Shown here: one piece after another, positions 1 through 64,000 of the stretch | Numbering within the stretch: the first letter of the stretch is position 1 | Layout: each line of letters opens with the position of its first letter | Virus record (IMG/VR): IMGVR_UViG_3300049823_000342 | Location: 3,360 to 67,359 of that record | Reading direction: 5' to 3' (one strand) | From: a virus | Taxonomy: Duplodnaviria; Caudoviricetes | DNA length: 64,000 bases | The notes under the pieces: model-generated | The model's input: only the letters and a program-made list of their open reading frames with translations | What the model was told of the DNA's origin: nothing | The model's database searches: none | Made by a program: the position numbers and the translations under genes

Positions 1-43
1 CGCGCAGCCAGTCGATGAAGTTCGTGGTCGTTGCTGTCGCCAT
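1..43 (-). CDS. 5' fragment of a leftward gene (MATATTTNFIDWLR...), runs off the window
   Basis: CAT at 41-43 preceded on the minus strand by GAAAGGAGA (strong RBS); SOS box upstream. Confidence 0.55.
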   Translation of the reverse strand, partial: MATATTTNFIDWLR

Positions 44-69
44 CGTGTTCTCTCCTTTCGGCCAATCCC

Positions 70-98
70 GAGCGCTCGGTCATTTTGACCGAACGCTC
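70..98. repeat. 29-bp palindrome GAGCGCTCGGTCA-TTT-TGACCGAACGCTC, isolated copy of the repeat inside the ParB-like gene
   Basis: One mismatch to the reverse complement of 1585-1613; similar flanks (CC before, AATGA after). Confidence 0.9.
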
Positions 99-121
99 AA
101 TGACGAGTCGCAAGCGGAATA

Positions 122-136
122 GAACAAATTGAGAAC
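122..136. promoter_or_regulatory. Alphaproteobacterial LexA (SOS) box GAAC-N7-GAAC
   Basis: GAAC AAATTGA GAAC matches the GTTC-N7-GTTC consensus on the minus strand, upstream of the gene starting at 43. Confidence 0.75.
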
Positions 137-168
137 ATCGACAATCGGACAGCATGGCGAAGCTGTCC

Positions 169-867
169 CTAAAGCGGACGAGCGTATTCGCCGATGACGC
201 GCGCAACGACGATATATTGATCCTCTTCGTGGCCCAGATCGCGCGCAAGAACCGTCTCTTCCTCGTCGTTGCCATCACGGAGGGAAAATCGTGCCAGGAT
301 GACGCCGCCATTGACCCGGAACAGATAATAAGCGCCGTGCATCATGCGCTCGCCGGGCTGATGATCCTTGCAGAACAACATTGTCCCCGCGTCGATATTC
401 AGCGCGTCGTTGCGCGTCGGCGCCCGAGCCATCCAGATGCCCGACGTGTCGCCCAGGCTGGCATAGAGCCAATCCTTGCGCATTAGCGTGGTGGTCAGGG
501 GCGTGAGCTTCCCCAGCTCGTCAATTTCGTGGGTCAGATATTCGGGAACCTCGACCCAGTCGGCGTCGTCCGCATTGATTAGCGAAGGTCGGCGGCTCCG
601 GCCTAGCAAGGCGTCCACGCTCGTCGACAGAAGGTCAGCAACCGTGGACAGGTGCTCAGCAGGCCAAGGGCGCTTCCCGGTCCAATAATTCGCCATTGCC
701 GAGGACGAAACGCCAGTCCCCTTCATGATCGCCGAATAGCTGACATTCACCGCTTCTGCTCGATCGCGGACTCGCTTTGCAGTTTGCTCCACAAATCCCG
801 CTTGACGGTCCTCGTTCGTGGACTTATTAACCTCGTTCGATGATAAAGAGCTTGAGGTCTTAGCCAT
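169..867 (-). CDS. Phage repressor (XRE HTH plus degenerate S24-like C-terminal domain); start uncertain, GTG at 792 is likely
   Basis: HTH-like VSYSAIMKGTGVSSSAMANYWTG...LSTSVDALLG; divergent from ner; Mu c position. Confidence 0.75.
   Translation of the reverse strand: MAKTSSSLSSNEVNKSTNEDRQAGFVEQTAKRVRDRAEAVNVSYSAIMKGTGVSSSAMANYWTGKRPWPAEHLSTVADLLSTSVDALLGRSRRPSLINADDADWVEVPEYLTHEIDELGKLTPLTTTLMRKDWLYASLGDTSGIWMARAPTRNDALNIDAGTMLFCKDHQPGERMMHGAYYLFRVNGGVILARFSLRDGNDEEETVLARDLGHEEDQYIVVARVIGEYARPL
802..839 (+). promoter_or_regulatory. Putative early promoter Pe with operator repeats
   Basis: TTGACG(802-807)-17 bp-TATTAA(825-830); direct repeat CCTCGTTCG at 810-818 and 831-839. Confidence 0.6.
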
Positions 868-1132
868 GTCAGTGACCCTCCACCCGGAACGGGTGAAAGC
901 GGAAATTCGGATGCGATGCGGCACATTGGTTCGCTTCGCCGAGGCCAACGGCCTCAATGAAGAGCAGGTGCGCGACTATCTTCGCGGCCGTAGCGGAACG
1001 GCTCGTGCGGCCGTCGCCAAGCTGTTGGATGTCGATCCTGAGCATCTGATTCTCTCTCGCGCTGTCCCGGTTCGTGGAGTTGTTACCGCAAATGAGGATG
1101 CGGCGCACGGTCTAAGTGCGGGGGCCAAATAG
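866..1132 (+). CDS. ner: Ner/Nlp-like DNA-binding regulator
   Basis: LHPERVKAEIRMRCGTLVRFAEANGL pattern; RBS GAGGT; first early gene. Confidence 0.7.
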   Translation: MSVTLHPERVKAEIRMRCGTLVRFAEANGLNEEQVRDYLRGRSGTARAAVAKLLDVDPEHLILSRAVPVRGVVTANEDAAHGLSAGAK

Positions 1133-1134
1133 GC

Positions 1135-2256
1135 ATGGCCTCGAAACCCAAAGATGCCGCGCCGGTCGTTGATCAGGTGTTGGAGCTGGACCCCGCCACG
1201 ATCGACGTTTCGGGACGGGTCGGCTTGTTCTTCCCCGAGAAGGCCGAAGCCTATGCCGCGCTGATCGCGCGGGATGGGCAGCGGACCCCGATCACGGTTC
1301 GCCGCAACGGCAGCCGGGCCAAGTTGCCGTGGACGTTGGTCGCCGGGCTTCACCGCCATCGGGGTTGCGAAATCGCGGGCCTGAAGGTTCGCGCGCTTGC
1401 CGTTGAAGGCGATGAGGATGCGCTGAAAGCGGTGCAGGCGAGCGAGAACCTCGACCGCCGTGACTTGTCGCCGCTTGAGCGCGCAATGTTTGTCGCGGCC
1501 GTTGCGGACGCTGCGAAGGCCCGGCTGCGTCAGCTTCACGACGGAAAGTCGCAACAGCAAATAGCCGCAGAAATCGGCGCTTCCGAGCGTTCGGTCAAAA
1601 TGACCGAACGCTCAAATGAGCGCTGCGACATTTTGTCGCAACGCTCGGACGAGCGTCGGGGCATTTTGCCCCAACGCTCAAATGACCGCGCAGATAAGGT
1701 CCAATTCACGCCGGTCGAAAGGGCGGACGCCGAGGCTCAAGGCGCGGAAGACGCGCTCCGTTCAACATATCAGTGGAGCGAAGCGACCGCTGCGGCCTGT
1801 GGCATGGGCGTCGAGAGCCTCAAGCGCTCGCTCCGCATCTTCCGCATCATCGTCGAGCCGAACCGCGACCTGATGGACGCGATCAAGGATCATGCCGTAG
1901 CGCAGAATGCGAGCGCGTTGCTGGCGATCTGCGCGAACGGGAGTGACCCGGCGAACGTCCGCGCGATCGTCGAATGGCTGATCGCGCATCCCGTCGCGAA
2001 AACCGCCGACGAGGCGATGGTCGCGCTGGAGCTGATGCCCAGCCGCGGCGGCACCGGCGCGCCTGCGACGGGGGACACGAAGTTCCTCAACGGGCTGCAA
2101 TCGAACCTCCAGCGGCTGTCGCTGAACGGCCAGCGGCGCGCGGCCGACGTGATCGCGCAGTCGATCGCGCCGACGGCGCTGGTCGCGGTGCGCGACGCCA
2201 TTTCGGCGCGGATCGCGGCGATGGAAGCCCCCAAAGACAAGGGAGAGAAGGCATGA
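1135..2256 (+). CDS. ParB N-terminal (CTPase) domain protein with an internal 11-aa repeat and an HTH
   Basis: PITVRR...LVAGLHR...SENLDRRDLSPLERA is the ParB/Srx signature; later WSEATAAACGMGVESLKRSLRI is HTH-like. Confidence 0.85.
   Translation: MASKPKDAAPVVDQVLELDPATIDVSGRVGLFFPEKAEAYAALIARDGQRTPITVRRNGSRAKLPWTLVAGLHRHRGCEIAGLKVRALAVEGDEDALKAVQASENLDRRDLSPLERAMFVAAVADAAKARLRQLHDGKSQQQIAAEIGASERSVKMTERSNERCDILSQRSDERRGILPQRSNDRADKVQFTPVERADAEAQGAEDALRSTYQWSEATAAACGMGVESLKRSLRIFRIIVEPNRDLMDAIKDHAVAQNASALLAICANGSDPANVRAIVEWLIAHPVAKTADEAMVALELMPSRGGTGAPATGDTKFLNGLQSNLQRLSLNGQRRAADVIAQSIAPTALVAVRDAISARIAAMEAPKDKGEKA
1585..1679. repeat. Three tandem 29-bp palindromes, 33-bp period, inside the ParB-like CDS
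   Basis: GAGCGTTCGGTCA-AAA-TGACCGAACGCTC (1585-1613); GAGCGCTGCGACA-TTT-TGTCGCAACGCTC (1618-1646); GAGCGTCGGGGCA-TTT-TGCCCCAACGCTC (1651-1679). Confidence 0.95.
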
Positions 2257-2543
2257 GAAAGGTAATCGACGCGAGGCTGTTCAAGGCGGTTCGGAAAATC
2301 GCACGCGAGCTGAGCGACCGGCTGATCGCCAACCGGACCGGCCCCTATGATCCCGACGCGCGCCGCATAGCCACAGACGCGGCGGTGTTCGCGATCGAGG
2401 CTTTGGGCGGCGTGATCCGCGATGACGCGAAGGTCGTTGCCCTCACGCTGGGCGGCGTCCGTTCGACCAGCACAAGCGGAATATTGGGCGCCATGACCAA
2501 TTGGCTGCGCGCGGCCGAACCCAAGATCGGAGCGTCGAAATGA
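2253..2543 (+). CDS. Hypothetical early protein
   Basis: ATGA overlap with the ParB-like gene, RBS GGAGA. Confidence 0.7.
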   Translation: MRKVIDARLFKAVRKIARELSDRLIANRTGPYDPDARRIATDAAVFAIEALGGVIRDDAKVVALTLGGVRSTSTSGILGAMTNWLRAAEPKIGASK

Positions 2544-2917
2544 CTGGCGCCTCGCAAGACTGGCACGAAGGCGATCTGGCCGTGTGCATCAACAATATCG
2601 GCTGGTGGGAAGAGCGCGCGCATGGCGCTGTCGACGGTCCGGTACTGGATCAGGTTCTGCGGGTCGCCGCCGTCTATTCCGGCCTTGGCCTGGAGTTCGA
2701 CGAGTTCCCCGACCAGATTTGGCCGGAGCGCGAGTTTCGGCGGATCGAGCCCGACCATAGCGCCGCCAACGACCCAGATATCGTCGCGCTGATCAAGGGC
2801 GCGCGCGTTCTTTCCTCTTGTTCCGGCCTTCCCCCTCTCGGCCGGAACGGCGCGGCGGCATTGCCCCTTTCCGCCGCCGCGCCACCCCCTTCCAATGGAG
2901 TGACCGACCATGGCTGA
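2540..2917 (+). CDS. Hypothetical early protein
   Basis: ATGA overlap; in operon. Confidence 0.65.
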   Translation: MTGASQDWHEGDLAVCINNIGWWEERAHGAVDGPVLDQVLRVAAVYSGLGLEFDEFPDQIWPEREFRRIEPDHSAANDPDIVALIKGARVLSSCSGLPPLGRNGAAALPLSAAAPPPSNGVTDHG

Positions 2918-3248
2918 CACCAGCTATACCATTGCGCTCGACATCTTCGCCCGACATGGCAAGCGGCCGATCCTGATTGCCGTGGATGCGGCGACGTCGG
3001 ACTATTCGATCTATGAGCTGGGCGCCGCGCCCGACGCCGATACCGTGGCCGAGATTATCGAGGCATTGGAACGGGAGATCGAGATCGCCGAGGAATGCCC
3101 GGTCGCGATCGAAACTGACCATAGCATCCATTTTTCGTCCGATGTCTTCCATCGCTGGCTGTTCAAGAAAGGCATCGTGCATCGCTATCGGCCGTTGGCG
3201 CCGATCGTCGAGGCGCTGATCCGCCAGCACGCGCCGGAGTGGGCGTGA
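2910..3248 (+). CDS. Hypothetical early protein
   Basis: RBS GGAG, coupled in operon. Confidence 0.7.
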   Translation: MADTSYTIALDIFARHGKRPILIAVDAATSDYSIYELGAAPDADTVAEIIEALEREIEIAEECPVAIETDHSIHFSSDVFHRWLFKKGIVHRYRPLAPIVEALIRQHAPEWA

Positions 3249-3340
3249 TGGTGGCGCATACGCTGATCAACATCGCGTTCGTCGCGATCGGGCTTGTCGG
3301 GCTGGGCGTGATCGTCGGCTCGCTGCGGGGGATGGTGTGA
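3248..3340 (+). CDS. 30-aa single-TM peptide (MVAHTLINIAFVAIGLVGLGVIVGSLRGMV)
   Basis: Fills the gap exactly with TGATG overlaps on both sides; hydrophobic; below the ORF-track cutoff. Confidence 0.6.
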   Translation: MVAHTLINIAFVAIGLVGLGVIVGSLRGMV

Positions 3341-3567
3341 TGGGCAATCTTCGTCCCGCGCCCGCCAATCTGACGCCGCAGCGCGTCGACAGCCTGATCC
3401 GGGCGCTCGACCATTATGACGGCGTCGCGGCGCTGCGCGCCTTTGGCCTGGTGCCCGAGGAGATTGAGAGCATTCGCCGGATCGCGCGGCGGCGCGGCAC
3501 GTCGTCGCTGGAAGCGGCGCGGACGTTGCTGCGCGCGGCGCTGGAAGCGGTCGAGGGCGCCGACTGA
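3340..3567 (+). CDS. Hypothetical protein (possible ribbon-helix-helix)
   Basis: TGATG coupling on both sides. Confidence 0.6.
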   Translation: MGNLRPAPANLTPQRVDSLIRALDHYDGVAALRAFGLVPEEIESIRRIARRRGTSSLEAARTLLRAALEAVEGAD

Positions 3568-4019
3568 TGGCGAAGGCGCGCGCCACCAGCCAGCTTGCCT
3601 TTGCGTTCGACCTGCCGCGGCCGGCGACGCATCCGGCAGCGATGGCGGGGTCGGACGCGCGCACGGCGCGGATGGTCGGCGAGATATTGAACAGCGACCC
3701 GCGCGCCCGCGAAGTGATCGCCGCCGAAATGAGCGTCCTGCTGGACGATCAGGTGAGCAAGGCGATGCTCGACGCGTGGTCGGCGCCGGGGAAGGACGCG
3801 CACAATATCAGTTGGTCGCGGCTGCGCGCGCTGATCCTCGTCACCAACCGTTTCGACCTGCTCGACCGCGACCTGCGCGAGATCGGCGCGGCGGTGCTGG
3901 TCGGCGAGGAAATCCACACGGCCCGACTGGGCCATCTGAAATCGAAAATCGCCGAGCTGACCGCCGAACTGCGCGCGGTCGAGCGGATGGCGGCGCCGAT
4001 TAGCCGAGGGAGAGAGTGA
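3567..4019 (+). CDS. Mu-like regulatory protein upstream of the transposase
   Basis: AEMSVLL...VSKAMLDAWSAP...HNIS pattern typical of this position in alphaproteobacterial Mu-like phages. Confidence 0.7.
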   Translation: MAKARATSQLAFAFDLPRPATHPAAMAGSDARTARMVGEILNSDPRAREVIAAEMSVLLDDQVSKAMLDAWSAPGKDAHNISWSRLRALILVTNRFDLLDRDLREIGAAVLVGEEIHTARLGHLKSKIAELTAELRAVERMAAPISRGRE

Positions 4020-5989
4020 TGTCGAAACCGAACAAGCTGTGGTTCACGGCGAAGGAACTGGCCGAGCTGGAGCTTGCGGGCCTGCCGCGGCGCAAGCGCG
4101 ATATCAACCGGCTGGCCGAGGACGAGAATTGGGCGGTCGCGGTGAGCGACGGCGGCGCGCCGCTCGCGCGGCGCCATTCGGGCCGGGGCGGCGGGTATCA
4201 ATATCATGTGTCGCTGCTCCCCGCCGCCGCGCGCGCCGATCTGGTGCAGAAGGGGCTGGCGGGCGGCGTGGAAGCGGCCGAGGCGGGGAGTTGCAACGAC
4301 GCCTCGAACCTGTGGCACTGGCTGGGAACGCAGTCCGACGAGGTGCGCGCCGAAGCGCAGCGCCGGGCGAGCGTCATCGCCTGTATCGAGATGTTCGAGA
4401 GCGCGAACATGCCGCGATCGGCGGCGATCGCGGCGGTCGCGGAGTCCGAGGGGCTGAGCGCCGGAACGCTGTGGAACTGGCTGCGGCTGGTGAAGGGCGT
4501 CCCCGCGGCCGAGCGCCTACCGCTGCTGGCACCGCGCCGATCGGGCGGCGGCGTCGAGGCCGAGGTCGATCCGGCGATCTGGCAGGAACTGCTGTCGGAC
4601 TATCTGCGGCTGTCGGCGCCGGGCTGGCCCTCCTGCTACGATCGCGCGGCAGCGAAGGCGAAGGCGCGCGGCATCACCTTGCCGCATAGCCGGACGCTCT
4701 ATCGGAAGATGGTCCGCGAAGTCCCGGCGCAGGTCATCACGCTGCGCCGAAAGGGCGAGGAAGAGCTTCGCAAGACGCTCCCGGCGCAAATCCGGTCAGT
4801 CGCCGACCTGCACGCGATGGAGCTGGTGAACATCGACGGGCACCGCTGCGACGTGTTCGTGAAGATGCCCGACGGGCGGATCATCCGCCCGACGATGATC
4901 GCGATCCAGGACGTCTATTCGCGCAAGTTCCTGTCGTGGCGCTTCGCCGAAACCGAGGACATGGTCACGGCACGGCTCGTCTTTGCCGACCTGTTCGCGA
5001 AATGGGGCATCCCCAAGGGCCTGCTGACGGACAACGGCCGCGCCTTTGCGTCGAAATGGCTGACGGGCGGCGCGAAGACGCGCTTCCGCTTCAAAATCCG
5101 TGACGAAGACCCGACCGGGCTGCTCGTCGCGCTGGGCATCACGATCCATTGGGCCAAGCCGTATCGCGGCCAGTCGAAGCCGATCGAACGCGGTTTCCGC
5201 GACCTGTGCGACGCGATCGCGAAGCATCCGGCTTTCGAGGGCGCTTACACCGGCAACCGCCCGGACGCGAAGCCCGAGAATTACGGCACCAAGGCGGTCG
5301 ATTTCGAGACGTTCGAGCGGGTGTGGAACGCCGGGATGGAAGCGCACAACCGCAAGCTGGGGCGGCGGAGCGAGATGGCGATGGGCCGCAAGAGCTTCGA
5401 CCAGGTGTTCGAGGAAAGTTATGCCCGTTCGCCGGTCGGCAAGGCGACCGAAGAGCAGCTTCGCATGGCGCTGCTCGCGGCCGATCAGGTTCGCACCGAT
5501 CGCAAGACGGGTGCGATCACGCTGGCGGGCAATCGCTATTGGTCGCCCGAGCTGAGCGATATCGCGGGGCAGCCGGTGACGGTGCGCTTCGACCCCGAGC
5601 AGCTCCATGCGCCGATCCACGTCTATGACCGCGCCGGGCGCTTCCTCGCGACCGCCCCGCTGTGGGAGGCGACCGGCTTCCTCGACATGGCGGCGGCGAA
5701 GAAGCGCCAGCGGCTGGAGCGCAATTGGAAGAAATCGGCGAAGGAAGCCGCCGCCGCGCTCGACCTGCTCAGCGCCGACGAGCTGGTTGCGGCGCTGCCC
5801 GATTACGAGCCCGAGGGCGTGGCGCCGAAGCCCGGTGCCACGCGGATGGTGCCGCGACGCGGGCAGACGGTCGCGCAGCTCAAGGCCGTCTCACAGACCG
5901 CTCAGAAGCCTCTGACCACCCCCCAGGCAGAAGCGACGATCGACCGCTTTGCACGCGCCGCCGAGCGGCATCTGCGCGCCATCGACTAA
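4016..5989 (+). CDS. MuA-family DDE transposase
   Basis: N-terminal Mu HTH (WFTAKELAEL..LP), catalytic NIDGH / LTDNG / KPIERGF, 657 aa. Confidence 0.95.
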   Translation: MMSKPNKLWFTAKELAELELAGLPRRKRDINRLAEDENWAVAVSDGGAPLARRHSGRGGGYQYHVSLLPAAARADLVQKGLAGGVEAAEAGSCNDASNLWHWLGTQSDEVRAEAQRRASVIACIEMFESANMPRSAAIAAVAESEGLSAGTLWNWLRLVKGVPAAERLPLLAPRRSGGGVEAEVDPAIWQELLSDYLRLSAPGWPSCYDRAAAKAKARGITLPHSRTLYRKMVREVPAQVITLRRKGEEELRKTLPAQIRSVADLHAMELVNIDGHRCDVFVKMPDGRIIRPTMIAIQDVYSRKFLSWRFAETEDMVTARLVFADLFAKWGIPKGLLTDNGRAFASKWLTGGAKTRFRFKIRDEDPTGLLVALGITIHWAKPYRGQSKPIERGFRDLCDAIAKHPAFEGAYTGNRPDAKPENYGTKAVDFETFERVWNAGMEAHNRKLGRRSEMAMGRKSFDQVFEESYARSPVGKATEEQLRMALLAADQVRTDRKTGAITLAGNRYWSPELSDIAGQPVTVRFDPEQLHAPIHVYDRAGRFLATAPLWEATGFLDMAAAKKRQRLERNWKKSAKEAAAALDLLSADELVAALPDYEPEGVAPKPGATRMVPRRGQTVAQLKAVSQTAQKPLTTPQAEATIDRFARAAERHLRAID

Positions 5990-6002
5990 AGAGGAGAGAG
6001 AC

Positions 6003-6995
6003 GTGAACAACCCCGAAGATTTCCCCGTCGACGAGGCCGAGGTCAAGGCATGGCTGAACGAGCGCCGGGCGACGACCGGATTGTCCTGGAAGGCCATCGC
6101 TGACGAAAGCGGCCTGAAATCCGGCACGCTGTCGAACTGGGCGAACGGCACCTATGCCGGTCGCGGGGAGAATGTTGCCCGCGACGTGTTCAAATACCGG
6201 CAGATGCTCGAATCGCAGACCGAGCGCGCCGCCGATCGGCAGAGCGCCGGCCTGACCGAAGCCCCGAACTTCATCGAAACCGCAACGGGGCGCCGTCTGC
6301 GCGGCCTGCTGATGACCGCGCATAGCGGCGAAATCACTTATGCCGCGACCGGCCCCGGCACCGGCAAGACGAAGGAAGCGCAGAACTACATCGCCTGCAT
6401 GTCGAACGCCTACATGGTGACGATGAAGCCGACGACGAAGAGCGTCACGGCGATGATGGGCGAGGTCATCCGCGCCCTTGGCGGCAAGTCGGGCACGAGC
6501 TGGGCGCGCCAGATGTCCGCCCAGGTCATCGACATGGTGAAGGGCCGTCGCTGCCTGCTGATCGTGGACGAAGCGAACTATCTGGAGTTCGAGGCCCACG
6601 AAGAGTTGCGCGCATGGCACGATATCGCCGGGCTCGGCATCTGCCTGCTCGGCAACGAGGAACTGCATTCGACGATCCGCGGCGGCGCGCTGCGCGGTGC
6701 CCGGCATAGCTTCGCCCGGCTCAATAGCCGCATTGCGATGAAGCATGTCCAGGACATGCCGCTGCCCGAGGATATCGCCGCCTACCTCGACGCCTGGAAG
6801 ATCGAGAATGCCGAACAGCGCGCACTGCTGACCAAGGTCGGCATGACGCCCGGAACGGGCGGGCTGCGCGAAATCCGCCAGATTATCACGAACGCGACCA
6901 TGCTGGCCTTTGAGGACGGTTCACCGCTGACCCACGCGCATTTGCGCGAGGCGATGGGCGCCCGCGCGACCAGCCACCTTCGCGTCGTGACCTGA
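6003..6995 (+). CDS. MuB-like AAA+ transposition ATPase
   Basis: GTG start with RBS GAGGAG; N-terminal HTH, Walker A GPGTGKT, Walker B LLIVDEA. Confidence 0.92.
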   Translation: MNNPEDFPVDEAEVKAWLNERRATTGLSWKAIADESGLKSGTLSNWANGTYAGRGENVARDVFKYRQMLESQTERAADRQSAGLTEAPNFIETATGRRLRGLLMTAHSGEITYAATGPGTGKTKEAQNYIACMSNAYMVTMKPTTKSVTAMMGEVIRALGGKSGTSWARQMSAQVIDMVKGRRCLLIVDEANYLEFEAHEELRAWHDIAGLGICLLGNEELHSTIRGGALRGARHSFARLNSRIAMKHVQDMPLPEDIAAYLDAWKIENAEQRALLTKVGMTPGTGGLREIRQIITNATMLAFEDGSPLTHAHLREAMGARATSHLRVVT

Positions 6996-7018
6996 TCCCC
7001 CAAGCAAAGGAGAATGAC

Positions 7019-7270
7019 ATGCCCCTGACCCCCGCCCGCTGGCTGGCGATCTATGAAGATTACGACGGTGACACCCGCACCGCGATGATCGGCGCGAGCG
7101 ATCCCACGCTGCTTCCCTTCGGCGTCGACGGCTCGGCCATCGGCCTGCCGGAATATAATCCCGGCGCGGCTTTGACGCTGATCGAAATGCCCGCCGATCC
7201 CGAGTTCCGCCCCACGATCGTCGACTGCGACATCGAAGCCGAACTGCCCCTGCAATTCATCGATCTTTGA
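7019..7270 (+). CDS. Hypothetical protein
   Basis: RBS AAGGAG; acidic 83 aa. Confidence 0.7.
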   Translation: MPLTPARWLAIYEDYDGDTRTAMIGASDPTLLPFGVDGSAIGLPEYNPGAALTLIEMPADPEFRPTIVDCDIEAELPLQFIDL

Positions 7271-7280
7271 GGAGGCATCC

Positions 7281-7925
7281 ATGACCGAAGCCACCACTAT
7301 CGCCCCCGCCGTCGTCGAGGTTGCGGGCAAGCGCTATATGCACGATGCCAAGGCCAATCTCGTTCCGGTCGAGACGATCCGGCCCGCCGACCTGTTGATG
7401 GACGAAACCGTCCGCAAGATCACGGGCTTTGCCCGCGACCTGTCGGCGCAGATCGCGCGGTTCAAGGGGCACACGTTCGAGGACGTCAACGGGCTCCAGG
7501 CGCTGCTCGCGCAGGAGTATGACACCAGCGTCGGCGGCAGGAAGGGCAATATCTCGCTGTCGACCTTCGACGGCTGCCAGAAGGTGCAGGTGCAGGTCGC
7601 CGACCTGATGGAGTTCGGCCCCGAGCTTCAGATCGCCAAGACGCTGATCGACGAATGTCTGTCGGATTGGTCGGCGGACAGCCGCGTCGAGTTGCGCGCG
7701 CTGGTGAACAAGGTGTTCGCGGTCGACAAGGAAGGCCAGATCAACCGCGCCGAGCTGTTCATGCTGCTGCGCGTCGAGATCGAGGACGAACGCTGGCAGA
7801 AGGCGATGACGGCGATCCGCGACAGCATCCGCGTGATCGGGTCGCGCACCTATGTCCGCTTCTATGAGCGCGATGCGCCCGATGCGCCGTGGCGGGCGAT
7901 CAGCATCGATCTGGCGGCGGTGTGA
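7281..7925 (+). CDS. DUF3164-family Mu-like phage protein
   Basis: YMHDAKANLVP...GGRKGNISLSTFDG...FGPELQIAKTLIDECL...W..AM.AIRDS pattern. Confidence 0.85.
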   Translation: MTEATTIAPAVVEVAGKRYMHDAKANLVPVETIRPADLLMDETVRKITGFARDLSAQIARFKGHTFEDVNGLQALLAQEYDTSVGGRKGNISLSTFDGCQKVQVQVADLMEFGPELQIAKTLIDECLSDWSADSRVELRALVNKVFAVDKEGQINRAELFMLLRVEIEDERWQKAMTAIRDSIRVIGSRTYVRFYERDAPDAPWRAISIDLAAV

Positions 7926-8149
7926 TGGGCGCCGCCGTGATCCAGCTCCCGCTCTGGCGTCAGGTGCCGCTGCCCGCGGCGCCGGTCGCCACGGCGGCGC
8001 GGCTGCCCGCGATCCCGGTCTTCGTCCTCGATCGGGCGAACCGTTGCCCCGACTGCCACGGCGAAGCCTTCACGGTCGGCCGCATCACCGCCGAATGCGC
8101 GGGATGCGGTCTGCCGCTGGCGATCGTCCATTCGCGGAGGCTCCTGTGA
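7925..8149 (+). CDS. Small zinc-ribbon protein
   Basis: CPDC...CAGC; TGATG coupling. Confidence 0.65.
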   Translation: MGAAVIQLPLWRQVPLPAAPVATAARLPAIPVFVLDRANRCPDCHGEAFTVGRITAECAGCGLPLAIVHSRRLL

Positions 8150-8547
8150 TGCGGAGCTGCGATTGCGGACGGCCGATCTGCCGCCAGAACAGGTCGGGGC
8201 GCTGCGCCTCCTGCGCGCAGATCGCGCGGAACACGCCCGAGCTGATCGCGCGGCGGGCGGCGACCCTTCGCCATCGCCTCTCGACGGAGCCGGGGATGCT
8301 GGCACGATATCGCAGCCAGCTCGCGGCCACGCGGGCCGGGACGGCGAACGAATATCGCATCCGTCGGCTGCGCATCGCGAAGCTGCCGGACTGGGTGCCG
8401 GTCGAGTTTCGCGACCTCTATCGCGAACTGAGCCAGGCGAAGCTGGCGCCCGACGAAATCCGGGCCGCGATCGACAATCAAATCGCCGTCAACGCCCGCG
8501 CCTACGCGCGCACCGGCAAGCTGCCCCAACATGGAGCATCGATATGA
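8149..8547 (+). CDS. Hypothetical Cys-rich protein
   Basis: MRSCDCGRPIC...CASC; TGATG coupling. Confidence 0.6.
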   Translation: MRSCDCGRPICRQNRSGRCASCAQIARNTPELIARRAATLRHRLSTEPGMLARYRSQLAATRAGTANEYRIRRLRIAKLPDWVPVEFRDLYRELSQAKLAPDEIRAAIDNQIAVNARAYARTGKLPQHGASI

Positions 8548-9119
8548 GCGCGGCGATCAAGATGATCCATGTCGCCAAGCGCGAGCTGGGGATGAACGAC
8601 GATGATTATCGCGTCGTCCTCGGCCGCGCGACGCGCGGGGCGACGACGTCGCTGCGCGAGATGACCGACGGGCAGCTCCAGGCGGTGATCGGCGAGATGA
8701 AGAAGCTGGGCTTTGCGGCCAAGTCGAAGGCGGGGGAACAGTTGGGGCCGTTCGGACCCAAGCTGCTCGCGCTGTGGCTGTCGGGCTGGAATCTCGGCGT
8801 GTTCCGTGACCCCGGTCAGAAGGCGCTGGTCGCCTTTGTCGAGCGGCAGACGAAGATCGCGCGCGTCCAGTGGGTGCGCGATCCGCGCGACGCGGCGAAG
8901 GCGGTCGACGGGCTGAAGCTGTGGATCGCGCGCGAGGCGGGCGTGGAGTGGCCGAAGTCGGCCGTCGCGGCGGGCCGCGAATATAAGATCGCGGTGATCG
9001 CGGCGCAGCATCGGCTGCTCGGCCTGGGCGACGTCTATCGCGACAGCGCGGCGAACAGCGACGCGCAGCTCGACAAGATCATTGCGGCGCTGGGTGCGCG
9101 GATCAGGGCGGCGAAGTGA
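8544..9119 (+). CDS. gemA: Mu gp16/GemA-like protein (DUF1018)
   Basis: IKMIHVAKRELGMNDDDYR...TTSLREMT...KLLALW motif. Confidence 0.85.
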   Translation: MSAAIKMIHVAKRELGMNDDDYRVVLGRATRGATTSLREMTDGQLQAVIGEMKKLGFAAKSKAGEQLGPFGPKLLALWLSGWNLGVFRDPGQKALVAFVERQTKIARVQWVRDPRDAAKAVDGLKLWIAREAGVEWPKSAVAAGREYKIAVIAAQHRLLGLGDVYRDSAANSDAQLDKIIAALGARIRAAK

Positions 9120-9469
9120 TGGCCGGTCGTATTCCATGCCTCGGCTATCCGACCCGCACCGACGCCGTAATCGCTCTGCGGGCCAACGGCCTCACGACGC
9201 ACGCAATCGCGGATCGGATCGGCATCGAACCCAAAACTGTTACGGCACTGGAAGCGAGCGCGGCGCGGCGCGGCGGTGATTGCAAGCCTCGCCCGCGGCG
9301 CGAATTTGCCAATGTCGTGCCCGTGGACCCCGAAACGCTGATGACGCTTCGTCCGCACGCTGCGCGGCGCGGAATTTCAGTCAATCTCCTGATCCAGCAA
9401 TTGCTGATGATCCTCGCGGACGATGATCTTGTTGACGCGCTCCTGGATGATGACGGGGGCCGCAACTGA
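9119..9469 (+). CDS. HTH plus RHH-like DNA-binding protein
   Basis: GLTTHAIADRIGIEPKTV HTH; HAARRGISVNLLIQQLL RHH-like. Confidence 0.65.
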   Translation: MAGRIPCLGYPTRTDAVIALRANGLTTHAIADRIGIEPKTVTALEASAARRGGDCKPRPRREFANVVPVDPETLMTLRPHAARRGISVNLLIQQLLMILADDDLVDALLDDDGGRN

Positions 9470-9720
9470 TGGTCACCAAGCCGAACCGCGCCGACGAGCT
9501 GCGCCGCCACCGCGAAATCTTCCTCTATGCCCGCGAGCATGGGCTGACGCTGCGCGAGGCCGAGAAGGCGCTGGCGTGGGAGCGGTCGCAGGCGGCGCAG
9601 GCGCGGCTGGATGCGATCCAGAATTGCGGCCGCAGCGCCGTGGCCCGCCCCGCCGCGATCGGCGCCGATCGGCCGCTGCGCGATGCGCCCCGCAATGCCC
9701 CCTGGATGATGAGAGACTGA
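9469..9720 (+). CDS. Hypothetical protein
   Basis: TGATG coupling. Confidence 0.6.
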   Translation: MVTKPNRADELRRHREIFLYAREHGLTLREAEKALAWERSQAAQARLDAIQNCGRSAVARPAAIGADRPLRDAPRNAPWMMRD

Positions 9721-9721
9721 T

Positions 9722-10315
9722 ATGAGCGATATCGATTTGCTGCCTTGCCCTTTCTGCGGCGGCGCGCCGCTGCGCTGCTCGAACACCACTCATTTCCCGA
9801 TGCACTGGGTTCTTTGCAGCGTCTGCAACGCCTCGCCGGGTGATCGCAGATCGCCGGTCGAAGCGGCCGTTGCGTGGAACCGACGCGCGGCATCGGCTGC
9901 GGTCGCCAAAGGATCGGGTGACCCCGCAGCTTGGATGTACGACGGCCCCGACGGGCAGCATTACATCCGCGAACATAGAGACCTCGCGCCTCAGCAGCTT
10001 GTGCGCGAGGGCTGGGCGGAAGTCCCGCTATACGCCGATCCGGACCTGAGACAGCAGCTTATGGTTCGCCGCCGCCGCATCGAGCCCACCGATGCCGTTC
10101 CCTTGGGCCTCTATCGCATCCACTGGAAAACTGGCGGATCATCGCTCGCCGCCGTCGGCATGGACCATTCGGGCGCGCGCTGGATGGCGGCATCCAACTG
10201 GACGTGTGCGGAGATCAAATCTCCTGCTGCCCCGCTGGTTGGTCACCCATGGGCTGAAGTTGAATATCTCGAACCGCTCTCGGCCGAAGCCGCGAGGGGA
10301 GCAGGTGCCCGATGA
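9722..10315 (+). CDS. Lar-family restriction alleviation domain protein with C-terminal extension
   Basis: LLPCPFCGG...VLCSVC...EAAVAWNRRA is the Lar signature. Confidence 0.75.
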   Translation: MSDIDLLPCPFCGGAPLRCSNTTHFPMHWVLCSVCNASPGDRRSPVEAAVAWNRRAASAAVAKGSGDPAAWMYDGPDGQHYIREHRDLAPQQLVREGWAEVPLYADPDLRQQLMVRRRRIEPTDAVPLGLYRIHWKTGGSSLAAVGMDHSGARWMAASNWTCAEIKSPAAPLVGHPWAEVEYLEPLSAEAARGAGAR

Positions 10316-10575
10316 ATGCTCCCCGCGTTTCCGATCATGCCTTGCTGCGCTTTCTGGAGCGCGCGGGCGGGCTTGCCGTCGAGCAGCTTCGCCAGACGCT
10401 CGAATCATCGCTCGATCGCGCGGGGCGCGCCGCAGCACAGATTGAGGCGAGCGAGTATCTGGTCGTCGTGGATGATCTTACCTTCGTCGTTCGCAGCGGC
10501 ACCGTGACGACGATCCTGCCCGAAGGGACACCGGGCGCTCGCGCCCGCGCGCTCGCCAAGGCGCCGCGCCGGTAG
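10312..10575 (+). CDS. Hypothetical protein (SDHALLRFLER motif)
   Basis: ATGA overlap; common small phage protein pattern. Confidence 0.7.
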   Translation: MNAPRVSDHALLRFLERAGGLAVEQLRQTLESSLDRAGRAAAQIEASEYLVVVDDLTFVVRSGTVTTILPEGTPGARARALAKAPRR

Positions 10576-10576
10576 G

Positions 10577-10966
10577 ATGACCGCGCTTCCTCCCTTGCTG
10601 GCGGAAATCGCCGAGGTTGCGGGCGAGGAGGCCGCGCTGGCGCTGGCGCAGGCCTATGGCGGCGTCCGGATATATATCCCGCCGACGGTCGACGCCGATC
10701 ACTGGATATCGAAGCTGATCGGGCACGAAGCGGCGCTGCGCGTCTGCGACCGGCTGACGGCCGGGCTCGCCGGGCTGCGCGTCGATCTGCCGCTTGGGCC
10801 GACGGGCAATAATGTCACCTTCCGGGCGATGCAGGCGCACGCGGACCGCATGATCATCGCCGGGAGGTCGGAACGTGACATCGCCAGGGCGACGGGCTAC
10901 ACGACACGGCAAGTGCGGCGGCGCCGCGCGGCGATCCGCGACGATCGCCAGATGAACCTCTTCTAA
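10577..10966 (+). CDS. Mor/C-family late transcription activator
   Basis: LAEIAEVAGEEAALALAQAYGGVRIYIP...HTH (RSERDIARATGYTTRQV); last early gene before the lysis genes. Confidence 0.85.
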   Translation: MTALPPLLAEIAEVAGEEAALALAQAYGGVRIYIPPTVDADHWISKLIGHEAALRVCDRLTAGLAGLRVDLPLGPTGNNVTFRAMQAHADRMIIAGRSERDIARATGYTTRQVRRRRAAIRDDRQMNLF

Positions 10967-10983
10967 ATCCCTCTCTTTGGCTG

Positions 10984-11005
10984 CCGGACATATGTCCGGG
11001 GCGCA
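10984..11005 (+). promoter_or_regulatory. Putative late-activator binding site 1 (CCGGACATATGTCCGG palindrome)
   Basis: The 20-bp GGACATATGTCCGGGGCGCA is identical at 10986-11005 and 18670-18689; each copy lies upstream of a late operon. Confidence 0.7.
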
Positions 11006-11081
11006 GCCAGCCCCATCGCAGACTAGCCCTTTCCTCGACACGGCGCGCGCGGCGCGCCTTTCGATTTCGAGGAGAGCGGTG

Positions 11082-11351
11082 ATGCGAATGGGTCGTTTTG
11101 GAATGGGCTTTCTGGCCGCGCTCTTCGGTTCCCCGGCCATTATGATCGCGCCAGCCGCGATCCCGCTTGCGGTGGCGCCCGCGATCGCGACCAAGCCGGG
11201 CCGCAAGTTGAAAGCTCCCGCCTCCTTCTACGGCCATAGCCATCCCGGCTATCGCAGCCGCGGGAAGCAGGCGCGCCCGCGCAAGCGATCGAACCGCCGT
11301 CATATCAGCCGCCGCGTCCGCCGTGCGCATCGCCGGAGCAAGGCGGCATGA
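11082..11351 (+). CDS. Small protein with hydrophobic N-terminus and Arg-rich C-terminus; first late gene
   Basis: RBS GAGGAG; ATGA overlap with the endolysin. Confidence 0.6.
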   Translation: MRMGRFGMGFLAALFGSPAIMIAPAAIPLAVAPAIATKPGRKLKAPASFYGHSHPGYRSRGKQARPRKRSNRRHISRRVRRAHRRSKAA

Positions 11352-11899
11352 AGACGGTTGTCCAACTGATCGACGAGGTCATCGACCGCGAAGGCGCCTA
11401 TGTGAACCATCCCGCCGATCGCGGCGGGCCGACGTGCTGGGGCATCACCGAGGCGGTGGCGCGGGCGAACGGCTATCAAGGGCCGATGCGCAACCTGCCG
11501 CGCGAGCAGGCGGCGCTGATCTATCGCAAGCTCTATTGGCTGAAGCCCGGCTTCGACCGGGTCGCGATCCGGGCGCCGACGCTCGCGGCCGAGATGTTCG
11601 ATACGGGCATCAACATGGGCGTCGCCACCGCGACCGGCTTCCTTCAGCGGTCGCTCAACGCGCTCAACCGGCAGGGGCGCGACTATCCCGATCTGGCGGT
11701 CGACAAGGCGATCGGGCCGCGCACGCTGAATGCGCTGGATGCTTTTCTGAAGGTGCGCGGCAAGGCCGGCGAAACCGTGCTGGTGAAGGCCGTCGAGGCG
11801 CTCCAGGGCGAACGCTATATCGCGCTCGCCGAGAAGAGCCCGAGCCAGGAGGCGTTCGTCTATGGCTGGCTCGCCAACCGGATCGGCAACGCGGGATGA
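11348..11899 (+). CDS. Endolysin, glycoside hydrolase family 108 with PG-binding domain
   Basis: EGAYVNHPADRGGPTCWGIT...FDTGINMG...LQRSLN...FVYGWLANRI. Confidence 0.92.
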   Translation: MKTVVQLIDEVIDREGAYVNHPADRGGPTCWGITEAVARANGYQGPMRNLPREQAALIYRKLYWLKPGFDRVAIRAPTLAAEMFDTGINMGVATATGFLQRSLNALNRQGRDYPDLAVDKAIGPRTLNALDAFLKVRGKAGETVLVKAVEALQGERYIALAEKSPSQEAFVYGWLANRIGNAG

Positions 11900-11957
11900 C
11901 CGCGCGCCTCGTCTCGCGGTGCTTTTGCACTCTCACCCAAGTGAAAAGGATTGTCGC

Positions 11958-12326
11958 ATGAAGAAGCTGTTGTTCGTGGCGCTCGCCGCCTCGGCGCTGG
12001 CCGGTTGCGCCTCGCTGCCTGCCTCCATCCCGTCCGGCCCAGCGCCGATCGCCGATCGGACGGAACTCGACGAGCGCGCGCTGGTCGGGTTCGAAGCCGC
12101 CTACAAGGCCGCGCGCTCGCTGGCGGAGGTCGCCGCGGACAGCGGGCAGGTCGACGCCGCCCGCGCCGCCAAGATTGCGGCGGTCGACACGGCGCTCTAC
12201 GTCGCACTGGGGAAAGCGCGCGCGGCCTATGACGCCGCGAATGCCGCCACGTATCGCGACGCGCTTGCTGAGATCGCGCCGCTCGCCGCGCAATTGTTCC
12301 AGTTGGTCGGAGGGTCGCCGCGATGA
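11958..12326 (+). CDS. Lipoprotein in the lysis cluster (possible spanin component)
   Basis: MKKLLFVALAASALAG-C lipobox. Confidence 0.75.
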   Translation: MKKLLFVALAASALAGCASLPASIPSGPAPIADRTELDERALVGFEAAYKAARSLAEVAADSGQVDAARAAKIAAVDTALYVALGKARAAYDAANAATYRDALAEIAPLAAQLFQLVGGSPR

Positions 12327-12535
12327 TCGATATCGCCAAGCTTCTTGCCGCGGTCGAGACGGCGAGTGCCGCCTACCGCGCCGCGCTCGACATCGTCGAG
12401 GATGTCGCCGCCGTCGTCGCGCCTGCCGATCAGGCAGAGCTGGCGGCGCGGCTTGCCGGCCTCCGCATCGAGAACGACGAGGGCCATGATCGCCTCCAGG
12501 CGAAGCTGGCCGCGATCATCGCCAAGGGGCGCTGA
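12323..12535 (+). CDS. Hypothetical helical protein
   Basis: ATGA overlap in the lysis cluster. Confidence 0.6.
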   Translation: MIDIAKLLAAVETASAAYRAALDIVEDVAAVVAPADQAELAARLAGLRIENDEGHDRLQAKLAAIIAKGR

Positions 12536-12536
12536 G

Positions 12537-12803
12537 ATGGGCGGCGGCGCGAAGCCCTGGTGGCAGTCGAAGACGATATGGGCGGCGCTCGTCGTCTTCC
12601 TGGTGACGATCGCGCCCGAGCTGGGAATCGGGATCACCGACCAGGACGCGACCGACGGCGGCAGCGCGATCGGCGGCATCGTCGCCGGCGTGTCGGCGCT
12701 GATCGCGATCGTCGGCCGGATCAGGGCGCGGCAGCGCATCGGAGCGCCGCCGCCAAGTGACTGGGCGCCCTCCGGTCCGCCGCCTCCGCCGAAGGCGGGC
12801 TGA
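12537..12803 (+). CDS. Putative holin (2 TM)
   Basis: KPWWQSKTIW followed by two hydrophobic segments, basic C-terminus. Confidence 0.65.
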   Translation: MGGGAKPWWQSKTIWAALVVFLVTIAPELGIGITDQDATDGGSAIGGIVAGVSALIAIVGRIRARQRIGAPPPSDWAPSGPPPPPKAG

Positions 12804-13030
12804 TGTATCTCGCGGGGGAACGCGCGATCGAGCAGGCCGAGGCGATGGTCACGGCCGAGCGCGACAAGGCGATCGGCGACATTCGCGCGCGGCTCGCGGA
12901 GCCCGGCGCCGACGCTTGCGAAGACTGTGGCGACGAAATTCCCGCGCAGCGGCGGGCGGCGATGCCGTCGGCCCGGCGCTGCGCAGCATGTGAAACCCGC
13001 CGCGAGCGCGCGGCGAAGCGGGGGTGGTGA
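12803..13030 (+). CDS. TraR/DksA C4-type zinc finger protein
   Basis: CEDCGDEIP..RR.AMP.ARRCAAC. Confidence 0.85.
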   Translation: MYLAGERAIEQAEAMVTAERDKAIGDIRARLAEPGADACEDCGDEIPAQRRAAMPSARRCAACETRRERAAKRGW

Positions 13031-13377
13031 TGGACTTGGCGTTGTTTCTTCAGTGGGCGGGCGCGGTCGGCCTTGTCCTGGGCGTGCTCAACACGGCCTG
13101 GACGATGGTCGGCAAGGCCGCGAAGCCGCTGAACGAGAAGGTGACGGCGATCGAGGCGCAGGTGGTCAAGTATCGCGCCGACCTCGTCGACCATGACCGG
13201 CGCATCCAGGCGCTGGAAGGCGAAGCGAAGCACGCCCCGACCGGCGAGCAGGTCACCAACCTGCGCCTGTCGGTCGAGCGGCTCGACGGGCATGTCAAGC
13301 GGCTCGACGAATCGCTCAACGGCCTCGCGCACACCGTCCGCCGCATGGACGAGTTCCTGCGGAGCGAACGGGCATGA
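13030..13377 (+). CDS. Mu gp25-like (DUF2730) membrane-anchored coiled-coil protein
   Basis: N-terminal TM then coiled coil; position before gp26/gp27. Confidence 0.65.
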   Translation: MDLALFLQWAGAVGLVLGVLNTAWTMVGKAAKPLNEKVTAIEAQVVKYRADLVDHDRRIQALEGEAKHAPTGEQVTNLRLSVERLDGHVKRLDESLNGLAHTVRRMDEFLRSERA

Positions 13378-13667
13378 GCTGGAAAGACAAGGTCGCGCTG
13401 GATGCGCGCCTGATCATCCTGCGCGAGCTGGCGCAGCAGATGGATGGCACGCTCAATTCGGTGTCGCTGCGGCGGGTGCTGGATGTCTATTTCGTCCGCC
13501 CGGTCGAGTGGATCGATACGCAGCTCGTCAAGCTCGCTCAGCTCGAAGCGATCGAGCTGGTGCGCGCGGGCGATGTCGCGATCGCGAAGATCACGGCCGC
13601 GGGGCGCGACCATCTCGACGAGCGGTCGATCATCTCTGGCATCACGCCGCCCGCGGAATTTCGCTGA
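13374..13667 (+). CDS. Mu gp26-like winged-helix protein
   Basis: ARLIILRELA...LN...ITAAGRDHL motif. Confidence 0.75.
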   Translation: MSWKDKVALDARLIILRELAQQMDGTLNSVSLRRVLDVYFVRPVEWIDTQLVKLAQLEAIELVRAGDVAIAKITAAGRDHLDERSIISGITPPAEFR

Positions 13668-13668
13668 C

Positions 13669-14256
13669 ATGACCGGGCCGGGCGACAAGGAGCGGCAGGA
13701 AGGCCGCGGGCAACTGTCGTCGATCGACCTGCTGCCCGAAGAGGCGGAGCCCGACATTGCCTGGGCACTGGAGCAACTGCGCGAGCGCAGGATGCCGTCA
13801 AAGATGATCATGGCCGAGTTCAATTCGCGGCTGGCCGATCGCGGTATCGCGCCGATCAAGAAATCGGCCTGGGGCCGCTGGTCGATCCGCAAGGCGATCC
13901 AGTTCCGCAAGCTCGACGAGACGCGGCGCATCGCGTCCGACCTCGTGCCGTCGCTCGGCACCGACGGGCCGGACCATGTCACGATGCTGATCGCCGAGAT
14001 GGTGAAGATGGCGGCGTTCGGCCTTCTGGAAGGCGGCGAGGTCAGCTCGAAGGGATTGATGGAACTGTCCCGCGCCGTCGCGACGGCCGTGGGCGCGCAG
14101 AAGACGTCGGCCGAGCATCGGCGCCAGCTTGAGGCCGAGGTCGAGGCGCGGCTGGCGAAGGCGGCGGCGGCGGTCGAAGAGATGGGCGCCGCGGCAGGCA
14201 CGTCGGCGGAGACGCTCCAGAAGATCACGACCCTGCTTACCACCGGCTCGTTCTAA
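13669..14256 (+). CDS. Terminase small subunit, Mu gp27/DUF3486-like
   Basis: GRGQLSSIDLLPEE...IKKSAWGRW motif. Confidence 0.8.
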   Translation: MTGPGDKERQEGRGQLSSIDLLPEEAEPDIAWALEQLRERRMPSKMIMAEFNSRLADRGIAPIKKSAWGRWSIRKAIQFRKLDETRRIASDLVPSLGTDGPDHVTMLIAEMVKMAAFGLLEGGEVSSKGLMELSRAVATAVGAQKTSAEHRRQLEAEVEARLAKAAAAVEEMGAAAGTSAETLQKITTLLTTGSF

Positions 14257-15653
14257 TGGGTCGCGCGCTGATCATACCCGCCAATCCAAAGGCGATCTTC
14301 CTTCCGTTTCAGTCGCGGTGGATCAAGGACACGAAGCGCCGAAAGGCGGCGGAGAAAGGGCGCCAGCTCGGCTTCTCCTGGGCGACGGCCTATGCCGCCA
14401 ATCAGCGCACGGCGATTCAGGGCGCGCGATATGACCAATGGGTGTCGTCGCGCGACGATATCCAGGCGCGGCTATTTCTGGAGGATTGCAAGCTGTGGGC
14501 GAAAGCGATGGATTTCGTCGCCCAAGACCTCGGCGAGGTGGTGCTCGATCCGAAGGAAAAGCACTCGGCCTATGTGCTGCGCTTTGCCAACGATCGCCGC
14601 ATCAACTCCATGAGTTCGAACCCCGACGCGCAGGCAGGCAAGCGCGGCAGCCGTATCCTCGACGAGTTCGCGCTCCATCCCGATCCGCGCAAGCTGTGGA
14701 CGATCGCCGACCCCGGCATGACCTGGGGCGGTTCGATGGAGGTCATCTCCACGCATCGCGGGTCGAAGAATTTCTTCAACCTGATCATCAAGGAGGTCAA
14801 GGAAGGCGGCAATCCAAAGGGGATCAGCCTTCATACGGTCACCCTTCAAAACGCGCTCGACGAGGGGTTTCTGTGGAAACTCCAGCAGAACCTGCCGCCT
14901 GACGACGAGCGACAGGAGATGACCGAGGCCGAATATTTCGACTGGGTCAAGGCGGGCTGCGCCGACGAGGAAAGCTTCCTCCAGGAATATATGTGCGTCC
15001 CCGGCGACGATGATGCGGCGTTCCTGGAATATGACCTGATCGCCTCGGCCGAATATCCGACCGGCACGAACTGGGGCCAGATCGAGGGCGGCGAGCTGTA
15101 TGCCGGCGTCGATATCGGCCGCAAGCATGACCTGACCGTGTTGTGGGTGGTCGAGAAGCTGGGTGACGTGCTCTACACGCGCCACATCGAAGCGCTGCGC
15201 AAGATGAGCAAGCCCGACCAGGAGAAAATCCTCTGGCCGTGGATGGAGCGCTGCGCGCGGACGTGCATCGACTATACCGGGCTCGGCATCGGCTGGGGCG
15301 ACGACGCGCAGAAGAAGTTCGGAACCTACCGGGTCGAGAACGTCACCTTCACCCCGCATGTCAAAGAGGCGCTGGCCTATCCGGTGCGCGGGGCGATGGA
15401 AGCGCGCCGGCTGCGCATTCCCTATCAGAATGAAATCCGCGCCGACCTGCGGTCGATGACCAAGCAGGTCACCGCGGCCGGGAACATCCGCTTCACCGCC
15501 GAACGCACCGTGGACGGCCACGCCGACCGCTTCTGGGGGCTCGCCCTCGCGATCCACGCGGCGAACGGCATCGAGGGCGCGCGCTGGCGCCCGCTGATCG
15601 AAGAGCCGGCGCCGCCCTCCAAACTCGACCAGAACTGGATACCCGCATCATGA
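14256..15653 (+). CDS. Terminase large subunit (Mu gp28-like)
   Basis: KGRQLGFS (Walker A variant), ILDEFA, ISTH.G, GVDIGRKHD, HADRFW nuclease motifs. Confidence 0.92.
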   Translation: MGRALIIPANPKAIFLPFQSRWIKDTKRRKAAEKGRQLGFSWATAYAANQRTAIQGARYDQWVSSRDDIQARLFLEDCKLWAKAMDFVAQDLGEVVLDPKEKHSAYVLRFANDRRINSMSSNPDAQAGKRGSRILDEFALHPDPRKLWTIADPGMTWGGSMEVISTHRGSKNFFNLIIKEVKEGGNPKGISLHTVTLQNALDEGFLWKLQQNLPPDDERQEMTEAEYFDWVKAGCADEESFLQEYMCVPGDDDAAFLEYDLIASAEYPTGTNWGQIEGGELYAGVDIGRKHDLTVLWVVEKLGDVLYTRHIEALRKMSKPDQEKILWPWMERCARTCIDYTGLGIGWGDDAQKKFGTYRVENVTFTPHVKEALAYPVRGAMEARRLRIPYQNEIRADLRSMTKQVTAAGNIRFTAERTVDGHADRFWGLALAIHAANGIEGARWRPLIEEPAPPSKLDQNWIPAS

Positions 15654-17731
15654 TCGGCCGTTTCGTCAAAGCGGTTCGGGCGACGCTCGACAACTTTCGC
15701 CACGGGGGCTTTGCGCCCTTCTTTTCCGGGCTGCTGCGCCGGACGCGGTTCGATTATCGCAAAGAGGTCGGCGACTGCCTGGACGCGTCGGTCGTCATGG
15801 CGCCGGTGCAATGGGTGCAGCGGGCGCTGCCCGAGGCGGTGCTGAAGGTCTCGCGGAAGAAGAAGGATGGCACGGTCGACGAGGTCGCCGATCATCTGAT
15901 GCTCGCGCTGATCCAGAAGCCCAACCCCTATTACGGCGATATCGTGCTGTGGTGGGGCTATGTGCTGAGCATGTTGCTGGACGGCAACGCCTATTGGATG
16001 ATCGTCCGCAACCGGCTCGGCCGGCCCGCCGAGCTTTGGTATATCCCGCATTGGATGATGGAGCCGAAATGGCCCGCGGACGGCAGCGTCTTCATCTCCC
16101 ACTATCTTTATTCGCCGGGCGGCGGCGCGGCGTCGATGGAGGTTGACCCTGCCGATGTTGTGCATTTCCGGCACGGCATCAACCCGCGCAATCCGCGCAA
16201 GGGGCTGGCGCCGATCGACCCGGTGCTGCGCGAAATCTTCATGGACCTGGAGAGCAGCAATTTCGTCTCGGCGCTGCTCCGCAACATGGGCGTTCCCGGC
16301 ATCGTGATCAGCCCGAAGGGCGGCGCAATGCCGAACCCCGCCGACGTCGAGGCGACCAGCGCCTATGTCAGCGCGCAGTTCAGCGGCGACGGCCGCGGGA
16401 GGCCGCTCGTCCTGGGCGCACCGACCGAGGTCAGCCAGTTCGGCTTCAACCCGCAGATGATGGACACGGGCGGCGCGCGCGACGTTGCCGAGGAACGGGT
16501 GTGCGCCGCGATCGGCGTCCCCGCGGCGATCGTCGGCTTTGGCGCCGGGCTTCAGCAGACCAAGGTCGGCGCGACGATGGAGCAGCTCGCCAAGCAGGCG
16601 TGGGAGAATGGCGTGCTGCCGCTGTGCCGCCTCGCGGTCGACGAACTGAAGCGCTCGCTCCTCCCGCAGTTCGGCAATGCCGACGGACTCGATGTCTTCT
16701 TCGACGTGTCGGACGTCCCGGCGATGCAGGAGGACGAGGACAAGAAGGCGACGCGCTGGAGGGAGATGTTCGAGGCCGGCATGGTGCAGCTCTATGAAGC
16801 GCGGAAGGCGCTCGGCATCGATGCCGACGACAGCCACCGCTTCTATGTGCGCAAGATCTCGATGATCGAGGTTTCGCCCGATGGCGAGGAGCGAGATCCT
16901 GCTGCCCAGACCGATCCGGCGAAAAGCGCAGGAACCGGCGCGAAAGGCCGGGCCGTCAGCCCCGACGCCTACAAGCGCGGCGCGGCCTATCTGCTGATGC
17001 TTCAGCGGCAGGAAAAAGGGCAGCAAGAGGCCTTCAAGAAGCCTCTCGTCGCCTTCTTCGGCCGGCTGGGCAAGGCGGCGGCGGACGCGTCGACCGAACT
17101 GCTCGAAGCGGAGCTGGGGAAGGCACGCGGCCGGGGCGCGAAGGGTGACGAACTGCTGGTGGAGACGATCCTCGACCGGCTGGGCATCCCCAAATGGGCG
17201 AGTGAGCTGCGCAAGCTCTATGAGGCGCAATATCTGGAGATCGCCAAGGCGACGGGCGAAGCCGCCGACGCGGCCGGGCTCGGCACGTCGATGCCCGACA
17301 CGGTCGCGCAGTCGATCGTCGCGGCGGGCGGGCGGCGCGCCGGGCTGGTCGACCTGGACCGGCAGACGCGCGCCGCGCTGTTCGACGCGCTGGCCGAAGG
17401 GCGCGCCGCGGGTGAAGGCGCGGTGCAGCTCGCGGCGCGCATCCTGCCCGCGGTCGCGCGCGGGCCGTCGCTCGATCCCGAAGTCCGCGCGCTGCGGATC
17501 GCGCGGACCGAGGCGAAATATGCGCAGAATATTTCGACGATCGAGCGCGGGCGCGAGGCGGGCGTCACCAGCTTCATCGTCTTCGACGGGCGGCTGGGGC
17601 CGGGCCGGTCGCTGCTCAGCCATATCGCGCGCGACGGGTCGATCGTCGGCATCCAGGAGGCCGTGGTGATGGCCGACGCCGAACATCCCAACGGCACACT
17701 CAGCTTTGCCCCCAATTTCGAAGAGGACTGA
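15650..17731 (+). CDS. HK97-family portal fused to a C-terminal gpF/SPP1-gp7-like minor head domain
   Basis: N-terminal ~400 aa portal (LLDGNAY, DVVHFR, F..NMGVPG, RVCAAIGVPA); C-terminal RALRIARTE...HPNG motif. Confidence 0.8.
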   Translation: MIGRFVKAVRATLDNFRHGGFAPFFSGLLRRTRFDYRKEVGDCLDASVVMAPVQWVQRALPEAVLKVSRKKKDGTVDEVADHLMLALIQKPNPYYGDIVLWWGYVLSMLLDGNAYWMIVRNRLGRPAELWYIPHWMMEPKWPADGSVFISHYLYSPGGGAASMEVDPADVVHFRHGINPRNPRKGLAPIDPVLREIFMDLESSNFVSALLRNMGVPGIVISPKGGAMPNPADVEATSAYVSAQFSGDGRGRPLVLGAPTEVSQFGFNPQMMDTGGARDVAEERVCAAIGVPAAIVGFGAGLQQTKVGATMEQLAKQAWENGVLPLCRLAVDELKRSLLPQFGNADGLDVFFDVSDVPAMQEDEDKKATRWREMFEAGMVQLYEARKALGIDADDSHRFYVRKISMIEVSPDGEERDPAAQTDPAKSAGTGAKGRAVSPDAYKRGAAYLLMLQRQEKGQQEAFKKPLVAFFGRLGKAAADASTELLEAELGKARGRGAKGDELLVETILDRLGIPKWASELRKLYEAQYLEIAKATGEAADAAGLGTSMPDTVAQSIVAAGGRRAGLVDLDRQTRAALFDALAEGRAAGEGAVQLAARILPAVARGPSLDPEVRALRIARTEAKYAQNISTIERGREAGVTSFIVFDGRLGPGRSLLSHIARDGSIVGIQEAVVMADAEHPNGTLSFAPNFEED

Positions 17732-17735
17732 CACA

Positions 17736-18455
17736 ATGCAGATCAAGAGCATGGCGATCCAGGACATGGACGATCGCGGCAAGGGGCTGGCGCTGCTCGC
17801 CCGGCTGCCCGAGGTCGACAGCGACGGCGACACCTATGAGCGCGGCGCCTTTGGCTGGAAGGACGGCGGCGACCAATGGGCGATGATGGTGCCGGCGCAT
17901 AATCGCCGCGCGACGCCGTTCGGCAAGGCCCGCATCTATGAAGAGAACGACAATGCCTATGCCGAGCTGTTCCTCAACCTGAAGACCACGGCGGGCAACG
18001 ACTGGCACCAGGCGCTGCTGTTCGACATGGCGACGGGCAAGCCGGTGCAGGAATGGTCGTTCGGCTATGAGGCCGAATATACCTATCGCGTCACCAGCGG
18101 CAGCCGTGTCCGCGTGCTGAGCAAGGTCGACGTCGACGAGGTGTCGCCGGTGCTGCGCGGCGCGGGCAACCGGACCGGGACGATTTCGATCAAGGGCGCC
18201 AAGCTGCGCGAGGAGAAGTTCGCGGGGCTGATCACCGACCTGGGCGAACTGGCGGGCGCGATCGATGCCGATCCGGCCAGCGTGTCGGCATCGGGGCTGA
18301 AGCAGCTCCGCGAGATCAACGAGGCGATCGGGCGTGTGCTGGCCGGCGACGACGGCACGGCCGACCCGGCGAAGGCGGCGGCGACGGTCGATACGGACAC
18401 CGCCTTGACCCACGCGCTGCTGCACCAGCAGAACCTGCGCCGGTTCGGTATCTGA
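17736..18455 (+). CDS. HK97-type prohead protease
   Basis: DSDGDTYERGAF...HN...EWSFGY...DEVSPV..GA motif. Confidence 0.85.
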   Translation: MQIKSMAIQDMDDRGKGLALLARLPEVDSDGDTYERGAFGWKDGGDQWAMMVPAHNRRATPFGKARIYEENDNAYAELFLNLKTTAGNDWHQALLFDMATGKPVQEWSFGYEAEYTYRVTSGSRVRVLSKVDVDEVSPVLRGAGNRTGTISIKGAKLREEKFAGLITDLGELAGAIDADPASVSASGLKQLREINEAIGRVLAGDDGTADPAKAAATVDTDTALTHALLHQQNLRRFGI

Positions 18456-18669
18456 TCGGCGCGCAGGACGCCCAGGGCGTGCCAAGTGGGCCACCTGCCC
18501 GCCTAGTGACCCAGTCTGCGCTCTATGCGCCTTCTTAGCGCTTCTTAGAGGCCAATCGACCGGCCCGTCTCCCCCTCCCTTGCGAGGCGGCGGCGGGCCG
18601 GTTGTCATTTGGGGTCGGCTTCGTCTATGCGGGGAGCGTTCCCGACATCGTCACCCGACTGGCTGCGCA

Positions 18670-18689
18670 GGACATATGTCCGGGGCGCA
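18670..18689 (+). promoter_or_regulatory. Putative late-activator binding site 2 upstream of the major capsid gene
   Basis: Exact 20-bp match to 10986-11005. Confidence 0.7.
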
Positions 18690-18751
18690 TGGCCGCCCGC
18701 GCCGCTGCCACATGGGCCGGATTTCATTCCACCCATAGGGAGCAGCAGCTA

Positions 18752-20071
18752 ATGGCGATCAAGGATTTGACCCTGACGGAAGGGCGCGAAAAGGCCCAGA
18801 AGATTCAGGATGACCTGGGCAAGGTGTTTGCCGAGGCGAAGACCGACGACGGCCAGTATGATTATCGGAAGGTCACCTTCTTCGGCAACGAGGTGAAGGG
18901 GTCGATCCCCGTCGCCGAAAAGGTCAAGGCGATGAACGACGAACTGGACGAGGTGATGGTCCATGTCGAAACGCTCGAAGCCGCCGACAGTGCCGCCAAG
19001 GCGCACGCCGACCGCCAGAAGGGGCGCCGCAACTTTGTGCTGCCGGGCGAAGGGACCAAGGGCGACGGGCGGCGGCGGCTGATCAAGTCGCTCGGCGAGC
19101 TGGTGTCCGACGACAAAATCTATCTGGACTGGGCCGAAAAGGGCGCCAAGGGCCAGATCGATCTTTCCTACGACGACGTGTGGGGCACCGACCTGCTGGC
19201 GATGGCGACCAGCGGCAACACGATCGGCGGCAAGGCGCTGATGGCTACGAGCGCGGGCTATGCCCCCGAGGCCGTCCGCCTGCCCGGCTTCGTCGAGCAT
19301 ACGTCGCGGCCGCCCCAGTTGATCGACATCCTTCCGACCTCGCGCACCGGCCGCGCGCAGGTGACCTTCATGGAAGAGACGACGCGCAACCATGCAGCCG
19401 CCGAGATCGCCGAGGCGGGCGCCTACCCCGAATCGGAGTTCGTCTTCACCGAGAAGTCGCGCCCGGTCCGCAAGATCGGCGACAGCCTGCCCGTCACCGA
19501 CGAGCAGCTTGAGGACGTGCCGTTCATGGGCAGCTACATCAACGGCCGCCTGTCGTTCGGCTGCTATCAGCGACTCGACAAGCAATCGCTGATCGGTGAC
19601 GGCCTCGGCTCGAACATCCTCGGCCTCGCGAACACGCCCGGCATCCAGGTGCGTCCGCGCGGCGGCGATCCGGTGCCCGACGTCTTCTATCGCATGATGA
19701 CGATGGTGCGGATGAACGGCGAGGCGGTGCCGACGCACCACGTCATGCACCCGCTCGACTGGGAAGACATCCGCCTGCTCCGCACCGCCGACGGCATTTA
19801 TGTCTTCGGCAGCCCGAGCGAGGCCGGCCCCGATCGCCTGTGGGGTCTTCCGGTGGTGCAGAACTCGGCCGACGATCGCGGCACGGGCTATACCGGCTCG
19901 TTCCAACAGGCGTGGATCAGCCTCGTCGAGCGGCGCGGCGTCGATGTCCAGATCGGCTACGTCAACGACCAGTTCAAGAAGGGCCAGCGCACCGTGCGGG
20001 CCGATGTGCGCGCGACGCTCGTCGTCTTCCGCCCGCCTGCCTTCGCCCAGGGGACCGGCCTCGCCGACTGA
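18752..20071 (+). CDS. HK97-fold major capsid protein
   Basis: RBS AGGGAG; N-terminal helical delta domain; LIGDG.G.NI.GL, RLWGLPVV, DQF.K.QRTVRA..R. Confidence 0.92.
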   Translation: MAIKDLTLTEGREKAQKIQDDLGKVFAEAKTDDGQYDYRKVTFFGNEVKGSIPVAEKVKAMNDELDEVMVHVETLEAADSAAKAHADRQKGRRNFVLPGEGTKGDGRRRLIKSLGELVSDDKIYLDWAEKGAKGQIDLSYDDVWGTDLLAMATSGNTIGGKALMATSAGYAPEAVRLPGFVEHTSRPPQLIDILPTSRTGRAQVTFMEETTRNHAAAEIAEAGAYPESEFVFTEKSRPVRKIGDSLPVTDEQLEDVPFMGSYINGRLSFGCYQRLDKQSLIGDGLGSNILGLANTPGIQVRPRGGDPVPDVFYRMMTMVRMNGEAVPTHHVMHPLDWEDIRLLRTADGIYVFGSPSEAGPDRLWGLPVVQNSADDRGTGYTGSFQQAWISLVERRGVDVQIGYVNDQFKKGQRTVRADVRATLVVFRPPAFAQGTGLAD

Positions 20072-20082
20072 TCCCATACCCT

Positions 20083-20172
20083 GCCGGGCGGTTTGAGCTG
20101 GTCCCTGGGCCGCTCGGCATGGCCCCGGTCGGGCGCGCCCTCTCTCTCCCGGTGCGCCCGGCCGGATTTTCT
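20083..20172 (+). terminator. Two GC hairpins downstream of the capsid gene, the second followed by ATTTTCT
   Basis: GCCGGGCGG/CCGCTCGGC and CCGGTCGGGCGC/GCGCCCGGCCGG. Confidence 0.5.
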
Positions 20173-20187
20173 CAAAGGAGACGATAG

Positions 20188-20733
20188 ATGAAGATGCCTG
20201 GTTCGCAGCCGCGCGTGCGATCGTGCCTGCTGGGCGCGCCCGCGCTCGGCGCCGATGCCGCCATCCTTGCCGATACGGCGATGGACGATGCCGACCCAAC
20301 CGAGGTGACGGTGTTCGCCGGACAGCCGGCCGTGCCGCGCAACGTCACGGTGAAGGGCAATGATGCCAATGTCGCGGGCGATGTCCTGGTCGAGGGGCTG
20401 AGCGCCTTCAACGTGCCGATCACCGAAACGATCGCGCTCGCGGGCGCGGCCGTCGTCGTTGGCAACAAGGCGTTCCGGCAGGTCACGAAGGTGACGCTGC
20501 CGCCCTATGACACCGCCAATACCGAGCGTGTGCGCGTCGGTACCGGCGCGAAGCTGGGCCTGCCGGTGACGCTGTCGCGCGACACGATCATCGCCGCGTT
20601 CCGCGGCGGCGCGCGCGAGGCGAACCGCCCGACCGTCACGGTCGACGCCGACGAGGTCGAGAAGAACACGGTGACGCTCAGCTCGGCGCTGAACGGCACG
20701 GCGGTGATCGTCGACCTTTACGAAACCGATTGA
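20188..20733 (+). CDS. Virion beta-rich protein (possible head decoration)
   Basis: RBS AAGGAG; directly after the MCP; V/T/A-rich. Confidence 0.6.
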   Translation: MKMPGSQPRVRSCLLGAPALGADAAILADTAMDDADPTEVTVFAGQPAVPRNVTVKGNDANVAGDVLVEGLSAFNVPITETIALAGAAVVVGNKAFRQVTKVTLPPYDTANTERVRVGTGAKLGLPVTLSRDTIIAAFRGGAREANRPTVTVDADEVEKNTVTLSSALNGTAVIVDLYETD

Positions 20734-20744
20734 GGAGAAAGCGA

Positions 20745-21350
20745 ATGACGATGATTGCCAGGGAACGGCTGCTGCTGACGGCCGACAAGTCCCGCCTCGT
20801 CCGCGACGGCGATCCCGAGGGGAAGACCCTCTATTGCACGCCCGGCACCGAAATTCCCGACAGCGCGGTCAAGCTGTTCGGGCTGGTCGACGGCCATCTG
20901 GGCAAAGCCGCTCCCGATCCGGCGTCCGGGACGAAGGAAGCGAAGCCGCGGCCGGACAAGGAAAAACAGCCGGGCGGCGACAAGGAGAAGGCGCCGGGTG
21001 ACGACAAGGGCGCGGGCAGCGGCACGAAAGGTGCCGCCGCGTCGGCCGGCGACGACCTGACGCAGATCAAGTTCGTGGGGACGAAGGTCGCCGCGGGCTT
21101 TGTCGCGGCCGGACTGACCAGCTTCGCGCAGATCGCGGCGATCGACGCGGCGCAGCCGCCCGAGGTCGCGGGGACGAACGCGACCACCAAGTGGGAGCAG
21201 ATCGTCGAATCGGCGAAGGCGCTTGTCGCGGCGGCGGGTGACGACGGCGATACCGACAAGGGCGACGATAAGGACGACGACGAGAAGGGCGACGGCGGCG
21301 CGGGGGATAGCGGCGCCGATGCCGGCACCACGGGTCAGAAGGACGGCTGA
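20745..21350 (+). CDS. Low-complexity protein with a helix-hairpin-helix (DUF4332-like) segment
   Basis: DDLTQIKFVGTKVAAGFVAAGLTSFAQIAA resembles the DDL..I.GIG...A..L...GI.TF.QIA HhH pattern. Confidence 0.6.
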   Translation: MTMIARERLLLTADKSRLVRDGDPEGKTLYCTPGTEIPDSAVKLFGLVDGHLGKAAPDPASGTKEAKPRPDKEKQPGGDKEKAPGDDKGAGSGTKGAAASAGDDLTQIKFVGTKVAAGFVAAGLTSFAQIAAIDAAQPPEVAGTNATTKWEQIVESAKALVAAAGDDGDTDKGDDKDDDEKGDGGAGDSGADAGTTGQKDG

Positions 21351-21353
21351 TCC

Positions 21354-21932
21354 ATGGCGCTGCTCGACCGGGTCAAGGAACGCACGGGCACGGACCTGTC
21401 CGATGGCGAGGTGCAGGATGTGATCGACGCGATCGCGTCCGAGCTGCTCGCGCGCCTTGGCCCGGTCGGGCCGATCACGAAGGAGCTGGGCGACCTTGCC
21501 GACCCGCATAGTCGCGGTCTTCATTCGCTGCGCGTCACGCCGCCGATCGACATGGCGGCGGGCGGCGCGGACGTGACGATCGTCGAGCTTGATCCGGGCA
21601 ACAGCGGCGATCCCGCCGCCGAGGTCAACCTGATGGCGGGCGATTATCGCATCCTCCACGACGGGCGGACGATCCAGCGGCTGACCAGCGGGCCGAACGG
21701 GCGCACCTATTGGGCGCCGATGGTCCGCATCACCTACACGCCCGCGGGCGCCGGGCAGCCGGCGCGCGACGAGGCGCTGATCAAGATCGCGATGATCGAC
21801 CTGTCCTATCGCGGCGGGATGAAGAGCGAACGCGCGGGCGATTATTCGATCACGCTGAGCGGCGACCCGGTCGCCGATCGCGAAGCCATCATCGACGGGC
21901 TGATCCCCAAGGGCGGGTTTCTGCTGGCATGA
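21354..21932 (+). CDS. Putative head-tail connector
   Basis: Position; KSERAGDYSITL C-terminal motif. Confidence 0.7.
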   Translation: MALLDRVKERTGTDLSDGEVQDVIDAIASELLARLGPVGPITKELGDLADPHSRGLHSLRVTPPIDMAAGGADVTIVELDPGNSGDPAAEVNLMAGDYRILHDGRTIQRLTSGPNGRTYWAPMVRITYTPAGAGQPARDEALIKIAMIDLSYRGGMKSERAGDYSITLSGDPVADREAIIDGLIPKGGFLLA

Positions 21933-22126
21933 CGAAAGAAGCGATCATGGACGAAGTTACTTTGAAGGTCGGCGATGCGATCGGCGCGGTGAAGACGTTG
22001 CTCGACACGATGGCGGCGGACCCGTCCGTCGACAAGCGCAGTCTGGCCGTCGCCCGCACCCAGTTCGAAACCGCCTTTCTGTGGGCTGCCAATGCCGTTG
22101 GCGGCGAACCGATCTTCGGGAGCTGA
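21929..22126 (+). CDS. Small helical hairpin protein, Acb2/Tad1-hairpin-like
   Basis: DKRSLAVARTQFETAFLWAANAV resembles the Acb2 C-terminal helix (R.LA.A.T..ET...W/A...A). Confidence 0.5.
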   Translation: MTKEAIMDEVTLKVGDAIGAVKTLLDTMAADPSVDKRSLAVARTQFETAFLWAANAVGGEPIFGS

Positions 22127-22130
22127 TGCG

Positions 22131-22421
22131 ATGAAGTGGCGCGCGCCCTCCGAACGGACCCAATTCTGGCTGGCGGCACCGATTGTCGTTCCGGTCGCGG
22201 TGGTGCTCGCCGTTTGGCTTTCGCCGCTTGCCCTGGTCTTCTGGCTCGACGGCAAGCGGCTTGCGCGGCAGCGCGCGAAAGGCTGGCACGTCTGGTTCGC
22301 GTGGCGCCCGGTCAAGACGGGGCCGTGGTGGCAGCGCGGCGGGTGGGTCTGGCTGGAGATGATCGAGCGCACGCTCGATCGGGACGGCTATGAATATCGC
22401 CTGCCGGGAGCCGAAGCATGA
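22131..22421 (+). CDS. Membrane protein with WxxWFAWRPV motif
   Basis: TM segment followed by GWHVWFAWRPVK...WVWLE. Confidence 0.65.
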   Translation: MKWRAPSERTQFWLAAPIVVPVAVVLAVWLSPLALVFWLDGKRLARQRAKGWHVWFAWRPVKTGPWWQRGGWVWLEMIERTLDRDGYEYRLPGAEA

Positions 22422-22549
22422 GCATCCTCGGCGACGATCCTTTCGACGCGCTGATCGAATGCGCCAATTGCGGCGGCGATTTCCTGCCCGAGGACATGGA
22501 CGGCGAGCATTGCCGCGAATGCGCCGAAGAGCTGTTCGGCGATGGCTAA
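22418..22549 (+). CDS. 43-aa acidic zinc-finger peptide
   Basis: MSILGDDPFDALIECANCGGDFLPEDMDGEHCRECAEELFGDG; overlaps both neighbours. Confidence 0.6.
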   Translation: MSILGDDPFDALIECANCGGDFLPEDMDGEHCRECAEELFGDG

Positions 22550-22790
22550 AGTCACCCCCGAGTTGATCGACCGTGTCGCGGCCGCGATTGCCGAGGCGGA
22601 CGCCCGCGTCGGCTATCGCTGCACGTTGACCCGGCTTGTCGATGGCGAGGCGACTTACACCCTGATCATGGGCGGTGGTGCCAAGCCGCTTGAATTTCCC
22701 GGTCACGATGAAGCGATGGACCATGTCGACGCTTGCCGGGCTCGGGCTCGGGCGGAAGCGGTGATCGCAGCGATCGGAGCGGCGGCATGA
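22542..22790 (+). CDS. Hypothetical protein
   Basis: Coupled ORF, ATGA overlap downstream. Confidence 0.6.
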   Translation: MAKVTPELIDRVAAAIAEADARVGYRCTLTRLVDGEATYTLIMGGGAKPLEFPGHDEAMDHVDACRARARAEAVIAAIGAAA

Positions 22791-23140
22791 TCGCGCGGCG
22801 CTTCACCATGGTCGCGCAGGTCGAGCGCAATGTCGCGACCGGGAAGGATGGCTATGGTCATCCGGCCGCGCCCGACTGGCAGCCGCATGGCGAGCTGCGG
22901 TGCTTCGCCTGGGCGCCGAAGGCCGGGGTCGATGCGATCGTCGAAGGGCAGAAGGTCGCGCTGAAGCAAGACGTGCGAATGATGTTCGGGCTGTCGGGCG
23001 ACCTGCAGCCCGGCGACCGTATCGTGTCGATCACGAACCGGGACGGCGACAATATCTATTTTCGTGGCCCGCTGCGCATCGAGGGCGAGATCGATTTCAA
23101 GCACACGCACCGCGAAGTCGCGCTGGTGAGGGTCGCCTGA
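22787..23140 (+). CDS. Putative head closure (stopper) protein
   Basis: KDGYGHP...W...DLQPGDRI pattern. Confidence 0.7.
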   Translation: MIARRFTMVAQVERNVATGKDGYGHPAAPDWQPHGELRCFAWAPKAGVDAIVEGQKVALKQDVRMMFGLSGDLQPGDRIVSITNRDGDNIYFRGPLRIEGEIDFKHTHREVALVRVA

Positions 23141-23580
23141 TGGTCAGCAAGTCCCTCAGATGGAACGGCGACGCGGTCAAGAAGAGCTGGAAGGACGCGC
23201 AGATCGCGGGGGTCAACGCGACGATGGGCGCGTCGGTCAAACACGCCAAGCGCAACCACCCCTGGCAGAACCGCACCGGCCTGCTCGAAGGGGCGATCAA
23301 CATCACCGATCCGGCGAAGCCGATCGCGACGGGGGTCGAGGGCGTGTGGGGTGTCAACGACGCCGTCCAGGCGCGCATGTTGGAGGTCGGCGGGATCATC
23401 CGGGCGAAGAATGCCGAGGCGCTGGGGATCCCCATTGCCGGTGGCGGCGTCGTGTTCCGCAAATGGGTCGAAATCCCGGCCTATCCCTATCTGCGCCCCG
23501 CGGCGGATGCGACCTATCCGACGCTCGGCCAGCGCATCCGCAAGGCGCATGACCGGATCGAGGGAGCGGGCGATGCTTGA
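23140..23580 (+). CDS. HK97 gp10-like tail completion protein
   Basis: RTGLLEGAI...ARMLEVGG...PAYPYLRPA. Confidence 0.75.
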   Translation: MVSKSLRWNGDAVKKSWKDAQIAGVNATMGASVKHAKRNHPWQNRTGLLEGAINITDPAKPIATGVEGVWGVNDAVQARMLEVGGIIRAKNAEALGIPIAGGGVVFRKWVEIPAYPYLRPAADATYPTLGQRIRKAHDRIEGAGDA

Positions 23581-24013
23581 GCCGCTGCTGATCGAGGCCA
23601 ACCACATCCGCGCGGTGCGAACGTGGCTGCTCGCCGACGAGCCGATCGCCGAGCTGGTCGACGGCGACGTGTTCGGCAATGCGCTGGCGGGCGACATATT
23701 GGACCGCGGGCCGAAGCGGGCGCTGGTGGTCAAGAAGGCGGGCGGCACGTCGATGACGGGCGGCAGCTATGCCGAGTTCGACACCAAGGTGTTCGACCTG
23801 GTCGCCTATGGCGCGACGGCCGAGGAAGCCGACGCGCTGATCCTGGTGGCGTCGCCGCGGCTCTATTCGATCGACCGCGCGCTGGTCGGCGACACGCTGA
23901 TCCACTGGATCAACCGGGCGGGCGGCGAAGGCGGCGCGCGCGACAGCAGCACGCAATGGCCGCAGGCGTTCCGGTCGTTTCAAATTCTCTATTCGCTGCG
24001 GCCGGTCGCGTGA
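23573..24013 (+). CDS. Putative tail terminator
   Basis: Position and size before the major tail protein. Confidence 0.6.
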   Translation: MLEPLLIEANHIRAVRTWLLADEPIAELVDGDVFGNALAGDILDRGPKRALVVKKAGGTSMTGGSYAEFDTKVFDLVAYGATAEEADALILVASPRLYSIDRALVGDTLIHWINRAGGEGGARDSSTQWPQAFRSFQILYSLRPVA

Positions 24014-24051
24014 CCGGCCGCTGTCGCCCTATTTTGAAAAGGAGTTGAACC

Positions 24052-24660
24052 ATGGAACCTTATGAGATCGTGAGCGGTCCGCTGACCCTGTATCTGGCGC
24101 CGGTCGGCACCGCCTTTCCGAAGATCGACGAAGCGCCGGCCGCCGACTGGAAGATCGTCGGCCTGTCGGGCAAGAAGAGCTATTCGGATGACGGCGTCAG
24201 CGTCGCGCACAGCCAGTCGATCAACAAGATTCGCGGCGCGGGATCGGTCGGCGGGCGCAAGGCGCTGCGCACCGAAGAGGATATGGGGATCACGGTCACC
24301 CTGTGGGACAATACGCTGGAGATGTATGCGCTCGCGCTGAGCGGCGAGGAACCGGCGACGACGGCCGCGGGGGTCGGCACCGCAGGCTTCAAGACGATCG
24401 GCCTGTCGCGCGGCGAAGAGGTCAAGCAGTTCGCGCTGCTGGCGCGCGGCAAGTCCGCCTATGACGAGGCGATGGCCGCGCAATATGAGGTGCCGCGCTG
24501 CTATCAGGCGGCGAGCCCGACCGTGCTCTACAACAAGGGCGTCCCCGCGGGGATCGAACTGAACTTCGACGCGCTGGAGGATTTGGAAGCCGAGAGCGAG
24601 TATGAGCAGTTCGGGCGGCTGGTCATGCAGCACGCCGCGGCGCTGCCGGGCGGCGGCTGA
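24052..24660 (+). CDS. Major tail (tube) protein
   Basis: RBS AAGGAG; LYLAPVGT.FP...W..VG..S.DGV pattern. Confidence 0.75.
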   Translation: MEPYEIVSGPLTLYLAPVGTAFPKIDEAPAADWKIVGLSGKKSYSDDGVSVAHSQSINKIRGAGSVGGRKALRTEEDMGITVTLWDNTLEMYALALSGEEPATTAAGVGTAGFKTIGLSRGEEVKQFALLARGKSAYDEAMAAQYEVPRCYQAASPTVLYNKGVPAGIELNFDALEDLEAESEYEQFGRLVMQHAAALPGGG

Positions 24661-24670
24661 GGCGGCGGCG

Positions 24671-24880
24671 ATGACCGCCGACGACAAGGCGCTGCTCGGC
24701 CGTGCCGAGCGCGCCCAGGCCGAGCTGCGCCGGCACAAGAGCGCGATCCGCCAGCATCGTATCGGGGCGCAGGCGGCGGCGGCGGCGCTTGACGCCATCC
24801 TGGCCGAATGCACGCGGCGCGGCATTGCGGCGGCACCGGACAGGCGTCCGGGGCGCAGCGCTGGGACAGGCCGGGCATAG
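24671..24880 (+). CDS. Hypothetical protein
   Basis: Short ORF between the tube and chaperone genes. Confidence 0.5.
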   Translation: MTADDKALLGRAERAQAELRRHKSAIRQHRIGAQAAAAALDAILAECTRRGIAAAPDRRPGRSAGTGRA

Positions 24881-24923
24881 CCCGGCCGACACCCCTTCCA
24901 TCCATCGGGCGCAGGAGATTTCC

Positions 24924-25385
24924 ATGGCCGACGAGCCCTTGCTCGACCTCAATACCCTGATCCGGCGTCCGTCGATCGACGTCGACGGGACACGCTACGA
25001 GCTGTTCAGCGTCGACGAATTGTCGGTGCTGGCTTCGCACCGCTTCAGCGTGTGGGCGCGGCGGATCGAGCAGATCGATGCCGGGACGGCCGAGGAGGAT
25101 GGCGCGGAGCTGGGGACGCTGATCGACAAGGCAGCGCAGGCCGCGCTGGTCGATATGCCGGCGTCGGTGTTCGAGGCGCTGACCGGCGTCCACAAGCGCG
25201 AGATCGTCGATGTTTTTACCGCGCTCCTGCTGGGCAAGAAGCTCGCGGCGGTGGGAGTGGTGCGGCGAGCGATGGGCGTCCCGTCGATTGGGGAGACGTC
25301 CTCCCCCGGCTCCAGCGATATTATGGCGGATCGCCGCGATGGTGGCTGGCTGAAGCGCCTGCTCCGCTGGTGCGGGCTTATCTGA
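24924..25385 (+). CDS. Tail assembly chaperone (G-like)
   Basis: RBS AGGAG; overlapped by a long -1 frame ORF ending at 25624. Confidence 0.7.
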   Translation: MADEPLLDLNTLIRRPSIDVDGTRYELFSVDELSVLASHRFSVWARRIEQIDAGTAEEDGAELGTLIDKAAQAALVDMPASVFEALTGVHKREIVDVFTALLLGKKLAAVGVVRRAMGVPSIGETSSPGSSDIMADRRDGGWLKRLLRWCGLI

Positions 25386-25624
25386 AAATGATGCCGCGGC
25401 TGAAGGCCGAGGAGCAGCTCGCGTCGATCGACGCGACGGCGCTGGCGATGGGCCATTATGACAAGGGCACCACGCGGCAGAAGCTGCGCGCGCTGCGCGA
25501 CGCCGTGATCGGCGATCGGCGTCAGCGTCCCCGGCTGAAGGCGACCCCGGCGCAGCTCGGCGTGATGGGCATCGGCGTGAGAATGCTCCCGGCGCCTGAA
25601 GAGAAGCCTCTGAGCGATGTCTGA
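25286..25624 (+). CDS. Tail assembly chaperone T-part, probably reached by -1 frameshift
   Basis: DWGDVLPRLQRYYGGSP.WW... lies in the -1 frame and abuts the tape measure start. Confidence 0.55.
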   Translation, partial: DWGDVLPRLQRYYGGSPRWWLAEAPAPLVRAYLKMMPRLKAEEQLASIDATALAMGHYDKGTTRQKLRALRDAVIGDRRQRPRLKATPAQLGVMGIGVRMLPAPEEKPLSDV

Positions 25625-28391
25625 GGCGCTAGGCGAAGCCCTTCTCTATCTGCGCACCGACGATCGCGGGCTCGATGCCGGCGTCGACAAGGCGCAGGCG
25701 AAAAGTGACCGGCTCGGCATGTCGTTCGACGACACGTCGGGCAAGGCGGTCAAGATGGGCGGCGCGTTCCGGCAGGCCGGGCAGGAAGCAGGCAACGCCG
25801 GCACCAAGACGGACGCCTATTCGCGCGAGATCGCCAAGCTGAAGGCGATGCTCGATCCCGCATGGGGTTCGCTCCAGAAGTTTCGCGAGGAAGCCCGGCT
25901 GGCGAAGGAAGCGCTCGACCAGGGCGCGATATCGCACAAGCAATATGTCGAGGCGTTGCGGCAGAGCGCGACGGCGGCAAACCTGATGAGCACGGCGCAG
26001 GGCAAGGCGACGCAGATCACCGGCGCGCAGCGCGCGGGCATCGTCCAGCTCAACCAGAACGTCAACGACATGGCGACGATGTATGCGTTGGGCGCTCGCC
26101 CGATGCAGATATTCACGTCGCAGATCGGCCAGATCACCGACGCGATGCGGCTGGCGTCGGGCGGAACGAGCAAGTTCGCGGCCATCATGGGCAGCCCGTG
26201 GACGATGGTGATGTCGTCGGCCGCCGTGATCCTGTTGCCGCTGATCGCCAATCTGTTCGATACCGAAGATGCCGCCGACAAGGCGGGCAAGGCGAATGAG
26301 ACGCTCGCGGACAAGCTGGATCGAACGAAGCACAGCTATGAGGAGGTTCGGGCGGCGCTTCGCGAGTATACTGCGGAGCAGCGGAAGGCGACCGAATCTA
26401 CGCTCGATGCCGCGCGGGCCGCTGCCGTCGCAGCGGCGGCAAAGCTGAAGGACGCGCTCGCTACGAGGCAGCAGCTCGCGGCGCAACTCGCCTCGCAAGA
26501 TGAGGCCATGCTCAGCGGCCGCGGTTCGGGAATGGAGGGCGCGGGCGCCATGGCCGCTGGGCGCAATGCCCTTCAGGCTCGCATCGCCGACAATAATGCC
26601 AAGATTGCTGAATATACGGCAGCGGCGAACGCTGCCGCAAACGCGGTCGCTGGCGAGATCGCGAAGATCGAAACCGACACGACGGCGAAGATCAAGTTCG
26701 AGGCCGAACAGCGTCGGAAAGCCATCAACAGCGAGATCATGACCTATGATCAGAAGCTGAAGAAATTGAAGGAGATTAATCGCTGGGAGCAAACTCAGCT
26801 CGCCGAAGCCAATAAGGCGAAGCGCAGCACCGGGTCGACGCCTTCGGCCGCGTCCAGCGCCAGCATCGGCGACATGGTCGCGCTGGTGAAGCAGCTCTTC
26901 CCCGGCGCGATCGTGACGTCGACGACGGGCGGGCGGCATACCAAGGGCAGCGACCATTATGCCGGGCGGGCGATCGATTTCGTGCCGAAGGGCGGGATGG
27001 GCCAATATTCGACGGCCGATGTGCAGAAGATATTGGAGGACGCCGGGGTTTCCATCCGGCGCAACGCGCGCGGCACCCAGCAAATCTTCGGCCCCGGCCG
27101 ATCGGCGAACAGCCCCGGCGACCATGACAATCATTTCCATTTCGCCTGGTCGGGGAGCGCCTCGCCCGAAGAGGCGCAGAAGCGCGCGGCGCAAGCGGCC
27201 GAGCGCGCGGCGCGCGCGGCCGAGCAGGAGGAAAGGCGCAAGGAACGCTACAACCGCGACCTCGCGGGGCTTCAGGATCAGGCGGCGGACCTTCAGGCAC
27301 GGCTGGCCGACACGGCCGAGGAGCGGCTTCAGCTCGAACGACAAGCGCTCGAAATCTCTGTCACCGAGCAGACGCGCCGCATCCTGGCGAACAAGGAATA
27401 TAGCGAGGCCGAGAAGGCGACGCTGCTTGCGGCGCTGGGGAAGAAGGTCGCGCTCGAACGCGAGCTGCTCGACCGGCGCAAGGCTGAGGAGCTGGCGAGG
27501 CAGCAACTGGAGATCGCCGAGGCGCATTGGGACAGCGACCGCGAGCTGCTCCAGAAACAGGCGGCGCTGGCCGAGACGCGGGAGAAGCGCCGGGCGATCG
27601 AACAGAAGCTGCTCGACGGCGATTATGAATTGCGGCGCCAGCAGCTCGAAGCGATCCAGAAGGGTCAGCCCGGCTATGACGCCGCGCAGATCGCGCTGGC
27701 GGGCCTACCCGCGCAGAAGGCGCTGGATCAGCAGAGTCTGGACCGCGACAGTGAAAGCCCGATCGAGCGCTATCGCCGCGAGCTGATCGGCTATGGCGAC
27801 AATCTGAACGACGAGCTGGAGAAGGTCGCGGTCGGCGCGCTCGATTCGATCGCCGATCGGCTCGCCAATATCGCGATGAACGCCGACAATATGATGGATG
27901 CCATCAAGGGCATCTTCAAGCAGATCGGCGTCGAGGTCATGCGGCTGGTGATCCAGCAGCAGCTTATCCTGCCGCTGCTCAACCTGCTCGGCATCGGTGG
28001 CGGCGGGAGCGCGCCGGGCGGCGCGGGCGGCGGCGGTGGGCTGTTCAGTTCGATCGGAAGCGCGTTCGCGGGCTTCTTTGCCGATGGCGGGCTGATCCCG
28101 ACCGGGAGCTTCGGCATCGTCGGCGAGGAAGGGCCGGAGCTGATCGGCGCGACCCCCGGCGGCATCGGCGTGATGCCGAACAGCGCGCTTCGCGCGCTCG
28201 GCGGCGGGGGCGGCGGTGCCCCCAGCTTCGCGATATCGATCCCGATCGACGCGACCGGCGCCGATCCCGCGGCGCTGGCGCGGGTGCAGGCGAGCGTCGA
28301 CCGGCTGCGCGCGGAACTGCCCGGCCAGATCGTGCAGACGGTCCAGGATGCGGGCGACCGGCGCCTGTTCAGCGCGCGGGGGTGGCAATGA
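25617..28391 (+). CDS. Tail tape measure protein with an internal M15-like Zn peptidase domain
   Basis: 924 aa, A/E/K/Q-rich; SDHYAGRAIDF...HDNHFH; C-terminal FADGGLIP...GIVGEEGPELI. Confidence 0.9.
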   Translation: MSEALGEALLYLRTDDRGLDAGVDKAQAKSDRLGMSFDDTSGKAVKMGGAFRQAGQEAGNAGTKTDAYSREIAKLKAMLDPAWGSLQKFREEARLAKEALDQGAISHKQYVEALRQSATAANLMSTAQGKATQITGAQRAGIVQLNQNVNDMATMYALGARPMQIFTSQIGQITDAMRLASGGTSKFAAIMGSPWTMVMSSAAVILLPLIANLFDTEDAADKAGKANETLADKLDRTKHSYEEVRAALREYTAEQRKATESTLDAARAAAVAAAAKLKDALATRQQLAAQLASQDEAMLSGRGSGMEGAGAMAAGRNALQARIADNNAKIAEYTAAANAAANAVAGEIAKIETDTTAKIKFEAEQRRKAINSEIMTYDQKLKKLKEINRWEQTQLAEANKAKRSTGSTPSAASSASIGDMVALVKQLFPGAIVTSTTGGRHTKGSDHYAGRAIDFVPKGGMGQYSTADVQKILEDAGVSIRRNARGTQQIFGPGRSANSPGDHDNHFHFAWSGSASPEEAQKRAAQAAERAARAAEQEERRKERYNRDLAGLQDQAADLQARLADTAEERLQLERQALEISVTEQTRRILANKEYSEAEKATLLAALGKKVALERELLDRRKAEELARQQLEIAEAHWDSDRELLQKQAALAETREKRRAIEQKLLDGDYELRRQQLEAIQKGQPGYDAAQIALAGLPAQKALDQQSLDRDSESPIERYRRELIGYGDNLNDELEKVAVGALDSIADRLANIAMNADNMMDAIKGIFKQIGVEVMRLVIQQQLILPLLNLLGIGGGGSAPGGAGGGGGLFSSIGSAFAGFFADGGLIPTGSFGIVGEEGPELIGATPGGIGVMPNSALRALGGGGGGAPSFAISIPIDATGADPAALARVQASVDRLRAELPGQIVQTVQDAGDRRLFSARGWQ

Positions 28392-29089
28392 TGCAGCCGC
28401 TTCCCATGCCCGAGCTGCCGTCGGGAATCGCGCGCGTCAGCCTTGAGGTCGAGCGGGTCGATTATGCGGCGCCCGAGGCGAGCGGGCGCCAGGGCGGCGT
28501 CCAGGCGGGCTGGCCGCTGTGGATGGCGACCTTCGAGCTGGATCGGGTCGATCCCGAATCGGCGGACCTGTGGCGCGGCTTCGTCGCGCGGCTGCGCGGG
28601 CGGCAGCGGTTGTTCCTGGCGAGCGATCCGACGCGGCTCTATCCGCGCTCACGCCGCCGCGGCTTTGCCGGGATGACGCGGCCGAACGGCGCCGCCTTTG
28701 GCGGATCGGCAACGGCGTGGGCGCAGAATATCGACGCCGACGGTAATGCCGATATCGGCCTGACCGGCCTGCCCGCGGGGCTGGCGCTGTCGATCGGCGA
28801 TTTCATCGGGTTCAAGTGGGACGCGGCGGGCGCGGCGGCGGGCAGCTATGGGCGGCGGACGATGGCGCGCATCGTCGTTCCCGGCGTGGCGTCGGGCGCG
28901 GGCGCGGTGACGGTGGGGGTCGAGCCGCCGCTCGATATGCTGGTCGTTCCCGCGGGCGCGGTCGCGCACCTGGACAAGCCGGCGTGCCTGATGCGGCAAA
29001 TCCCCGACAAGAGCAGCATCGGGTCGATCGGCACCGGAAGCGCGCTGTCGGGCGCGGTGCTGGTCGCCGGGCAGGATTTGCGGCCGTGA
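28388..29089 (+). CDS. Distal tail protein
   Basis: First gene after the TMP; W....F..RLRGRQRLF pattern. Confidence 0.7.
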   Translation: MMQPLPMPELPSGIARVSLEVERVDYAAPEASGRQGGVQAGWPLWMATFELDRVDPESADLWRGFVARLRGRQRLFLASDPTRLYPRSRRRGFAGMTRPNGAAFGGSATAWAQNIDADGNADIGLTGLPAGLALSIGDFIGFKWDAAGAAAGSYGRRTMARIVVPGVASGAGAVTVGVEPPLDMLVVPAGAVAHLDKPACLMRQIPDKSSIGSIGTGSALSGAVLVAGQDLRP

Positions 29090-29730
29090 AGTCGATCAGC
29101 GCCCCCGCGCTCCAGGCGATGGCCGATGGAACGGCGATCGTCGTCGGCGCCGTCGAGGTCGCTTCGGACCCGCCCGTCCGCGTGTGGGGCGGATATGGGC
29201 CGATCGAGCTGGGCGGCAACCGCTTCGACCCGATCGGCGACCGCGGGCTGGTGCAGGTCGCGGGCGGCGCGCTGGGATCGTCGGCGCAGGGGATCACGCT
29301 GTCGCTGTCGGGCATCGAGGAGCATGTGCTGGAGCTGCTCGACGCCGAAGAGGTCGAACAGGCGAGCGCGACGCTGTGGCGGCTGATCTTTGCCGGAAAC
29401 GGCAACACGCTGCTCGACGCGCATGTCTGGGCACGCGGGCGGCTCGACGAGTTGGTGCGCGAGGACGAGATCGGCGGCACGTCGGCGCTGGCCGCGAGCC
29501 TGGAGACGGCGGCGCGGGGGCTCGGCCGCGGCGGCGGGCGGATGCGCACCGATGCCGACCAGCGGCTGGTCAAGGCCAATGACGGCTTTTTCCGCAAGGT
29601 CAGCTTTGCCGGGGAGCTGACGCTCTATTGGGCCGGGCGCAAGCCGACCAACGCGGCGACGGCGCTGGGCGGATCGTCGGGCGCGTCGAAGTCGTTCGCC
29701 GACCGGCTGCGCGGTGTGCGCAATGACTGA
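29086..29730 (+). CDS. Minor tail protein
   Basis: GTG start overlap; RVWGGYG...MRTDADQ...DGFF. Confidence 0.7.
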   Translation: MKSISAPALQAMADGTAIVVGAVEVASDPPVRVWGGYGPIELGGNRFDPIGDRGLVQVAGGALGSSAQGITLSLSGIEEHVLELLDAEEVEQASATLWRLIFAGNGNTLLDAHVWARGRLDELVREDEIGGTSALAASLETAARGLGRGGGRMRTDADQRLVKANDGFFRKVSFAGELTLYWAGRKPTNAATALGGSSGASKSFADRLRGVRND

Positions 29731-30151
29731 TCCCGCCGCCCCCGCCGTTCGCGATATCGCGGCGCTGATCGCGCTGCTCGATGCGCGCGTCGACGTGCCG
29801 TTCGGCTGGCGCAGCGGGAACGACTGCGCACGCTTCGCCGACGCGGCGATCGCGGCGCAGACCGGGCAGAGCGTCATCGGCGAATGGCAATGGCGCAGCC
29901 TGCGCGAGGCGCGCGACGTGATCGCGGCCGAGGGCGGGCTGGAAGCGGCGATGGACCGGCGCCTCGGCCGCGTGCCGGTCGCGCTCGCGCAGCGCGGCGA
30001 TATCGCCGGGGTCGCCGACGCGCGTTTCGGAATCCGGTTGATGGTGGTCGAGGGCGCAACGCTGGCCGGCCCCGGATCGCGCGGGCTCGAACGATCGCCG
30101 CGCGCCGAGATGATCGTCGCCTGGGACGTGATGACGGCGGCGCGAAAATGA
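29723..30151 (+). CDS. NlpC/P60-like (DUF6950) tail tip assembly protein
   Basis: PFGWRSGNDCARF...AQRGDIA. Confidence 0.7.
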   Translation: MTDPAAPAVRDIAALIALLDARVDVPFGWRSGNDCARFADAAIAAQTGQSVIGEWQWRSLREARDVIAAEGGLEAAMDRRLGRVPVALAQRGDIAGVADARFGIRLMVVEGATLAGPGSRGLERSPRAEMIVAWDVMTAARK

Positions 30152-33100
30152 GCATGGTCGTCAGGGTCATTGCCGGCGCCGCGCTGACGGTGGTCGGCGC
30201 GGTCACGGGCAATTGGCAGCTCGCGATCGCGGGCGTGTCGATGATCGGCGGGGCGCTGCTTCAGCCGAAGGTCGGCAACAAGAAGCGCGCGGCATCTTCC
30301 TCGCAGGTGCAGATCGGCGAGACGGCGCGCGAAGCCCTGGTGGGGACGGGATCGACCGCGGGGAGCCTGGTCGACGCGTTCAACTATGGCGGCAAATATG
30401 GCACCGACTGGGAAGTGCTGGTGCTCGACCTGTTCGACCATCGCTGTCACTCGCTGGTCGGCTTCTATGTCAACGACACCTATGTGGCGTTCACCGGCGA
30501 CGGGATGGTCCCCGGCTATAACAACCAGCTTCAGGTCTATTGGCGTCCGGGGACCGAGAACCAGACGGTGCCGGCGATCCTGACGGCGAACAGCGACTGG
30601 ACCGCGAACGACAATGGCGCGGGGATTTGCCACGTCACCGTCGCCTACAAGGCCGACGATCCCGAGGCGAAGAACCCCGTGTGGCCGGGCGGGCGGCCGC
30701 GCTTTCAATGGATCGTCAAGGGCGCGCTCTGCTATGACGCGCGCAAGGACAGCAGCGTCGGCGGGTTCGGCGCGCACCGGATCGACCAGCCCGCGACCTG
30801 GGAATATTCCGACAACCCGATCGTCGCGCGCTACAAATGGGTGCGCGGCTTCTATGCCTGCGACCGCGTCGGCGACCCGTCGCAACTGCTGATCGGCCGC
30901 GGGCTGACGGCGGTCGAGGCGCCGCCCGCGAACGTGTTCGGCCGCGCGAACCTGTGCGACGAAGTCGTCGACGGCGAGAAAAGATATCGCGTCGGCGGGT
31001 CGATCAGCGCCGCCGAAACCTTCCTCGCGGTCGAGGAGGATTTCGCGGCGGCGTGCGCGGGGACGATCGTCCAGCCCGAGGGATGCGTCGAGATCGATCC
31101 GGGCGAGGCGCGCGCGATCGTCGCGACCTTCACCGACCGCGATCTGGTCGTCGGATCGCGCGTGCGGTGGAACAACGGCATGTTGTCGTCGAGCAGCGAC
31201 GAGTGGGTCAACACGATCGTCGCCTCTTACGTGGAGCCCGATCAGAAATGGGCCGAACATGCGGCGCCGGTGCTGCGCGATCCCGCCGACCTGGTTGCCG
31301 ATCGCCAGCCGCGCGAGCAACGGCTGATGCTGGGGTTCGTCCAGTGGATGAAACAGGCGCTGCGGGTCGGCGAGGTCAACCGCCGCCTGGGGCGGCTGCG
31401 CGGGCGCGCCGAAGTGACGCTGCCGCCGCGCTTCGCCAATATCGAGGAAGGCGACTGGGTTCAGTGGCAGTCCGATCGCCGCTTCAAGGGCGCGACGATG
31501 ACCTTTCGCGTCGAGGCGTGGGGATCGGACGAGAAATGGCACCACTCGCTGAAGCTGCGCCAGATTTCGGCGTCGGTCTTTTCGGACACGGCGCCGCTCG
31601 ACGACGGGTCGATCGCTGCGCAGCATCCGGCGCCGCCGCCGATCGGCGCGCCCGGCGCCGGGAGCTGGGCGGTCGCGGCGGGGCATCTGGAGGCGGGCGG
31701 GCTGCTCGTCCCCGCGCTGATCGTGACAGGCGCGCGCGACGACAACAACGCGCGCTTCATCCGCATGGAATATGTCCAGGGCGCGGGCGAGCCGGGACCG
31801 CTGACGCAATGGAGCGATGCCGGCATCACCGGCCCCGACGTGAAGCGGCGCGAGATCGTGGTGGCGCCGAAGGGCATTTATCGCGTCGCGATTTCCTATG
31901 TCGTCAACGGGGTGCAGGGCGACCGGCTGATCCTTGGCCCGGTGACGGCGGGGGCGACCACCTATCCCGACGGAACGCCGGTCGAGGATTTGCAGCCGGC
32001 CGAGCCGGGCGCGACCGACGGGGCGACGGTCGGCGATGGCGACAACCCCGGCAATGTGAAGGACCAAAATGGCGTCGTCCGCCCCGCGTCGGACCTGCTC
32101 AACAATTCGCTGGCGCTGAACCCCGACGGCTCGCTGGTCATCATCCGCGAAGGCGAGGCGTCGACGCCGCTGGGACAGGTGCGCGCGGCGGCGATCGGCG
32201 CGGCGAGCGATTCGGCGATGCGATCGAGCCGCGATGCGCTGGAGCGGCTGTCGGCGATCGTGACGATGATCGACACGCGGCTCGCCTCGACCCAGGCGGT
32301 CATTCGCGACGCCGGCATCTATGTCGATCCGACCAATGGGCTGGTCACGATATCGGCACTCGACGCGACCGAGGAGCGGGTCAACGACGTGTCGGTGCAG
32401 CTCGACGCGGTGAAGGGCGACATCCTGTTGAGGGCGACGACGACTTATGTCGACAACGCCATCGCGCAGGCGGTGATCGACCCGTCGCAAATCCCCGTCT
32501 TCGACCAGTTGGAATTGCGCATCACGACGGCCGAGGCGCGGCTGGATGGTGCCGAGGCGGCGATCGAGCTGAAGGCGGACGCGGTGACGCTGACCGCGTT
32601 GACCGCGACGGTGACGACGGTATCGGCCGACCTCGACGCGCTGGCTGGCGTCGTCGCGACAAAGGTCGACAGCGTCGATTTCGGCACGCTGGAAACGCGG
32701 GTCGCGAACGCCGAGGACAGCCTGACGGCGCTGGGCGACACGGCGGAGATCGGGCGCGGGATCAGCGTCGCGCGGATGACGGGGCGGCAGGTCGACGACG
32801 AAGCGGCGCTGTCGCTGGCCGGGCTGCTCGCCGGCGACGCGCGGCAGCGCAACACGATCGCCGCGCTGGCGCTGGCGCGCGAGGAGATCACGGCGCGGCT
32901 GATCGAGGGCGACGGCGCCGAGGCCTCGGCGCGGTTCGTACTGACCGCGCGGGTCGCCTCGGCCGAAGGGGCGATCACCAACGAGCAGGCGGTGCGCGCG
33001 GGCGAGACGGGCGCGCTGGCGGCGCAGATGGGGACGATATCGACGACGGTGGGCACCCACAGCGCCGCGATCGAGACCTTCGGCGAAAGCATCAACGGCC

Positions 33101-33765
33101 TGTCGCTGCGCTATGGGTTGCGGCTCAACGCGGGTGGCCGGGTGATCGGCTGGGTCGCGAACAACGACGGCGTCAACGGCGGGATGGATTTCGTCGTCGA
33201 TTATTTCCGGCTGTGGGATGCCGACGGCACAACCAGCAAAGCGCCGTTCGAGTTCGTCGACGGCAGCATCTTCATGACCTCGGCGGCGATCAAGAACCTG
33301 TCGGTCGACACGATCAAGATCGCCAATAATGCAATCACCTTTCCCGTCCACATGGATGCGGCGTCGGTGTTCCTCAATCCGGCGAGCGGGGAACAGACGC
33401 TGCTTGAAAGCGCCTGGCTCGAATTGGGGACGATCGCCAATCCCGCGACGGCGCTGGTCGGCTTCTATGCCACGCTCCGAACCGACCCCGGCGCGGGCGG
33501 CGGGCCGGACAATGCGGCCGAGTTCAAGGTCTATTGCGATATCGGCGCCGGATATCAGCTCATGGGGGCGCAGGCGGTCGGCATCGAGGCGACGGGCGGC
33601 AACGTCTATTATTGGGTGCCGGTATCGGTGATCGACCTAGCGAGCAACCTGTCCACGGCGCGCTTCAAGGTGACCGGAACGCCGATTGCGGGTCCGCAGG
33701 GTCGGCCCGCGCGGCGCTCGCTGGTCGGCGCGCCGACCCTCGTTATCCAAGGATCGAAACGATGA
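30148..33765 (+). CDS. Tail tip / host specificity protein (gpJ-like, DUF1983-like C-terminus)
   Basis: ~1205 aa; coiled-coil region then ...APFEFVDGSIFMTSAAIKNLSVDTIKI. Confidence 0.85.
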   Translation: MSMVVRVIAGAALTVVGAVTGNWQLAIAGVSMIGGALLQPKVGNKKRAASSSQVQIGETAREALVGTGSTAGSLVDAFNYGGKYGTDWEVLVLDLFDHRCHSLVGFYVNDTYVAFTGDGMVPGYNNQLQVYWRPGTENQTVPAILTANSDWTANDNGAGICHVTVAYKADDPEAKNPVWPGGRPRFQWIVKGALCYDARKDSSVGGFGAHRIDQPATWEYSDNPIVARYKWVRGFYACDRVGDPSQLLIGRGLTAVEAPPANVFGRANLCDEVVDGEKRYRVGGSISAAETFLAVEEDFAAACAGTIVQPEGCVEIDPGEARAIVATFTDRDLVVGSRVRWNNGMLSSSSDEWVNTIVASYVEPDQKWAEHAAPVLRDPADLVADRQPREQRLMLGFVQWMKQALRVGEVNRRLGRLRGRAEVTLPPRFANIEEGDWVQWQSDRRFKGATMTFRVEAWGSDEKWHHSLKLRQISASVFSDTAPLDDGSIAAQHPAPPPIGAPGAGSWAVAAGHLEAGGLLVPALIVTGARDDNNARFIRMEYVQGAGEPGPLTQWSDAGITGPDVKRREIVVAPKGIYRVAISYVVNGVQGDRLILGPVTAGATTYPDGTPVEDLQPAEPGATDGATVGDGDNPGNVKDQNGVVRPASDLLNNSLALNPDGSLVIIREGEASTPLGQVRAAAIGAASDSAMRSSRDALERLSAIVTMIDTRLASTQAVIRDAGIYVDPTNGLVTISALDATEERVNDVSVQLDAVKGDILLRATTTYVDNAIAQAVIDPSQIPVFDQLELRITTAEARLDGAEAAIELKADAVTLTALTATVTTVSADLDALAGVVATKVDSVDFGTLETRVANAEDSLTALGDTAEIGRGISVARMTGRQVDDEAALSLAGLLAGDARQRNTIAALALAREEITARLIEGDGAEASARFVLTARVASAEGAITNEQAVRAGETGALAAQMGTISTTVGTHSAAIETFGESINGLSLRYGLRLNAGGRVIGWVANNDGVNGGMDFVVDYFRLWDADGTTSKAPFEFVDGSIFMTSAAIKNLSVDTIKIANNAITFPVHMDAASVFLNPASGEQTLLESAWLELGTIANPATALVGFYATLRTDPGAGGGPDNAAEFKVYCDIGAGYQLMGAQAVGIEATGGNVYYWVPVSVIDLASNLSTARFKVTGTPIAGPQGRPARRSLVGAPTLVIQGSKR

Positions 33766-34508
33766 CGCATCCCCTACGCTGGGCCTTGTTCGACGACATA
33801 GGCCGCTGTTCCTCGATCATCAGCAGCCCGGTCGACCTTGGCTTGCCGCACCCGGTCGGCGCCGACGCACGGGCCGAGGAGCTTTATCTCGACGGCGGTG
33901 GGCAGGTAGCGCGCCGCACATCGGCCGAGCTGCTCCCCAGCCGGCGCCATCTGGTCGCGGGCGGCGCCGATCGCGTGACGATCGGCGGGTTGCCCGCCGA
34001 CGCGCTTGTCCTGGTCGACGGACGTCCCCAGCCCGTGTCGGATGGGATCGGCGCGGCCGAGCCCGGAAGCCTGCTGATCGAAGCGGCGCCGCCATTCGTC
34101 GCGGCCCCCGTCTTCGTCGAGGTCGACACGCTGCCGGCGTTCGCGGTGCGGTTCGCGGCTGAAATTGATCGGCAGGCCGAGGCGGCGCGAGCGGCGCATG
34201 GCTTGCTGCTCGCCGGGCAACAGGAAGCCTATGCGGCGAAGACGGCCGAGGCGCGGGCGCTGCGCGCCAGCGGCGGCGCCTACGCTGGCCCCTTCCTCAC
34301 CCGCGAGGCCGAGGCCCGCAGTGTCGATCTGCTCGACCTCGCGTCGGCCGTGATCGCCAAGGCGGAAGCCTGGGCAGCCGTTGCGGCCGAGATCGAGGCG
34401 CGGCGCGGCGGCGCCAAGCAGGCGATCGCGAACGCCGCCGACATCGAAACACTCATCAGCGCGGCGGCCGTTGACTGGCCCGCGCCGGACAAAGGAGAAG
34501 GTCAATGA
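33762..34508 (+). CDS. Tail fibre-associated protein (DUF4376-like C-terminus)
   Basis: EIDRQAE...YAAKTAEARA...IEARRGGAKQAI...DWP. Confidence 0.6.
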   Translation: MTHPLRWALFDDIGRCSSIISSPVDLGLPHPVGADARAEELYLDGGGQVARRTSAELLPSRRHLVAGGADRVTIGGLPADALVLVDGRPQPVSDGIGAAEPGSLLIEAAPPFVAAPVFVEVDTLPAFAVRFAAEIDRQAEAARAAHGLLLAGQQEAYAAKTAEARALRASGGAYAGPFLTREAEARSVDLLDLASAVIAKAEAWAAVAAEIEARRGGAKQAIANAADIETLISAAAVDWPAPDKGEGQ

Positions 34509-35908
34509 GCTGGTATGCAACCGGAACGGTCGCGGTCACCAACAACAACACGGCGGTTGTCGGGACCGGAACGCAATGGATCGCCAATGTGCAGGCGGGC
34601 GACATCTTTTGGGGACCGGAAGGGCGCGGATACGAGATCGTCAGCGTCAACAGCAACACCAGCCTGACCATCGGCCCAGCCTATACCGGGGCGACGGCGG
34701 GCGGGCAGGCCTATCGCATCGCGCCGACGCAAGGGCGCGTCGTCAACCTGACCGCGGGCGTCAACCAGCTCCTGACCGACTTTGGCGGCATTCGCGACGG
34801 CATCGGTTCGGGGAACTTTCCCGACGGCACGGCCGCGGCGCCGGCGCTGCGGTTCGGGGCCGATACTGATACGGGGCTCTTCAGGGTGGCGGGCAACGTC
34901 ATGGGCTTCGCCGCGGCCGGGGTCGCGCGGATGGCCGTGACTTCCGGGGGCGTGCGGATCGGCGACGCTTCGTTGGCGACCGCGACGCTCGACGTCGTCG
35001 GGTCGATACTGGCCGGATCGGGGAACGCGACAACAGGCGGCGCCGTGCTGGGAACCCGATATAATGACGGGCAGGTTGCGACGTTCGGCAACCTGCGCGG
35101 ATCAGCGGCGCTTGCGCTGGGCTTTTGTGTGGTGCCCTCGGCGACCGCCAGTGATGGCTGGGTGTCGTCGGTCAGCAACGCGTGGGGGCGAGCGGGCATC
35201 AGGGTCAATGCGTCGCAGATGACGTTGGGCTTTGCGGCATCGCAGACCACCACGATCGGCGATCCGGTCGCGCTGACGAATGCCTTTATCGTCAATGCTG
35301 GCGGCGCGATCACGCCTGGCGCCGACAACACCCAGCCGCTGGGCGCATCCTCGCTGCGCTTTACGACCGCCTATCTCGGCAGCAATCCGATCGTATCCTG
35401 CGACCTTCGGTTCAAACGCTATCGCGCTCCGGCCGAGGTCACCGCGACCGAACATGCGGCGCTGCTCGAAATCTTCGACGCTTTCGGCTTCTTCCAGTTC
35501 GAGGACGCGATCACGCTGAAGGGCGAGGATGACGCGCGCTGGCACTTCGGCCCGAAGGCGCAGGGCGTGTGGGCGATATGGGCGAGCCACGGTCTGACCG
35601 ATGCGCTGGGCGAGGATGGAAAGCCGGTCGCCGGTTGCGTGCCGCCCGCCTTCCTGTGCTTCGACGAATGGGACGACGGGGCTGAGGAGCGGCCCGTCTT
35701 TTCCGCGACGCTGGTCGACGTGGACGGCAACCCGATCCAGACCGGGACCGAAACCGTCGCCACGCGCGAACCCGGCTATCTCTTCGGCGTGCGCATGGAC
35801 GAACTGCATTCGCTGCTGCTGGCGGCGCTCAACAAGGAACGCAAAGATCAGGCGATCATGATCGCGGCGCTCGACGCGCGCCTCGCGGCGCTGGAGGCGG
35901 CGGCATGA
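34505..35908 (+). CDS. Tail fibre/spike with C-terminal intramolecular chaperone (peptidase S74-like)
   Basis: MSWYATGTVAVTN...; DGTAAAPALRF..DTDTGLF; CDLRFK...HFG..AQ...RMDEL...coiled coil. Confidence 0.85.
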   Translation: MSWYATGTVAVTNNNTAVVGTGTQWIANVQAGDIFWGPEGRGYEIVSVNSNTSLTIGPAYTGATAGGQAYRIAPTQGRVVNLTAGVNQLLTDFGGIRDGIGSGNFPDGTAAAPALRFGADTDTGLFRVAGNVMGFAAAGVARMAVTSGGVRIGDASLATATLDVVGSILAGSGNATTGGAVLGTRYNDGQVATFGNLRGSAALALGFCVVPSATASDGWVSSVSNAWGRAGIRVNASQMTLGFAASQTTTIGDPVALTNAFIVNAGGAITPGADNTQPLGASSLRFTTAYLGSNPIVSCDLRFKRYRAPAEVTATEHAALLEIFDAFGFFQFEDAITLKGEDDARWHFGPKAQGVWAIWASHGLTDALGEDGKPVAGCVPPAFLCFDEWDDGAEERPVFSATLVDVDGNPIQTGTETVATREPGYLFGVRMDELHSLLLAALNKERKDQAIMIAALDARLAALEAAA

Positions 35909-36129
35909 TGACGCTGCCAGAGTTGGCGCTGGTCGAACGGCTGGGGGCGTGCTGGAGTGACTTTCTCGCGCTGCCGGAGATGCACAGCGATGATCGAGCT
36001 GAGTTTCGCACTCTGATCCATCATGCGCAGGAGAAAGTGCTGGCGCGGCCCACGCTCCGAAAGCTAGACGGGATCGGACTTGCAGCGGGTTCTGAGACGG
36101 CGCTTAGCGACCGCCGAGACGCTTCTTAG
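35905..36129 (+). CDS. Hypothetical helical protein (W..F..LP..H.DD..EF...IH..Q)
   Basis: ATGA overlap with the fibre gene; last Mu-like gene. Confidence 0.6.
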   Translation: MMTLPELALVERLGACWSDFLALPEMHSDDRAEFRTLIHHAQEKVLARPTLRKLDGIGLAAGSETALSDRRDAS

Positions 36130-36242
36130 AACGCGAGGGCGCGGATTGAGTGCTTCAATCGGTCTTGTCACAAACTGCAAAAGCTTTTGTCGCGCTTCAG
36201 ACATACGCGCACGCGCGCGTATCTCCATTGGTTTTTCGACTT

Positions 36243-36257
36243 ATTCACCCTATGTTC
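36243..36257 (+). promoter_or_regulatory. Degenerate LexA box ATTC-N7-GTTC
   Basis: ATTC ACCCTAT GTTC, 25 bp upstream of the LexA-like gene. Confidence 0.5.
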
Positions 36258-36281
36258 TTCCCGATGGGGTAGGGCATTTGC

Positions 36282-36698
36282 GTGCATCAACGTCCCGATG
36301 AATTCCGTGGCCGGCGGCTGTCGCCGGCGATGGCGAGCCAGCGCCTGCTCGTGCTCGATTTCGTGCGCGGCTATATTTCGCGCTGGGGCGGGTCGCCGAG
36401 TTACGGCGAGATCGCGGCCGAGCTGAAGATCGAGCGGGTCACGGCCTGGCGCGCGGTGCGCAGCCTGGTCGACGACGGGTTGCTCGCGAGAAGGCCTGGG
36501 CCGCGCGGATTGTCGCTGCCCGATGCCGAGGCGGACGCGCTGCGCCAGCTCCGCGCGCTGGGGTGGGTCGTCAACCCCGAGGATCTGCACGTTACAAAAG
36601 CGAGACTGCTGCCGCCCGCCGCGCTCGACTATCCCGGGCCCGGTCAGGAGGGCGGTACGGATGACGGGACGACGGGGTCGCGAAAAGAAGGCGCGTGA
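36282..36698 (+). CDS. LexA-type winged-helix DNA-binding protein without peptidase domain
   Basis: LVLDFVRGYISRWGGSPSYGEIAAEL...V..LVDDGLL matches the LexA N-terminal domain; start is GTG 36282 or ATG 36330. Confidence 0.8.
   Translation: MHQRPDEFRGRRLSPAMASQRLLVLDFVRGYISRWGGSPSYGEIAAELKIERVTAWRAVRSLVDDGLLARRPGPRGLSLPDAEADALRQLRALGWVVNPEDLHVTKARLLPPAALDYPGPGQEGGTDDGTTGSRKEGA
36586..36609 (+). repeat. 24-bp repeat, copy 1 (inside the LexA-like CDS)
   Basis: TGCACGTTACAAAAGCGAGACTGC vs TGCATGTTACAAAATCGAGACTGC at 37331-37354 (22/24). Confidence 0.85.
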
Positions 36699-37296
36699 GC
36701 AGCGGGCGACCGAGCTGCGCCACAAGATCAACGCCGATTATGCCCGCCGCCATCCCCAGCGCGCCCGCGAGGAGCGCCAGCTGCGCCAGGCGCAGGCGAA
36801 ACTTTCCCCCGACTGGAGCCATAAGCGCGAGGGCACGCCCGAAACGCACGCGCGCGCGGCGCGGACGGTGCAGGGCTCGCTCGCGCGGCTGTTCGTCGCC
36901 GGCGATGTCGATCAGCACGATCTGGGCTTTGCGGCCGAGATTGCGCGCGTGCACGCGCAGATCGTGCGCGACGTCGTGCCGGCGACGGTCAGCCTCGAGA
37001 CGCGCGTCGACAAGAGCGGCCACGGCGGCGGCGTCTTTTTCGAGGCGCTGGGGCGAGTGAGGGCGGAGATCGCCTATACCGCCTGGCGCGCGGCTCTGCC
37101 AAAGCCCGGGGTCGTGCTGGCGATGATCGTCGACGATATCGGGGTGAGCGTGGCGGCGCGGCGGTTCGGGATGCGCAATGCGACGGCGAAGCGGCTGTTG
37201 CTCCAGGCGCTGGCGTGCTGGCCCGGTGCGATCGCGGCGGCGCGGCGATCGGTCGACGCGGCCGACCTGGCGGCGGCGCAGGCGGGATTGCTCTGA
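36661..37296 (+). CDS. Putative late regulator/antiterminator (DUF6456-like)
   Basis: LARL...G...AA.I...RVD.S...AL.R...MIVDD.G...AARRFGM..ATAKRLL..AL, with a C-terminal HTH-like segment; position before the late genes. Confidence 0.5.
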   Translation: MTGRRGREKKAREQRATELRHKINADYARRHPQRAREERQLRQAQAKLSPDWSHKREGTPETHARAARTVQGSLARLFVAGDVDQHDLGFAAEIARVHAQIVRDVVPATVSLETRVDKSGHGGGVFFEALGRVRAEIAYTAWRAALPKPGVVLAMIVDDIGVSVAARRFGMRNATAKRLLLQALACWPGAIAAARRSVDAADLAAAQAGLL

Positions 37297-37330
37297 CGCC
37301 CGGTCAAGGGGGCAATTTTCCGCATATTTT

Positions 37331-37354
37331 TGCATGTTACAAAATCGAGACTGC
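37331..37354 (+). promoter_or_regulatory. 24-bp repeat, copy 2; putative operator (TTTTG-N7-CAAAA core)
   Basis: Intergenic AT-rich region upstream of the 37527 operon. Confidence 0.55.
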
Positions 37355-37463
37355 CCAGCGGTCACTTTTCGGGCCATTTTCGCCACAGGCAATAATTGCG
37401 CGCTGCGCCCGCACCGGCTGGTCCCTGACGGTGCGGGCGCTTTGCGTTTCAGCGGTTTAGGCA

Positions 37464-37497
37464 CAGGATTTAATGTGTTCGCGCACATTAAATCCTG
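37464..37497. repeat. Perfect 14-bp inverted repeat CAGGATTTAATGTG-TTCGCG-CACATTAAATCCTG
   Basis: Directly visible, 30 bp upstream of the ATG at 37527. Confidence 0.9.
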
Positions 37498-37526
37498 CGT
37501 TTCGACGCTCGACAGGGAGGCGCGGC

Positions 37527-37736
37527 ATGGCGGCATCAGTTCGTCATCTCCGGCGCCCGGCGCCGGCGCCGACGATTGCCGACCTGCTCGACGACCAGCT
37601 TTCGCGCTTTGACGATCTGCTTCGCGATGTTCGCGGCGGCATTCGCTCGCCCGAGCATTTCGATGCGCTCGAGGAGCGAGCGAGCCGGATCGGGCAGGCG
37701 TTGCGCGATGCGTTCCGCCGCGGCCGCCAGAGCTGA
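37527..37736 (+). CDS. Hypothetical protein
   Basis: RBS GGGAGG. Confidence 0.7.
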   Translation: MAASVRHLRRPAPAPTIADLLDDQLSRFDDLLRDVRGGIRSPEHFDALEERASRIGQALRDAFRRGRQS

Positions 37737-37746
37737 AGGAATCGCG

Positions 37747-37947
37747 ATGATCGATCTGGAAAAGCTCGCGATCGAGGCGGGGCGAGCGGATGTCGACGGG
37801 AATTGCGTTGTGACGCGGCGCTGGCTTCGCCAGGTGCTGAAGGAATTGCGCGCTGCGCGTGCACCGCGAAGCGACCAGGCCGCCGCGCTCGACCTGAATT
37901 TGCCGAAGCTCGAGGTCGTCATGGCCCCCAGGAAGGTGCGATCGTGA
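37747..37947 (+). CDS. Hypothetical protein
   Basis: RBS AAGGA; VTRRWLRQVL.EL. Confidence 0.65.
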   Translation: MIDLEKLAIEAGRADVDGNCVVTRRWLRQVLKELRAARAPRSDQAAALDLNLPKLEVVMAPRKVRS

Positions 37948-38264
37948 TCGGCGATCGCGCACCCGATGTCGACGTCGCGGCGGCGCTGCTCGCGCTCGCT
38001 GGCGGACACGGCCGCCTGCTCTGGCACAAGAGCAAGGGCTGGGCTTCGGCGTCCTTCGCAGGATCGCGCGACGAGATCGCGATCGAATATTTCGGGCCCG
38101 AAGCGTCGGCCGCGGGCGAGCAGCTGCTCACCGAGCTCGATCGGGTGGAATTCACCCTGCCGAGCCGCGTCGTGGCCGATGCCAGGATCGGGTATCATAC
38201 CCGACTTTATCGCCCGCAGCCGCGGACGATCGCGGTGATTGAACTCCTGATCGTGGAGGATTGA
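37944..38264 (+). CDS. Hypothetical protein (WASASFAG motif)
   Basis: GTGA overlap. Confidence 0.65.
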   Translation: MIGDRAPDVDVAAALLALAGGHGRLLWHKSKGWASASFAGSRDEIAIEYFGPEASAAGEQLLTELDRVEFTLPSRVVADARIGYHTRLYRPQPRTIAVIELLIVED

Positions 38265-38266
38265 CG

Positions 38267-38785
38267 ATGGCGACCGTGCGGACGCCCAGGACGATCGCCG
38301 CGGCGACGAAATTGCTCGAGCGCTTTGCCGAGCTTGACGGACAGATCGCCGCGATCGAAGAGCAGCGCAAGGTCGAGCTGGCAGATGTCAATGCCGAGGC
38401 CGACCGGCTGATCGCTCCCTTCCTGCCCGAACGCGATGCGATCCTTGCCAAGCTGCAGGGTTGGTGGGTCGAGGCCGCGCCCGGGCTGACCGACGGCAAG
38501 CGCAAGTCGATCGCGCTCGGCGGGTGTGAGATCGGCAGCAGATCCTCGCCGGCGACCCTCGGCGTGGCGGGCGATGAGAAGCTGATCGCCAAGGCACTCA
38601 TCAAACTTCGTTGGGCGCGCGAGCTCGTGCGCGTGACGATCGGGATCGATCGCGCTGCGGTGCTCAAGTCCATCGATGGCGTGCACGCTGCCCAACTCGC
38701 CGAGCTCGGCTTCAGCAGGGTTGCCGGCGGCGAGGCGGTCTTTGTCCGGCGCGTCCGGCAGGACGGAACGCTGGGCGGCAGCTGA
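38267..38785 (+). CDS. gam: Mu Gam-like host-nuclease inhibitor
   Basis: Long N-terminal helix, then DGKRKSIALGGCEIGSR.SP...VRV...IDRAAV. Confidence 0.7.
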   Translation: MATVRTPRTIAAATKLLERFAELDGQIAAIEEQRKVELADVNAEADRLIAPFLPERDAILAKLQGWWVEAAPGLTDGKRKSIALGGCEIGSRSSPATLGVAGDEKLIAKALIKLRWARELVRVTIGIDRAAVLKSIDGVHAAQLAELGFSRVAGGEAVFVRRVRQDGTLGGS

Positions 38786-39105
38786 TGCCGACGTCGCCCC
38801 CCGTGTTTCGACCGCCTGGCTGGCGGCCGAGCGTGGCGTGGGAGCGCCCCGGCCTCTTCGGCTACGAACGCAAGCGCGGCCGAGCTGCACAGCGCGAGCG
38901 CCTCGCGGTGATCGCGGAAGAGCCATTCTGCCGCGCGTGCCTGAAGCAGGGCAAGCACGTCCGCACCGACGTGGTCGACCATATCGTGCCGCTCGCCTGG
39001 GGCGGCAGCGACGACCGGAGCAACAAGCAAGGCCTGTGCGAACCGTGCCACGACGCGAAGTCGAAGGCTGAGCGCGCCGAGGCGCGGCGGGGAGGGGGAG
39101 GGTGA
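38785..39105 (+). CDS. Terminase-associated HNH endonuclease
   Basis: EPFCRAC...VDHIVPLAWGGSDDRSNKQGLC..CHDAKS. Confidence 0.92.
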   Translation: MPTSPPVFRPPGWRPSVAWERPGLFGYERKRGRAAQRERLAVIAEEPFCRACLKQGKHVRTDVVDHIVPLAWGGSDDRSNKQGLCEPCHDAKSKAERAEARRGGGG

Positions 39106-39180
39106 ATCTCTCAACCCAAAACCCCTTGGAAACCGCCGCCCATGGGTTTTTTTGCGTGGGCGAATTCAAAGGGTAAAAAG
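39095..39180 (+). other. Putative cos region (candidate cosN CGCCGCCCAT at 39134-39143)
   Basis: Between HNH and terS, where HK97-type cos sites lie; G-run then GC core then T-tract. Confidence 0.45.
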
Positions 39181-39219
39181 TTGCGGGTTTGTTCCTCCCT
39201 GACCTGGTCGCGGTGATCG

Positions 39220-39723
39220 GTGTCGAAGGGTGGGGCGCGCCCGGGGGCGGGGCGGCGGCGGAAGGCGCCGGAGTTGAAGACGCTGGCGGGAACGGCGCGT
39301 CCCGATCGCGAGGTTGCGATCGGTGCGGCGCCGAGCGAGGCGCCGATGATTGCGCCCTTGCATCTATCGGACCTGGCGCAACTGCATTTCGCGTCGATCG
39401 CCAAGATCCTGGAGGAGCAGAAGCGGTCTAGCGCGCACTATGCCGAACATGTCGCGCTGCTCGCGCAGCGGCTCGAGCAGATCCAGCGATACCAGGCGGT
39501 GCTCGAAACCGAGGGTGACACGTTCGTCACCGAATCCGCGAAGAGCGTCGGAGAGCGCCTGGTCGTGACCCGCATGGTTCGCGCGCGGCCCGAGGTCGCG
39601 ATGCTGTCCGATGCGCTGCGCCACGCCCAGTCGCTGCTGTCCGAGCTGATGCTCAATCCCGCGGCCGCGCTGCGGATCGCCAGCGGGCACAAGCCCGAGG
39701 CCGGCGCCTTCGACGATTTCTGA
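39220..39723 (+). CDS. Terminase small subunit (P27 family)
   Basis: MSKGGARPGAGR...K.L.GT.R..R...RPEV...L.L.PAA. Confidence 0.85.
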   Translation: MSKGGARPGAGRRRKAPELKTLAGTARPDREVAIGAAPSEAPMIAPLHLSDLAQLHFASIAKILEEQKRSSAHYAEHVALLAQRLEQIQRYQAVLETEGDTFVTESAKSVGERLVVTRMVRARPEVAMLSDALRHAQSLLSELMLNPAAALRIASGHKPEAGAFDDF

Positions 39724-39733
39724 GGCGGTCGAT

Positions 39734-41488
39734 GTGGATGCACGAAATTACGCGGCGATCGCGAAGGGCTATGCCCGCGACGTCGTAAGCGGGAAGATCC
39801 CCGCGGGGAAATCGATCCGGCTGCAATGCCGGCGCTTTCTCGACGAGCTGAAGCGCGAGAAGGGGAAGGATTTTCCTTTTCGCTTCGACGCCGACAAGGC
39901 GGCGCGGATCTGCCGGTTCGTCGAGCGGCTGCCGCACAGCAAGGGTAAATGGGCGCGGTCGAAGGAGACGCTGCGGCTCGAGCCGTGGCAGATCTGGATA
40001 TTGTGCTGCGGCTATGGCTGGCTGCGCAAGCGCGACGGGCTGCGGCGCTTTCGCGTCATCGTCGTAGTGGTGCCGCGCAAGAACGGCAAGTCGGCGATCG
40101 CGGCGGGCATCGGCCTGTATATGCTGTGCGCCGACGGCGAGTTCGGGGCCGAGGTCTATTCGGGCGCGACGAACGAGAAGCAGGCGTGGGAGGTGTTCGG
40201 CCCGGCGCGCCTGATGGCGGCGCGGACGCCGGCGCTGCTCGCGCGCTTCGGGGTCGAGGTCAACGCCAAGTCGCTCGTGCGCGTCGACGACAACAGCAAG
40301 TTCGAGACGATCATCGGCGATCCGGGGGACGGGCAAAGCCCCAGCTGCTCGATCCACGACGAATATCACGAGCATCCCGACGACGGCCAGGTCAACACGA
40401 TGCAGACCGGCATGGGCGCGCGTGACCAGCCGATGCAGCTGCTGATCACGACCGCCGGCGATAATCTGGCCGGCCCCTGCTATGCGCTGATCCACGAGGA
40501 GCGCGAAAAGCTCGCCGGCATAGGGCATAACGGCGGCCCGCCGATCGAGGACGAAACCTTCTTCGTCGAATACACGATCGACGAGGACGACGACTGGAAA
40601 TCGGAAGCCGCGCTTCGCAAGGCGAATCCGAATTTCGGGGTGTCGGTGCAGGCGGATTTTCTGCTCGCACGGCAACGCGACGCGATCGCCACGCCTAGAA
40701 AAGCGGGCGCTTTCAAAACGAAGCACCTCAATCTTTGGGTGTCAGCTAAAGCGGCTTATTACGACATCGAGGCCTGGCGCCGCTGCGCCGATCCGAACCT
40801 GCCGCAGACCGGCGCCGAGTTCCTGAAGCTCGAGCGGTTTCATGGTCGCCGCGCGATCGCCAGCCTCGACCTGGCGTCGAAGGTCGATATCGCCGCGCTC
40901 GAGCTGCTGCTGTTGCCCGAGGGCGAGAAGGCGACGGCCGACGATCCCTATATCCGCACGGGGTTTTACTTCCTGCCGGAAGAAAAGGTGCTCGAAGTTC
41001 CGGCCTATCAGGCGTGGGATGCGCTGGGATTATTGTCGGTCACCGACGGCAATATCATCGATTACGACGCGATCCTTGAGCAGCTTCGCGAGATCCGCGG
41101 GCTCTATCAGCTCGAGCAGGTCGCCTACGACCCGCACCAGGCGACCTATCTCGCCACGACGATGATGAAGGACGGCTTCCCGGTCCTCGAATATCGGCCG
41201 CTGGTGCTGAATTTCAGCGAGCCGATGAAGGAATCGGACGCGGTGATGAAAGCCGGGCGGATCGCGCACGGCGGCTGCCCCGTCATGGAATGGCAGATCA
41301 ACAACGTCGTCGCCCAGCTCGACGCCAAGGACAATGTCTATCCGCGCAAGCCGCGGGTGGAAGCGAAGATCGACAACCCCGTCGCGCTGATCGCGGCGCT
41401 GGGGACGGCGATGAAGGGCGAAGAAGAGGCCGCGCCCTCGTCGCCCTGGGACGACCCGGAGTATAGCATGAACGGTAGCGCCGACTGA
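39734..41488 (+). CDS. Terminase large subunit
   Basis: VPRKNGKS, IHDEYH, ITTAG, KANPN, LDLAS..DI, KIDNPVA. Confidence 0.95.
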   Translation: MDARNYAAIAKGYARDVVSGKIPAGKSIRLQCRRFLDELKREKGKDFPFRFDADKAARICRFVERLPHSKGKWARSKETLRLEPWQIWILCCGYGWLRKRDGLRRFRVIVVVVPRKNGKSAIAAGIGLYMLCADGEFGAEVYSGATNEKQAWEVFGPARLMAARTPALLARFGVEVNAKSLVRVDDNSKFETIIGDPGDGQSPSCSIHDEYHEHPDDGQVNTMQTGMGARDQPMQLLITTAGDNLAGPCYALIHEEREKLAGIGHNGGPPIEDETFFVEYTIDEDDDWKSEAALRKANPNFGVSVQADFLLARQRDAIATPRKAGAFKTKHLNLWVSAKAAYYDIEAWRRCADPNLPQTGAEFLKLERFHGRRAIASLDLASKVDIAALELLLLPEGEKATADDPYIRTGFYFLPEEKVLEVPAYQAWDALGLLSVTDGNIIDYDAILEQLREIRGLYQLEQVAYDPHQATYLATTMMKDGFPVLEYRPLVLNFSEPMKESDAVMKAGRIAHGGCPVMEWQINNVVAQLDAKDNVYPRKPRVEAKIDNPVALIAALGTAMKGEEEAAPSSPWDDPEYSMNGSAD

Positions 41489-42786
41489 TGGGGCTGAAGA
41501 ACTATCTCTTCGGCCGCCCCGACGCGCGCCCGGCGGAAACGCGGTCGATCGAAGATCCGTCCTATAAACTGTCGGAGAATCCCGAGGCGCTGCTCCGACT
41601 GTTCGGTGTCCTCGATGCCAAGAACAGCCTGCCGATCGTGCCGATCGCCGCGGCGCTGCAGGTGCCGGCGGTGCTGGCGGCGGTCGCGTTCCTGTCGCGG
41701 ACGCTGGCGGCGCTGCCGCTGCAATCGTTCGAGATCGGTCCCAATGGCGCACAGATCGACGACGAACAGTCGCAGCTGCTGAGCCAGGCGCCGAATGAGG
41801 AATGGTCGAGCTTCGACTGGCGCCGCTATCATTGGCAGCAGGTGTTCACCGGCGGCCGCGGGCTGAGCTGGATCGAGCGCGTCGGCGACCGCGTCTTGCG
41901 GATCTGGCCGATGGACCCGGCGAAGGTGATCGTCGGGCGGCGTGACGGGCGGAAATATTATCGGATCGAGGGGCGCGAATATCCCGCAGCCGACGTGATC
42001 GATACGCCGTTCATGCTGCGAAGCGACCAGATGTCGGCGATCTCGCCGATCGTCACTTGCAACAAGGCGATCAGCCTGGCGATCGCGATGGCGGATTTCG
42101 CTGGCGGCTTCTTCAGCACCGGCGGCATTCCACCCCTCGCGCTGGGCGGGCCGATGCCGAGCGGCGCCGAGGCGTTCCGCAGGGCGCAGGCGGATATCCA
42201 GAAGGCCGTCGATCTCGCCCGGAAAGCGAACACGCCCTTCTTCCCCTTGCCGCCCGGGCATGAGCTGAAGCCGGTCGGCTTCGACCCCGCCAAGGGGCAG
42301 ATGACCGAGGCGCGCCTGTTCCAGATTCAGGAGATCGCGCGCGCGTTCCAGTTGCCGCCGGTCTTCCTGCAGGATCTGTCGAAAGGCACGTTCACAAATA
42401 CCGAGCAGCAGGATCTGCAGCTGGTCAAGCATCTGATCGGGCAATGGGCGAAGGCGCTCGAGGACGAAATCAACCTGAAGCTGTTCGGGTGGCGCGGCCG
42501 CAAGCGGCGCGCGAAGCATAATCTCGACGGGTTGCAGCGCGGCGATTTCAAGAGTCGGATCGAGGGCCTCGCCCGCGCGATCCAGACCGGGCAGTTGATG
42601 CCCGACGAGGCGCGGGCGCTGGAAGATCGGCCGCCCGATCCCAACGGCAAGGGCGCGCAGCTCTATATCCAGGGCGCGACCGTGCCGCTCGGCACCGTGC
42701 TGGCCGCGCCGATCGGCCACAATGGTGGCCCTCCCTTGAACGACAATGAAGAGGATCCCGCGAATGCCGGCAATGACCCCGCCTGA
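41488..42786 (+). CDS. HK97-family portal protein
   Basis: PNEEWSSFDW, GGFF..G, RLFQIQEIARAF.LPP, TFTNTEQQ, DEARALE. Confidence 0.95.
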   Translation: MGLKNYLFGRPDARPAETRSIEDPSYKLSENPEALLRLFGVLDAKNSLPIVPIAAALQVPAVLAAVAFLSRTLAALPLQSFEIGPNGAQIDDEQSQLLSQAPNEEWSSFDWRRYHWQQVFTGGRGLSWIERVGDRVLRIWPMDPAKVIVGRRDGRKYYRIEGREYPAADVIDTPFMLRSDQMSAISPIVTCNKAISLAIAMADFAGGFFSTGGIPPLALGGPMPSGAEAFRRAQADIQKAVDLARKANTPFFPLPPGHELKPVGFDPAKGQMTEARLFQIQEIARAFQLPPVFLQDLSKGTFTNTEQQDLQLVKHLIGQWAKALEDEINLKLFGWRGRKRRAKHNLDGLQRGDFKSRIEGLARAIQTGQLMPDEARALEDRPPDPNGKGAQLYIQGATVPLGTVLAAPIGHNGGPPLNDNEEDPANAGNDPA

Positions 42787-43381
42787 CGGACGCGAAAAGC
42801 GCGCGCTGACCGAAGGGCTCGAGCTACGCGCCGTCGTTAGCGAGGGCGAGCCGCCGACGGCGCGCGGCTATGTGGTCAAGTTCGATTCGCCGACCAATAT
42901 CCTCGACCTCTGGACCGAGGAGTTCGCGCCGGGCGCGTTCGCCAACTCGCTGCAGCAGCGCGACGTGATCGCAATCCACAGCCACGATCTCGGCCGTGTC
43001 ATGGGTCGCATGAAGGCGGGCACGCTCTCGCTTCGCGAGGATGCGAACGGCCTGGCGTTCGAAAATGCGCTGCCCGATACGACCGACGGCCGCGACCTGG
43101 CCGTGTCGATCGACCGCGGCGATATCGCCGGCATGTCGTTCGGGTTCCGCGCGGTCAAGCAGCATTGGGACGACACGGTAGATCCGCCGAAGCGCCGGAT
43201 CGAAGAGGCCGAGCTTTACGAGATCACCTATTCGGCGCTGCCGCAATATGACGACAGCGAGGTCGCGCTGCGCTCGCTCGAGGCAGCGCGTGCCGAGCGG
43301 CGCAGCCATAACAAGGCCGGCGCCCTGAGCCGGATTGCCGCGCGCCGCGCGCGCCTGGCGCAGATCGAACGCCGAATCTGA
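42764..43381 (+). CDS. HK97 prohead protease
   Basis: E.FAPGAF...HSHD.GRVMGR...GL.FE...GMSFGF...LYEIT....P.Y. Confidence 0.92.
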   Translation: MPAMTPPDGREKRALTEGLELRAVVSEGEPPTARGYVVKFDSPTNILDLWTEEFAPGAFANSLQQRDVIAIHSHDLGRVMGRMKAGTLSLREDANGLAFENALPDTTDGRDLAVSIDRGDIAGMSFGFRAVKQHWDDTVDPPKRRIEEAELYEITYSALPQYDDSEVALRSLEAARAERRSHNKAGALSRIAARRARLAQIERRI

Positions 43382-43443
43382 TCATCACTCCCTTTTCCGG
43401 GCCTCCGCCCGAGGCGGCGACAGCAGCGCTGATCGCCCTTCCA

Positions 43444-43466
43444 GCCCCGCTTTGCGGGGCCTTTTT
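43444..43466 (+). terminator. Intrinsic terminator-like hairpin between the protease and capsid genes
   Basis: GCCCCGC-TTT-GCGGGGC-CTTTTT. Confidence 0.6.
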
Positions 43467-43483
43467 ATGCCCTGGAGAAAATC

Positions 43484-44764
43484 ATGACCTTGCAGGAATT
43501 GTACGAAAAGCGCGGCCAGCTGGTCGCCGCTGCCCGCGCCGCGACCAATGAAATCACCGCGAACACCGACGACGCCCGCGTCGCCGAGCTCGAGGCGCGT
43601 AGCGACACGATCTTTGGCGAGCTCGACGCGCTCGACAAGAAGATCCAGCGCGAAGAGCGCGTCGCGGCCGCCGAGCGCTCGCTCGAGGAACGTGCTGCGC
43701 GGAACCGCCCGAACGGCGGGAACCTCGAAGTGCCCGGCCAGGACGGCGGCGAAGGCGAGGAGCGCACGGCCGAGCAACTGCACGCCGAATATCGCGACGC
43801 CTTCTACGCGATGCTCCGCGAGGGCGGCGATGTGACCGCGGTGACGCCGGAGCAGCGTGCGCTGCTGCGCCGGGGTTATGTCGAGAACCGCACCCAGACC
43901 GTCGGGACGCCCGCGGCGGGCGGCTATACGGTGCCCACCACGCTCGCCAGCAAGATCGTCGAAGCGATGAAGGACTGGGGTCCGATGTATGATCCCGGGA
44001 TCACCGACGAAATGGTCACCAGTTCGGGCAATCCGTTCGACATCCCGACCAACGACGACACCGCGAACAGCGCCGCCGCGCTGGCCGAAGCGGCCGATCT
44101 GACCGACGACAATAGCGGCGATCTGGCGTTCGGCGAGGTTTCGCTTTCCGCCTATGTCTATGCGACGCCCTGGCTCAAGCTGTCGTTCGAGTTGCTTCAG
44201 GATTCGATCTTCAATCTCGAACAGTTCGTCGGGCGTAAGCTGGGCGAGCGCCTGGGCCGTATCGGGAACAAGCAGCTGACGATCGGCGACGGGAACGGCG
44301 ATCCGAACGGGGTCGTCACCGCCTCCACGCTGGGGAAGACCGCTGCGGCCGTCGGCGCGATCACCGCCGACGAGATGATCGACCTGCAGCATTCGGTCAA
44401 CGCGGCCTATCGCCGCAGCCCGTCGTGCCGTTGGATGTTCGCCGACACCACGCTCGCGACGCTCCGCAAGCTGAAGGATGGCGACGGCAATTATCTGTGG
44501 GCGATGGGCGACGTCCGCGTCGGTGCGCCGGACCTGATCCTGGGCAAGCCCTACGCCGTCAACGACGACGTTCCGGCGATCGCGACGGGTAATCGCGCGG
44601 TGCTGTTCGGCGATTTTAGCCGTTACGTTGTGCGCAAGGTCGGCTCGCCGCTGATCGGGACGGTGCGTGAGCGCTTTTGGCCGAAGGTCGGGATGGCCGG
44701 CCTCGTCCGGTTCGACGGCGATCTCGTCGATACGACTGCGGTCAAGCACCTCAAACTGGCGTGA
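43484..44764 (+). CDS. HK97-fold major capsid protein
   Basis: GGYTVP, LSFELLQDS.FNLE, GDGNGDPNG, ILGKPY, FGDFSRY, RFDG. Confidence 0.95.
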   Translation: MTLQELYEKRGQLVAAARAATNEITANTDDARVAELEARSDTIFGELDALDKKIQREERVAAAERSLEERAARNRPNGGNLEVPGQDGGEGEERTAEQLHAEYRDAFYAMLREGGDVTAVTPEQRALLRRGYVENRTQTVGTPAAGGYTVPTTLASKIVEAMKDWGPMYDPGITDEMVTSSGNPFDIPTNDDTANSAAALAEAADLTDDNSGDLAFGEVSLSAYVYATPWLKLSFELLQDSIFNLEQFVGRKLGERLGRIGNKQLTIGDGNGDPNGVVTASTLGKTAAAVGAITADEMIDLQHSVNAAYRRSPSCRWMFADTTLATLRKLKDGDGNYLWAMGDVRVGAPDLILGKPYAVNDDVPAIATGNRAVLFGDFSRYVVRKVGSPLIGTVRERFWPKVGMAGLVRFDGDLVDTTAVKHLKLA

Positions 44765-44772
44765 TGATGGGC

Positions 44773-44804
44773 GCGGGCGCGACTTAGGCCGCGCCCGCCT
44801 TTTT
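44773..44804 (+). terminator. Intrinsic terminator after the capsid gene
   Basis: GCGGGCGCG / CGCGCCCGC stem, then C-TTTTT. Confidence 0.7.
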
Positions 44805-44849
44805 CGCGACGGACGCCGCGCGCGCCCGTCCCGCAAAGGAGATTTGCGC

Positions 44850-45026
44850 ATGAAGATCAAGATGCTGACCGGAATGGCAGGACCGGATTTCTCGCTCTCG
44901 CCTGGCGAGGAAACGGAGCGCTTCGGCGACGAAGAGGCGCAGCGCATCGTCGATGCGGGCTTTGCCGAGCTGGCGACAGCCGAGCCTGCGCGCGGGGCGA
45001 AGACCGCCAGCGGCAAGAAGGCCTGA
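44850..45026 (+). CDS. Small head-associated protein
   Basis: RBS AAGGAG; MKIKML..MAG...GE....EEAQR.VDAGFAE. Confidence 0.75.
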   Translation: MKIKMLTGMAGPDFSLSPGEETERFGDEEAQRIVDAGFAELATAEPARGAKTASGKKA

Positions 45027-45033
45027 TCGAGCG

Positions 45034-45612
45034 ATGTGGTCGGCGGCCGAGACAGTGACGCCGGCGGCGGCGCCGGCGATCGCGCTGGCGGAGATCAAGG
45101 AATTCGTGCGCGTCGATGAGGATGCGGACGATTTCGACGCGCAGCTTACCGGGTTCGCCGCGGCGGCGGTCGATCATATCGAGAAGATCTGCAGTATCCG
45201 GCTGGCGCCGCAATCGGTGCAGATGTTCGCCGACGAATGGGGCGATCTGGCCTGGCTGCCGATCGGCCCGGTGACTCATCTTGAGTCAATCCATTTTCTC
45301 GATCGCGACGGGGTCGAGCAGCTGCTGGACGGCGCGACCTATGAGCTTACCGGCGCCGGGCTGGCGCGCGGCGTCCGGCCTTCCGCCGGTTCGGCGTGGC
45401 CGACCGGGCTGCGCGCCGTCACGGGGGCGATCCGGGTGACGGCGACCGCGGGCTATGTCGCAGTGCCCCCGACCTTGCGGGCGGCGGCGCTGACGCTGGC
45501 CGCCGACCTGTTCGCGTTTCGCGAAAGCGCGGTGGTGGGCACCGTCAGCGCGAAGATCGCGGTCAGCGCCACGGTCGAGGACTGGCTGACCAATTACCGG
45601 ATCTGGCTCTGA
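45034..45612 (+). CDS. Head-tail connector (gp6-like)
   Basis: IALAEIKEFVRVD...RVTATAGY..VP..LRAA.L.LAA..F..RE. Confidence 0.85.
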   Translation: MWSAAETVTPAAAPAIALAEIKEFVRVDEDADDFDAQLTGFAAAAVDHIEKICSIRLAPQSVQMFADEWGDLAWLPIGPVTHLESIHFLDRDGVEQLLDGATYELTGAGLARGVRPSAGSAWPTGLRAVTGAIRVTATAGYVAVPPTLRAAALTLAADLFAFRESAVVGTVSAKIAVSATVEDWLTNYRIWL

Positions 45613-45664
45613 TCCACTCGCGGCGCGGCCGCGCGGTCTCGATTTCCCAACAGGAGAATAGGTT

Positions 45665-46075
45665 ATGGCGGATCTGGCGATCACCGCGGCCAATGTCGTG
45701 CCCGGTGTCAATGCGAAGGTCGTCGGCGGCACCGCCGGCGCGGCGATCACGGCGGGCAAGACGGTCTATCAGGATCCGACCGACTTGCGGTTCAAGCTGG
45801 CCGACTGCGATTCCGCGGTGGCGGCCGAGCGTGCGGTGAATGGTATCGCGCTTAACGGCGCCTCCGCCGGGCAGCCCGTCGACGTGCTGATCGAGGGCGA
45901 TATCACCATCGGCGCGGTGCTGACTGCTGGAACGGTCTATTTCCTGTCGGGCACCGCCGGCGGGATCTGCCCCGTCGCGGACCTTAATGCCGGCGATTAT
46001 CCGACGATCATCGGCATCGCGAAGAGCGCTTCGGTGCTGTCGGTCAAGATCAACGGAAGCGGCGTCGCGATCTGA
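45665..46075 (+). CDS. Putative capsid decoration/cement protein
   Basis: AGAAITAGKTVY...GIALNGA..GQPVDV..EG pattern. Confidence 0.6.
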   Translation: MADLAITAANVVPGVNAKVVGGTAGAAITAGKTVYQDPTDLRFKLADCDSAVAAERAVNGIALNGASAGQPVDVLIEGDITIGAVLTAGTVYFLSGTAGGICPVADLNAGDYPTIIGIAKSASVLSVKINGSGVAI

Positions 46076-46398
46076 TGGCCGCCGGTCGCCGCAATTGCCG
46101 GGTGATGTTCCAGCGGAACATTCCCGTCGAGAATGATCATGGCGACCAGCTTCCAGATTGGCAGAAGCTCGGCAACGCGTGGGTCGCGATCGCCTATGGC
46201 CGCGGCGATGAACGACGGCTCGCGGCGAGCGAGCAGCGCGTCCAGTCGGCGACGGTCATCGCGCTCGCGACATCGATGACGCGCAGCGTGACGGTGCAGG
46301 ATCGCATCGTCCATCACGATCAGGCCTGGAATATCGTCGGGATCGTGCCGCGCCTCGAGAAGGGCGAGATCGATTTCGACGTGCGGCGGGCCGACTGA
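46075..46398 (+). CDS. Head closure protein
   Basis: MAAGRRNCRV.FQR...D..G....W. Confidence 0.8.
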   Translation: MAAGRRNCRVMFQRNIPVENDHGDQLPDWQKLGNAWVAIAYGRGDERRLAASEQRVQSATVIALATSMTRSVTVQDRIVHHDQAWNIVGIVPRLEKGEIDFDVRRAD

Positions 46399-46964
46399 TG
46401 GCGCGCACGACGGTCAAGGTCGAAGGCTTCAAGGATCTCGAGCGCCAGCTCGAGGAGCTTCCGAAGAATATCGGCCGCGGCGTGGCGCGACGCGCGGTCA
46501 AGAAAGCCGCGGACGAAATGGCCGAGGAGCAGCGACGCCTTTGCCCCGTCGGCGACGGCTCGCTGCGCGACAGCATCCGTGTCCGCGTGACGACGAAGAA
46601 TCTCGACGGCCTGGCCGAATATGGGCTCGCGCGCCAGGAAGGCGCATCGGCGCGCGATGCCGGCGCCGCGCTACGCGCCGCGCGGCGCGAGGCGAAGGCG
46701 TCGGGAACGCAGAGCGGGCACCGGATCGCCGCAAGCGTTGGGCCAACCGAGCCGCACGCGCACCTGGTCGAGTTCGGCACCGGCGAGCGGCATCACAAGA
46801 GCGGGAAATCGACGGGCGTCATGCCGGCGCATCCCTTCGTCCGCCCCGCGTTCGACCATGGCGTCGATCAGGCGGTGTTCACGATGAAGGAGGGGCTCGG
46901 CGAAGAAATCCGCCGATCGACCGCGCGCCTGTCGAAGCGGCAGTTCATCAAGGGCCGGAGCTGA
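46398..46964 (+). CDS. HK97 gp10-family tail protein
   Basis: PVGDGSLRDSI...HLVEFGT...MPAHPFVRPAFD. Confidence 0.85.
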   Translation: MARTTVKVEGFKDLERQLEELPKNIGRGVARRAVKKAADEMAEEQRRLCPVGDGSLRDSIRVRVTTKNLDGLAEYGLARQEGASARDAGAALRAARREAKASGTQSGHRIAASVGPTEPHAHLVEFGTGERHHKSGKSTGVMPAHPFVRPAFDHGVDQAVFTMKEGLGEEIRRSTARLSKRQFIKGRS

Positions 46965-46968
46965 CGCG

Positions 46969-47370
46969 ATGGCGGATTTCTATGCGGCGCTGCGGCTGCG
47001 GTTGCTGACCGACGTCAATGTGCGCGCGATCGTCGATGGCAAGCGGATCTTCTGGACCATCGTGCCGGCGGGCACGGCGCGACCCTATATCCGGCTTCAG
47101 GCGATCAGCGATCCGCGACCGCAATTGCTCGACGAGTATGAGGACGGCCGCACGACGCGCGTCCAGTGCGACATATTCGCCGACACTCATTCCGATGCGA
47201 CCGCCCTGGCAGAGGCGGTGATCGCTGCCGTCGCCGAGCCCGGCGAATTTGGCGGCGTGCTGTTCGGCAACGTCCGCGCCGAGGGCCCTCGCGACCTGGG
47301 CGAGGACGGCGACCAGGGCTTCATCCACCGCGCCAGTATCGACCTGCTGGCGGAACATAGTCGGGCTTAG
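46969..47370 (+). CDS. Tail terminator (DUF3168-like)
   Basis: P.GTARPYI.LQ.ISD...RVQCDIFA. Confidence 0.8.
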   Translation: MADFYAALRLRLLTDVNVRAIVDGKRIFWTIVPAGTARPYIRLQAISDPRPQLLDEYEDGRTTRVQCDIFADTHSDATALAEAVIAAVAEPGEFGGVLFGNVRAEGPRDLGEDGDQGFIHRASIDLLAEHSRA

Positions 47371-47391
47371 GGTCGGCAAAGGAACCCCAAA

Positions 47392-47838
47392 ATGGCAGAA
47401 ACCCAGAAGGCGGGGACTGGCTATAAGAGCCAGTTCCACCTGCACAACGGCACGACCCTTTATAAGCTGCGCCACGTCAAGGAATATGACACGCCGGGGG
47501 CGACCGCGCGCGAGCAGGAAGAGACGACGCACCTCGAATCCGAGGATTGGCGTCGCGAATATACGAGCACCTTTTACGAGGATGCCGATATCGAGGTGCT
47601 GCTGAATAGCCGCCCGCTGTCGGATACCGATACGCTGCTCTCTGCCGCGCTGGCGGCCGACGATGTCCGCGCGTTCAAGGCGGTGATCGCGATCGGCGGC
47701 GTCCTGGTGGCGCAGATCACGGGCACCTGCCGCTGCACGGGCTATAACCGCGGCCGCGTTACGCCGGCGGGGGTAATGGAGGCGACGGCAACGTTCCGCC
47801 TCGTCACCGTCGATGCCATCGCGCCCTACGCGCCCTGA
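47392..47838 (+). CDS. Major tail tube protein
   Basis: ETTHLES..WRREY...GVMEATATFRL. Confidence 0.75.
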   Translation: MAETQKAGTGYKSQFHLHNGTTLYKLRHVKEYDTPGATAREQEETTHLESEDWRREYTSTFYEDADIEVLLNSRPLSDTDTLLSAALAADDVRAFKAVIAIGGVLVAQITGTCRCTGYNRGRVTPAGVMEATATFRLVTVDAIAPYAP

Positions 47839-48308
47839 TGCAGGATCAGCGCATGACCGCCAATCCGCTGCGCGGCGAGGCCGCGCTGATCATCGGCGAG
47901 GGTGACGGCGAGCGATTCCTGACGCTCGTCTTCGACTATGAGGCGATGATCGTCGCCGAGGCGACCTATGGCGAGCCGATCGGCGTGGTCAGCGATCACG
48001 CCGATCGCGGCTTCGTCGGCGCGATCCGCGCGATGCTGTTCGGCACGCTGCGCGCGCATCACCCCGAGATCGATCTCGCCGAGGCGACGCACATCTGTTT
48101 CACCCAGGCGCGCGCCGTCAAGGCGGCGATGGACGAGGCGGCACGCAATTCGATGCCGCCGCCGCAGGGTGAGGAGGAGAGGGACGAGGCGCGCCCTCGG
48201 CGAGCTGGGACGCGCTCTGGGGCCAGTGGTGCGAAGCAGGGCTCGACCCCGAAGGCTTCTTCCGCGCGACCCCGCGCACGTTCCAGATCCTCGTCACCGC
48301 GCGGCTGA
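47838..48308 (+). CDS. Tail assembly chaperone (GTA-gp10-like, G)
   Basis: NPLRGEA.L...L.FDYEAM..AE; basic C-terminal tail typical of the post-frameshift region. Confidence 0.75.
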   Translation: MQDQRMTANPLRGEAALIIGEGDGERFLTLVFDYEAMIVAEATYGEPIGVVSDHADRGFVGAIRAMLFGTLRAHHPEIDLAEATHICFTQARAVKAAMDEAARNSMPPPQGEEERDEARPRRAGTRSGASGAKQGSTPKASSARPRARSRSSSPRG

Positions 48309-48499
48309 CCGCCGCGCATAACCTTGCGCTGGCGTCCGGCTGGCAGGCCGAGCGCTTTCGGCGCGAAGGCAAGAACATGAAATCGCTGGGGGAATATCTC
48401 GATCCCCCGACCCCCGATCAGCGGAGCGACGCCGGCGCGCAGCGCGCGCTTGCGGCGTTCAAATTCATGGCGGCCAAGACGGCCGCCGCGAAAGGCTAG
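48200..48499 (+). CDS. Chaperone T-part in the -1 frame (WDALWGQWCEAGLDPEGFFRATPR...), probably reached by frameshift
   Basis: Open -1 frame ending with TAG at 48497-48499, 2 bp before the TMP start; start approximate. Confidence 0.55.
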   Translation, partial: ASWDALWGQWCEAGLDPEGFFRATPRTFQILVTARLTAAHNLALASGWQAERFRREGKNMKSLGEYLDPPTPDQRSDAGAQRALAAFKFMAAKTAAAKG

Positions 48500-48501
48500 G
48501 C

Positions 48502-50592
48502 ATGGCAATCAGCGAAGTCCTGGCCCGGCTGAGCGTCGTGCTCGGCATGGACACGGCCGCCTTCACGACGGGGTCGACGCGCGCCAAGAAGGAAATGACG
48601 ACGCTCGAGCGGCATGTCAGCCGGGCGAGCGGTATCATCAAGGCAGCGGTTGGCGCGATGCTCGGCGCCTTCGCGTTCGACGCGATCGTCGAGGCGGGGA
48701 AGCGCGGGCTCGAATATGCGTCGTCGCTCGGCGAGGTCGCATCACAGCTCGGCGTCACGACGAAGGCGCTGCAGGAATATCGCTACGCGGCTTCGCAGGC
48801 CGGGGTCGAGCAAGGTGAGATGGATCAGGCGCTGTCGCAGTTGACGCGGCGCCTGGGCGATGCGGCGCAGGGCGCGAAGGAGCCCACCAAGGCGCTCGAC
48901 AAGCTCGGCGTCTCGATCCGCGACGCCAACGGCCACGTCCTCGATGCCGGCGACGCGATCCCGCTGATCGCCGAGGGCCTGCAGAAGATCGAGAGCCCGG
49001 CAGAGCGGGCGGCGATCCTCGTCGACCTGTTCGGCAAGTCGGGCCAGAAGTTGGCGCCGCTGCTCGAGGGTGGTGCCGCAGGGGTCAATAATTTGCGCAA
49101 TGCCGCGCACGAGCTCGGTATCGTGCTGTCCGACGAGCAGATCCAGAAGGCCGACGACACGGCCGACAAACTCTCGGCGATGAAGCAGGTGCTCGAGGCG
49201 AAGATCGCCGGCGCGGTTTCCGACAATGCCGATAGCATACTCGAGCTCGCGGACGCGTTGACGAAATTGGTCGATGCAGCAGGCAGGGCGGCGAAGGTTT
49301 GGCGCTACATTGCCAATCTCGATTGGTCCTGGAACGCCCCGTCGATTTCCAAGCAGTTCGCGGCGATGCAGGTCAAGGATCTCGGGCCCGGCGTCGAACT
49401 GACCCGACCTACCTCGCCGCTTGAATGGCAGCAAATTGGCGCGAACAGGGCGGCAGATGCCGCGCGCCGAACGGGCGTCGATAGGCGCTTTCTCGCGCCT
49501 TCGGGGAGTTCTCTGCTGTCCGGGCCCAAGGGCGCGCGGACGGCACCGGCGGCGAACCCGTGGGGCCTGCCGCTCAACACCAATCTCAATCCGCGCGCGA
49601 TCGGCGGCAGCCTGTTCGGCGGCAACGGCCTCGCGCAATTCACCCCCGGAACCGGCGCGTCGAACTGGATCGCGGCGGCGAACGAGAATCTGCCCGATAT
49701 CGTCAAATTGTCGGCCGAGGTCGCCGCGAGCAACAAGGCGGCCGCGGCGTCGCTGGGCGAGATGGCGAGCGTCCACGGCCCGCGCCTGGTCGCGTCGCTG
49801 AAGGCGGCGACGCCGGAGCTCGAGGCTCTGCGCGACGCGACGCAGTCGATCCTCGACCGCCTGTTCCCCGAGCAGGCCGAGATCCGGCAGTATCAGGAGG
49901 AACTGGCGACGCTGACCGCGGCGCTGAAGGCCGGGCAGCTTTCGACCGAGGATTATGCCAAAGCGGTCAATGCGCTGCGGCAGGAATTCACCGGCTTCGC
50001 GCAGCTGATCGCCGATAACCAGGAGATTATCGCGCTGGGTATCGGCCCGACGGTCGACGACGCGCTCGATTCGGCGACGGCGAGCTGGGACCGCTTCACC
50101 GACCGGCTGATGGACGACGCCGACACGTCGCGCGTCCAGGTCGTAAAATCGTTCGGCGACATGGCCGACGACGTGCTGCAGTCGCTCAACCAGCTTTCGG
50201 GCGCGATCCGCGGCGGGGGCTTCCTCGACATGTTGAGCAGCGTGATCGGCGTCGGGCTGCAACTCGGCAAGGCCGGCGCCTTCGGATCGGACATCCAGAG
50301 CAGCCTGGGCAAGGTCGGCGCGAACGCCAACGGCACGAGCTATTGGCGCGGCGGCCTGTCGGTCGTCGGCGAGCGCGGGCCCGAGCTGGTCAATCTGCCG
50401 CGCGGCGCCGGCGTGACGCCGAACAAGGATCTACGCGGCCTGGGCGCGGCCAAGGTCGAAATCCGCCCGACCCCTTATTTCGAGGCCGTCGTGGACGGCC
50501 GTATCGTGCGCGCGGCGCCGGCGATCATCGACGGCAGCGCAAAGGTCACGACGTCGCGGCTCGGCCGCCGGCAGACGCGGCGGCTCGCCTAG
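48502..50592 (+). CDS. Tail tape measure protein
   Basis: LARLSVVLGMDTAAF; C-terminal ANGT.YWRGGLSVVGERGPELV.LPRG. Confidence 0.9.
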   Translation: MAISEVLARLSVVLGMDTAAFTTGSTRAKKEMTTLERHVSRASGIIKAAVGAMLGAFAFDAIVEAGKRGLEYASSLGEVASQLGVTTKALQEYRYAASQAGVEQGEMDQALSQLTRRLGDAAQGAKEPTKALDKLGVSIRDANGHVLDAGDAIPLIAEGLQKIESPAERAAILVDLFGKSGQKLAPLLEGGAAGVNNLRNAAHELGIVLSDEQIQKADDTADKLSAMKQVLEAKIAGAVSDNADSILELADALTKLVDAAGRAAKVWRYIANLDWSWNAPSISKQFAAMQVKDLGPGVELTRPTSPLEWQQIGANRAADAARRTGVDRRFLAPSGSSLLSGPKGARTAPAANPWGLPLNTNLNPRAIGGSLFGGNGLAQFTPGTGASNWIAAANENLPDIVKLSAEVAASNKAAAASLGEMASVHGPRLVASLKAATPELEALRDATQSILDRLFPEQAEIRQYQEELATLTAALKAGQLSTEDYAKAVNALRQEFTGFAQLIADNQEIIALGIGPTVDDALDSATASWDRFTDRLMDDADTSRVQVVKSFGDMADDVLQSLNQLSGAIRGGGFLDMLSSVIGVGLQLGKAGAFGSDIQSSLGKVGANANGTSYWRGGLSVVGERGPELVNLPRGAGVTPNKDLRGLGAAKVEIRPTPYFEAVVDGRIVRAAPAIIDGSAKVTTSRLGRRQTRRLA

Positions 50593-50595
50593 CCG

Positions 50596-51186
50596 ATGAT
50601 CACGCTGCCCTCGCTGCCCGCGCCGAACGGTTGTTCGCCGCGGGTGATTTCGTTCGACCTGCACGCGCGACCCGCGACCGGGGCCGCGGTCCAGACGATC
50701 TACCGCCCGGGAAGCCGCTGGGCGCTCGATTTTTCCTATCCGCTGATGAAAGCCGATGTCGCGCGCAGCTTTACGTCGCGGCTCGTGCGCGCGCAGCGCG
50801 ACGGATTACGGATGGCCGTGCCGCTGCTCGGCGTATCGCAGGGCGCGCCGGGAACGCCACAGGTCGACGGGGTCAATCCTTCGGGGACGGTGCTGCCGCT
50901 GAAGGGCTGCACGCCCGGCTATACGTTCGGCGAGGGCTATTGGCTGACGCTGATCGACGCCACCGGCGATTATTATCTGCATCAGGTCGTCGGCAGCGCG
51001 ATCGTCAACGGCAGCGGCAAGGTCACACTCAGCATCGAGACGCCGATCCGCGCGCCGATCGCCAATAGCGCGAACGTGCTGGTCGCGGCGCCGATGGTCC
51101 AGGGCTTCATCGAAGACGTCGCCTGGGGAATGCGGCTCGGCAACCTGATCGAGGGCATCGGCTTCACGCTGGAGGAAGCGGCGTGA
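50596..51186 (+). CDS. Distal tail protein
   Basis: First gene after the TMP; RPGSRWAL. Confidence 0.7.
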   Translation: MITLPSLPAPNGCSPRVISFDLHARPATGAAVQTIYRPGSRWALDFSYPLMKADVARSFTSRLVRAQRDGLRMAVPLLGVSQGAPGTPQVDGVNPSGTVLPLKGCTPGYTFGEGYWLTLIDATGDYYLHQVVGSAIVNGSGKVTLSIETPIRAPIANSANVLVAAPMVQGFIEDVAWGMRLGNLIEGIGFTLEEAA

Positions 51187-51803
51187 GAACGATCGGCTTG
51201 ACCGGGCTCTGCAAGATCGAGCTGCCCGATGCGACGCTGCGCCTCTGCGATGGCGGATTCATTGTCTGGGGCAGCGAAACCTTCGTGTCGAAGGACGCGG
51301 TGTTCGGCACGATCGGCAGCATCGAGGCGCTGAGCGAGGGCGTTGAGGCCGAGGTGCCGGCGCTGGAAATGGTGCTGATCCCGCCGACGACGTCGGGCGC
51401 CGCGACGATCGCGAAGCCCGGCTATCAGAAGAGCCGCGTGCGGCTGTGGCTGGCCGAATATATTCGCGCGACGGGCCTGGTCGACGGAACACCCGACCTG
51501 CTGTTCGACGGGCAGATCGATCAGACACCCTTCACGGTCGGCCGCGACACGCGCGAACTGGCGTTGTCGATCGTGTCGACGGCGGAACGGCTGTTCGAGC
51601 GCAATATCGGCAACAGCCTGTCGCCGTCATTCCACAAGTCGATCTGGCCTGGCGAAACCGGGCACGACAATGCCACCGGCCTCGGCCGCCCGGTGGCATG
51701 GGGGGTCGAGGCGCCGCCGTCGACGAGCGGGGGCTATTATGGCGCCGGCGGCGATTACGACCAGGGCCGCGGCCTGATCCGCCTGGCGCCACGCTATGTC
51801 TGA
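51183..51803 (+). CDS. Minor tail protein
   Basis: RLCDGGFI.WG.ETF...WPGETG.DNATG. Confidence 0.7.
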   Translation: MRTIGLTGLCKIELPDATLRLCDGGFIVWGSETFVSKDAVFGTIGSIEALSEGVEAEVPALEMVLIPPTTSGAATIAKPGYQKSRVRLWLAEYIRATGLVDGTPDLLFDGQIDQTPFTVGRDTRELALSIVSTAERLFERNIGNSLSPSFHKSIWPGETGHDNATGLGRPVAWGVEAPPSTSGGYYGAGGDYDQGRGLIRLAPRYV

Positions 51804-52218
51804 CCTGTTACGGCGGCAACGCGCGCTCGAGGCCGCGAAGCGCAAATATGGCAAACGCGCCTTCAGCTGGCGGAACGCGGTGACATGCGTTCACCTGGCG
51901 CGCAGCCACCTGGTACGAATGGGACACCGTCCGCCGCCCTTGCCGCGGATCCGTTCGCTCGCGGGTGCGCGGCGCGCTCTCGCGGAGCGCGGCTGGACCG
52001 ATGTAACCGACATGCTCGATGCCCAGCCCGGGCTGCTGCGGATCGCGCCGGCGGAAATGCTGCCCGGCGATATCGCGGCTCTGGCAAGCGAGGACGGGAT
52101 TGGCGCGATCTTCCTGTGCGCGGGCCCGCACAAGCTGATCGGCTGGCGCGAGGATGCGCCGGCGATGGTCGTGCTCGACGTTTCATTCGATCAGGTTTCG
52201 GGGGCATGGCGTGGCTAA
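51796..52218 (+). CDS. NlpC/P60-like (DUF6950) tail tip protein
   Basis: FSW...TCVHLA...LPGDIA. Confidence 0.7.
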   Translation: MSDLLRRQRALEAAKRKYGKRAFSWRNAVTCVHLARSHLVRMGHRPPPLPRIRSLAGARRALAERGWTDVTDMLDAQPGLLRIAPAEMLPGDIAALASEDGIGAIFLCAGPHKLIGWREDAPAMVVLDVSFDQVSGAWRG

Positions 52219-55200
52219 GGCGCTGAAAGTGATCGGGACGATCGCCGGGGCGGTCGCGACCGTCCTCGCTCCGATCGCGCCACCGATCGCCGCGATCGCG
52301 GCAGTTGTCGCAGGCGTCGCCAACCTGGGCGCCAGCGTGCTTTACAAGCCGCCGCCGGCGCGCGGATCCGTCACCAATGTCCTGATCGCGGCCGATGCGC
52401 CGACGCCCTATGTCATGGGCGAGGGCTATTTCGGCGGCGTGCTGCGCCACGACGTCGGCTATGGCGCGACGCTCAAGAAGGTTCCGAACCCTTATCGGCT
52501 GATGGTCACCGTCTATTCGCACGGCGGCCCGGTCGAAAGCCTGTCGCCGCGCGTCGAGCTCGCCGCGGTCGGGAGCTATTACAGCGGCTTCCTTTACGCC
52601 GCGACGCAGCTCGGCACCTGCCCGCAGGCGTCGGCGCTAACGCCGCAGTTCGCGGGCGCGCCGGGCTGGGGCGCGTCGTCGAAACTGTCGGGCCAGGCGG
52701 CGATCGCGTGGAACCTGAAGTTCGACAGGGACGGCAAGGTCTTTGCGTCGGGCGTTCCGCGGCTCGGCGCCTATGGCAAATGGGTCAAGGCCTATGATCC
52801 GCGCAAGGACAGCACGTTTCCGGGCGGTTCGGGGTCGCACCGGCTGGGGGTCGAATCGACCTATCAATGGACGCAGAACCCGGCGCTGCACGCGGGCACC
52901 TATACCTATGGCCGCTGGCAGAACGGAAAGCGGGTGCTGGGCGTCGGGATGCCCGCGCAGGGGATCGACTGGGTCGGGCTCGCGGGCTGGGCCAATGTCT
53001 GCGACGCGAACGGCTGGACGATCTACGGCCCCGTCTACGAGCCGGGCGATCGCTGGGAGAATCTGCAGGACATCTGCGCAGCGGGCGGTGGACGCGCGGT
53101 CTTCGCCGGCGGGCTGATCAGCTGGCTTTACGCGGCGCCGCGGGTGGCGCTCGACACCATCACCGACGCCGATATCGCCGACGAGAATTACAGCGTCACG
53201 CCGCAGGCGAGCTGGCGCGACCGGCTGAACACCGTCGTTCCCAAATATATCTCGCCCGATCACGACTGGCAGATGATCGCCGATGTCGCAGCGGTGACGG
53301 TCGCCGACTATGTGACCGAAGACGGCGAAGTCAAACAGGTCGAATGGCCGTTCAACCTGGTCAAGGACGGCGACCAGGCGGCGCAGCTCGCGGCCTACAA
53401 GCTGCTCGACAGTCGCGAGATGCAGCCGATCGTGCTGCCGTGCCTGCCGCGGCTGCGCAAATATCGCCCCGGCGAGTGCCTGCACATCGACCTGCCCGAG
53501 CTGGGTCTCGATATCGACGCGCTGATCATGGATCGGAATTTCGATCCGTCGACGATGACCGTCACGCTGACGATGATGAGCCTGTCGGCGGGCCGCGACG
53601 ATTTCGCGCTCGGCCGCACGTCGACGCCGCCGCCGACCCCGGCGCTGAAGCAGACGAGCGAGGAACGCGACAATCTGCGCTGGTCGGCGATGCTCGACCA
53701 GGGCGCACGCACCGTCGAATATGACGGCGCGGCGACCTATAGCCAGGGAATGACGATGCGTTGGCCCGACGGGTCGACGTGGGAATATATCAATGCCGCG
53801 CCGTCGAGCGGCAACGCGCCTCCGGCATGGCCCGAGACGGCGAACAGCTGGTGGTCGATGCTGACCCCGCCGCTCGATCGCGGCAAGGTGTTCATCCAGT
53901 CCACCGCGCCGACCGCGGCCGAGAGCAGCGGCGGCGACATCTGGCAGGACGACAACGGGCGATACTGGACCCGGCGCGGCGACAATCACCTGGCGATCGG
54001 CGGCAAGCGGCTGATGATCGGCGGCAAGCTGTTGACGATCACATGGACGCCGACGGGGTCGCAGCCGGTGCGCGATGGAATCGACGCGGCGCTGGCGACC
54101 GCGATGGGCGCGGCGCAGGCCGCCTCGCAGCTTGCGCTCGACGCGCAGGCGACGGCCGACGGCAAGGTGCAGAGCTTCTACTCGCCGAGCGCGCCTACGG
54201 CCGAGGGCATTGGCGATCTGTGGTTCGATACCGACGACGGCAACAAGCAATATCGCTGGTCGGGATCGGCGTGGGTCGCGGTGCAGGATTCGGCGATCGG
54301 TGCCGCGTTGACCGCGGCGGCGGGGGCGCAGGCGACCGCCGACGGCAAGGTTACCACCTTCGTCGGCGAAAGCACGCCGACGCCCGAAGGGGTCGGCGAC
54401 CTCTGGTTCAAGCCGTCGACCGGCTATCTGGCGCGCTGGTCGGGATCGGCGTGGACCGACATCTCCAACATCGGTGCGACGCAGGCACAGATCACCAGCA
54501 TCGGCAACGCGCTGACCGCCGCGTCGAACGCGCAGGCGACCGCCGACGGCAAGGTCGATACCTACTATCAGACCGCGGCGCCGACGGGCGCATCGGTCGG
54601 CGATTTGTGGTTTGACACCGACGACGGCAACAAGCTGTATCGCCACAACGGCACGTCGTGGGTCGCGGCGCAGGATGCGGGGATCGGCAATGCGATCACC
54701 GCGGCCGCCGGAGCGCAGGCGACGGCCGACGGCAAGGTTACCACCTTCGTCGGAGAAAGCTCTCCGACGGCCGTCGCGACGGGCGACCTGTGGTTCAAGG
54801 CCTCGACGGGCGAGCTCCGCCGCTGGTCGGGATCGGCTTGGGGAAGCCCGCTGGTCGACCTGACCGCCGCGGCGGTCCCGCGTCAGGAAGGCCCGGCAAC
54901 CGACATCTTCACTGCCGATTACCAGGGCACGCTCGACGACGATCAATTGCCGCGCAACTATGCCTTCAAGCGCTATCGCGGGACGAACGACGTCACGGCG
55001 TCGGGAACGACATGGTCGATCGTGTCGCAGGCGGGCATCACCGGGGGGACGGTGACGGCGTCGGGCGGATCGGTGACGATCCCGACCGGGGTCACGATCG
55101 CGGCCAGCGCGACGATCATCGTCAAGTCGGCGCGCAGCGGCGAGCCCGACCTGGTCAGCGAGATCAGCATCACGCGCAGCGACGGCCTGCCGCCGTCCAC

Positions 55201-55639
55201 GGGTGGCGGTGGCGGCACGTCGGCAAGCGACAGCAGCTTCACCTTCTTTTCGTCGACCAGCTTCGTCGACGTGTCCGACGTGCTGACGGTGACGACGGGG
55301 TCGGGCGGATCGATCGGCCTGTCGGCGCCGCTGTCGTTCCGGGCGTCGCCCGTTGCGCCGACCGGCAGCTATAATATCGAACTCAAGTGGCAGTATCGCC
55401 CGGTCGGCGGATCGTGGACCGACGTCACCGGCGGCGCGCAGGCCAGCACGTCGCCGACGGTCATCACCTTCGACGGGACCGAGCTCTATTATGTCGAGCT
55501 GGGTTCGGCGACCTGCTCGCGCACGCAATCGGGGCTGACGGCCAGCGCCGATTACGAGGTCAAGCTGCTCGCGCGGCAGACCGCGGGCACCGCGCGCACG
55601 TTGCGATTGAGCGGCACGGCGACGGCGGTGGGCTCATGA
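52211..55639 (+). CDS. Tail tip / host specificity protein with GDLW repeats
   Basis: ~1142 aa; WTQNPALH, EPGDRWENL..IC.AGG; four internal AQATADGK...GDLWF repeats. Confidence 0.85.
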   Translation: MAKALKVIGTIAGAVATVLAPIAPPIAAIAAVVAGVANLGASVLYKPPPARGSVTNVLIAADAPTPYVMGEGYFGGVLRHDVGYGATLKKVPNPYRLMVTVYSHGGPVESLSPRVELAAVGSYYSGFLYAATQLGTCPQASALTPQFAGAPGWGASSKLSGQAAIAWNLKFDRDGKVFASGVPRLGAYGKWVKAYDPRKDSTFPGGSGSHRLGVESTYQWTQNPALHAGTYTYGRWQNGKRVLGVGMPAQGIDWVGLAGWANVCDANGWTIYGPVYEPGDRWENLQDICAAGGGRAVFAGGLISWLYAAPRVALDTITDADIADENYSVTPQASWRDRLNTVVPKYISPDHDWQMIADVAAVTVADYVTEDGEVKQVEWPFNLVKDGDQAAQLAAYKLLDSREMQPIVLPCLPRLRKYRPGECLHIDLPELGLDIDALIMDRNFDPSTMTVTLTMMSLSAGRDDFALGRTSTPPPTPALKQTSEERDNLRWSAMLDQGARTVEYDGAATYSQGMTMRWPDGSTWEYINAAPSSGNAPPAWPETANSWWSMLTPPLDRGKVFIQSTAPTAAESSGGDIWQDDNGRYWTRRGDNHLAIGGKRLMIGGKLLTITWTPTGSQPVRDGIDAALATAMGAAQAASQLALDAQATADGKVQSFYSPSAPTAEGIGDLWFDTDDGNKQYRWSGSAWVAVQDSAIGAALTAAAGAQATADGKVTTFVGESTPTPEGVGDLWFKPSTGYLARWSGSAWTDISNIGATQAQITSIGNALTAASNAQATADGKVDTYYQTAAPTGASVGDLWFDTDDGNKLYRHNGTSWVAAQDAGIGNAITAAAGAQATADGKVTTFVGESSPTAVATGDLWFKASTGELRRWSGSAWGSPLVDLTAAAVPRQEGPATDIFTADYQGTLDDDQLPRNYAFKRYRGTNDVTASGTTWSIVSQAGITGGTVTASGGSVTIPTGVTIAASATIIVKSARSGEPDLVSEISITRSDGLPPSTGGGGGTSASDSSFTFFSSTSFVDVSDVLTVTTGSGGSIGLSAPLSFRASPVAPTGSYNIELKWQYRPVGGSWTDVTGGAQASTSPTVITFDGTELYYVELGSATCSRTQSGLTASADYEVKLLARQTAGTARTLRLSGTATAVGS
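54143..54850 (+). repeat. Four in-frame tandem repeats (183/204/183-bp spacing; starts 54143, 54326, 54530, 54713)
   Basis: AQATADGKV...P....GDLWF..D/S.G...RW.G..W in A-B-A-B alternation. Confidence 0.9.
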
Positions 55640-56040
55640 GCTGGTTCGCGCTCTTCGACAGCCGCGGCACCTATCAGGGCGCCGTCACCTCGCTCGCCGG
55701 TTACGACCGCAATGCGCGGCGCCGCGCGCGGCCGATCCCGCGCGCGCCGGGGGATTTCGAGCGCTGGGACCGCAAGACCGGGGCCTTCGTCGTCGACGAG
55801 GCGGCGCGGCTGCGCCACCGCGCCGGACCCGCGCATGTCGCCGCGATGCACGCGCGCAAGGCGGTGGAGGCGCATCTGATCGCCGCCGGCGTCGCCCCGC
55901 CGACGCTGCTGCTCGTCCGCGAAGCCGCGCTGCGCGGGATCGAGCCCGCCGAGCTGGCGGCGGCGGTCCTCGACAAGATCGCGGGCGCCGAGGCGCTCGA
56001 ACTCGAACGGCAGGCCGCGAGCCTGACCCCATCGGAATAG
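55636..56040 (+). CDS. Tail fibre-associated protein
   Basis: ATGA overlap; C-terminus resembles 33762-34508. Confidence 0.6.
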   Translation: MSWFALFDSRGTYQGAVTSLAGYDRNARRRARPIPRAPGDFERWDRKTGAFVVDEAARLRHRAGPAHVAAMHARKAVEAHLIAAGVAPPTLLLVREAALRGIEPAELAAAVLDKIAGAEALELERQAASLTPSE

Positions 56041-56048
56041 GAGATTTT

Positions 56049-57149
56049 ATGGCGGACGATATCGACCTTTGGGCGATGGGGAACGACGGGATGTTGACGT
56101 CGCTGACGGGCGCCTATCGACTTGGCGCCGCGACCGGGGCTGGCGCGGGCGATGCGTTCCCCGCCTCGCTGCTCGTCTACAAGCAGGCGAACGGCTATTT
56201 CACCTGCGGCGATCGTCTCGGCATCGGGGTGACCAGTCCCGCCGCGATGCTGGATGTCAGCGGCTCAATAATAGCAGGCGAGGGGAACGCGACAACAGGC
56301 GGCGCCGTGCTGGGAAGTCGATATAATGACGGGCAGGTCGCTACATTCGGTAACTTGCGCGGCTCGGCGATTACGGCGATCGGCTTTTGCGTTCGGCCGT
56401 CGTCAACCACATCCGGGGGCTGGGTGTCGTCGGTCAGCGGCGCATGGGCTCGCAGCGGCGTTCAGCTTGCCGGGTCGCTGTTTTCCGTCGCCTTCGCAGC
56501 ATCGCAAACCACGGCGATCAACGACCCGGTCGCGCTGACGAATGCCTTTATCGTCAATGCGGGCGGCGCGGTCACGCCGGGCGTCGATAACAGTCAGTCG
56601 CTAGGCACATCGTCGCTGCGCTGGTCGGTGGTCTATGCCGGCACCGGCACGATCAACACGTCGGATATCCGCTTCAAACTCTTTCGCGTCGGGCCGAGCA
56701 TGGCGGCGGCCGAGCAGGCGGCGGCGCTCGAAATCGCCGACGCCTTCGCCTTCTATCGCTTCACCGACGCGATCGCGGCGAAGGGCGAGGACGATGCGCG
56801 CTGGCATTTCGGCGTCGGCGCGCAGGTCGCCTGGGGCATTTGGGCGAGCCACGGCCTGGTCGAGCCGCTGGGCGAGGACGGCAAGCCGCCGGCGGGCTGC
56901 ATCCCGCCCGCCTTCCTGTGCTTCGACGAATGGGGCGAGGAGAGCGAGGAGCGCGAGGTCTATTCCGAAACGCTGGTCGACGGCGACGGCAATCCGCTTC
57001 AGATCGGCACCGAAAGCGTCGTCACGCGCGAGGCGGGCTATCTCTTCGCGCTCCGCATGGACGAGCTGCACTCGCTGCTGATCGCGGCGCTCAACAAGGA
57101 GCGCAAGGATCAGGCGGCGCGGATCGCGGCGCTGGAGGCGGCGGCATGA
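56049..57149 (+). CDS. Tail fibre/spike with peptidase S74-like chaperone, homologous to 34505-35908
   Basis: GTINTSDIRFK...HFGVGAQ...RMDEL; shared 35-bp exact DNA blocks. Confidence 0.85.
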   Translation: MADDIDLWAMGNDGMLTSLTGAYRLGAATGAGAGDAFPASLLVYKQANGYFTCGDRLGIGVTSPAAMLDVSGSIIAGEGNATTGGAVLGSRYNDGQVATFGNLRGSAITAIGFCVRPSSTTSGGWVSSVSGAWARSGVQLAGSLFSVAFAASQTTAINDPVALTNAFIVNAGGAVTPGVDNSQSLGTSSLRWSVVYAGTGTINTSDIRFKLFRVGPSMAAAEQAAALEIADAFAFYRFTDAIAAKGEDDARWHFGVGAQVAWGIWASHGLVEPLGEDGKPPAGCIPPAFLCFDEWGEESEEREVYSETLVDGDGNPLQIGTESVVTREAGYLFALRMDELHSLLIAALNKERKDQAARIAALEAAA

Positions 57150-57367
57150 GCCTGCAATCGCACGCAAGCGAATTTGCCGTAGCCGCGGGCAAGGCCTCTC
57201 CCCCGATCGTCGTCAGCGGCGCCGCGGTGGCGGGGATCTCGCTTCAGGACTGGGTGTTGATCGCGACGCTCGTTTACACGAGCCTGCAGATCGCGCTGCT
57301 CGTCTACAATTTCCTCAAGAAGCGCGCGGCCGAGCGCACGGGAGCGCCGCGCGATGACGGCAACTGA
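57146..57367 (+). CDS. Putative holin
   Basis: SPPI.V...GISLQDWVLIATLVYT.LQI.L...K pattern; directly before the lysozyme. Confidence 0.75.
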   Translation: MSLQSHASEFAVAAGKASPPIVVSGAAVAGISLQDWVLIATLVYTSLQIALLVYNFLKKRAAERTGAPRDDGN

Positions 57368-57920
57368 CAATGCGCGCGCGCCGGCGCCGCTGAAGCTGGC
57401 GGCGATCGTCGGCCCGATCGCGGCGGTCGCGCTGTTGATCCTGACCCCGCGCGAGGAGAGCGGCCGCACCGTCGACGTGACGATCGCGGCGGACGGCACC
57501 GCGACGATGCGCCATGTTTCAGGCAAGCAATATCTGCAGGCGTATCTCGACGTCGTCGGCGTGCCGACGATCTGCGACGGGCTGACCAAGGGCGTCCGGC
57601 TGGGGCAGAAGCGGACCGAGGTGCAATGCGCGGCCGAGCTCGAGGCCGAGCTGGCAGCGACCGCGGTCCAGGTGAAGCGCTGCACGCCGGCAATCTTTCG
57701 TCCCGGAACCGAAAATCAGCGAATCGCGGCGATCCTCCTCGCGCACAATATCGGCTGGCCGCGCTGGTGCACGTCGACGGCGGATCGGATGTTCGACGCC
57801 GGGAAGCCGCGGCAGGCCTGCGATTGGTTCCTGCCCTGGAACAAGGCCGGCGGCAGAGTGCTGCGCGGCCTGGTCGACCGCCGCGCGCGCGAGCGCGCGA
57901 TCTGCCTGAAAGGACTGTGA
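57354..57920 (+). CDS. GH24 lysozyme with SAR-like N-terminal TM
   Basis: LAAIVGPIAAVALLIL then EESG...AYLDVVGVPTICDGLT...WNKAGGRVLRGLV.RR..ER. Confidence 0.92.
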   Translation: MTATDNARAPAPLKLAAIVGPIAAVALLILTPREESGRTVDVTIAADGTATMRHVSGKQYLQAYLDVVGVPTICDGLTKGVRLGQKRTEVQCAAELEAELAATAVQVKRCTPAIFRPGTENQRIAAILLAHNIGWPRWCTSTADRMFDAGKPRQACDWFLPWNKAGGRVLRGLVDRRARERAICLKGL

Positions 57921-58147
57921 TCGTGGCCAATGTAAACATGACCTATGGGTTTTGGAAAGCGCCCTGGTGGCCGGTGATCGCCGCGGCGTTCATCCTGTTA
58001 ACCCGGCTTGGTATCGGCGAAAGACGCGCCTTCGCGGTTCTTGTGCCGCTTACCGGGCTTGGCTGGACGCGGCTCGGGAACGGCCGCCGTAGCTTCTTCA
58101 TCCTGCGCGGCTTCCGCAAGATCGAGGCGGCAGCCGATGCTCTTTAA
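57917..58147 (+). CDS. Hypothetical hydrophobic protein
   Basis: GTGA overlap, fills the gap to Rz. Confidence 0.45.
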   Translation: MIVANVNMTYGFWKAPWWPVIAAAFILLTRLGIGERRAFAVLVPLTGLGWTRLGNGRRSFFILRGFRKIEAAADAL

Positions 58148-58679
58148 CCCCTTCAGCGTTTTAACGTCGAAGATTTTCGCCTCGACGACGCTCGCGCTGG
58201 CGATCGTCGCCGGCGTCCAGTCGTGCCAGATCGAGCGCGTCACCAAGCAGCGCGACGAGGCGCGCGAAAGCGCAAAGGGCTGGGCGGTGCTGCTCGACAC
58301 CACCGTCGCCAACTATCGCGCGGCCGCGGCCGAAGCCGAGCGCGCCCAGCAAGCCAATCTCGCGCGCGTGAAGGCCGAGCGCGACGCCGTCTTCGAAAGG
58401 AAAGTCGATGAACTTCAAGCTGCTCGCGATGTTGCCGATGCTCGCTATCGCCGCCTGCTCACCTCGGCCGCCGAAGCCGATTCCCGCGGTGCCGGCGACG
58501 CTGACCTGTCCGCCGCCGCCGATGCCACCTGCCGAGCTTATGCGGGCGCCGCTTGTCACGACATTCCTCCCCTCCTGAAGGCGGCCCAGGACAATACCGA
58601 CCAGCTGGTCGCGCTGCAGGGTGCGATCCGCGAGCAGGCGACGATCGTCACCTCGCCGGCGCCGGCCGACGTCCGCTAG
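58137..58679 (+). CDS. Rz-like i-spanin
   Basis: N-terminal TM then coiled coil; hosts an embedded lipoprotein ORF. Confidence 0.75.
   Translation: MLFNPFSVLTSKIFASTTLALAIVAGVQSCQIERVTKQRDEARESAKGWAVLLDTTVANYRAAAAEAERAQQANLARVKAERDAVFERKVDELQAARDVADARYRRLLTSAAEADSRGAGDADLSAAADATCRAYAGAACHDIPPLLKAAQDNTDQLVALQGAIREQATIVTSPAPADVR
58408..58578 (+). CDS. Rz1-like o-spanin lipoprotein embedded in the +1 frame
   Basis: RBS AAGGA; MNFKLLAMLPMLAIAA-C-SPRPPKPIPAVPATLTCPPPPMPPAELMRAP..., 56 aa, Pro-rich. Confidence 0.8.
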   Translation: MNFKLLAMLPMLAIAACSPRPPKPIPAVPATLTCPPPPMPPAELMRAPLVTTFLPS

Positions 58680-58942
58680 TCTGGCTTACAGCCGCCGACC
58701 GTGCGGAGCGGCGGCCTGATCGACCCTGTGAGCGCAGCGTCCCAGGACCGCGCATTCGGCGCGACCTGGTCGAGCAGCGTGATGTTGATCAGCCCGCGAT
58801 CTTTCGCATAGGCCGTGCCGCGCAGACCCTGCACGATCTGCACGCCGAGTTGGCCGGCATCGGCCTGCCAGTCGAGATCGCGCACCTTGTCGGGGTCGAA
58901 CGTCACGATCGCGAAGCGCCTTCGCTTTCCATATTCCGCCAT
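58676..58942 (-). CDS. 88-aa hypothetical protein under a LexA box
   Basis: RBS GGAG; perfect SOS box 37 bp upstream. Confidence 0.65.
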   Translation of the reverse strand: MAEYGKRRRFAIVTFDPDKVRDLDWQADAGQLGVQIVQGLRGTAYAKDRGLINITLLDQVAPNARSWDAALTGSIRPPLRTVGGCKPD

Positions 58943-58978
58943 CGCCTGTCTCCGAATCGCTGGTCGATGGTTGGCGTT

Positions 58979-58993
58979 GTTCCTTTTTTGTTC
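58979..58993. promoter_or_regulatory. LexA (SOS) box GTTC-N7-GTTC
   Basis: GTTC CTTTTTT GTTC, exact alphaproteobacterial consensus. Confidence 0.8.
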
Positions 58994-59095
58994 CGAAATG
59001 TCGAGGCCGGTGCGGCGACATGGGGTGCACCCCCGATTATCATGGGGTGAGCAACAGGATGATGTTGCCGATCAACACCCAAGTCGCGTTCAAAC

Positions 59096-59117
59096 TGGGG
59101 GTATCGCCGGGGGTATC
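59096..59117 (+). repeat. P4-integrase arm-type direct repeat (T/C)GGGGGTATC x2, 12-bp period
   Basis: Inverted match to the GATACCCCCA repeats at 63706-63738. Confidence 0.7.
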
Positions 59118-59391
59118 GGCGCGCTGCGCGCCAGCCGATAGCCGCAGAAATCCGCCCTTTCCGTCGCCGAGTGACGGGGAGGGATTATCCGCGACAGTCA
59201 TGTCGCCAAACGACGGATTTCCGCCATTTCGACTTTTGAGAATTCCCCGCCTCGACAGCGGGGGCAGGGGCGATCCTACCCGCCCCAAGCCGACGGCCAC
59301 AGCCGCCACGTCCAACAGATCCTGCCCATGAAGCAGAGAGCTGAACCATCCCGCCTGCCGAGTCGGCGGGGCAACGAGTAGGAAGAACAAA

Positions 59392-60216
59392 GTGCAAGAG
59401 TCCAACCGAACAACTGCCAGTCTGGAAACATATCAGGTCCGTCCGGTCCGCCCAGCGGCGCCGTATATCGGCGGAAAGAGGGTGCTATCGCGCCGCCTTT
59501 GTCAGCGGATCAGCGAGATCCCGCATAATACCTATGCGGAAGCATTTGTCGGAATGGGAGGGGTTTTCTTTCGGCGAACCGAGCGGCCGAAAGCCGAAGT
59601 CATCAACGACTGGGGGCGCGACGTTCACAATTTTTTCCGCGTCCTGCAGGTCCACTATGTCGCATTCCTCGAAATGATGCGGTTTCAGATTACCAGCCGG
59701 GCCGAGTTTGAAAGGCTTTCCTCGATCGACCCGGACACACTGACCGACATGCAGCGCGCCGCCCGCTTCCTCTACCTTCAGCGCACGAGCTTCGGCGGCA
59801 AGGTTTCAGGTCGCACGTTCGGCATCTCCCCCGCCGTCGCGGGTCGCTTCGACGTCACAAAGCTGCAGCCGATGCTCGAGGCAATCCATGAGCGCCTTGC
59901 CGCGGTGACGCTCGAGCGGAAGCCCTGGGCCGAATTCATTGCGCGATGGGACCGCGAAGGAACGCTCTTCTACCTCGATCCGCCCTACTACGGGAACGAG
60001 GACGACTACGGAAAGAGCATGTTCGCGCGCGACGAGTTCGCGGCGATGGCCGATCAACTGGCAAAAATCCGTGGCCGCTTCATTCTTTCGATCAACGATA
60101 CTCCCGAAATCCGCCAGTTATTTGGGCGCTTCGACCTTGAGTCGGTCAATTGTCGCTACACGGTCGGCGGGAACGACAAGGCCCGCGACTTCGGCGAGCT
60201 GATCATCTCCGGATAA
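59392..60216 (+). CDS. DNA adenine methyltransferase (Dam/D12 class), solitary
   Basis: PYIGGK, YAEAFVGMGGVF (motif I), EVIND, LFYLDPPYY (motif IV). Confidence 0.92.
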   Translation: MQESNRTTASLETYQVRPVRPAAPYIGGKRVLSRRLCQRISEIPHNTYAEAFVGMGGVFFRRTERPKAEVINDWGRDVHNFFRVLQVHYVAFLEMMRFQITSRAEFERLSSIDPDTLTDMQRAARFLYLQRTSFGGKVSGRTFGISPAVAGRFDVTKLQPMLEAIHERLAAVTLERKPWAEFIARWDREGTLFYLDPPYYGNEDDYGKSMFARDEFAAMADQLAKIRGRFILSINDTPEIRQLFGRFDLESVNCRYTVGGNDKARDFGELIISG

Positions 60217-60236
60217 ATCCAGCACAAGGAAAAGCT

Positions 60237-61415
60237 ATGCTCACGATCGGCGCGGTGAAAGCCGCGGCGCCGCAGGCGCGCGCCTATAAACTGTCGGACG
60301 GCGGCGGGATGTTCCTGTTCGTCACGCCGGCAGGGCACAAGAGCTGGCGGTTAAAGTATCGCTGGCGCGGGCGCGAAAAGCTGCTCGTCCTGGGCAGCTT
60401 CCCCGAGATGGCGTTGCCGGCGGCGCGTGGCGCGCGCGAGGCCGCGAAAGTGCAACTCGCCGCCGGCGTCGATCCGGGCAAGCGCGCCGATCGCGGCGAC
60501 AGCTTCGAAGCGATCGCGCGCGCCTGGCACGAGCATCAGCGGCCGCGCTGGTCGAGCGCACACGCCGAGGATGTCATTGCCAGCCTGGCGCGCGACGTTT
60601 TTCCGGCGATCGGCGCACAGCCGATCGCGTCGATCGAGCCGGCCGAGTTGCTGGCGATCGTCCGCGACGTTGAGGCTCGCGGTTGCCTCGAGAGCGCCGG
60701 CCGCCTTCGCCAGCGCCTCTCCGCAATCTTCGGTTTCGCGATCGCCGAAGGCCACAAAACGTCCGACGCCGCGGCCCAGCTCGGTCGGGCGATGAAGGGC
60801 GGCAAGCTCGCGACGCCGCACCCGGCATTGGTGTCGATCGACGAATGCCGGCAGCTGATTGCCGACGTCGCCGCGCTCGAGGTCGCGCCGGCGGTGCGTG
60901 GGGCGTCGTTGATGCTGGCGCTGACCGCCGTGCGCCTGGACGCGGTGCGCGGCATGCGCTGGGACGAGGTATCCGGGCTCGACGGCGACGAACCGATCTG
61001 GCGGGTACCGCCGGCGCGAATGAAGCTGTCGCGGGCAAAGAAGGGCGAGGAGCGCTTCGCGCATCTGGTGCCGCTGTCGCCGGCCGCTGTCGAGGTGCTG
61101 CGCGCCGCGCGCGCGCGATCGCGCGGATCCGCTTTGGTCTTTCCGGGCCGCGATCGCGCGCGACCGATCGGCGAGACGACGCTGCGCGAGCTCTATATCC
61201 GCGCCGGATATAAGGATCGCCACGTCCCGCACGGCTGGCGCGCGAGCTTCTCGACGATCCTCAACGAGGAGATGGGCGAGGCCTGGTCGGCCGCGATCGA
61301 CGCTGCGCTAGCGCACAGCCCGAAAGACAAGGTCGAGGCGGCCTATAATCGCGCGGAGCGGCTGCAGCGCCGGCGCGAGCTGATGAACCGATGGGGCGCG
61401 ATGCTGGCGGGATGA
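60237..61415 (+). CDS. P4-family tyrosine integrase 2 (Arm-DNA-binding N-terminus)
   Basis: YKLSDGGGMFL..TPAG.KSWR.KYR; LTAVR, HGWRASFS, LAH, AAYNRA (R-H-R-H-Y intact). Confidence 0.93.
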   Translation: MLTIGAVKAAAPQARAYKLSDGGGMFLFVTPAGHKSWRLKYRWRGREKLLVLGSFPEMALPAARGAREAAKVQLAAGVDPGKRADRGDSFEAIARAWHEHQRPRWSSAHAEDVIASLARDVFPAIGAQPIASIEPAELLAIVRDVEARGCLESAGRLRQRLSAIFGFAIAEGHKTSDAAAQLGRAMKGGKLATPHPALVSIDECRQLIADVAALEVAPAVRGASLMLALTAVRLDAVRGMRWDEVSGLDGDEPIWRVPPARMKLSRAKKGEERFAHLVPLSPAAVEVLRAARARSRGSALVFPGRDRARPIGETTLRELYIRAGYKDRHVPHGWRASFSTILNEEMGEAWSAAIDAALAHSPKDKVEAAYNRAERLQRRRELMNRWGAMLAG

Positions 61416-61639
61416 GGGAAGGGGCCACCCTATGGGCGGCCCCGACGATGCACTTCAGACTCACCTAGCAGAAGCGAAATCGCATTCTTCGTTGCTCGGG
61501 TCAACCGGGCCTGCCGATGCTCGGCTGCGGGGTGGCACAGACCTTGCTCTCGGCCCCTGCCGAGCCCCGCGCCGGCGCAGCCGGCGCGCACGACGGTGCG
61601 GCCGGCGGTAAGGTCCGGGAAGCATTTTTCGCTTAGGGG

Positions 61640-61701
61640 TGGGGCCGTTCTATAAGGCGCGTGCCGAAGGCACTCCTTTCATCGGGATATATCTATATCC
61701 C
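61640..61701. other. Candidate replication origin at the 3' end of rep
   Basis: Palindrome GGGATATA-TC-TATATCCC (61684-61701) overlaps the rep stop; hairpin GTGCC-GAA-GGCAC and TTCTATAA nearby. Confidence 0.35.
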
Positions 61702-62451
61702 CCCGGTTTCTACGGCCCTCGACGATTCGCGCTCCTTGTCCAACAAGGCCGCGATGCGGGCGAGGGTTTCCCCTGCCAGCTCGTCGCCGTTCCACGTCGC
61801 GGCGTGGAATTCGGCAGAGGTCATGCTGTCGAGCATGGCCTGCCAATCGCGGGCGTGCTGCTCGCGTGCCCAGTCGGCGTCATCGGGGGCAGGGGCCTTG
61901 CCGAGCAGCTGCGCGACCATGCGCTCGAGGGGTTTGGGCAGGAGCAGCGCATAGGCGTTGCTGACCTGCTTCACCTGGGGGCCGGCGCCGTCGGCGTCTT
62001 CGACCTTTTCGCTTCGCCGTACCCAGTGCAGGAAGCCCGCCTGACGCAGCCGCCGCAGCGCGGCATGCACGGCGGCATAGCTGTGGCCCACCGCTTCGGC
62101 GATCGTCGCGATCGCGGGGTCGAGGCGGCCTGTGCGATAGTCGAGGTAGCGATTGTACAGCACCTCGAGCACGGCCAGGCCGATGTGGCCGATCATGCCG
62201 TTTCGGGTGCCTGGATTGTCGCGCTGTCGCTCTCGCCTGGTTCGCCGCTCGAGCTCGCGCGCGCTCTTGAGGATCGCGCCGATCCGCCGCTTCGCGCCGC
62301 GCACATGCCCGCCCATGAACGGGCGCCAGATCCGATCTTCGATCGTCCCGACATAATAGCTGTTTCGCCATACCGGCTGCCCGGAATGCCGCGAGACGGC
62401 CGCGACGCGATTGCCCAGGATCTCGCCCAGGCTGCGTGTGGGCGCGTTCAT
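61693..62451 (-). CDS. Plasmid-type HTH replication initiator (RepA-like)
   Basis: VLEVL...LDYRTGRLDPAIATIAEAVG.S...V..AL.RL...GFL.W.RR...Q.SNAY; RBS GGGAGG. Confidence 0.75.
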   Translation of the reverse strand: MNAPTRSLGEILGNRVAAVSRHSGQPVWRNSYYVGTIEDRIWRPFMGGHVRGAKRRIGAILKSARELERRTRRERQRDNPGTRNGMIGHIGLAVLEVLYNRYLDYRTGRLDPAIATIAEAVGHSYAAVHAALRRLRQAGFLHWVRRSEKVEDADGAGPQVKQVSNAYALLLPKPLERMVAQLLGKAPAPDDADWAREQHARDWQAMLDSMTSAEFHAATWNGDELAGETLARIAALLDKERESSRAVETGGI

Positions 62452-62470
62452 GCCGCGCCTCCCGTGGCTG

Positions 62471-63691
62471 CTACGCCGGCATGAGCATATCCGCCCAAGC
62501 CTGCGCCAGCTCGCGCCTGCGGGGAAGGTAGGCGGCGCGATTGTAGGATGCCTCGACGCCCTCCTTGATGTGCGCCAACATCAATTCGATGATTTCGCGA
62601 TCGCGTTCGCGATCTTCGATCGCCGCCAACTCGTTCATGATTGTCGAAAAGGTCGCGCGCCAACCGTGCGGGACGTGCAGGTCCCTGTAACCGGCGTCGC
62701 GGTAGTGCTTGCTGAGCGTCGAATCGCTGATGGGCTGGTGCCCGCCGCCATAGCCCGGGAACAGCCACCGCCGCCGAGGATTGCCCGACAGCGCCGCTTT
62801 CACGACTGCGACGGCTTGGCGCGACAGGGGAATGACGAACTCGAAGGTCAGATCTTCCTTGCGCTCGCGCGTCAGCTTCATTTTCTTGGCCGGGATGCGC
62901 CAGATCGGGTTCTCGCCGTCGAGATCCTCGAACTCGTGCGGCTCGGCCAGACGCACCACTCCCGGGCGCGCAGCCGTCAACGCAAGCAGCTGCGACGCCA
63001 GTCGCGTATAACGCCAGGTCGCCAACGCCTCGCTCGCCTCGAGCAGCGCGCGGGCGTCCTCGATCCGCCGCAAGGCCGGACGCAGCTGCTTCGACCGCGG
63101 TACCAGCGCCTTGCGAATGATCGCCGCAGGATCGGTGTCCGCGAGGCCGGACGCGATCGCCCAGACGAAGATGTCCGAAACGTGCAGCCGCACGCGGTGC
63201 GCCATTTCCTTCGCGCCGCGATCCTCGATCTTGCGAATCGCCGCCAGCACCATCGACGCCGTTACGTCGCGCATGCCGACCGTCCCGAACTGGGGGAAGA
63301 TGTCCGCTTCGAGCCGATCGAGGATCTGCCTCGCGTAGCGCGGCGCCAGGGTCGTTGACCGTACCGCATGCCATGCCCGCGCCGTTGCCTCGAAATTGTG
63401 AAGCGCCGCCTCGTGCGCCTTCGCTTTCGCCTGCTTTCGCGCAACTGTGGGGTCGATGCCCTGCGCCACCTGCGCCCTCGCGCCATCGCGCAGCACACGC
63501 GCCTGCGCCAGCGAGATCGCGGGGTAGAGCCCGATCGCCAGCTGCTTCTCCTTGCCGCCAAAACGGAACTTCCACCGCCACGATTTCGTGCCGGTGGGCT
63601 TGATCAGAAGAAACAAACTGCCGCCGTCGGAGAGCTTCCAGTCGCGATCGCGCGGAAGCGCCTTGCGGCATGCTACATCGGTCAGTGCCAT
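62471..63691 (-). CDS. P4-family tyrosine integrase 1, adjacent to tRNA-Asn
   Basis: KLSDGGSLFLLIKPTG.KSWR; LTAARPG, HGWRATFS, LAH, ASYNRA.Y. Confidence 0.95.
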   Translation of the reverse strand: MALTDVACRKALPRDRDWKLSDGGSLFLLIKPTGTKSWRWKFRFGGKEKQLAIGLYPAISLAQARVLRDGARAQVAQGIDPTVARKQAKAKAHEAALHNFEATARAWHAVRSTTLAPRYARQILDRLEADIFPQFGTVGMRDVTASMVLAAIRKIEDRGAKEMAHRVRLHVSDIFVWAIASGLADTDPAAIIRKALVPRSKQLRPALRRIEDARALLEASEALATWRYTRLASQLLALTAARPGVVRLAEPHEFEDLDGENPIWRIPAKKMKLTRERKEDLTFEFVIPLSRQAVAVVKAALSGNPRRRWLFPGYGGGHQPISDSTLSKHYRDAGYRDLHVPHGWRATFSTIMNELAAIEDRERDREIIELMLAHIKEGVEASYNRAAYLPRRRELAQAWADMLMPA

Positions 63692-63705
63692 GGGCGCCCG
63701 ATTCC

Positions 63706-63760
63706 GATACCCCCACTAATACACCCTGGATACCCCATAGTGCCCCCGCTGGTGCCCCCA
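63706..63760 (-). repeat. Five arm-type repeats upstream of integrase 1
   Basis: Plus strand: GATACCCCCA, AATACACCCT, GATACCCCAT, GTGCCCCCG, GTGCCCCCA at 11-12-bp spacing. Confidence 0.8.
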
Positions 63761-63873
63761 CTATCGGGGGGATTGGCTGAAACCGGACGAAACCGGTTGA
63801 AACAGCCTTTTCACCCTGGACCGCAGAAACGCAAGCGTTTCGGGCTCCGTTGAAACAGGTTGAAACTGGAATG

Positions 63874-63948
63874 TGGCTCCCCGGGTAGGATTCGAACCTA
63901 CGACCGATCGATTAACAGTCGATTGCTCTACCGCTGAGCTACCGAGGA
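63874..63948 (-). tRNA. tRNA-Asn (GTT), integration target
   Basis: TCCTCGG...GCTC-AGCGGTA-GAGC...ATCGA-CT-GTT-AA-TCGAT...GTAGG-TTCGAAT-CCTAC-CCGGGGA-G-CCA cloverleaf. Confidence 0.97.
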
Positions 63949-64000
63949 ACACGCCGCCGAAGCGGGAAGGCGGACCCTTTGCCGCCGGTCGCGGGATTAA

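Follow-up and report, generated by a model that had tools for sequence, protein, structure and literature searches.

Within the reading frame of a ParB-like gene of a Mu-like transposable phage lies an array of three palindromes, and a fourth copy is found at a distance in front of a leftward gene. In nearly all homologous genes a palindrome is retained in the same linker, and its inner bases covary with residues of the predicted recognition helix of the encoded protein. As judged from these comparisons, the palindromes are probably the cognate parS/OB-like sites of the orphan ParB-like protein that is encoded around them, site and helix having apparently diverged together into several specificity alleles. 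Prophages commonly carry orphan ParB-like proteins, with largely unknown roles: a recent survey of the ParB fold lists them without function (2025; PMC12704722), and papers on alphaproteobacterial Mu-like phages merely note a 'ParB' gene (PMC5488378, PMC4236739). A predicted DNA target can now be named for an entire family of these proteins, borne by transposable phages. In the following, the window denotes the whole stretch of 64,000 nucleotides that was analysed, which belongs to a 67-kb contig (L001).

Palindromes within and beside the ParB-like gene

All four palindromes are 29 bp long and follow the pattern GAGCG-N19-CGCTC, with 13-bp arms around a 3-nt centre (Table 1). Unit 1 is perfect, while in each of units 2 and 3 and the remote copy a single pair is mismatched, the seventh or eighth counted from the centre. 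Coordinates and translation agree with the preliminary description in that the three in-gene units follow each other with a 33-bp period in frame with the ParB-like CDS; their peptides read ERSVKMTERSN, ERCDILSQRSD and ERRGILPQRSN and together span residues 150-182 of the 373-aa protein. The inner bases (CGGT/ACCG, GCGA/TCGC and GGGG/CCCC) are likewise as described there, and so is the resemblance of the fourth copy to unit 1, to whose reverse complement it is identical at 28 of 29 positions, with one change. This remote copy is situated between a GAAC-N7-GAAC box and the ribosome-binding site (RBS; at about 51-57) of the leftward gene; its distance from the left end of the phage is 2,049 bp. 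When arms of 13 bp with no more than one mismatch are required, the 67-kb contig contains only six hairpins, and four of them are these palindromes.

Table 1. Coordinates of the features discussed, numbered from the first nucleotide of the window
Feature	Position	Strand	Remarks
Leftward 75-aa phage gene, start	1..43	-	runs off the window; whole gene L001:3175-3402; ATG at 43-41
Remote copy	70..98		CGGTCA palindrome, own-type; between the GAAC-N7-GAAC box and the RBS of the leftward gene
GAAC-N7-GAAC box	122..136		upstream of the leftward gene
Repressor-like gene	169..867	-	Cro/C1-type HTH; PHROG 4 'transcriptional repressor'
Ner-like gene	866..1132	+	HTH_35
P0001, orphan ParB/Noc/KorB-like gene	1135..2256	+	373 aa; PHROG, profile, AF2 model
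Unit 1	1585..1613		perfect 29-bp palindrome; half-site ...CGGTCA
Unit 2	1618..1646		palindrome; half-site ...GCGACA
Unit 3	1651..1679		palindrome; half-site ...GGGGCA
Predicted recognition-helix codons	1810..1848	+	V226 E227 S228 L229 K230 R231 ...; AF2 model, covariation
Mu-type transposase A	4016-5989	+	Pfam
MuB-like ATPase	5949-6995	+	Pfam

The search for linker palindromes in homologues, which had been proposed as a check, covered 72 distinct homologous genes sharing 26-100% identity, and 71 of them contain a palindrome of 25-29 bp in the corresponding linker, with no fewer than 9 of the 12 arm pairs formed. In the aligned sites 93.5% of the cells are paired, compared with 60.6% in shuffles and 20-44% in slid controls, the former fraction being inflated because each site was chosen as the best palindrome of a 240-nt stretch. 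Moreover, all 12 arm pairs show changes on both sides across the homologues. Most complete relatives, the distant ones among them, possess one site only in the genome, which is located in the gene; array copy number differs between close relatives. Arrays of variant units also occur in the distant lineages L049, L112 and L143.

The orphan ParB-like protein and its phage

The ParB-like identity of P0001, suggested beforehand, is corroborated by PHROG 3264 'ParB-like partition protein' (E 8e-24), by a profile of 60 homologues run against PDB sequences (Noc 7ol9, E 7e-11; ParB 4umk, 2e-10; KorB 8qa8, 3e-4) and by fold matches of an AF2 model (pLDDT 79.6). The protein comprises an N-terminal ParB fold (residues ~15-134), the repeat-bearing linker (140-212), a ParB-type helix-turn-helix (HTH) domain (214-300) and C-terminal helices (313-364), and the palindrome array is thus flanked by the N-terminal fold on one side and the HTH on the other, as had been stated. 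In the model (Foldseek, VIA), the N-terminal fold matches ParB of Myxococcus xanthus (Z 13.8) and Caulobacter crescentus (Z 12.6, rmsd 2.5 over 96 residues). Residues 110-305 match SopB-DNA (3mky; Z 7.4, rmsd 3.2, 104 residues), Spo0J-parS (4umk; Z 7.4), the Noc DBD-NBS (6y93; Z 7.3) and the KorB DBD (1r71; Z 5.5), values which are middling for helical domains, and full-length Foldseek matches span about 290 columns. With a ParB/Srx-type fold at the N-terminus and a ParB-type HTH after it, P0001 conforms to the ParB/Noc/KorB superfamily. Helix 226-250, the predicted recognition helix, comes after helix 214-222 in the model.

Invariant in the 60 homologues are G71, H73, R74, E104, N105, R108 and R109, all of which except R109 make up the nucleotide-pocket motifs G71-x-H73-R74 and E104-N105-x-x-R108. 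Of the canonical motifs GERRxRA and ENLQR, the former has GLHR in place of GERR; since, in addition, P0001 stays below the curated threshold of Pfam ParB_N (PF02195; no match at E <= 1), use of CTP is only putative. Weak ParB_N matches were obtained for 14 of the 60 homologues (best E 0.0011), and for several a PF02195 label had been precomputed; rather than lying outside the ParB fold, the family is a divergent branch of it. Two other assignments were discarded. DUF3102 (PF11300) gave no match in P0001, in the 60 homologues (E <= 1) or in five related phage genomes (E <= 10). A second HTH at residues 131-156, suggested by weak Sigma70_r4/GerE matches, is sub-threshold; only one of the three linker architectures has it, and the model shows a single long helix there. 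A tblastn search of 50,697 phage records with P0001 and one distant homologue found no relative in a cultured phage.

The Mu-like nature of the phage is evident from a MuA-type DDE transposase, a MuB ATPase and Ner-like and repressor genes near a left end starting with TG, with Pfam matches to DDE_2 (4e-56), HTH_Tnp_Mu_2, Mu-transpos_C, Phage-MuB_C and HTH_35. The transposase A and MuB-like genes lie downstream of the array in the same orientation, whereas the repressor-like gene is placed between the two own-type sites, the remote copy and unit 1. Homology to sister phages begins at the left end (contig 1380, window -1979), where the viral contig L003 ends; an inverted copy of the left-end 22-mer, which would mark the right end, was not found. 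The leftward gene is accordingly corrected to a phage gene. It has a homologue at the same place in sister phage L002 and no Pfam or PHROG match, and a YozE-like identity, considered for it, lacks support from either database. The box upstream, which we take to be of the alphaproteobacterial LexA-box pattern, is invariant except for two spacer bases in the sister phages L002 and L005; the GAAC-N7-GAAC pattern alone is no rarer than chance in the window. SOS control of the leftward gene may be surmised from this motif.

In accordance with the preliminary description, no ParA was detected: the 67-kb contig gave no AAA_31 or CbiA match, although controls were positive in 14 of 14 genomes, and the neighbours of P0001 are the Ner-like gene and small ORFs instead of the adjacent ParA of a ParABS system. 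The reading of a partition-independent ParB/parS-like system fits the data. The idea that each palindrome variant serves a different paralogue of the same phage is not supported, as no second ParB-like gene is present in the contig and it is to sister phages that the remaining specificities belong.

Covariation of site and recognition helix

The inner half-site tracks positions 1, 2, 5 and 6 of the predicted recognition helix, with residues 226/227, 230 and 231 corresponding to site positions 3, 5/6 and 2, respectively. When 244 variable protein columns were ranked, leaving out the palindrome-coding part, column 231 ranked top for site position 2 (normalised MI 0.84, z 11), column 230 for position 5 (normalised MI 0.88, z 7.7) as well as position 6, and column 227 for position 3, while for the outer positions 8 and 10 none of the 244 columns stood out. 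R231 occurs with C:G in 49 of 50 cases and other residues at this position (N, D, K, Y and others) with A:T in 20 of 22. At residue 230, H, Y, F or W is found with T (31/32), R or K with G (22/24) and Q or E with C (13/15), and at residues 227-228 ES corresponds to T, DA to G and RD to A. These pairings appear chemically sensible by the rules of direct readout. The residue-to-base code appears simple, involving three or four residues.

Phylogenetically independent pairs, drawn from a tree built without columns 126-242, agree, with scores of 12.5:0 (p about 2e-4), 9:0 (p 0.004) and 11:0 (p 0.001), these sign-test values being optimistic because the residue classes were picked after viewing the tables. 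Site and helix codons are 60-240 nt apart, a distance at which exchange of the whole cassette could mimic independent co-evolution. When pairs sharing 50% identity or more elsewhere are compared, a difference in column 231 is seen in 92% of those differing at site position 2 versus 7% of the rest, and the columns neighbouring 231 show a gap of at most 0.2 in the same comparison; the lack of covariation in these neighbours thus argues against such mimicry. In the near clade of 38 proteins, which encompasses three linker architectures, ES is associated with a V..T unit (17/17), DA with a G..P unit (10/10) and RD with a D..S unit (8/8, seven in the linker array and one at a downstream site), and the HTH stretch LKRSLRIF is constant while the preceding residues 226-228 vary with the site.

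The protein of the window is of the ES/K type (ES at 227-228, K230, R231), and the spellings of unit 1 and the remote copy fit this allele. In sister phages, the spelling of unit 2, GCGACA, pairs with RD at 227-228 and Q230, and is carried by L089 and L097 of this RD/Q type, while that of unit 3, GGGGCA, pairs with DA and K230; both arms of unit 3 are the same as in the single in-gene site of L002. The matching remote copy anticipated for related phages recurs at the same place in L002 (GGGGCA, DA allele) and in L005/L007 (CGGTCA, ES allele). It follows the phage's own allele in all three phages having one, namely that of the window, L002 and L005, which amount to only two independent states. 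A pattern scan of viral contigs for more remote modules returned only the two sister phages already known. The foreign units 2 and 3 are intact over positions 1-6; that of L005 is partly decayed, which fits a foreign unit as a neutral by-product.

Alternative readings, proposed mechanism and known systems

Taken together, the observations of the preliminary description were confirmed and its interpretation is supported in part. Of the two explanations it had offered for the covarying arms, multiple specificities proved the better, each unit being the spelling of one helix allele, and selection for hairpins or cruciforms is not supported. According to the latter, the palindromes would be maintained as nucleic-acid structure, be it as a cruciform in DNA, as a hairpin in a single strand or as a stem-loop in the early and leftward RNAs that acts as a nut-like, processing or pausing signal, with arms covarying to keep pairing. 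Single-strand folding of each of the four units is indeed strong (-11.7 to -15.5 kcal/mol; z-scores -5 to -10 versus shuffles), the covariation extends to all 12 arm pairs, the centre is A/T-only throughout the window's clade, and unit 1 and the remote copy would yield the same RNA stem-loop from the rightward and the leftward transcript, respectively. However, the arm mismatches in the family set of 72 sites display no wobble bias (G:T 14, A:C 18, other 38) and pile up at position 7 (31/72), the AAA/TTT orientation of the centre varies inside a single gene and, in L002, is reversed from the remote to the in-gene copy, and a terminator-like tail is missing: no terminator-like site was detected in L001 3100-4600, the remote copy included, nor a T-run on the + strand after any of the three in-gene units (L001 4944-5038). 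Structure does not predict, moreover, that recognition-helix residues track specific arm positions, and the palindromy is accounted for by a dimeric reader with a helix that covaries with the half-site, which leaves this alternative very improbable.

Somewhat less improbable, but still unlikely, is that a different binder, such as an early phage protein, the N-terminal domain of the transposase or a host factor, reads the sites, the link to the ParB helix then reflecting genetic linkage and the array, together with palindromy at unread positions, arising neutrally by quasi-palindrome template switching and unequal recombination. The proximity of site and helix permits cassette exchange, copy number varies between close relatives as recombination would have it, the L005 unit has decayed, and MuA keeps an enhancer-binding-type N-terminal domain (HTH_Tnp_Mu_1). 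Linkage does not account, however, for the prominence of just columns 226/227, 230 and 231 among 244 over equally near neighbours, nor for the chemical plausibility of their pairings and the validity of the allele/spelling rule in three linker architectures; the model, in addition, places the covarying residues on the side of a ParB-type recognition helix that contacts the bases. A generic REP- or MITE-like host element that landed in the phage, a possibility raised beforehand, is next to inconceivable: tandem palindromes with conserved outer arms superficially resemble REP clusters, yet the contig contains four copies only, related phage contigs have just in-gene and remote copies, a 3.6-Mb Sphingopyxis genome hosting a sister prophage has no true copy, and the in-gene position is conserved in about 70 phages.

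Under the preferred reading, in which the palindromes are cognate sites of the ParB-like protein, a dimer would read each half-site via the recognition helix of its ParB-type HTH. Depending on lineage and unit, the site precedes the helix codons by about 60-240 nt; it would be kept in the gene probably because site and helix are then co-inherited in mosaic phage genomes, which offers a rationale for the in-gene location. With the ES/K/R allele, the own-type sites would be unit 1 and the remote copy, and units 2 and 3, as spellings of the sister alleles RD/Q and DA/K, most likely stem from unequal recombination between phages at the shared GAGCG...CGCTC arms, hosted by a presumably disordered linker that tolerates insertions of 11 codons. 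By analogy with KorB and ParB, the protein may load at its sites, perhaps as a nucleotide-dependent clamp, and might act on the 1.5-kb stretch between the own-type sites, which holds the repressor gene, the early switch and ner, on the leftward promoter, which contains the remote copy, and possibly also on the transposase operon further downstream.

It is rather doubtful, although less so than the alternatives above, that the three-spelling array is a working device instead of a recombination scar, its sites for the three main specificity alleles docking or titrating the ParB-like proteins of co-resident or superinfecting sister phages. If so, cross-talk between phages would amount to exclusion, hitch-hiking or sensing of related phages; through the remote copy of own type, the phage's protein would be linked to a leftward operon responsive to damage, and the variant-unit arrays of the distant lineages would represent the same strategy.

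Compared with ParB-parS, P0001 shares the N-terminal ParB fold with GxxR and ENxxR motifs, the ParB-type HTH domain, a palindromic site predicted to bind a dimer and the feature that this site can reside inside the parB gene; the parS site within Bacillus subtilis spo0J is such a case. It differs by the lack of ParA, a transposable phage having no need of partition, by a site of 25-29 bp with an odd 3-nt centre, by GLHR in place of GERR and by the high variability of the site among relatives, whereas chromosomal parS is nearly universal. As in SopB-sopC, a ParB-fold HTH domain is combined with tandem palindromic repeats. The sopC repeats of F, however, are of one spelling, lie outside sopB and are accompanied by SopA (ParA), while the present array has three spellings, is in-gene and lacks ParA. 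In phage N15, sopC-like sites are dispersed near promoters.

KorB of RK2 exemplifies a ParB-family protein engaged in gene regulation rather than partition alone, with 12 identical OB sites in and far from promoters, a partner KorA and sliding over up to 1.5 kb (PMC11790492). The palindromic operator with a central base is common to both systems, and this sliding range equals the spacing of the two own-type sites; on the other hand, most relatives of the phage have a single in-gene site, and a KorA-like partner was not identified. In ParB and Noc, a few recognition-helix residues decide which palindrome is read, following one ancient switch between two paralogues (PMC7383237). Residues 227, 230 and 231 similarly track site positions 3, 5 and 2 in the phage family, a natural example of a ParB-type helix evolving rapidly together with its palindrome. 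In contrast to the single switch, many alleles are encountered in close phages, and the sites of three alleles stand side by side in one gene, which renders cross-recognition between related phages directly testable.

An orphan ParB-fold protein with a palindrome in its own gene

The analysis shows an orphan protein of the ParB fold, a palindrome carried within its gene throughout the family, and allele-specific covariation between the inner half-site and the recognition helix. The 373-aa protein, P0001, lies below the Pfam ParB_N threshold and matches PHROG 3264 'ParB-like partition protein' (E 8e-24), and a profile of 60 homologues recovers the N-domains of Noc, ParB and KorB (E 7e-11 to 3e-4). 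In its AlphaFold model (pLDDT 79.6), a confident N-domain and a confident helical domain (214-300) are followed by C-terminal helices, and the linker includes two low-confidence stretches, residues 169-184, which hold most of units 2 and 3 of the in-gene array, and residues 204-212. Whole ParB chains align to the model with Z up to 13.8, and the DNA-bound domains of SopB, Noc and Spo0J align to residues 110-305 with Z of about 7.4. Moreover, G71, H73, R74, E104, N105 and R108 are invariant across the homologues and correspond to the GxxR and ENxxR nucleotide-pocket motifs, with GLHR in place of GERR. The absence of a visible ParA, noted in the preliminary description, extends to the whole 67-kb contig, in which neither a ParA nor a second ParB-like gene was found; hence, P0001 is an orphan ParB.

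Papers on alphaproteobacterial Mu-like phages merely list a 'ParB' gene (PMC5488378, PMC4236739), and a 2025 survey of the ParB-CTPase fold reported orphan prophage ParBs and mentions neither palindromes nor transposable phages (PMC12704722). No paper describing an in-gene palindromic site was found in the literature searched. P0001 is a bona fide ParB-fold protein, and its family is distinct from DUF3102. Compared with ParB-parS or KorB-OB, the present case adds a readable specificity code, predicted from covariation, the linkage of the site to its gene, and an array with the spellings of three alleles.

Features of the phage and of related loci (window coordinates unless a locus is named)
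Feature	Position	Strand	Remarks
75-aa gene	starts at 43	leftward
Remote copy	70-98		inverted unit 1 with one change
Repressor-like gene	169-867	leftward
Ner-like gene	866-1132	rightward
ParB-like gene	1135-2256	+	373 aa
Unit 1	1585-1613		CGGTCA
Unit 2	1618-1646		GCGACA
Unit 3	1651-1679		GGGGCA
112-aa ORF	2910-3248	+	between ParB-like gene and MuA
MuA	4016-5989	+
MuB	5949-6995	+
Small ORFs, several	left part of window		with genes from 75-aa gene to MuB
30-mer palindrome	37466-37495		GGATTTAATGTG...CACATTAAATCC
31-mer palindrome	47977-48007		CGATCGGCGTGGTC...GATCACGCCGATCG
Array, distant lineage	L049:1788-1875		three units
Array, distant lineage	L112:4932-5045
Array, distant lineage	L143:834-945		two 35-bp units, 16-bp arms, differing GGGCA vs GGTCA
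Second palindrome, near clade	L003:3421-3445; L091:212-236		ancestral position
Upstream of phage left end	L001:1-1379		1.38 kb, probably host flank

The palindrome within the gene and across the family

The four 29-bp palindromes consist of 13-bp arms and a 3-nt centre, the in-gene units following one another in frame at 33-bp spacing (11 codons apiece); the tandem array and the remote copy of its first unit had been described accurately. The contig holds six hairpins of this type in total, the remaining two being unrelated in sequence to the units. Since the palindromes are in frame, the minus strand of the array (1585-1679) encodes a similar peptide repeat, and a weak self-match of P0001 in six-frame searches (E 4e-5) is an artefact to be expected.

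The homologue search returned 160 loci; 102 of them carry a homologue bearing the N-domain anchor, mostly on viral contigs of 30-40 kb in which it lies 1.5-4.5 kb from an end. In the 330 nt past the ENLDRR...ERAM motif, the density of hairpins whose arms reach 9 bp or more is 2.7 per kb, as opposed to 0.37 per kb elsewhere in the loci. De-duplication left 73 distinct genes, in 72 of which the best site forms 9 or more of 12 arm pairs, 11-12 being usual. Pairing in these 72 aligned sites extends to 93.5% of cells, compared with 60.6% for shuffled and 20-44% for slid controls, a count inflated by the choice of the best palindrome per gene, and each of the 12 arm pairs has changed on both sides. 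The sites share the core G-N-C-A (N3) T-G-N-C, and a conserved (V/A)-Y-G-W motif is encoded by the outer right arm in the majority of lineages, with the left arm adapting to it. In each of four complete distant relatives, the in-gene copy is the sole full site. Unlike the rest, the window's clade additionally features zero to three units about 70 nt further upstream and, in some members, a remote copy.

Two- or three-unit arrays of variant palindromes are also present in ParB-like genes of three distant lineages (Table); multi-spelling arrays thus recur in the family and are not confined to the window's clade. In one near-clade linker architecture (DKALAAKAKAAG...), a second palindrome occupies the family's ancestral position directly ahead of the conserved Y-x-W motif, encodes AGD(M/I)LSS and is spelled D..S even in ES-type proteins, which carry their own-type unit upstream.

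The preliminary description had offered hairpin or cruciform elements kept for their structure as an alternative, which the sites do not bear out: arm mismatches are devoid of wobble bias (14 G:T, 18 A:C, 38 other), the orientation of the centre differs between units of one gene, and a scan of L001 3100-4600, remote copy included, found no terminator-like site. Position 7, counted outward from the centre, is a mismatch hotspot (31 of 72 sites), a pattern more in keeping with an uncontacted base pair than with a stem. Scatter through the host as a REP-like element, named there as the refuting case, was not encountered either, as neither the sister phage contigs nor a Sphingopyxis genome of 3.6 Mb that harbours a sister prophage holds further copies.

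Covariation of half-site and recognition helix

In 72 aligned proteins, each variable column (244, palindrome-coding part excluded) was scored against each half-site position. Position 2 pairs with column 231 (normalised MI 0.84, z 11; runner-up only 0.35), positions 5 and 6 with column 230 (0.88, z 7.7 and 0.48, z 4.3, respectively) and position 3 with column 227 (0.48, z 4.2), while no column among the 244 stands out for the outer positions 8 and 10. R231 accompanies C:G in 49 of 50 cases and any other residue A:T in 20 of 22; at residue 230, H/Y/F/W goes with T (31/32), R/K with G (22/24) and Q/E with C (13/15). Phylogenetically independent pairs, drawn from a tree built without columns 126-242, are concordant throughout (12.5 to 0, 9 to 0, 11 to 0); the p values of 2e-4 to 4e-3 are optimistic because residue classes were picked after the tables had been seen. 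Simple linkage of site and helix as one cassette could also produce covariation; in pairs sharing 50% identity or more elsewhere, however, column 231 differs in 92% when position 2 differs and in 7% otherwise, whereas the flanking columns give differences of at most 0.2, which makes this cause unlikely judging from the alignments. Residues 226, 227, 230 and 231 are positions 1, 2, 5 and 6 of the post-turn helix in the AlphaFold model, the usual base-contacting face of a helix-turn-helix.

The near clade comprises 38 proteins sharing 59% identity or more, and in it each form of residues 227-228 goes with its own spelling: ES occurs with peptide unit V..T and half-site GGTCA (17/17), DA with G..P and GGGCA (10/10), RD with D..S and G/CGACA (8/8), and DK with S..P or G..L (n=3). 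The rule is valid in three distinct linker architectures, and position 5 is G with K230 and C with Q230. P0001 is ES/K/R (residues 227-228/230/231), and by this rule the CGGTCA of unit 1 and of the remote copy is its own-type spelling. Unit 2 has the spelling of the RD/Q allele and unit 3 that of DA/K, with arms identical to those of the single site in the sister phage L002. Such foreign units keep the compensatory pair at the peptide level in 9/9, and that of L005 has decayed at the DNA level. Unequal recombination between alleles at the common GAGCG...CGCTC arms within the disordered linker would be the simplest account of them.

The remote copy and its surroundings

The remote copy, a conserved GAAC-N7-GAAC box and the leftward 75-aa gene occur together as a module. 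A matching copy exists in module-bearing sister phages and is missing from those lacking the module (L003, L006, L089). It is own-type in 3/3 module-bearing phages (CGGTCA in the window and L005/L007, both ES; GGGGCA in L002, DA), which represent two independent states only.

A dimer of the ParB-like protein would bind the palindromes; by analogy to ParB and KorB (PMC11790492), these may be where it loads as a clamp gated by nucleotide. With the second own-type site 1.5 kb left of unit 1, loaded protein could influence the intervening repressor/ner switch; alternatively, its target could be the leftward promoter containing the remote copy or the transcription that enters A and B. Relative to a hand-picked leftward promoter, the remote copy would span about +15 to +43, a weak placement since a promoter scan found nothing at its thresholds. 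A site beside the helix codons would, moreover, hold cognate pairs together in mosaic genomes.

The probable ATG of the repressor-like gene (867-865, MAKTSS...) faces and overlaps the Ner-like ATG (866-868), leaving zero intergenic room for the divergent promoters and operators expected of a Mu-type switch. For the 112-aa ORF, the integrase core domain rve gives a sub-threshold match (E 6e-6, 26.8 bits vs a cut-off of 32.6); the ORF may encode a small accessory protein or derive from a transposase-related gene as a fragment. From the left end of this Mu-like transposable phage to the start of the window is 1,979 bp; sister-phage homology sets in with a TG at contig position 1380, the point at which the viral contig L003 stops, and the DNA upstream is probably host flank because it lies outside the region common to the sister phages. 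At 67 kb versus about 37-40 kb for the latter, the contig holds much DNA in excess of one Mu-like genome; the phage right end was sought in it and not located. The closest relatives are Sphingopyxis prophages.
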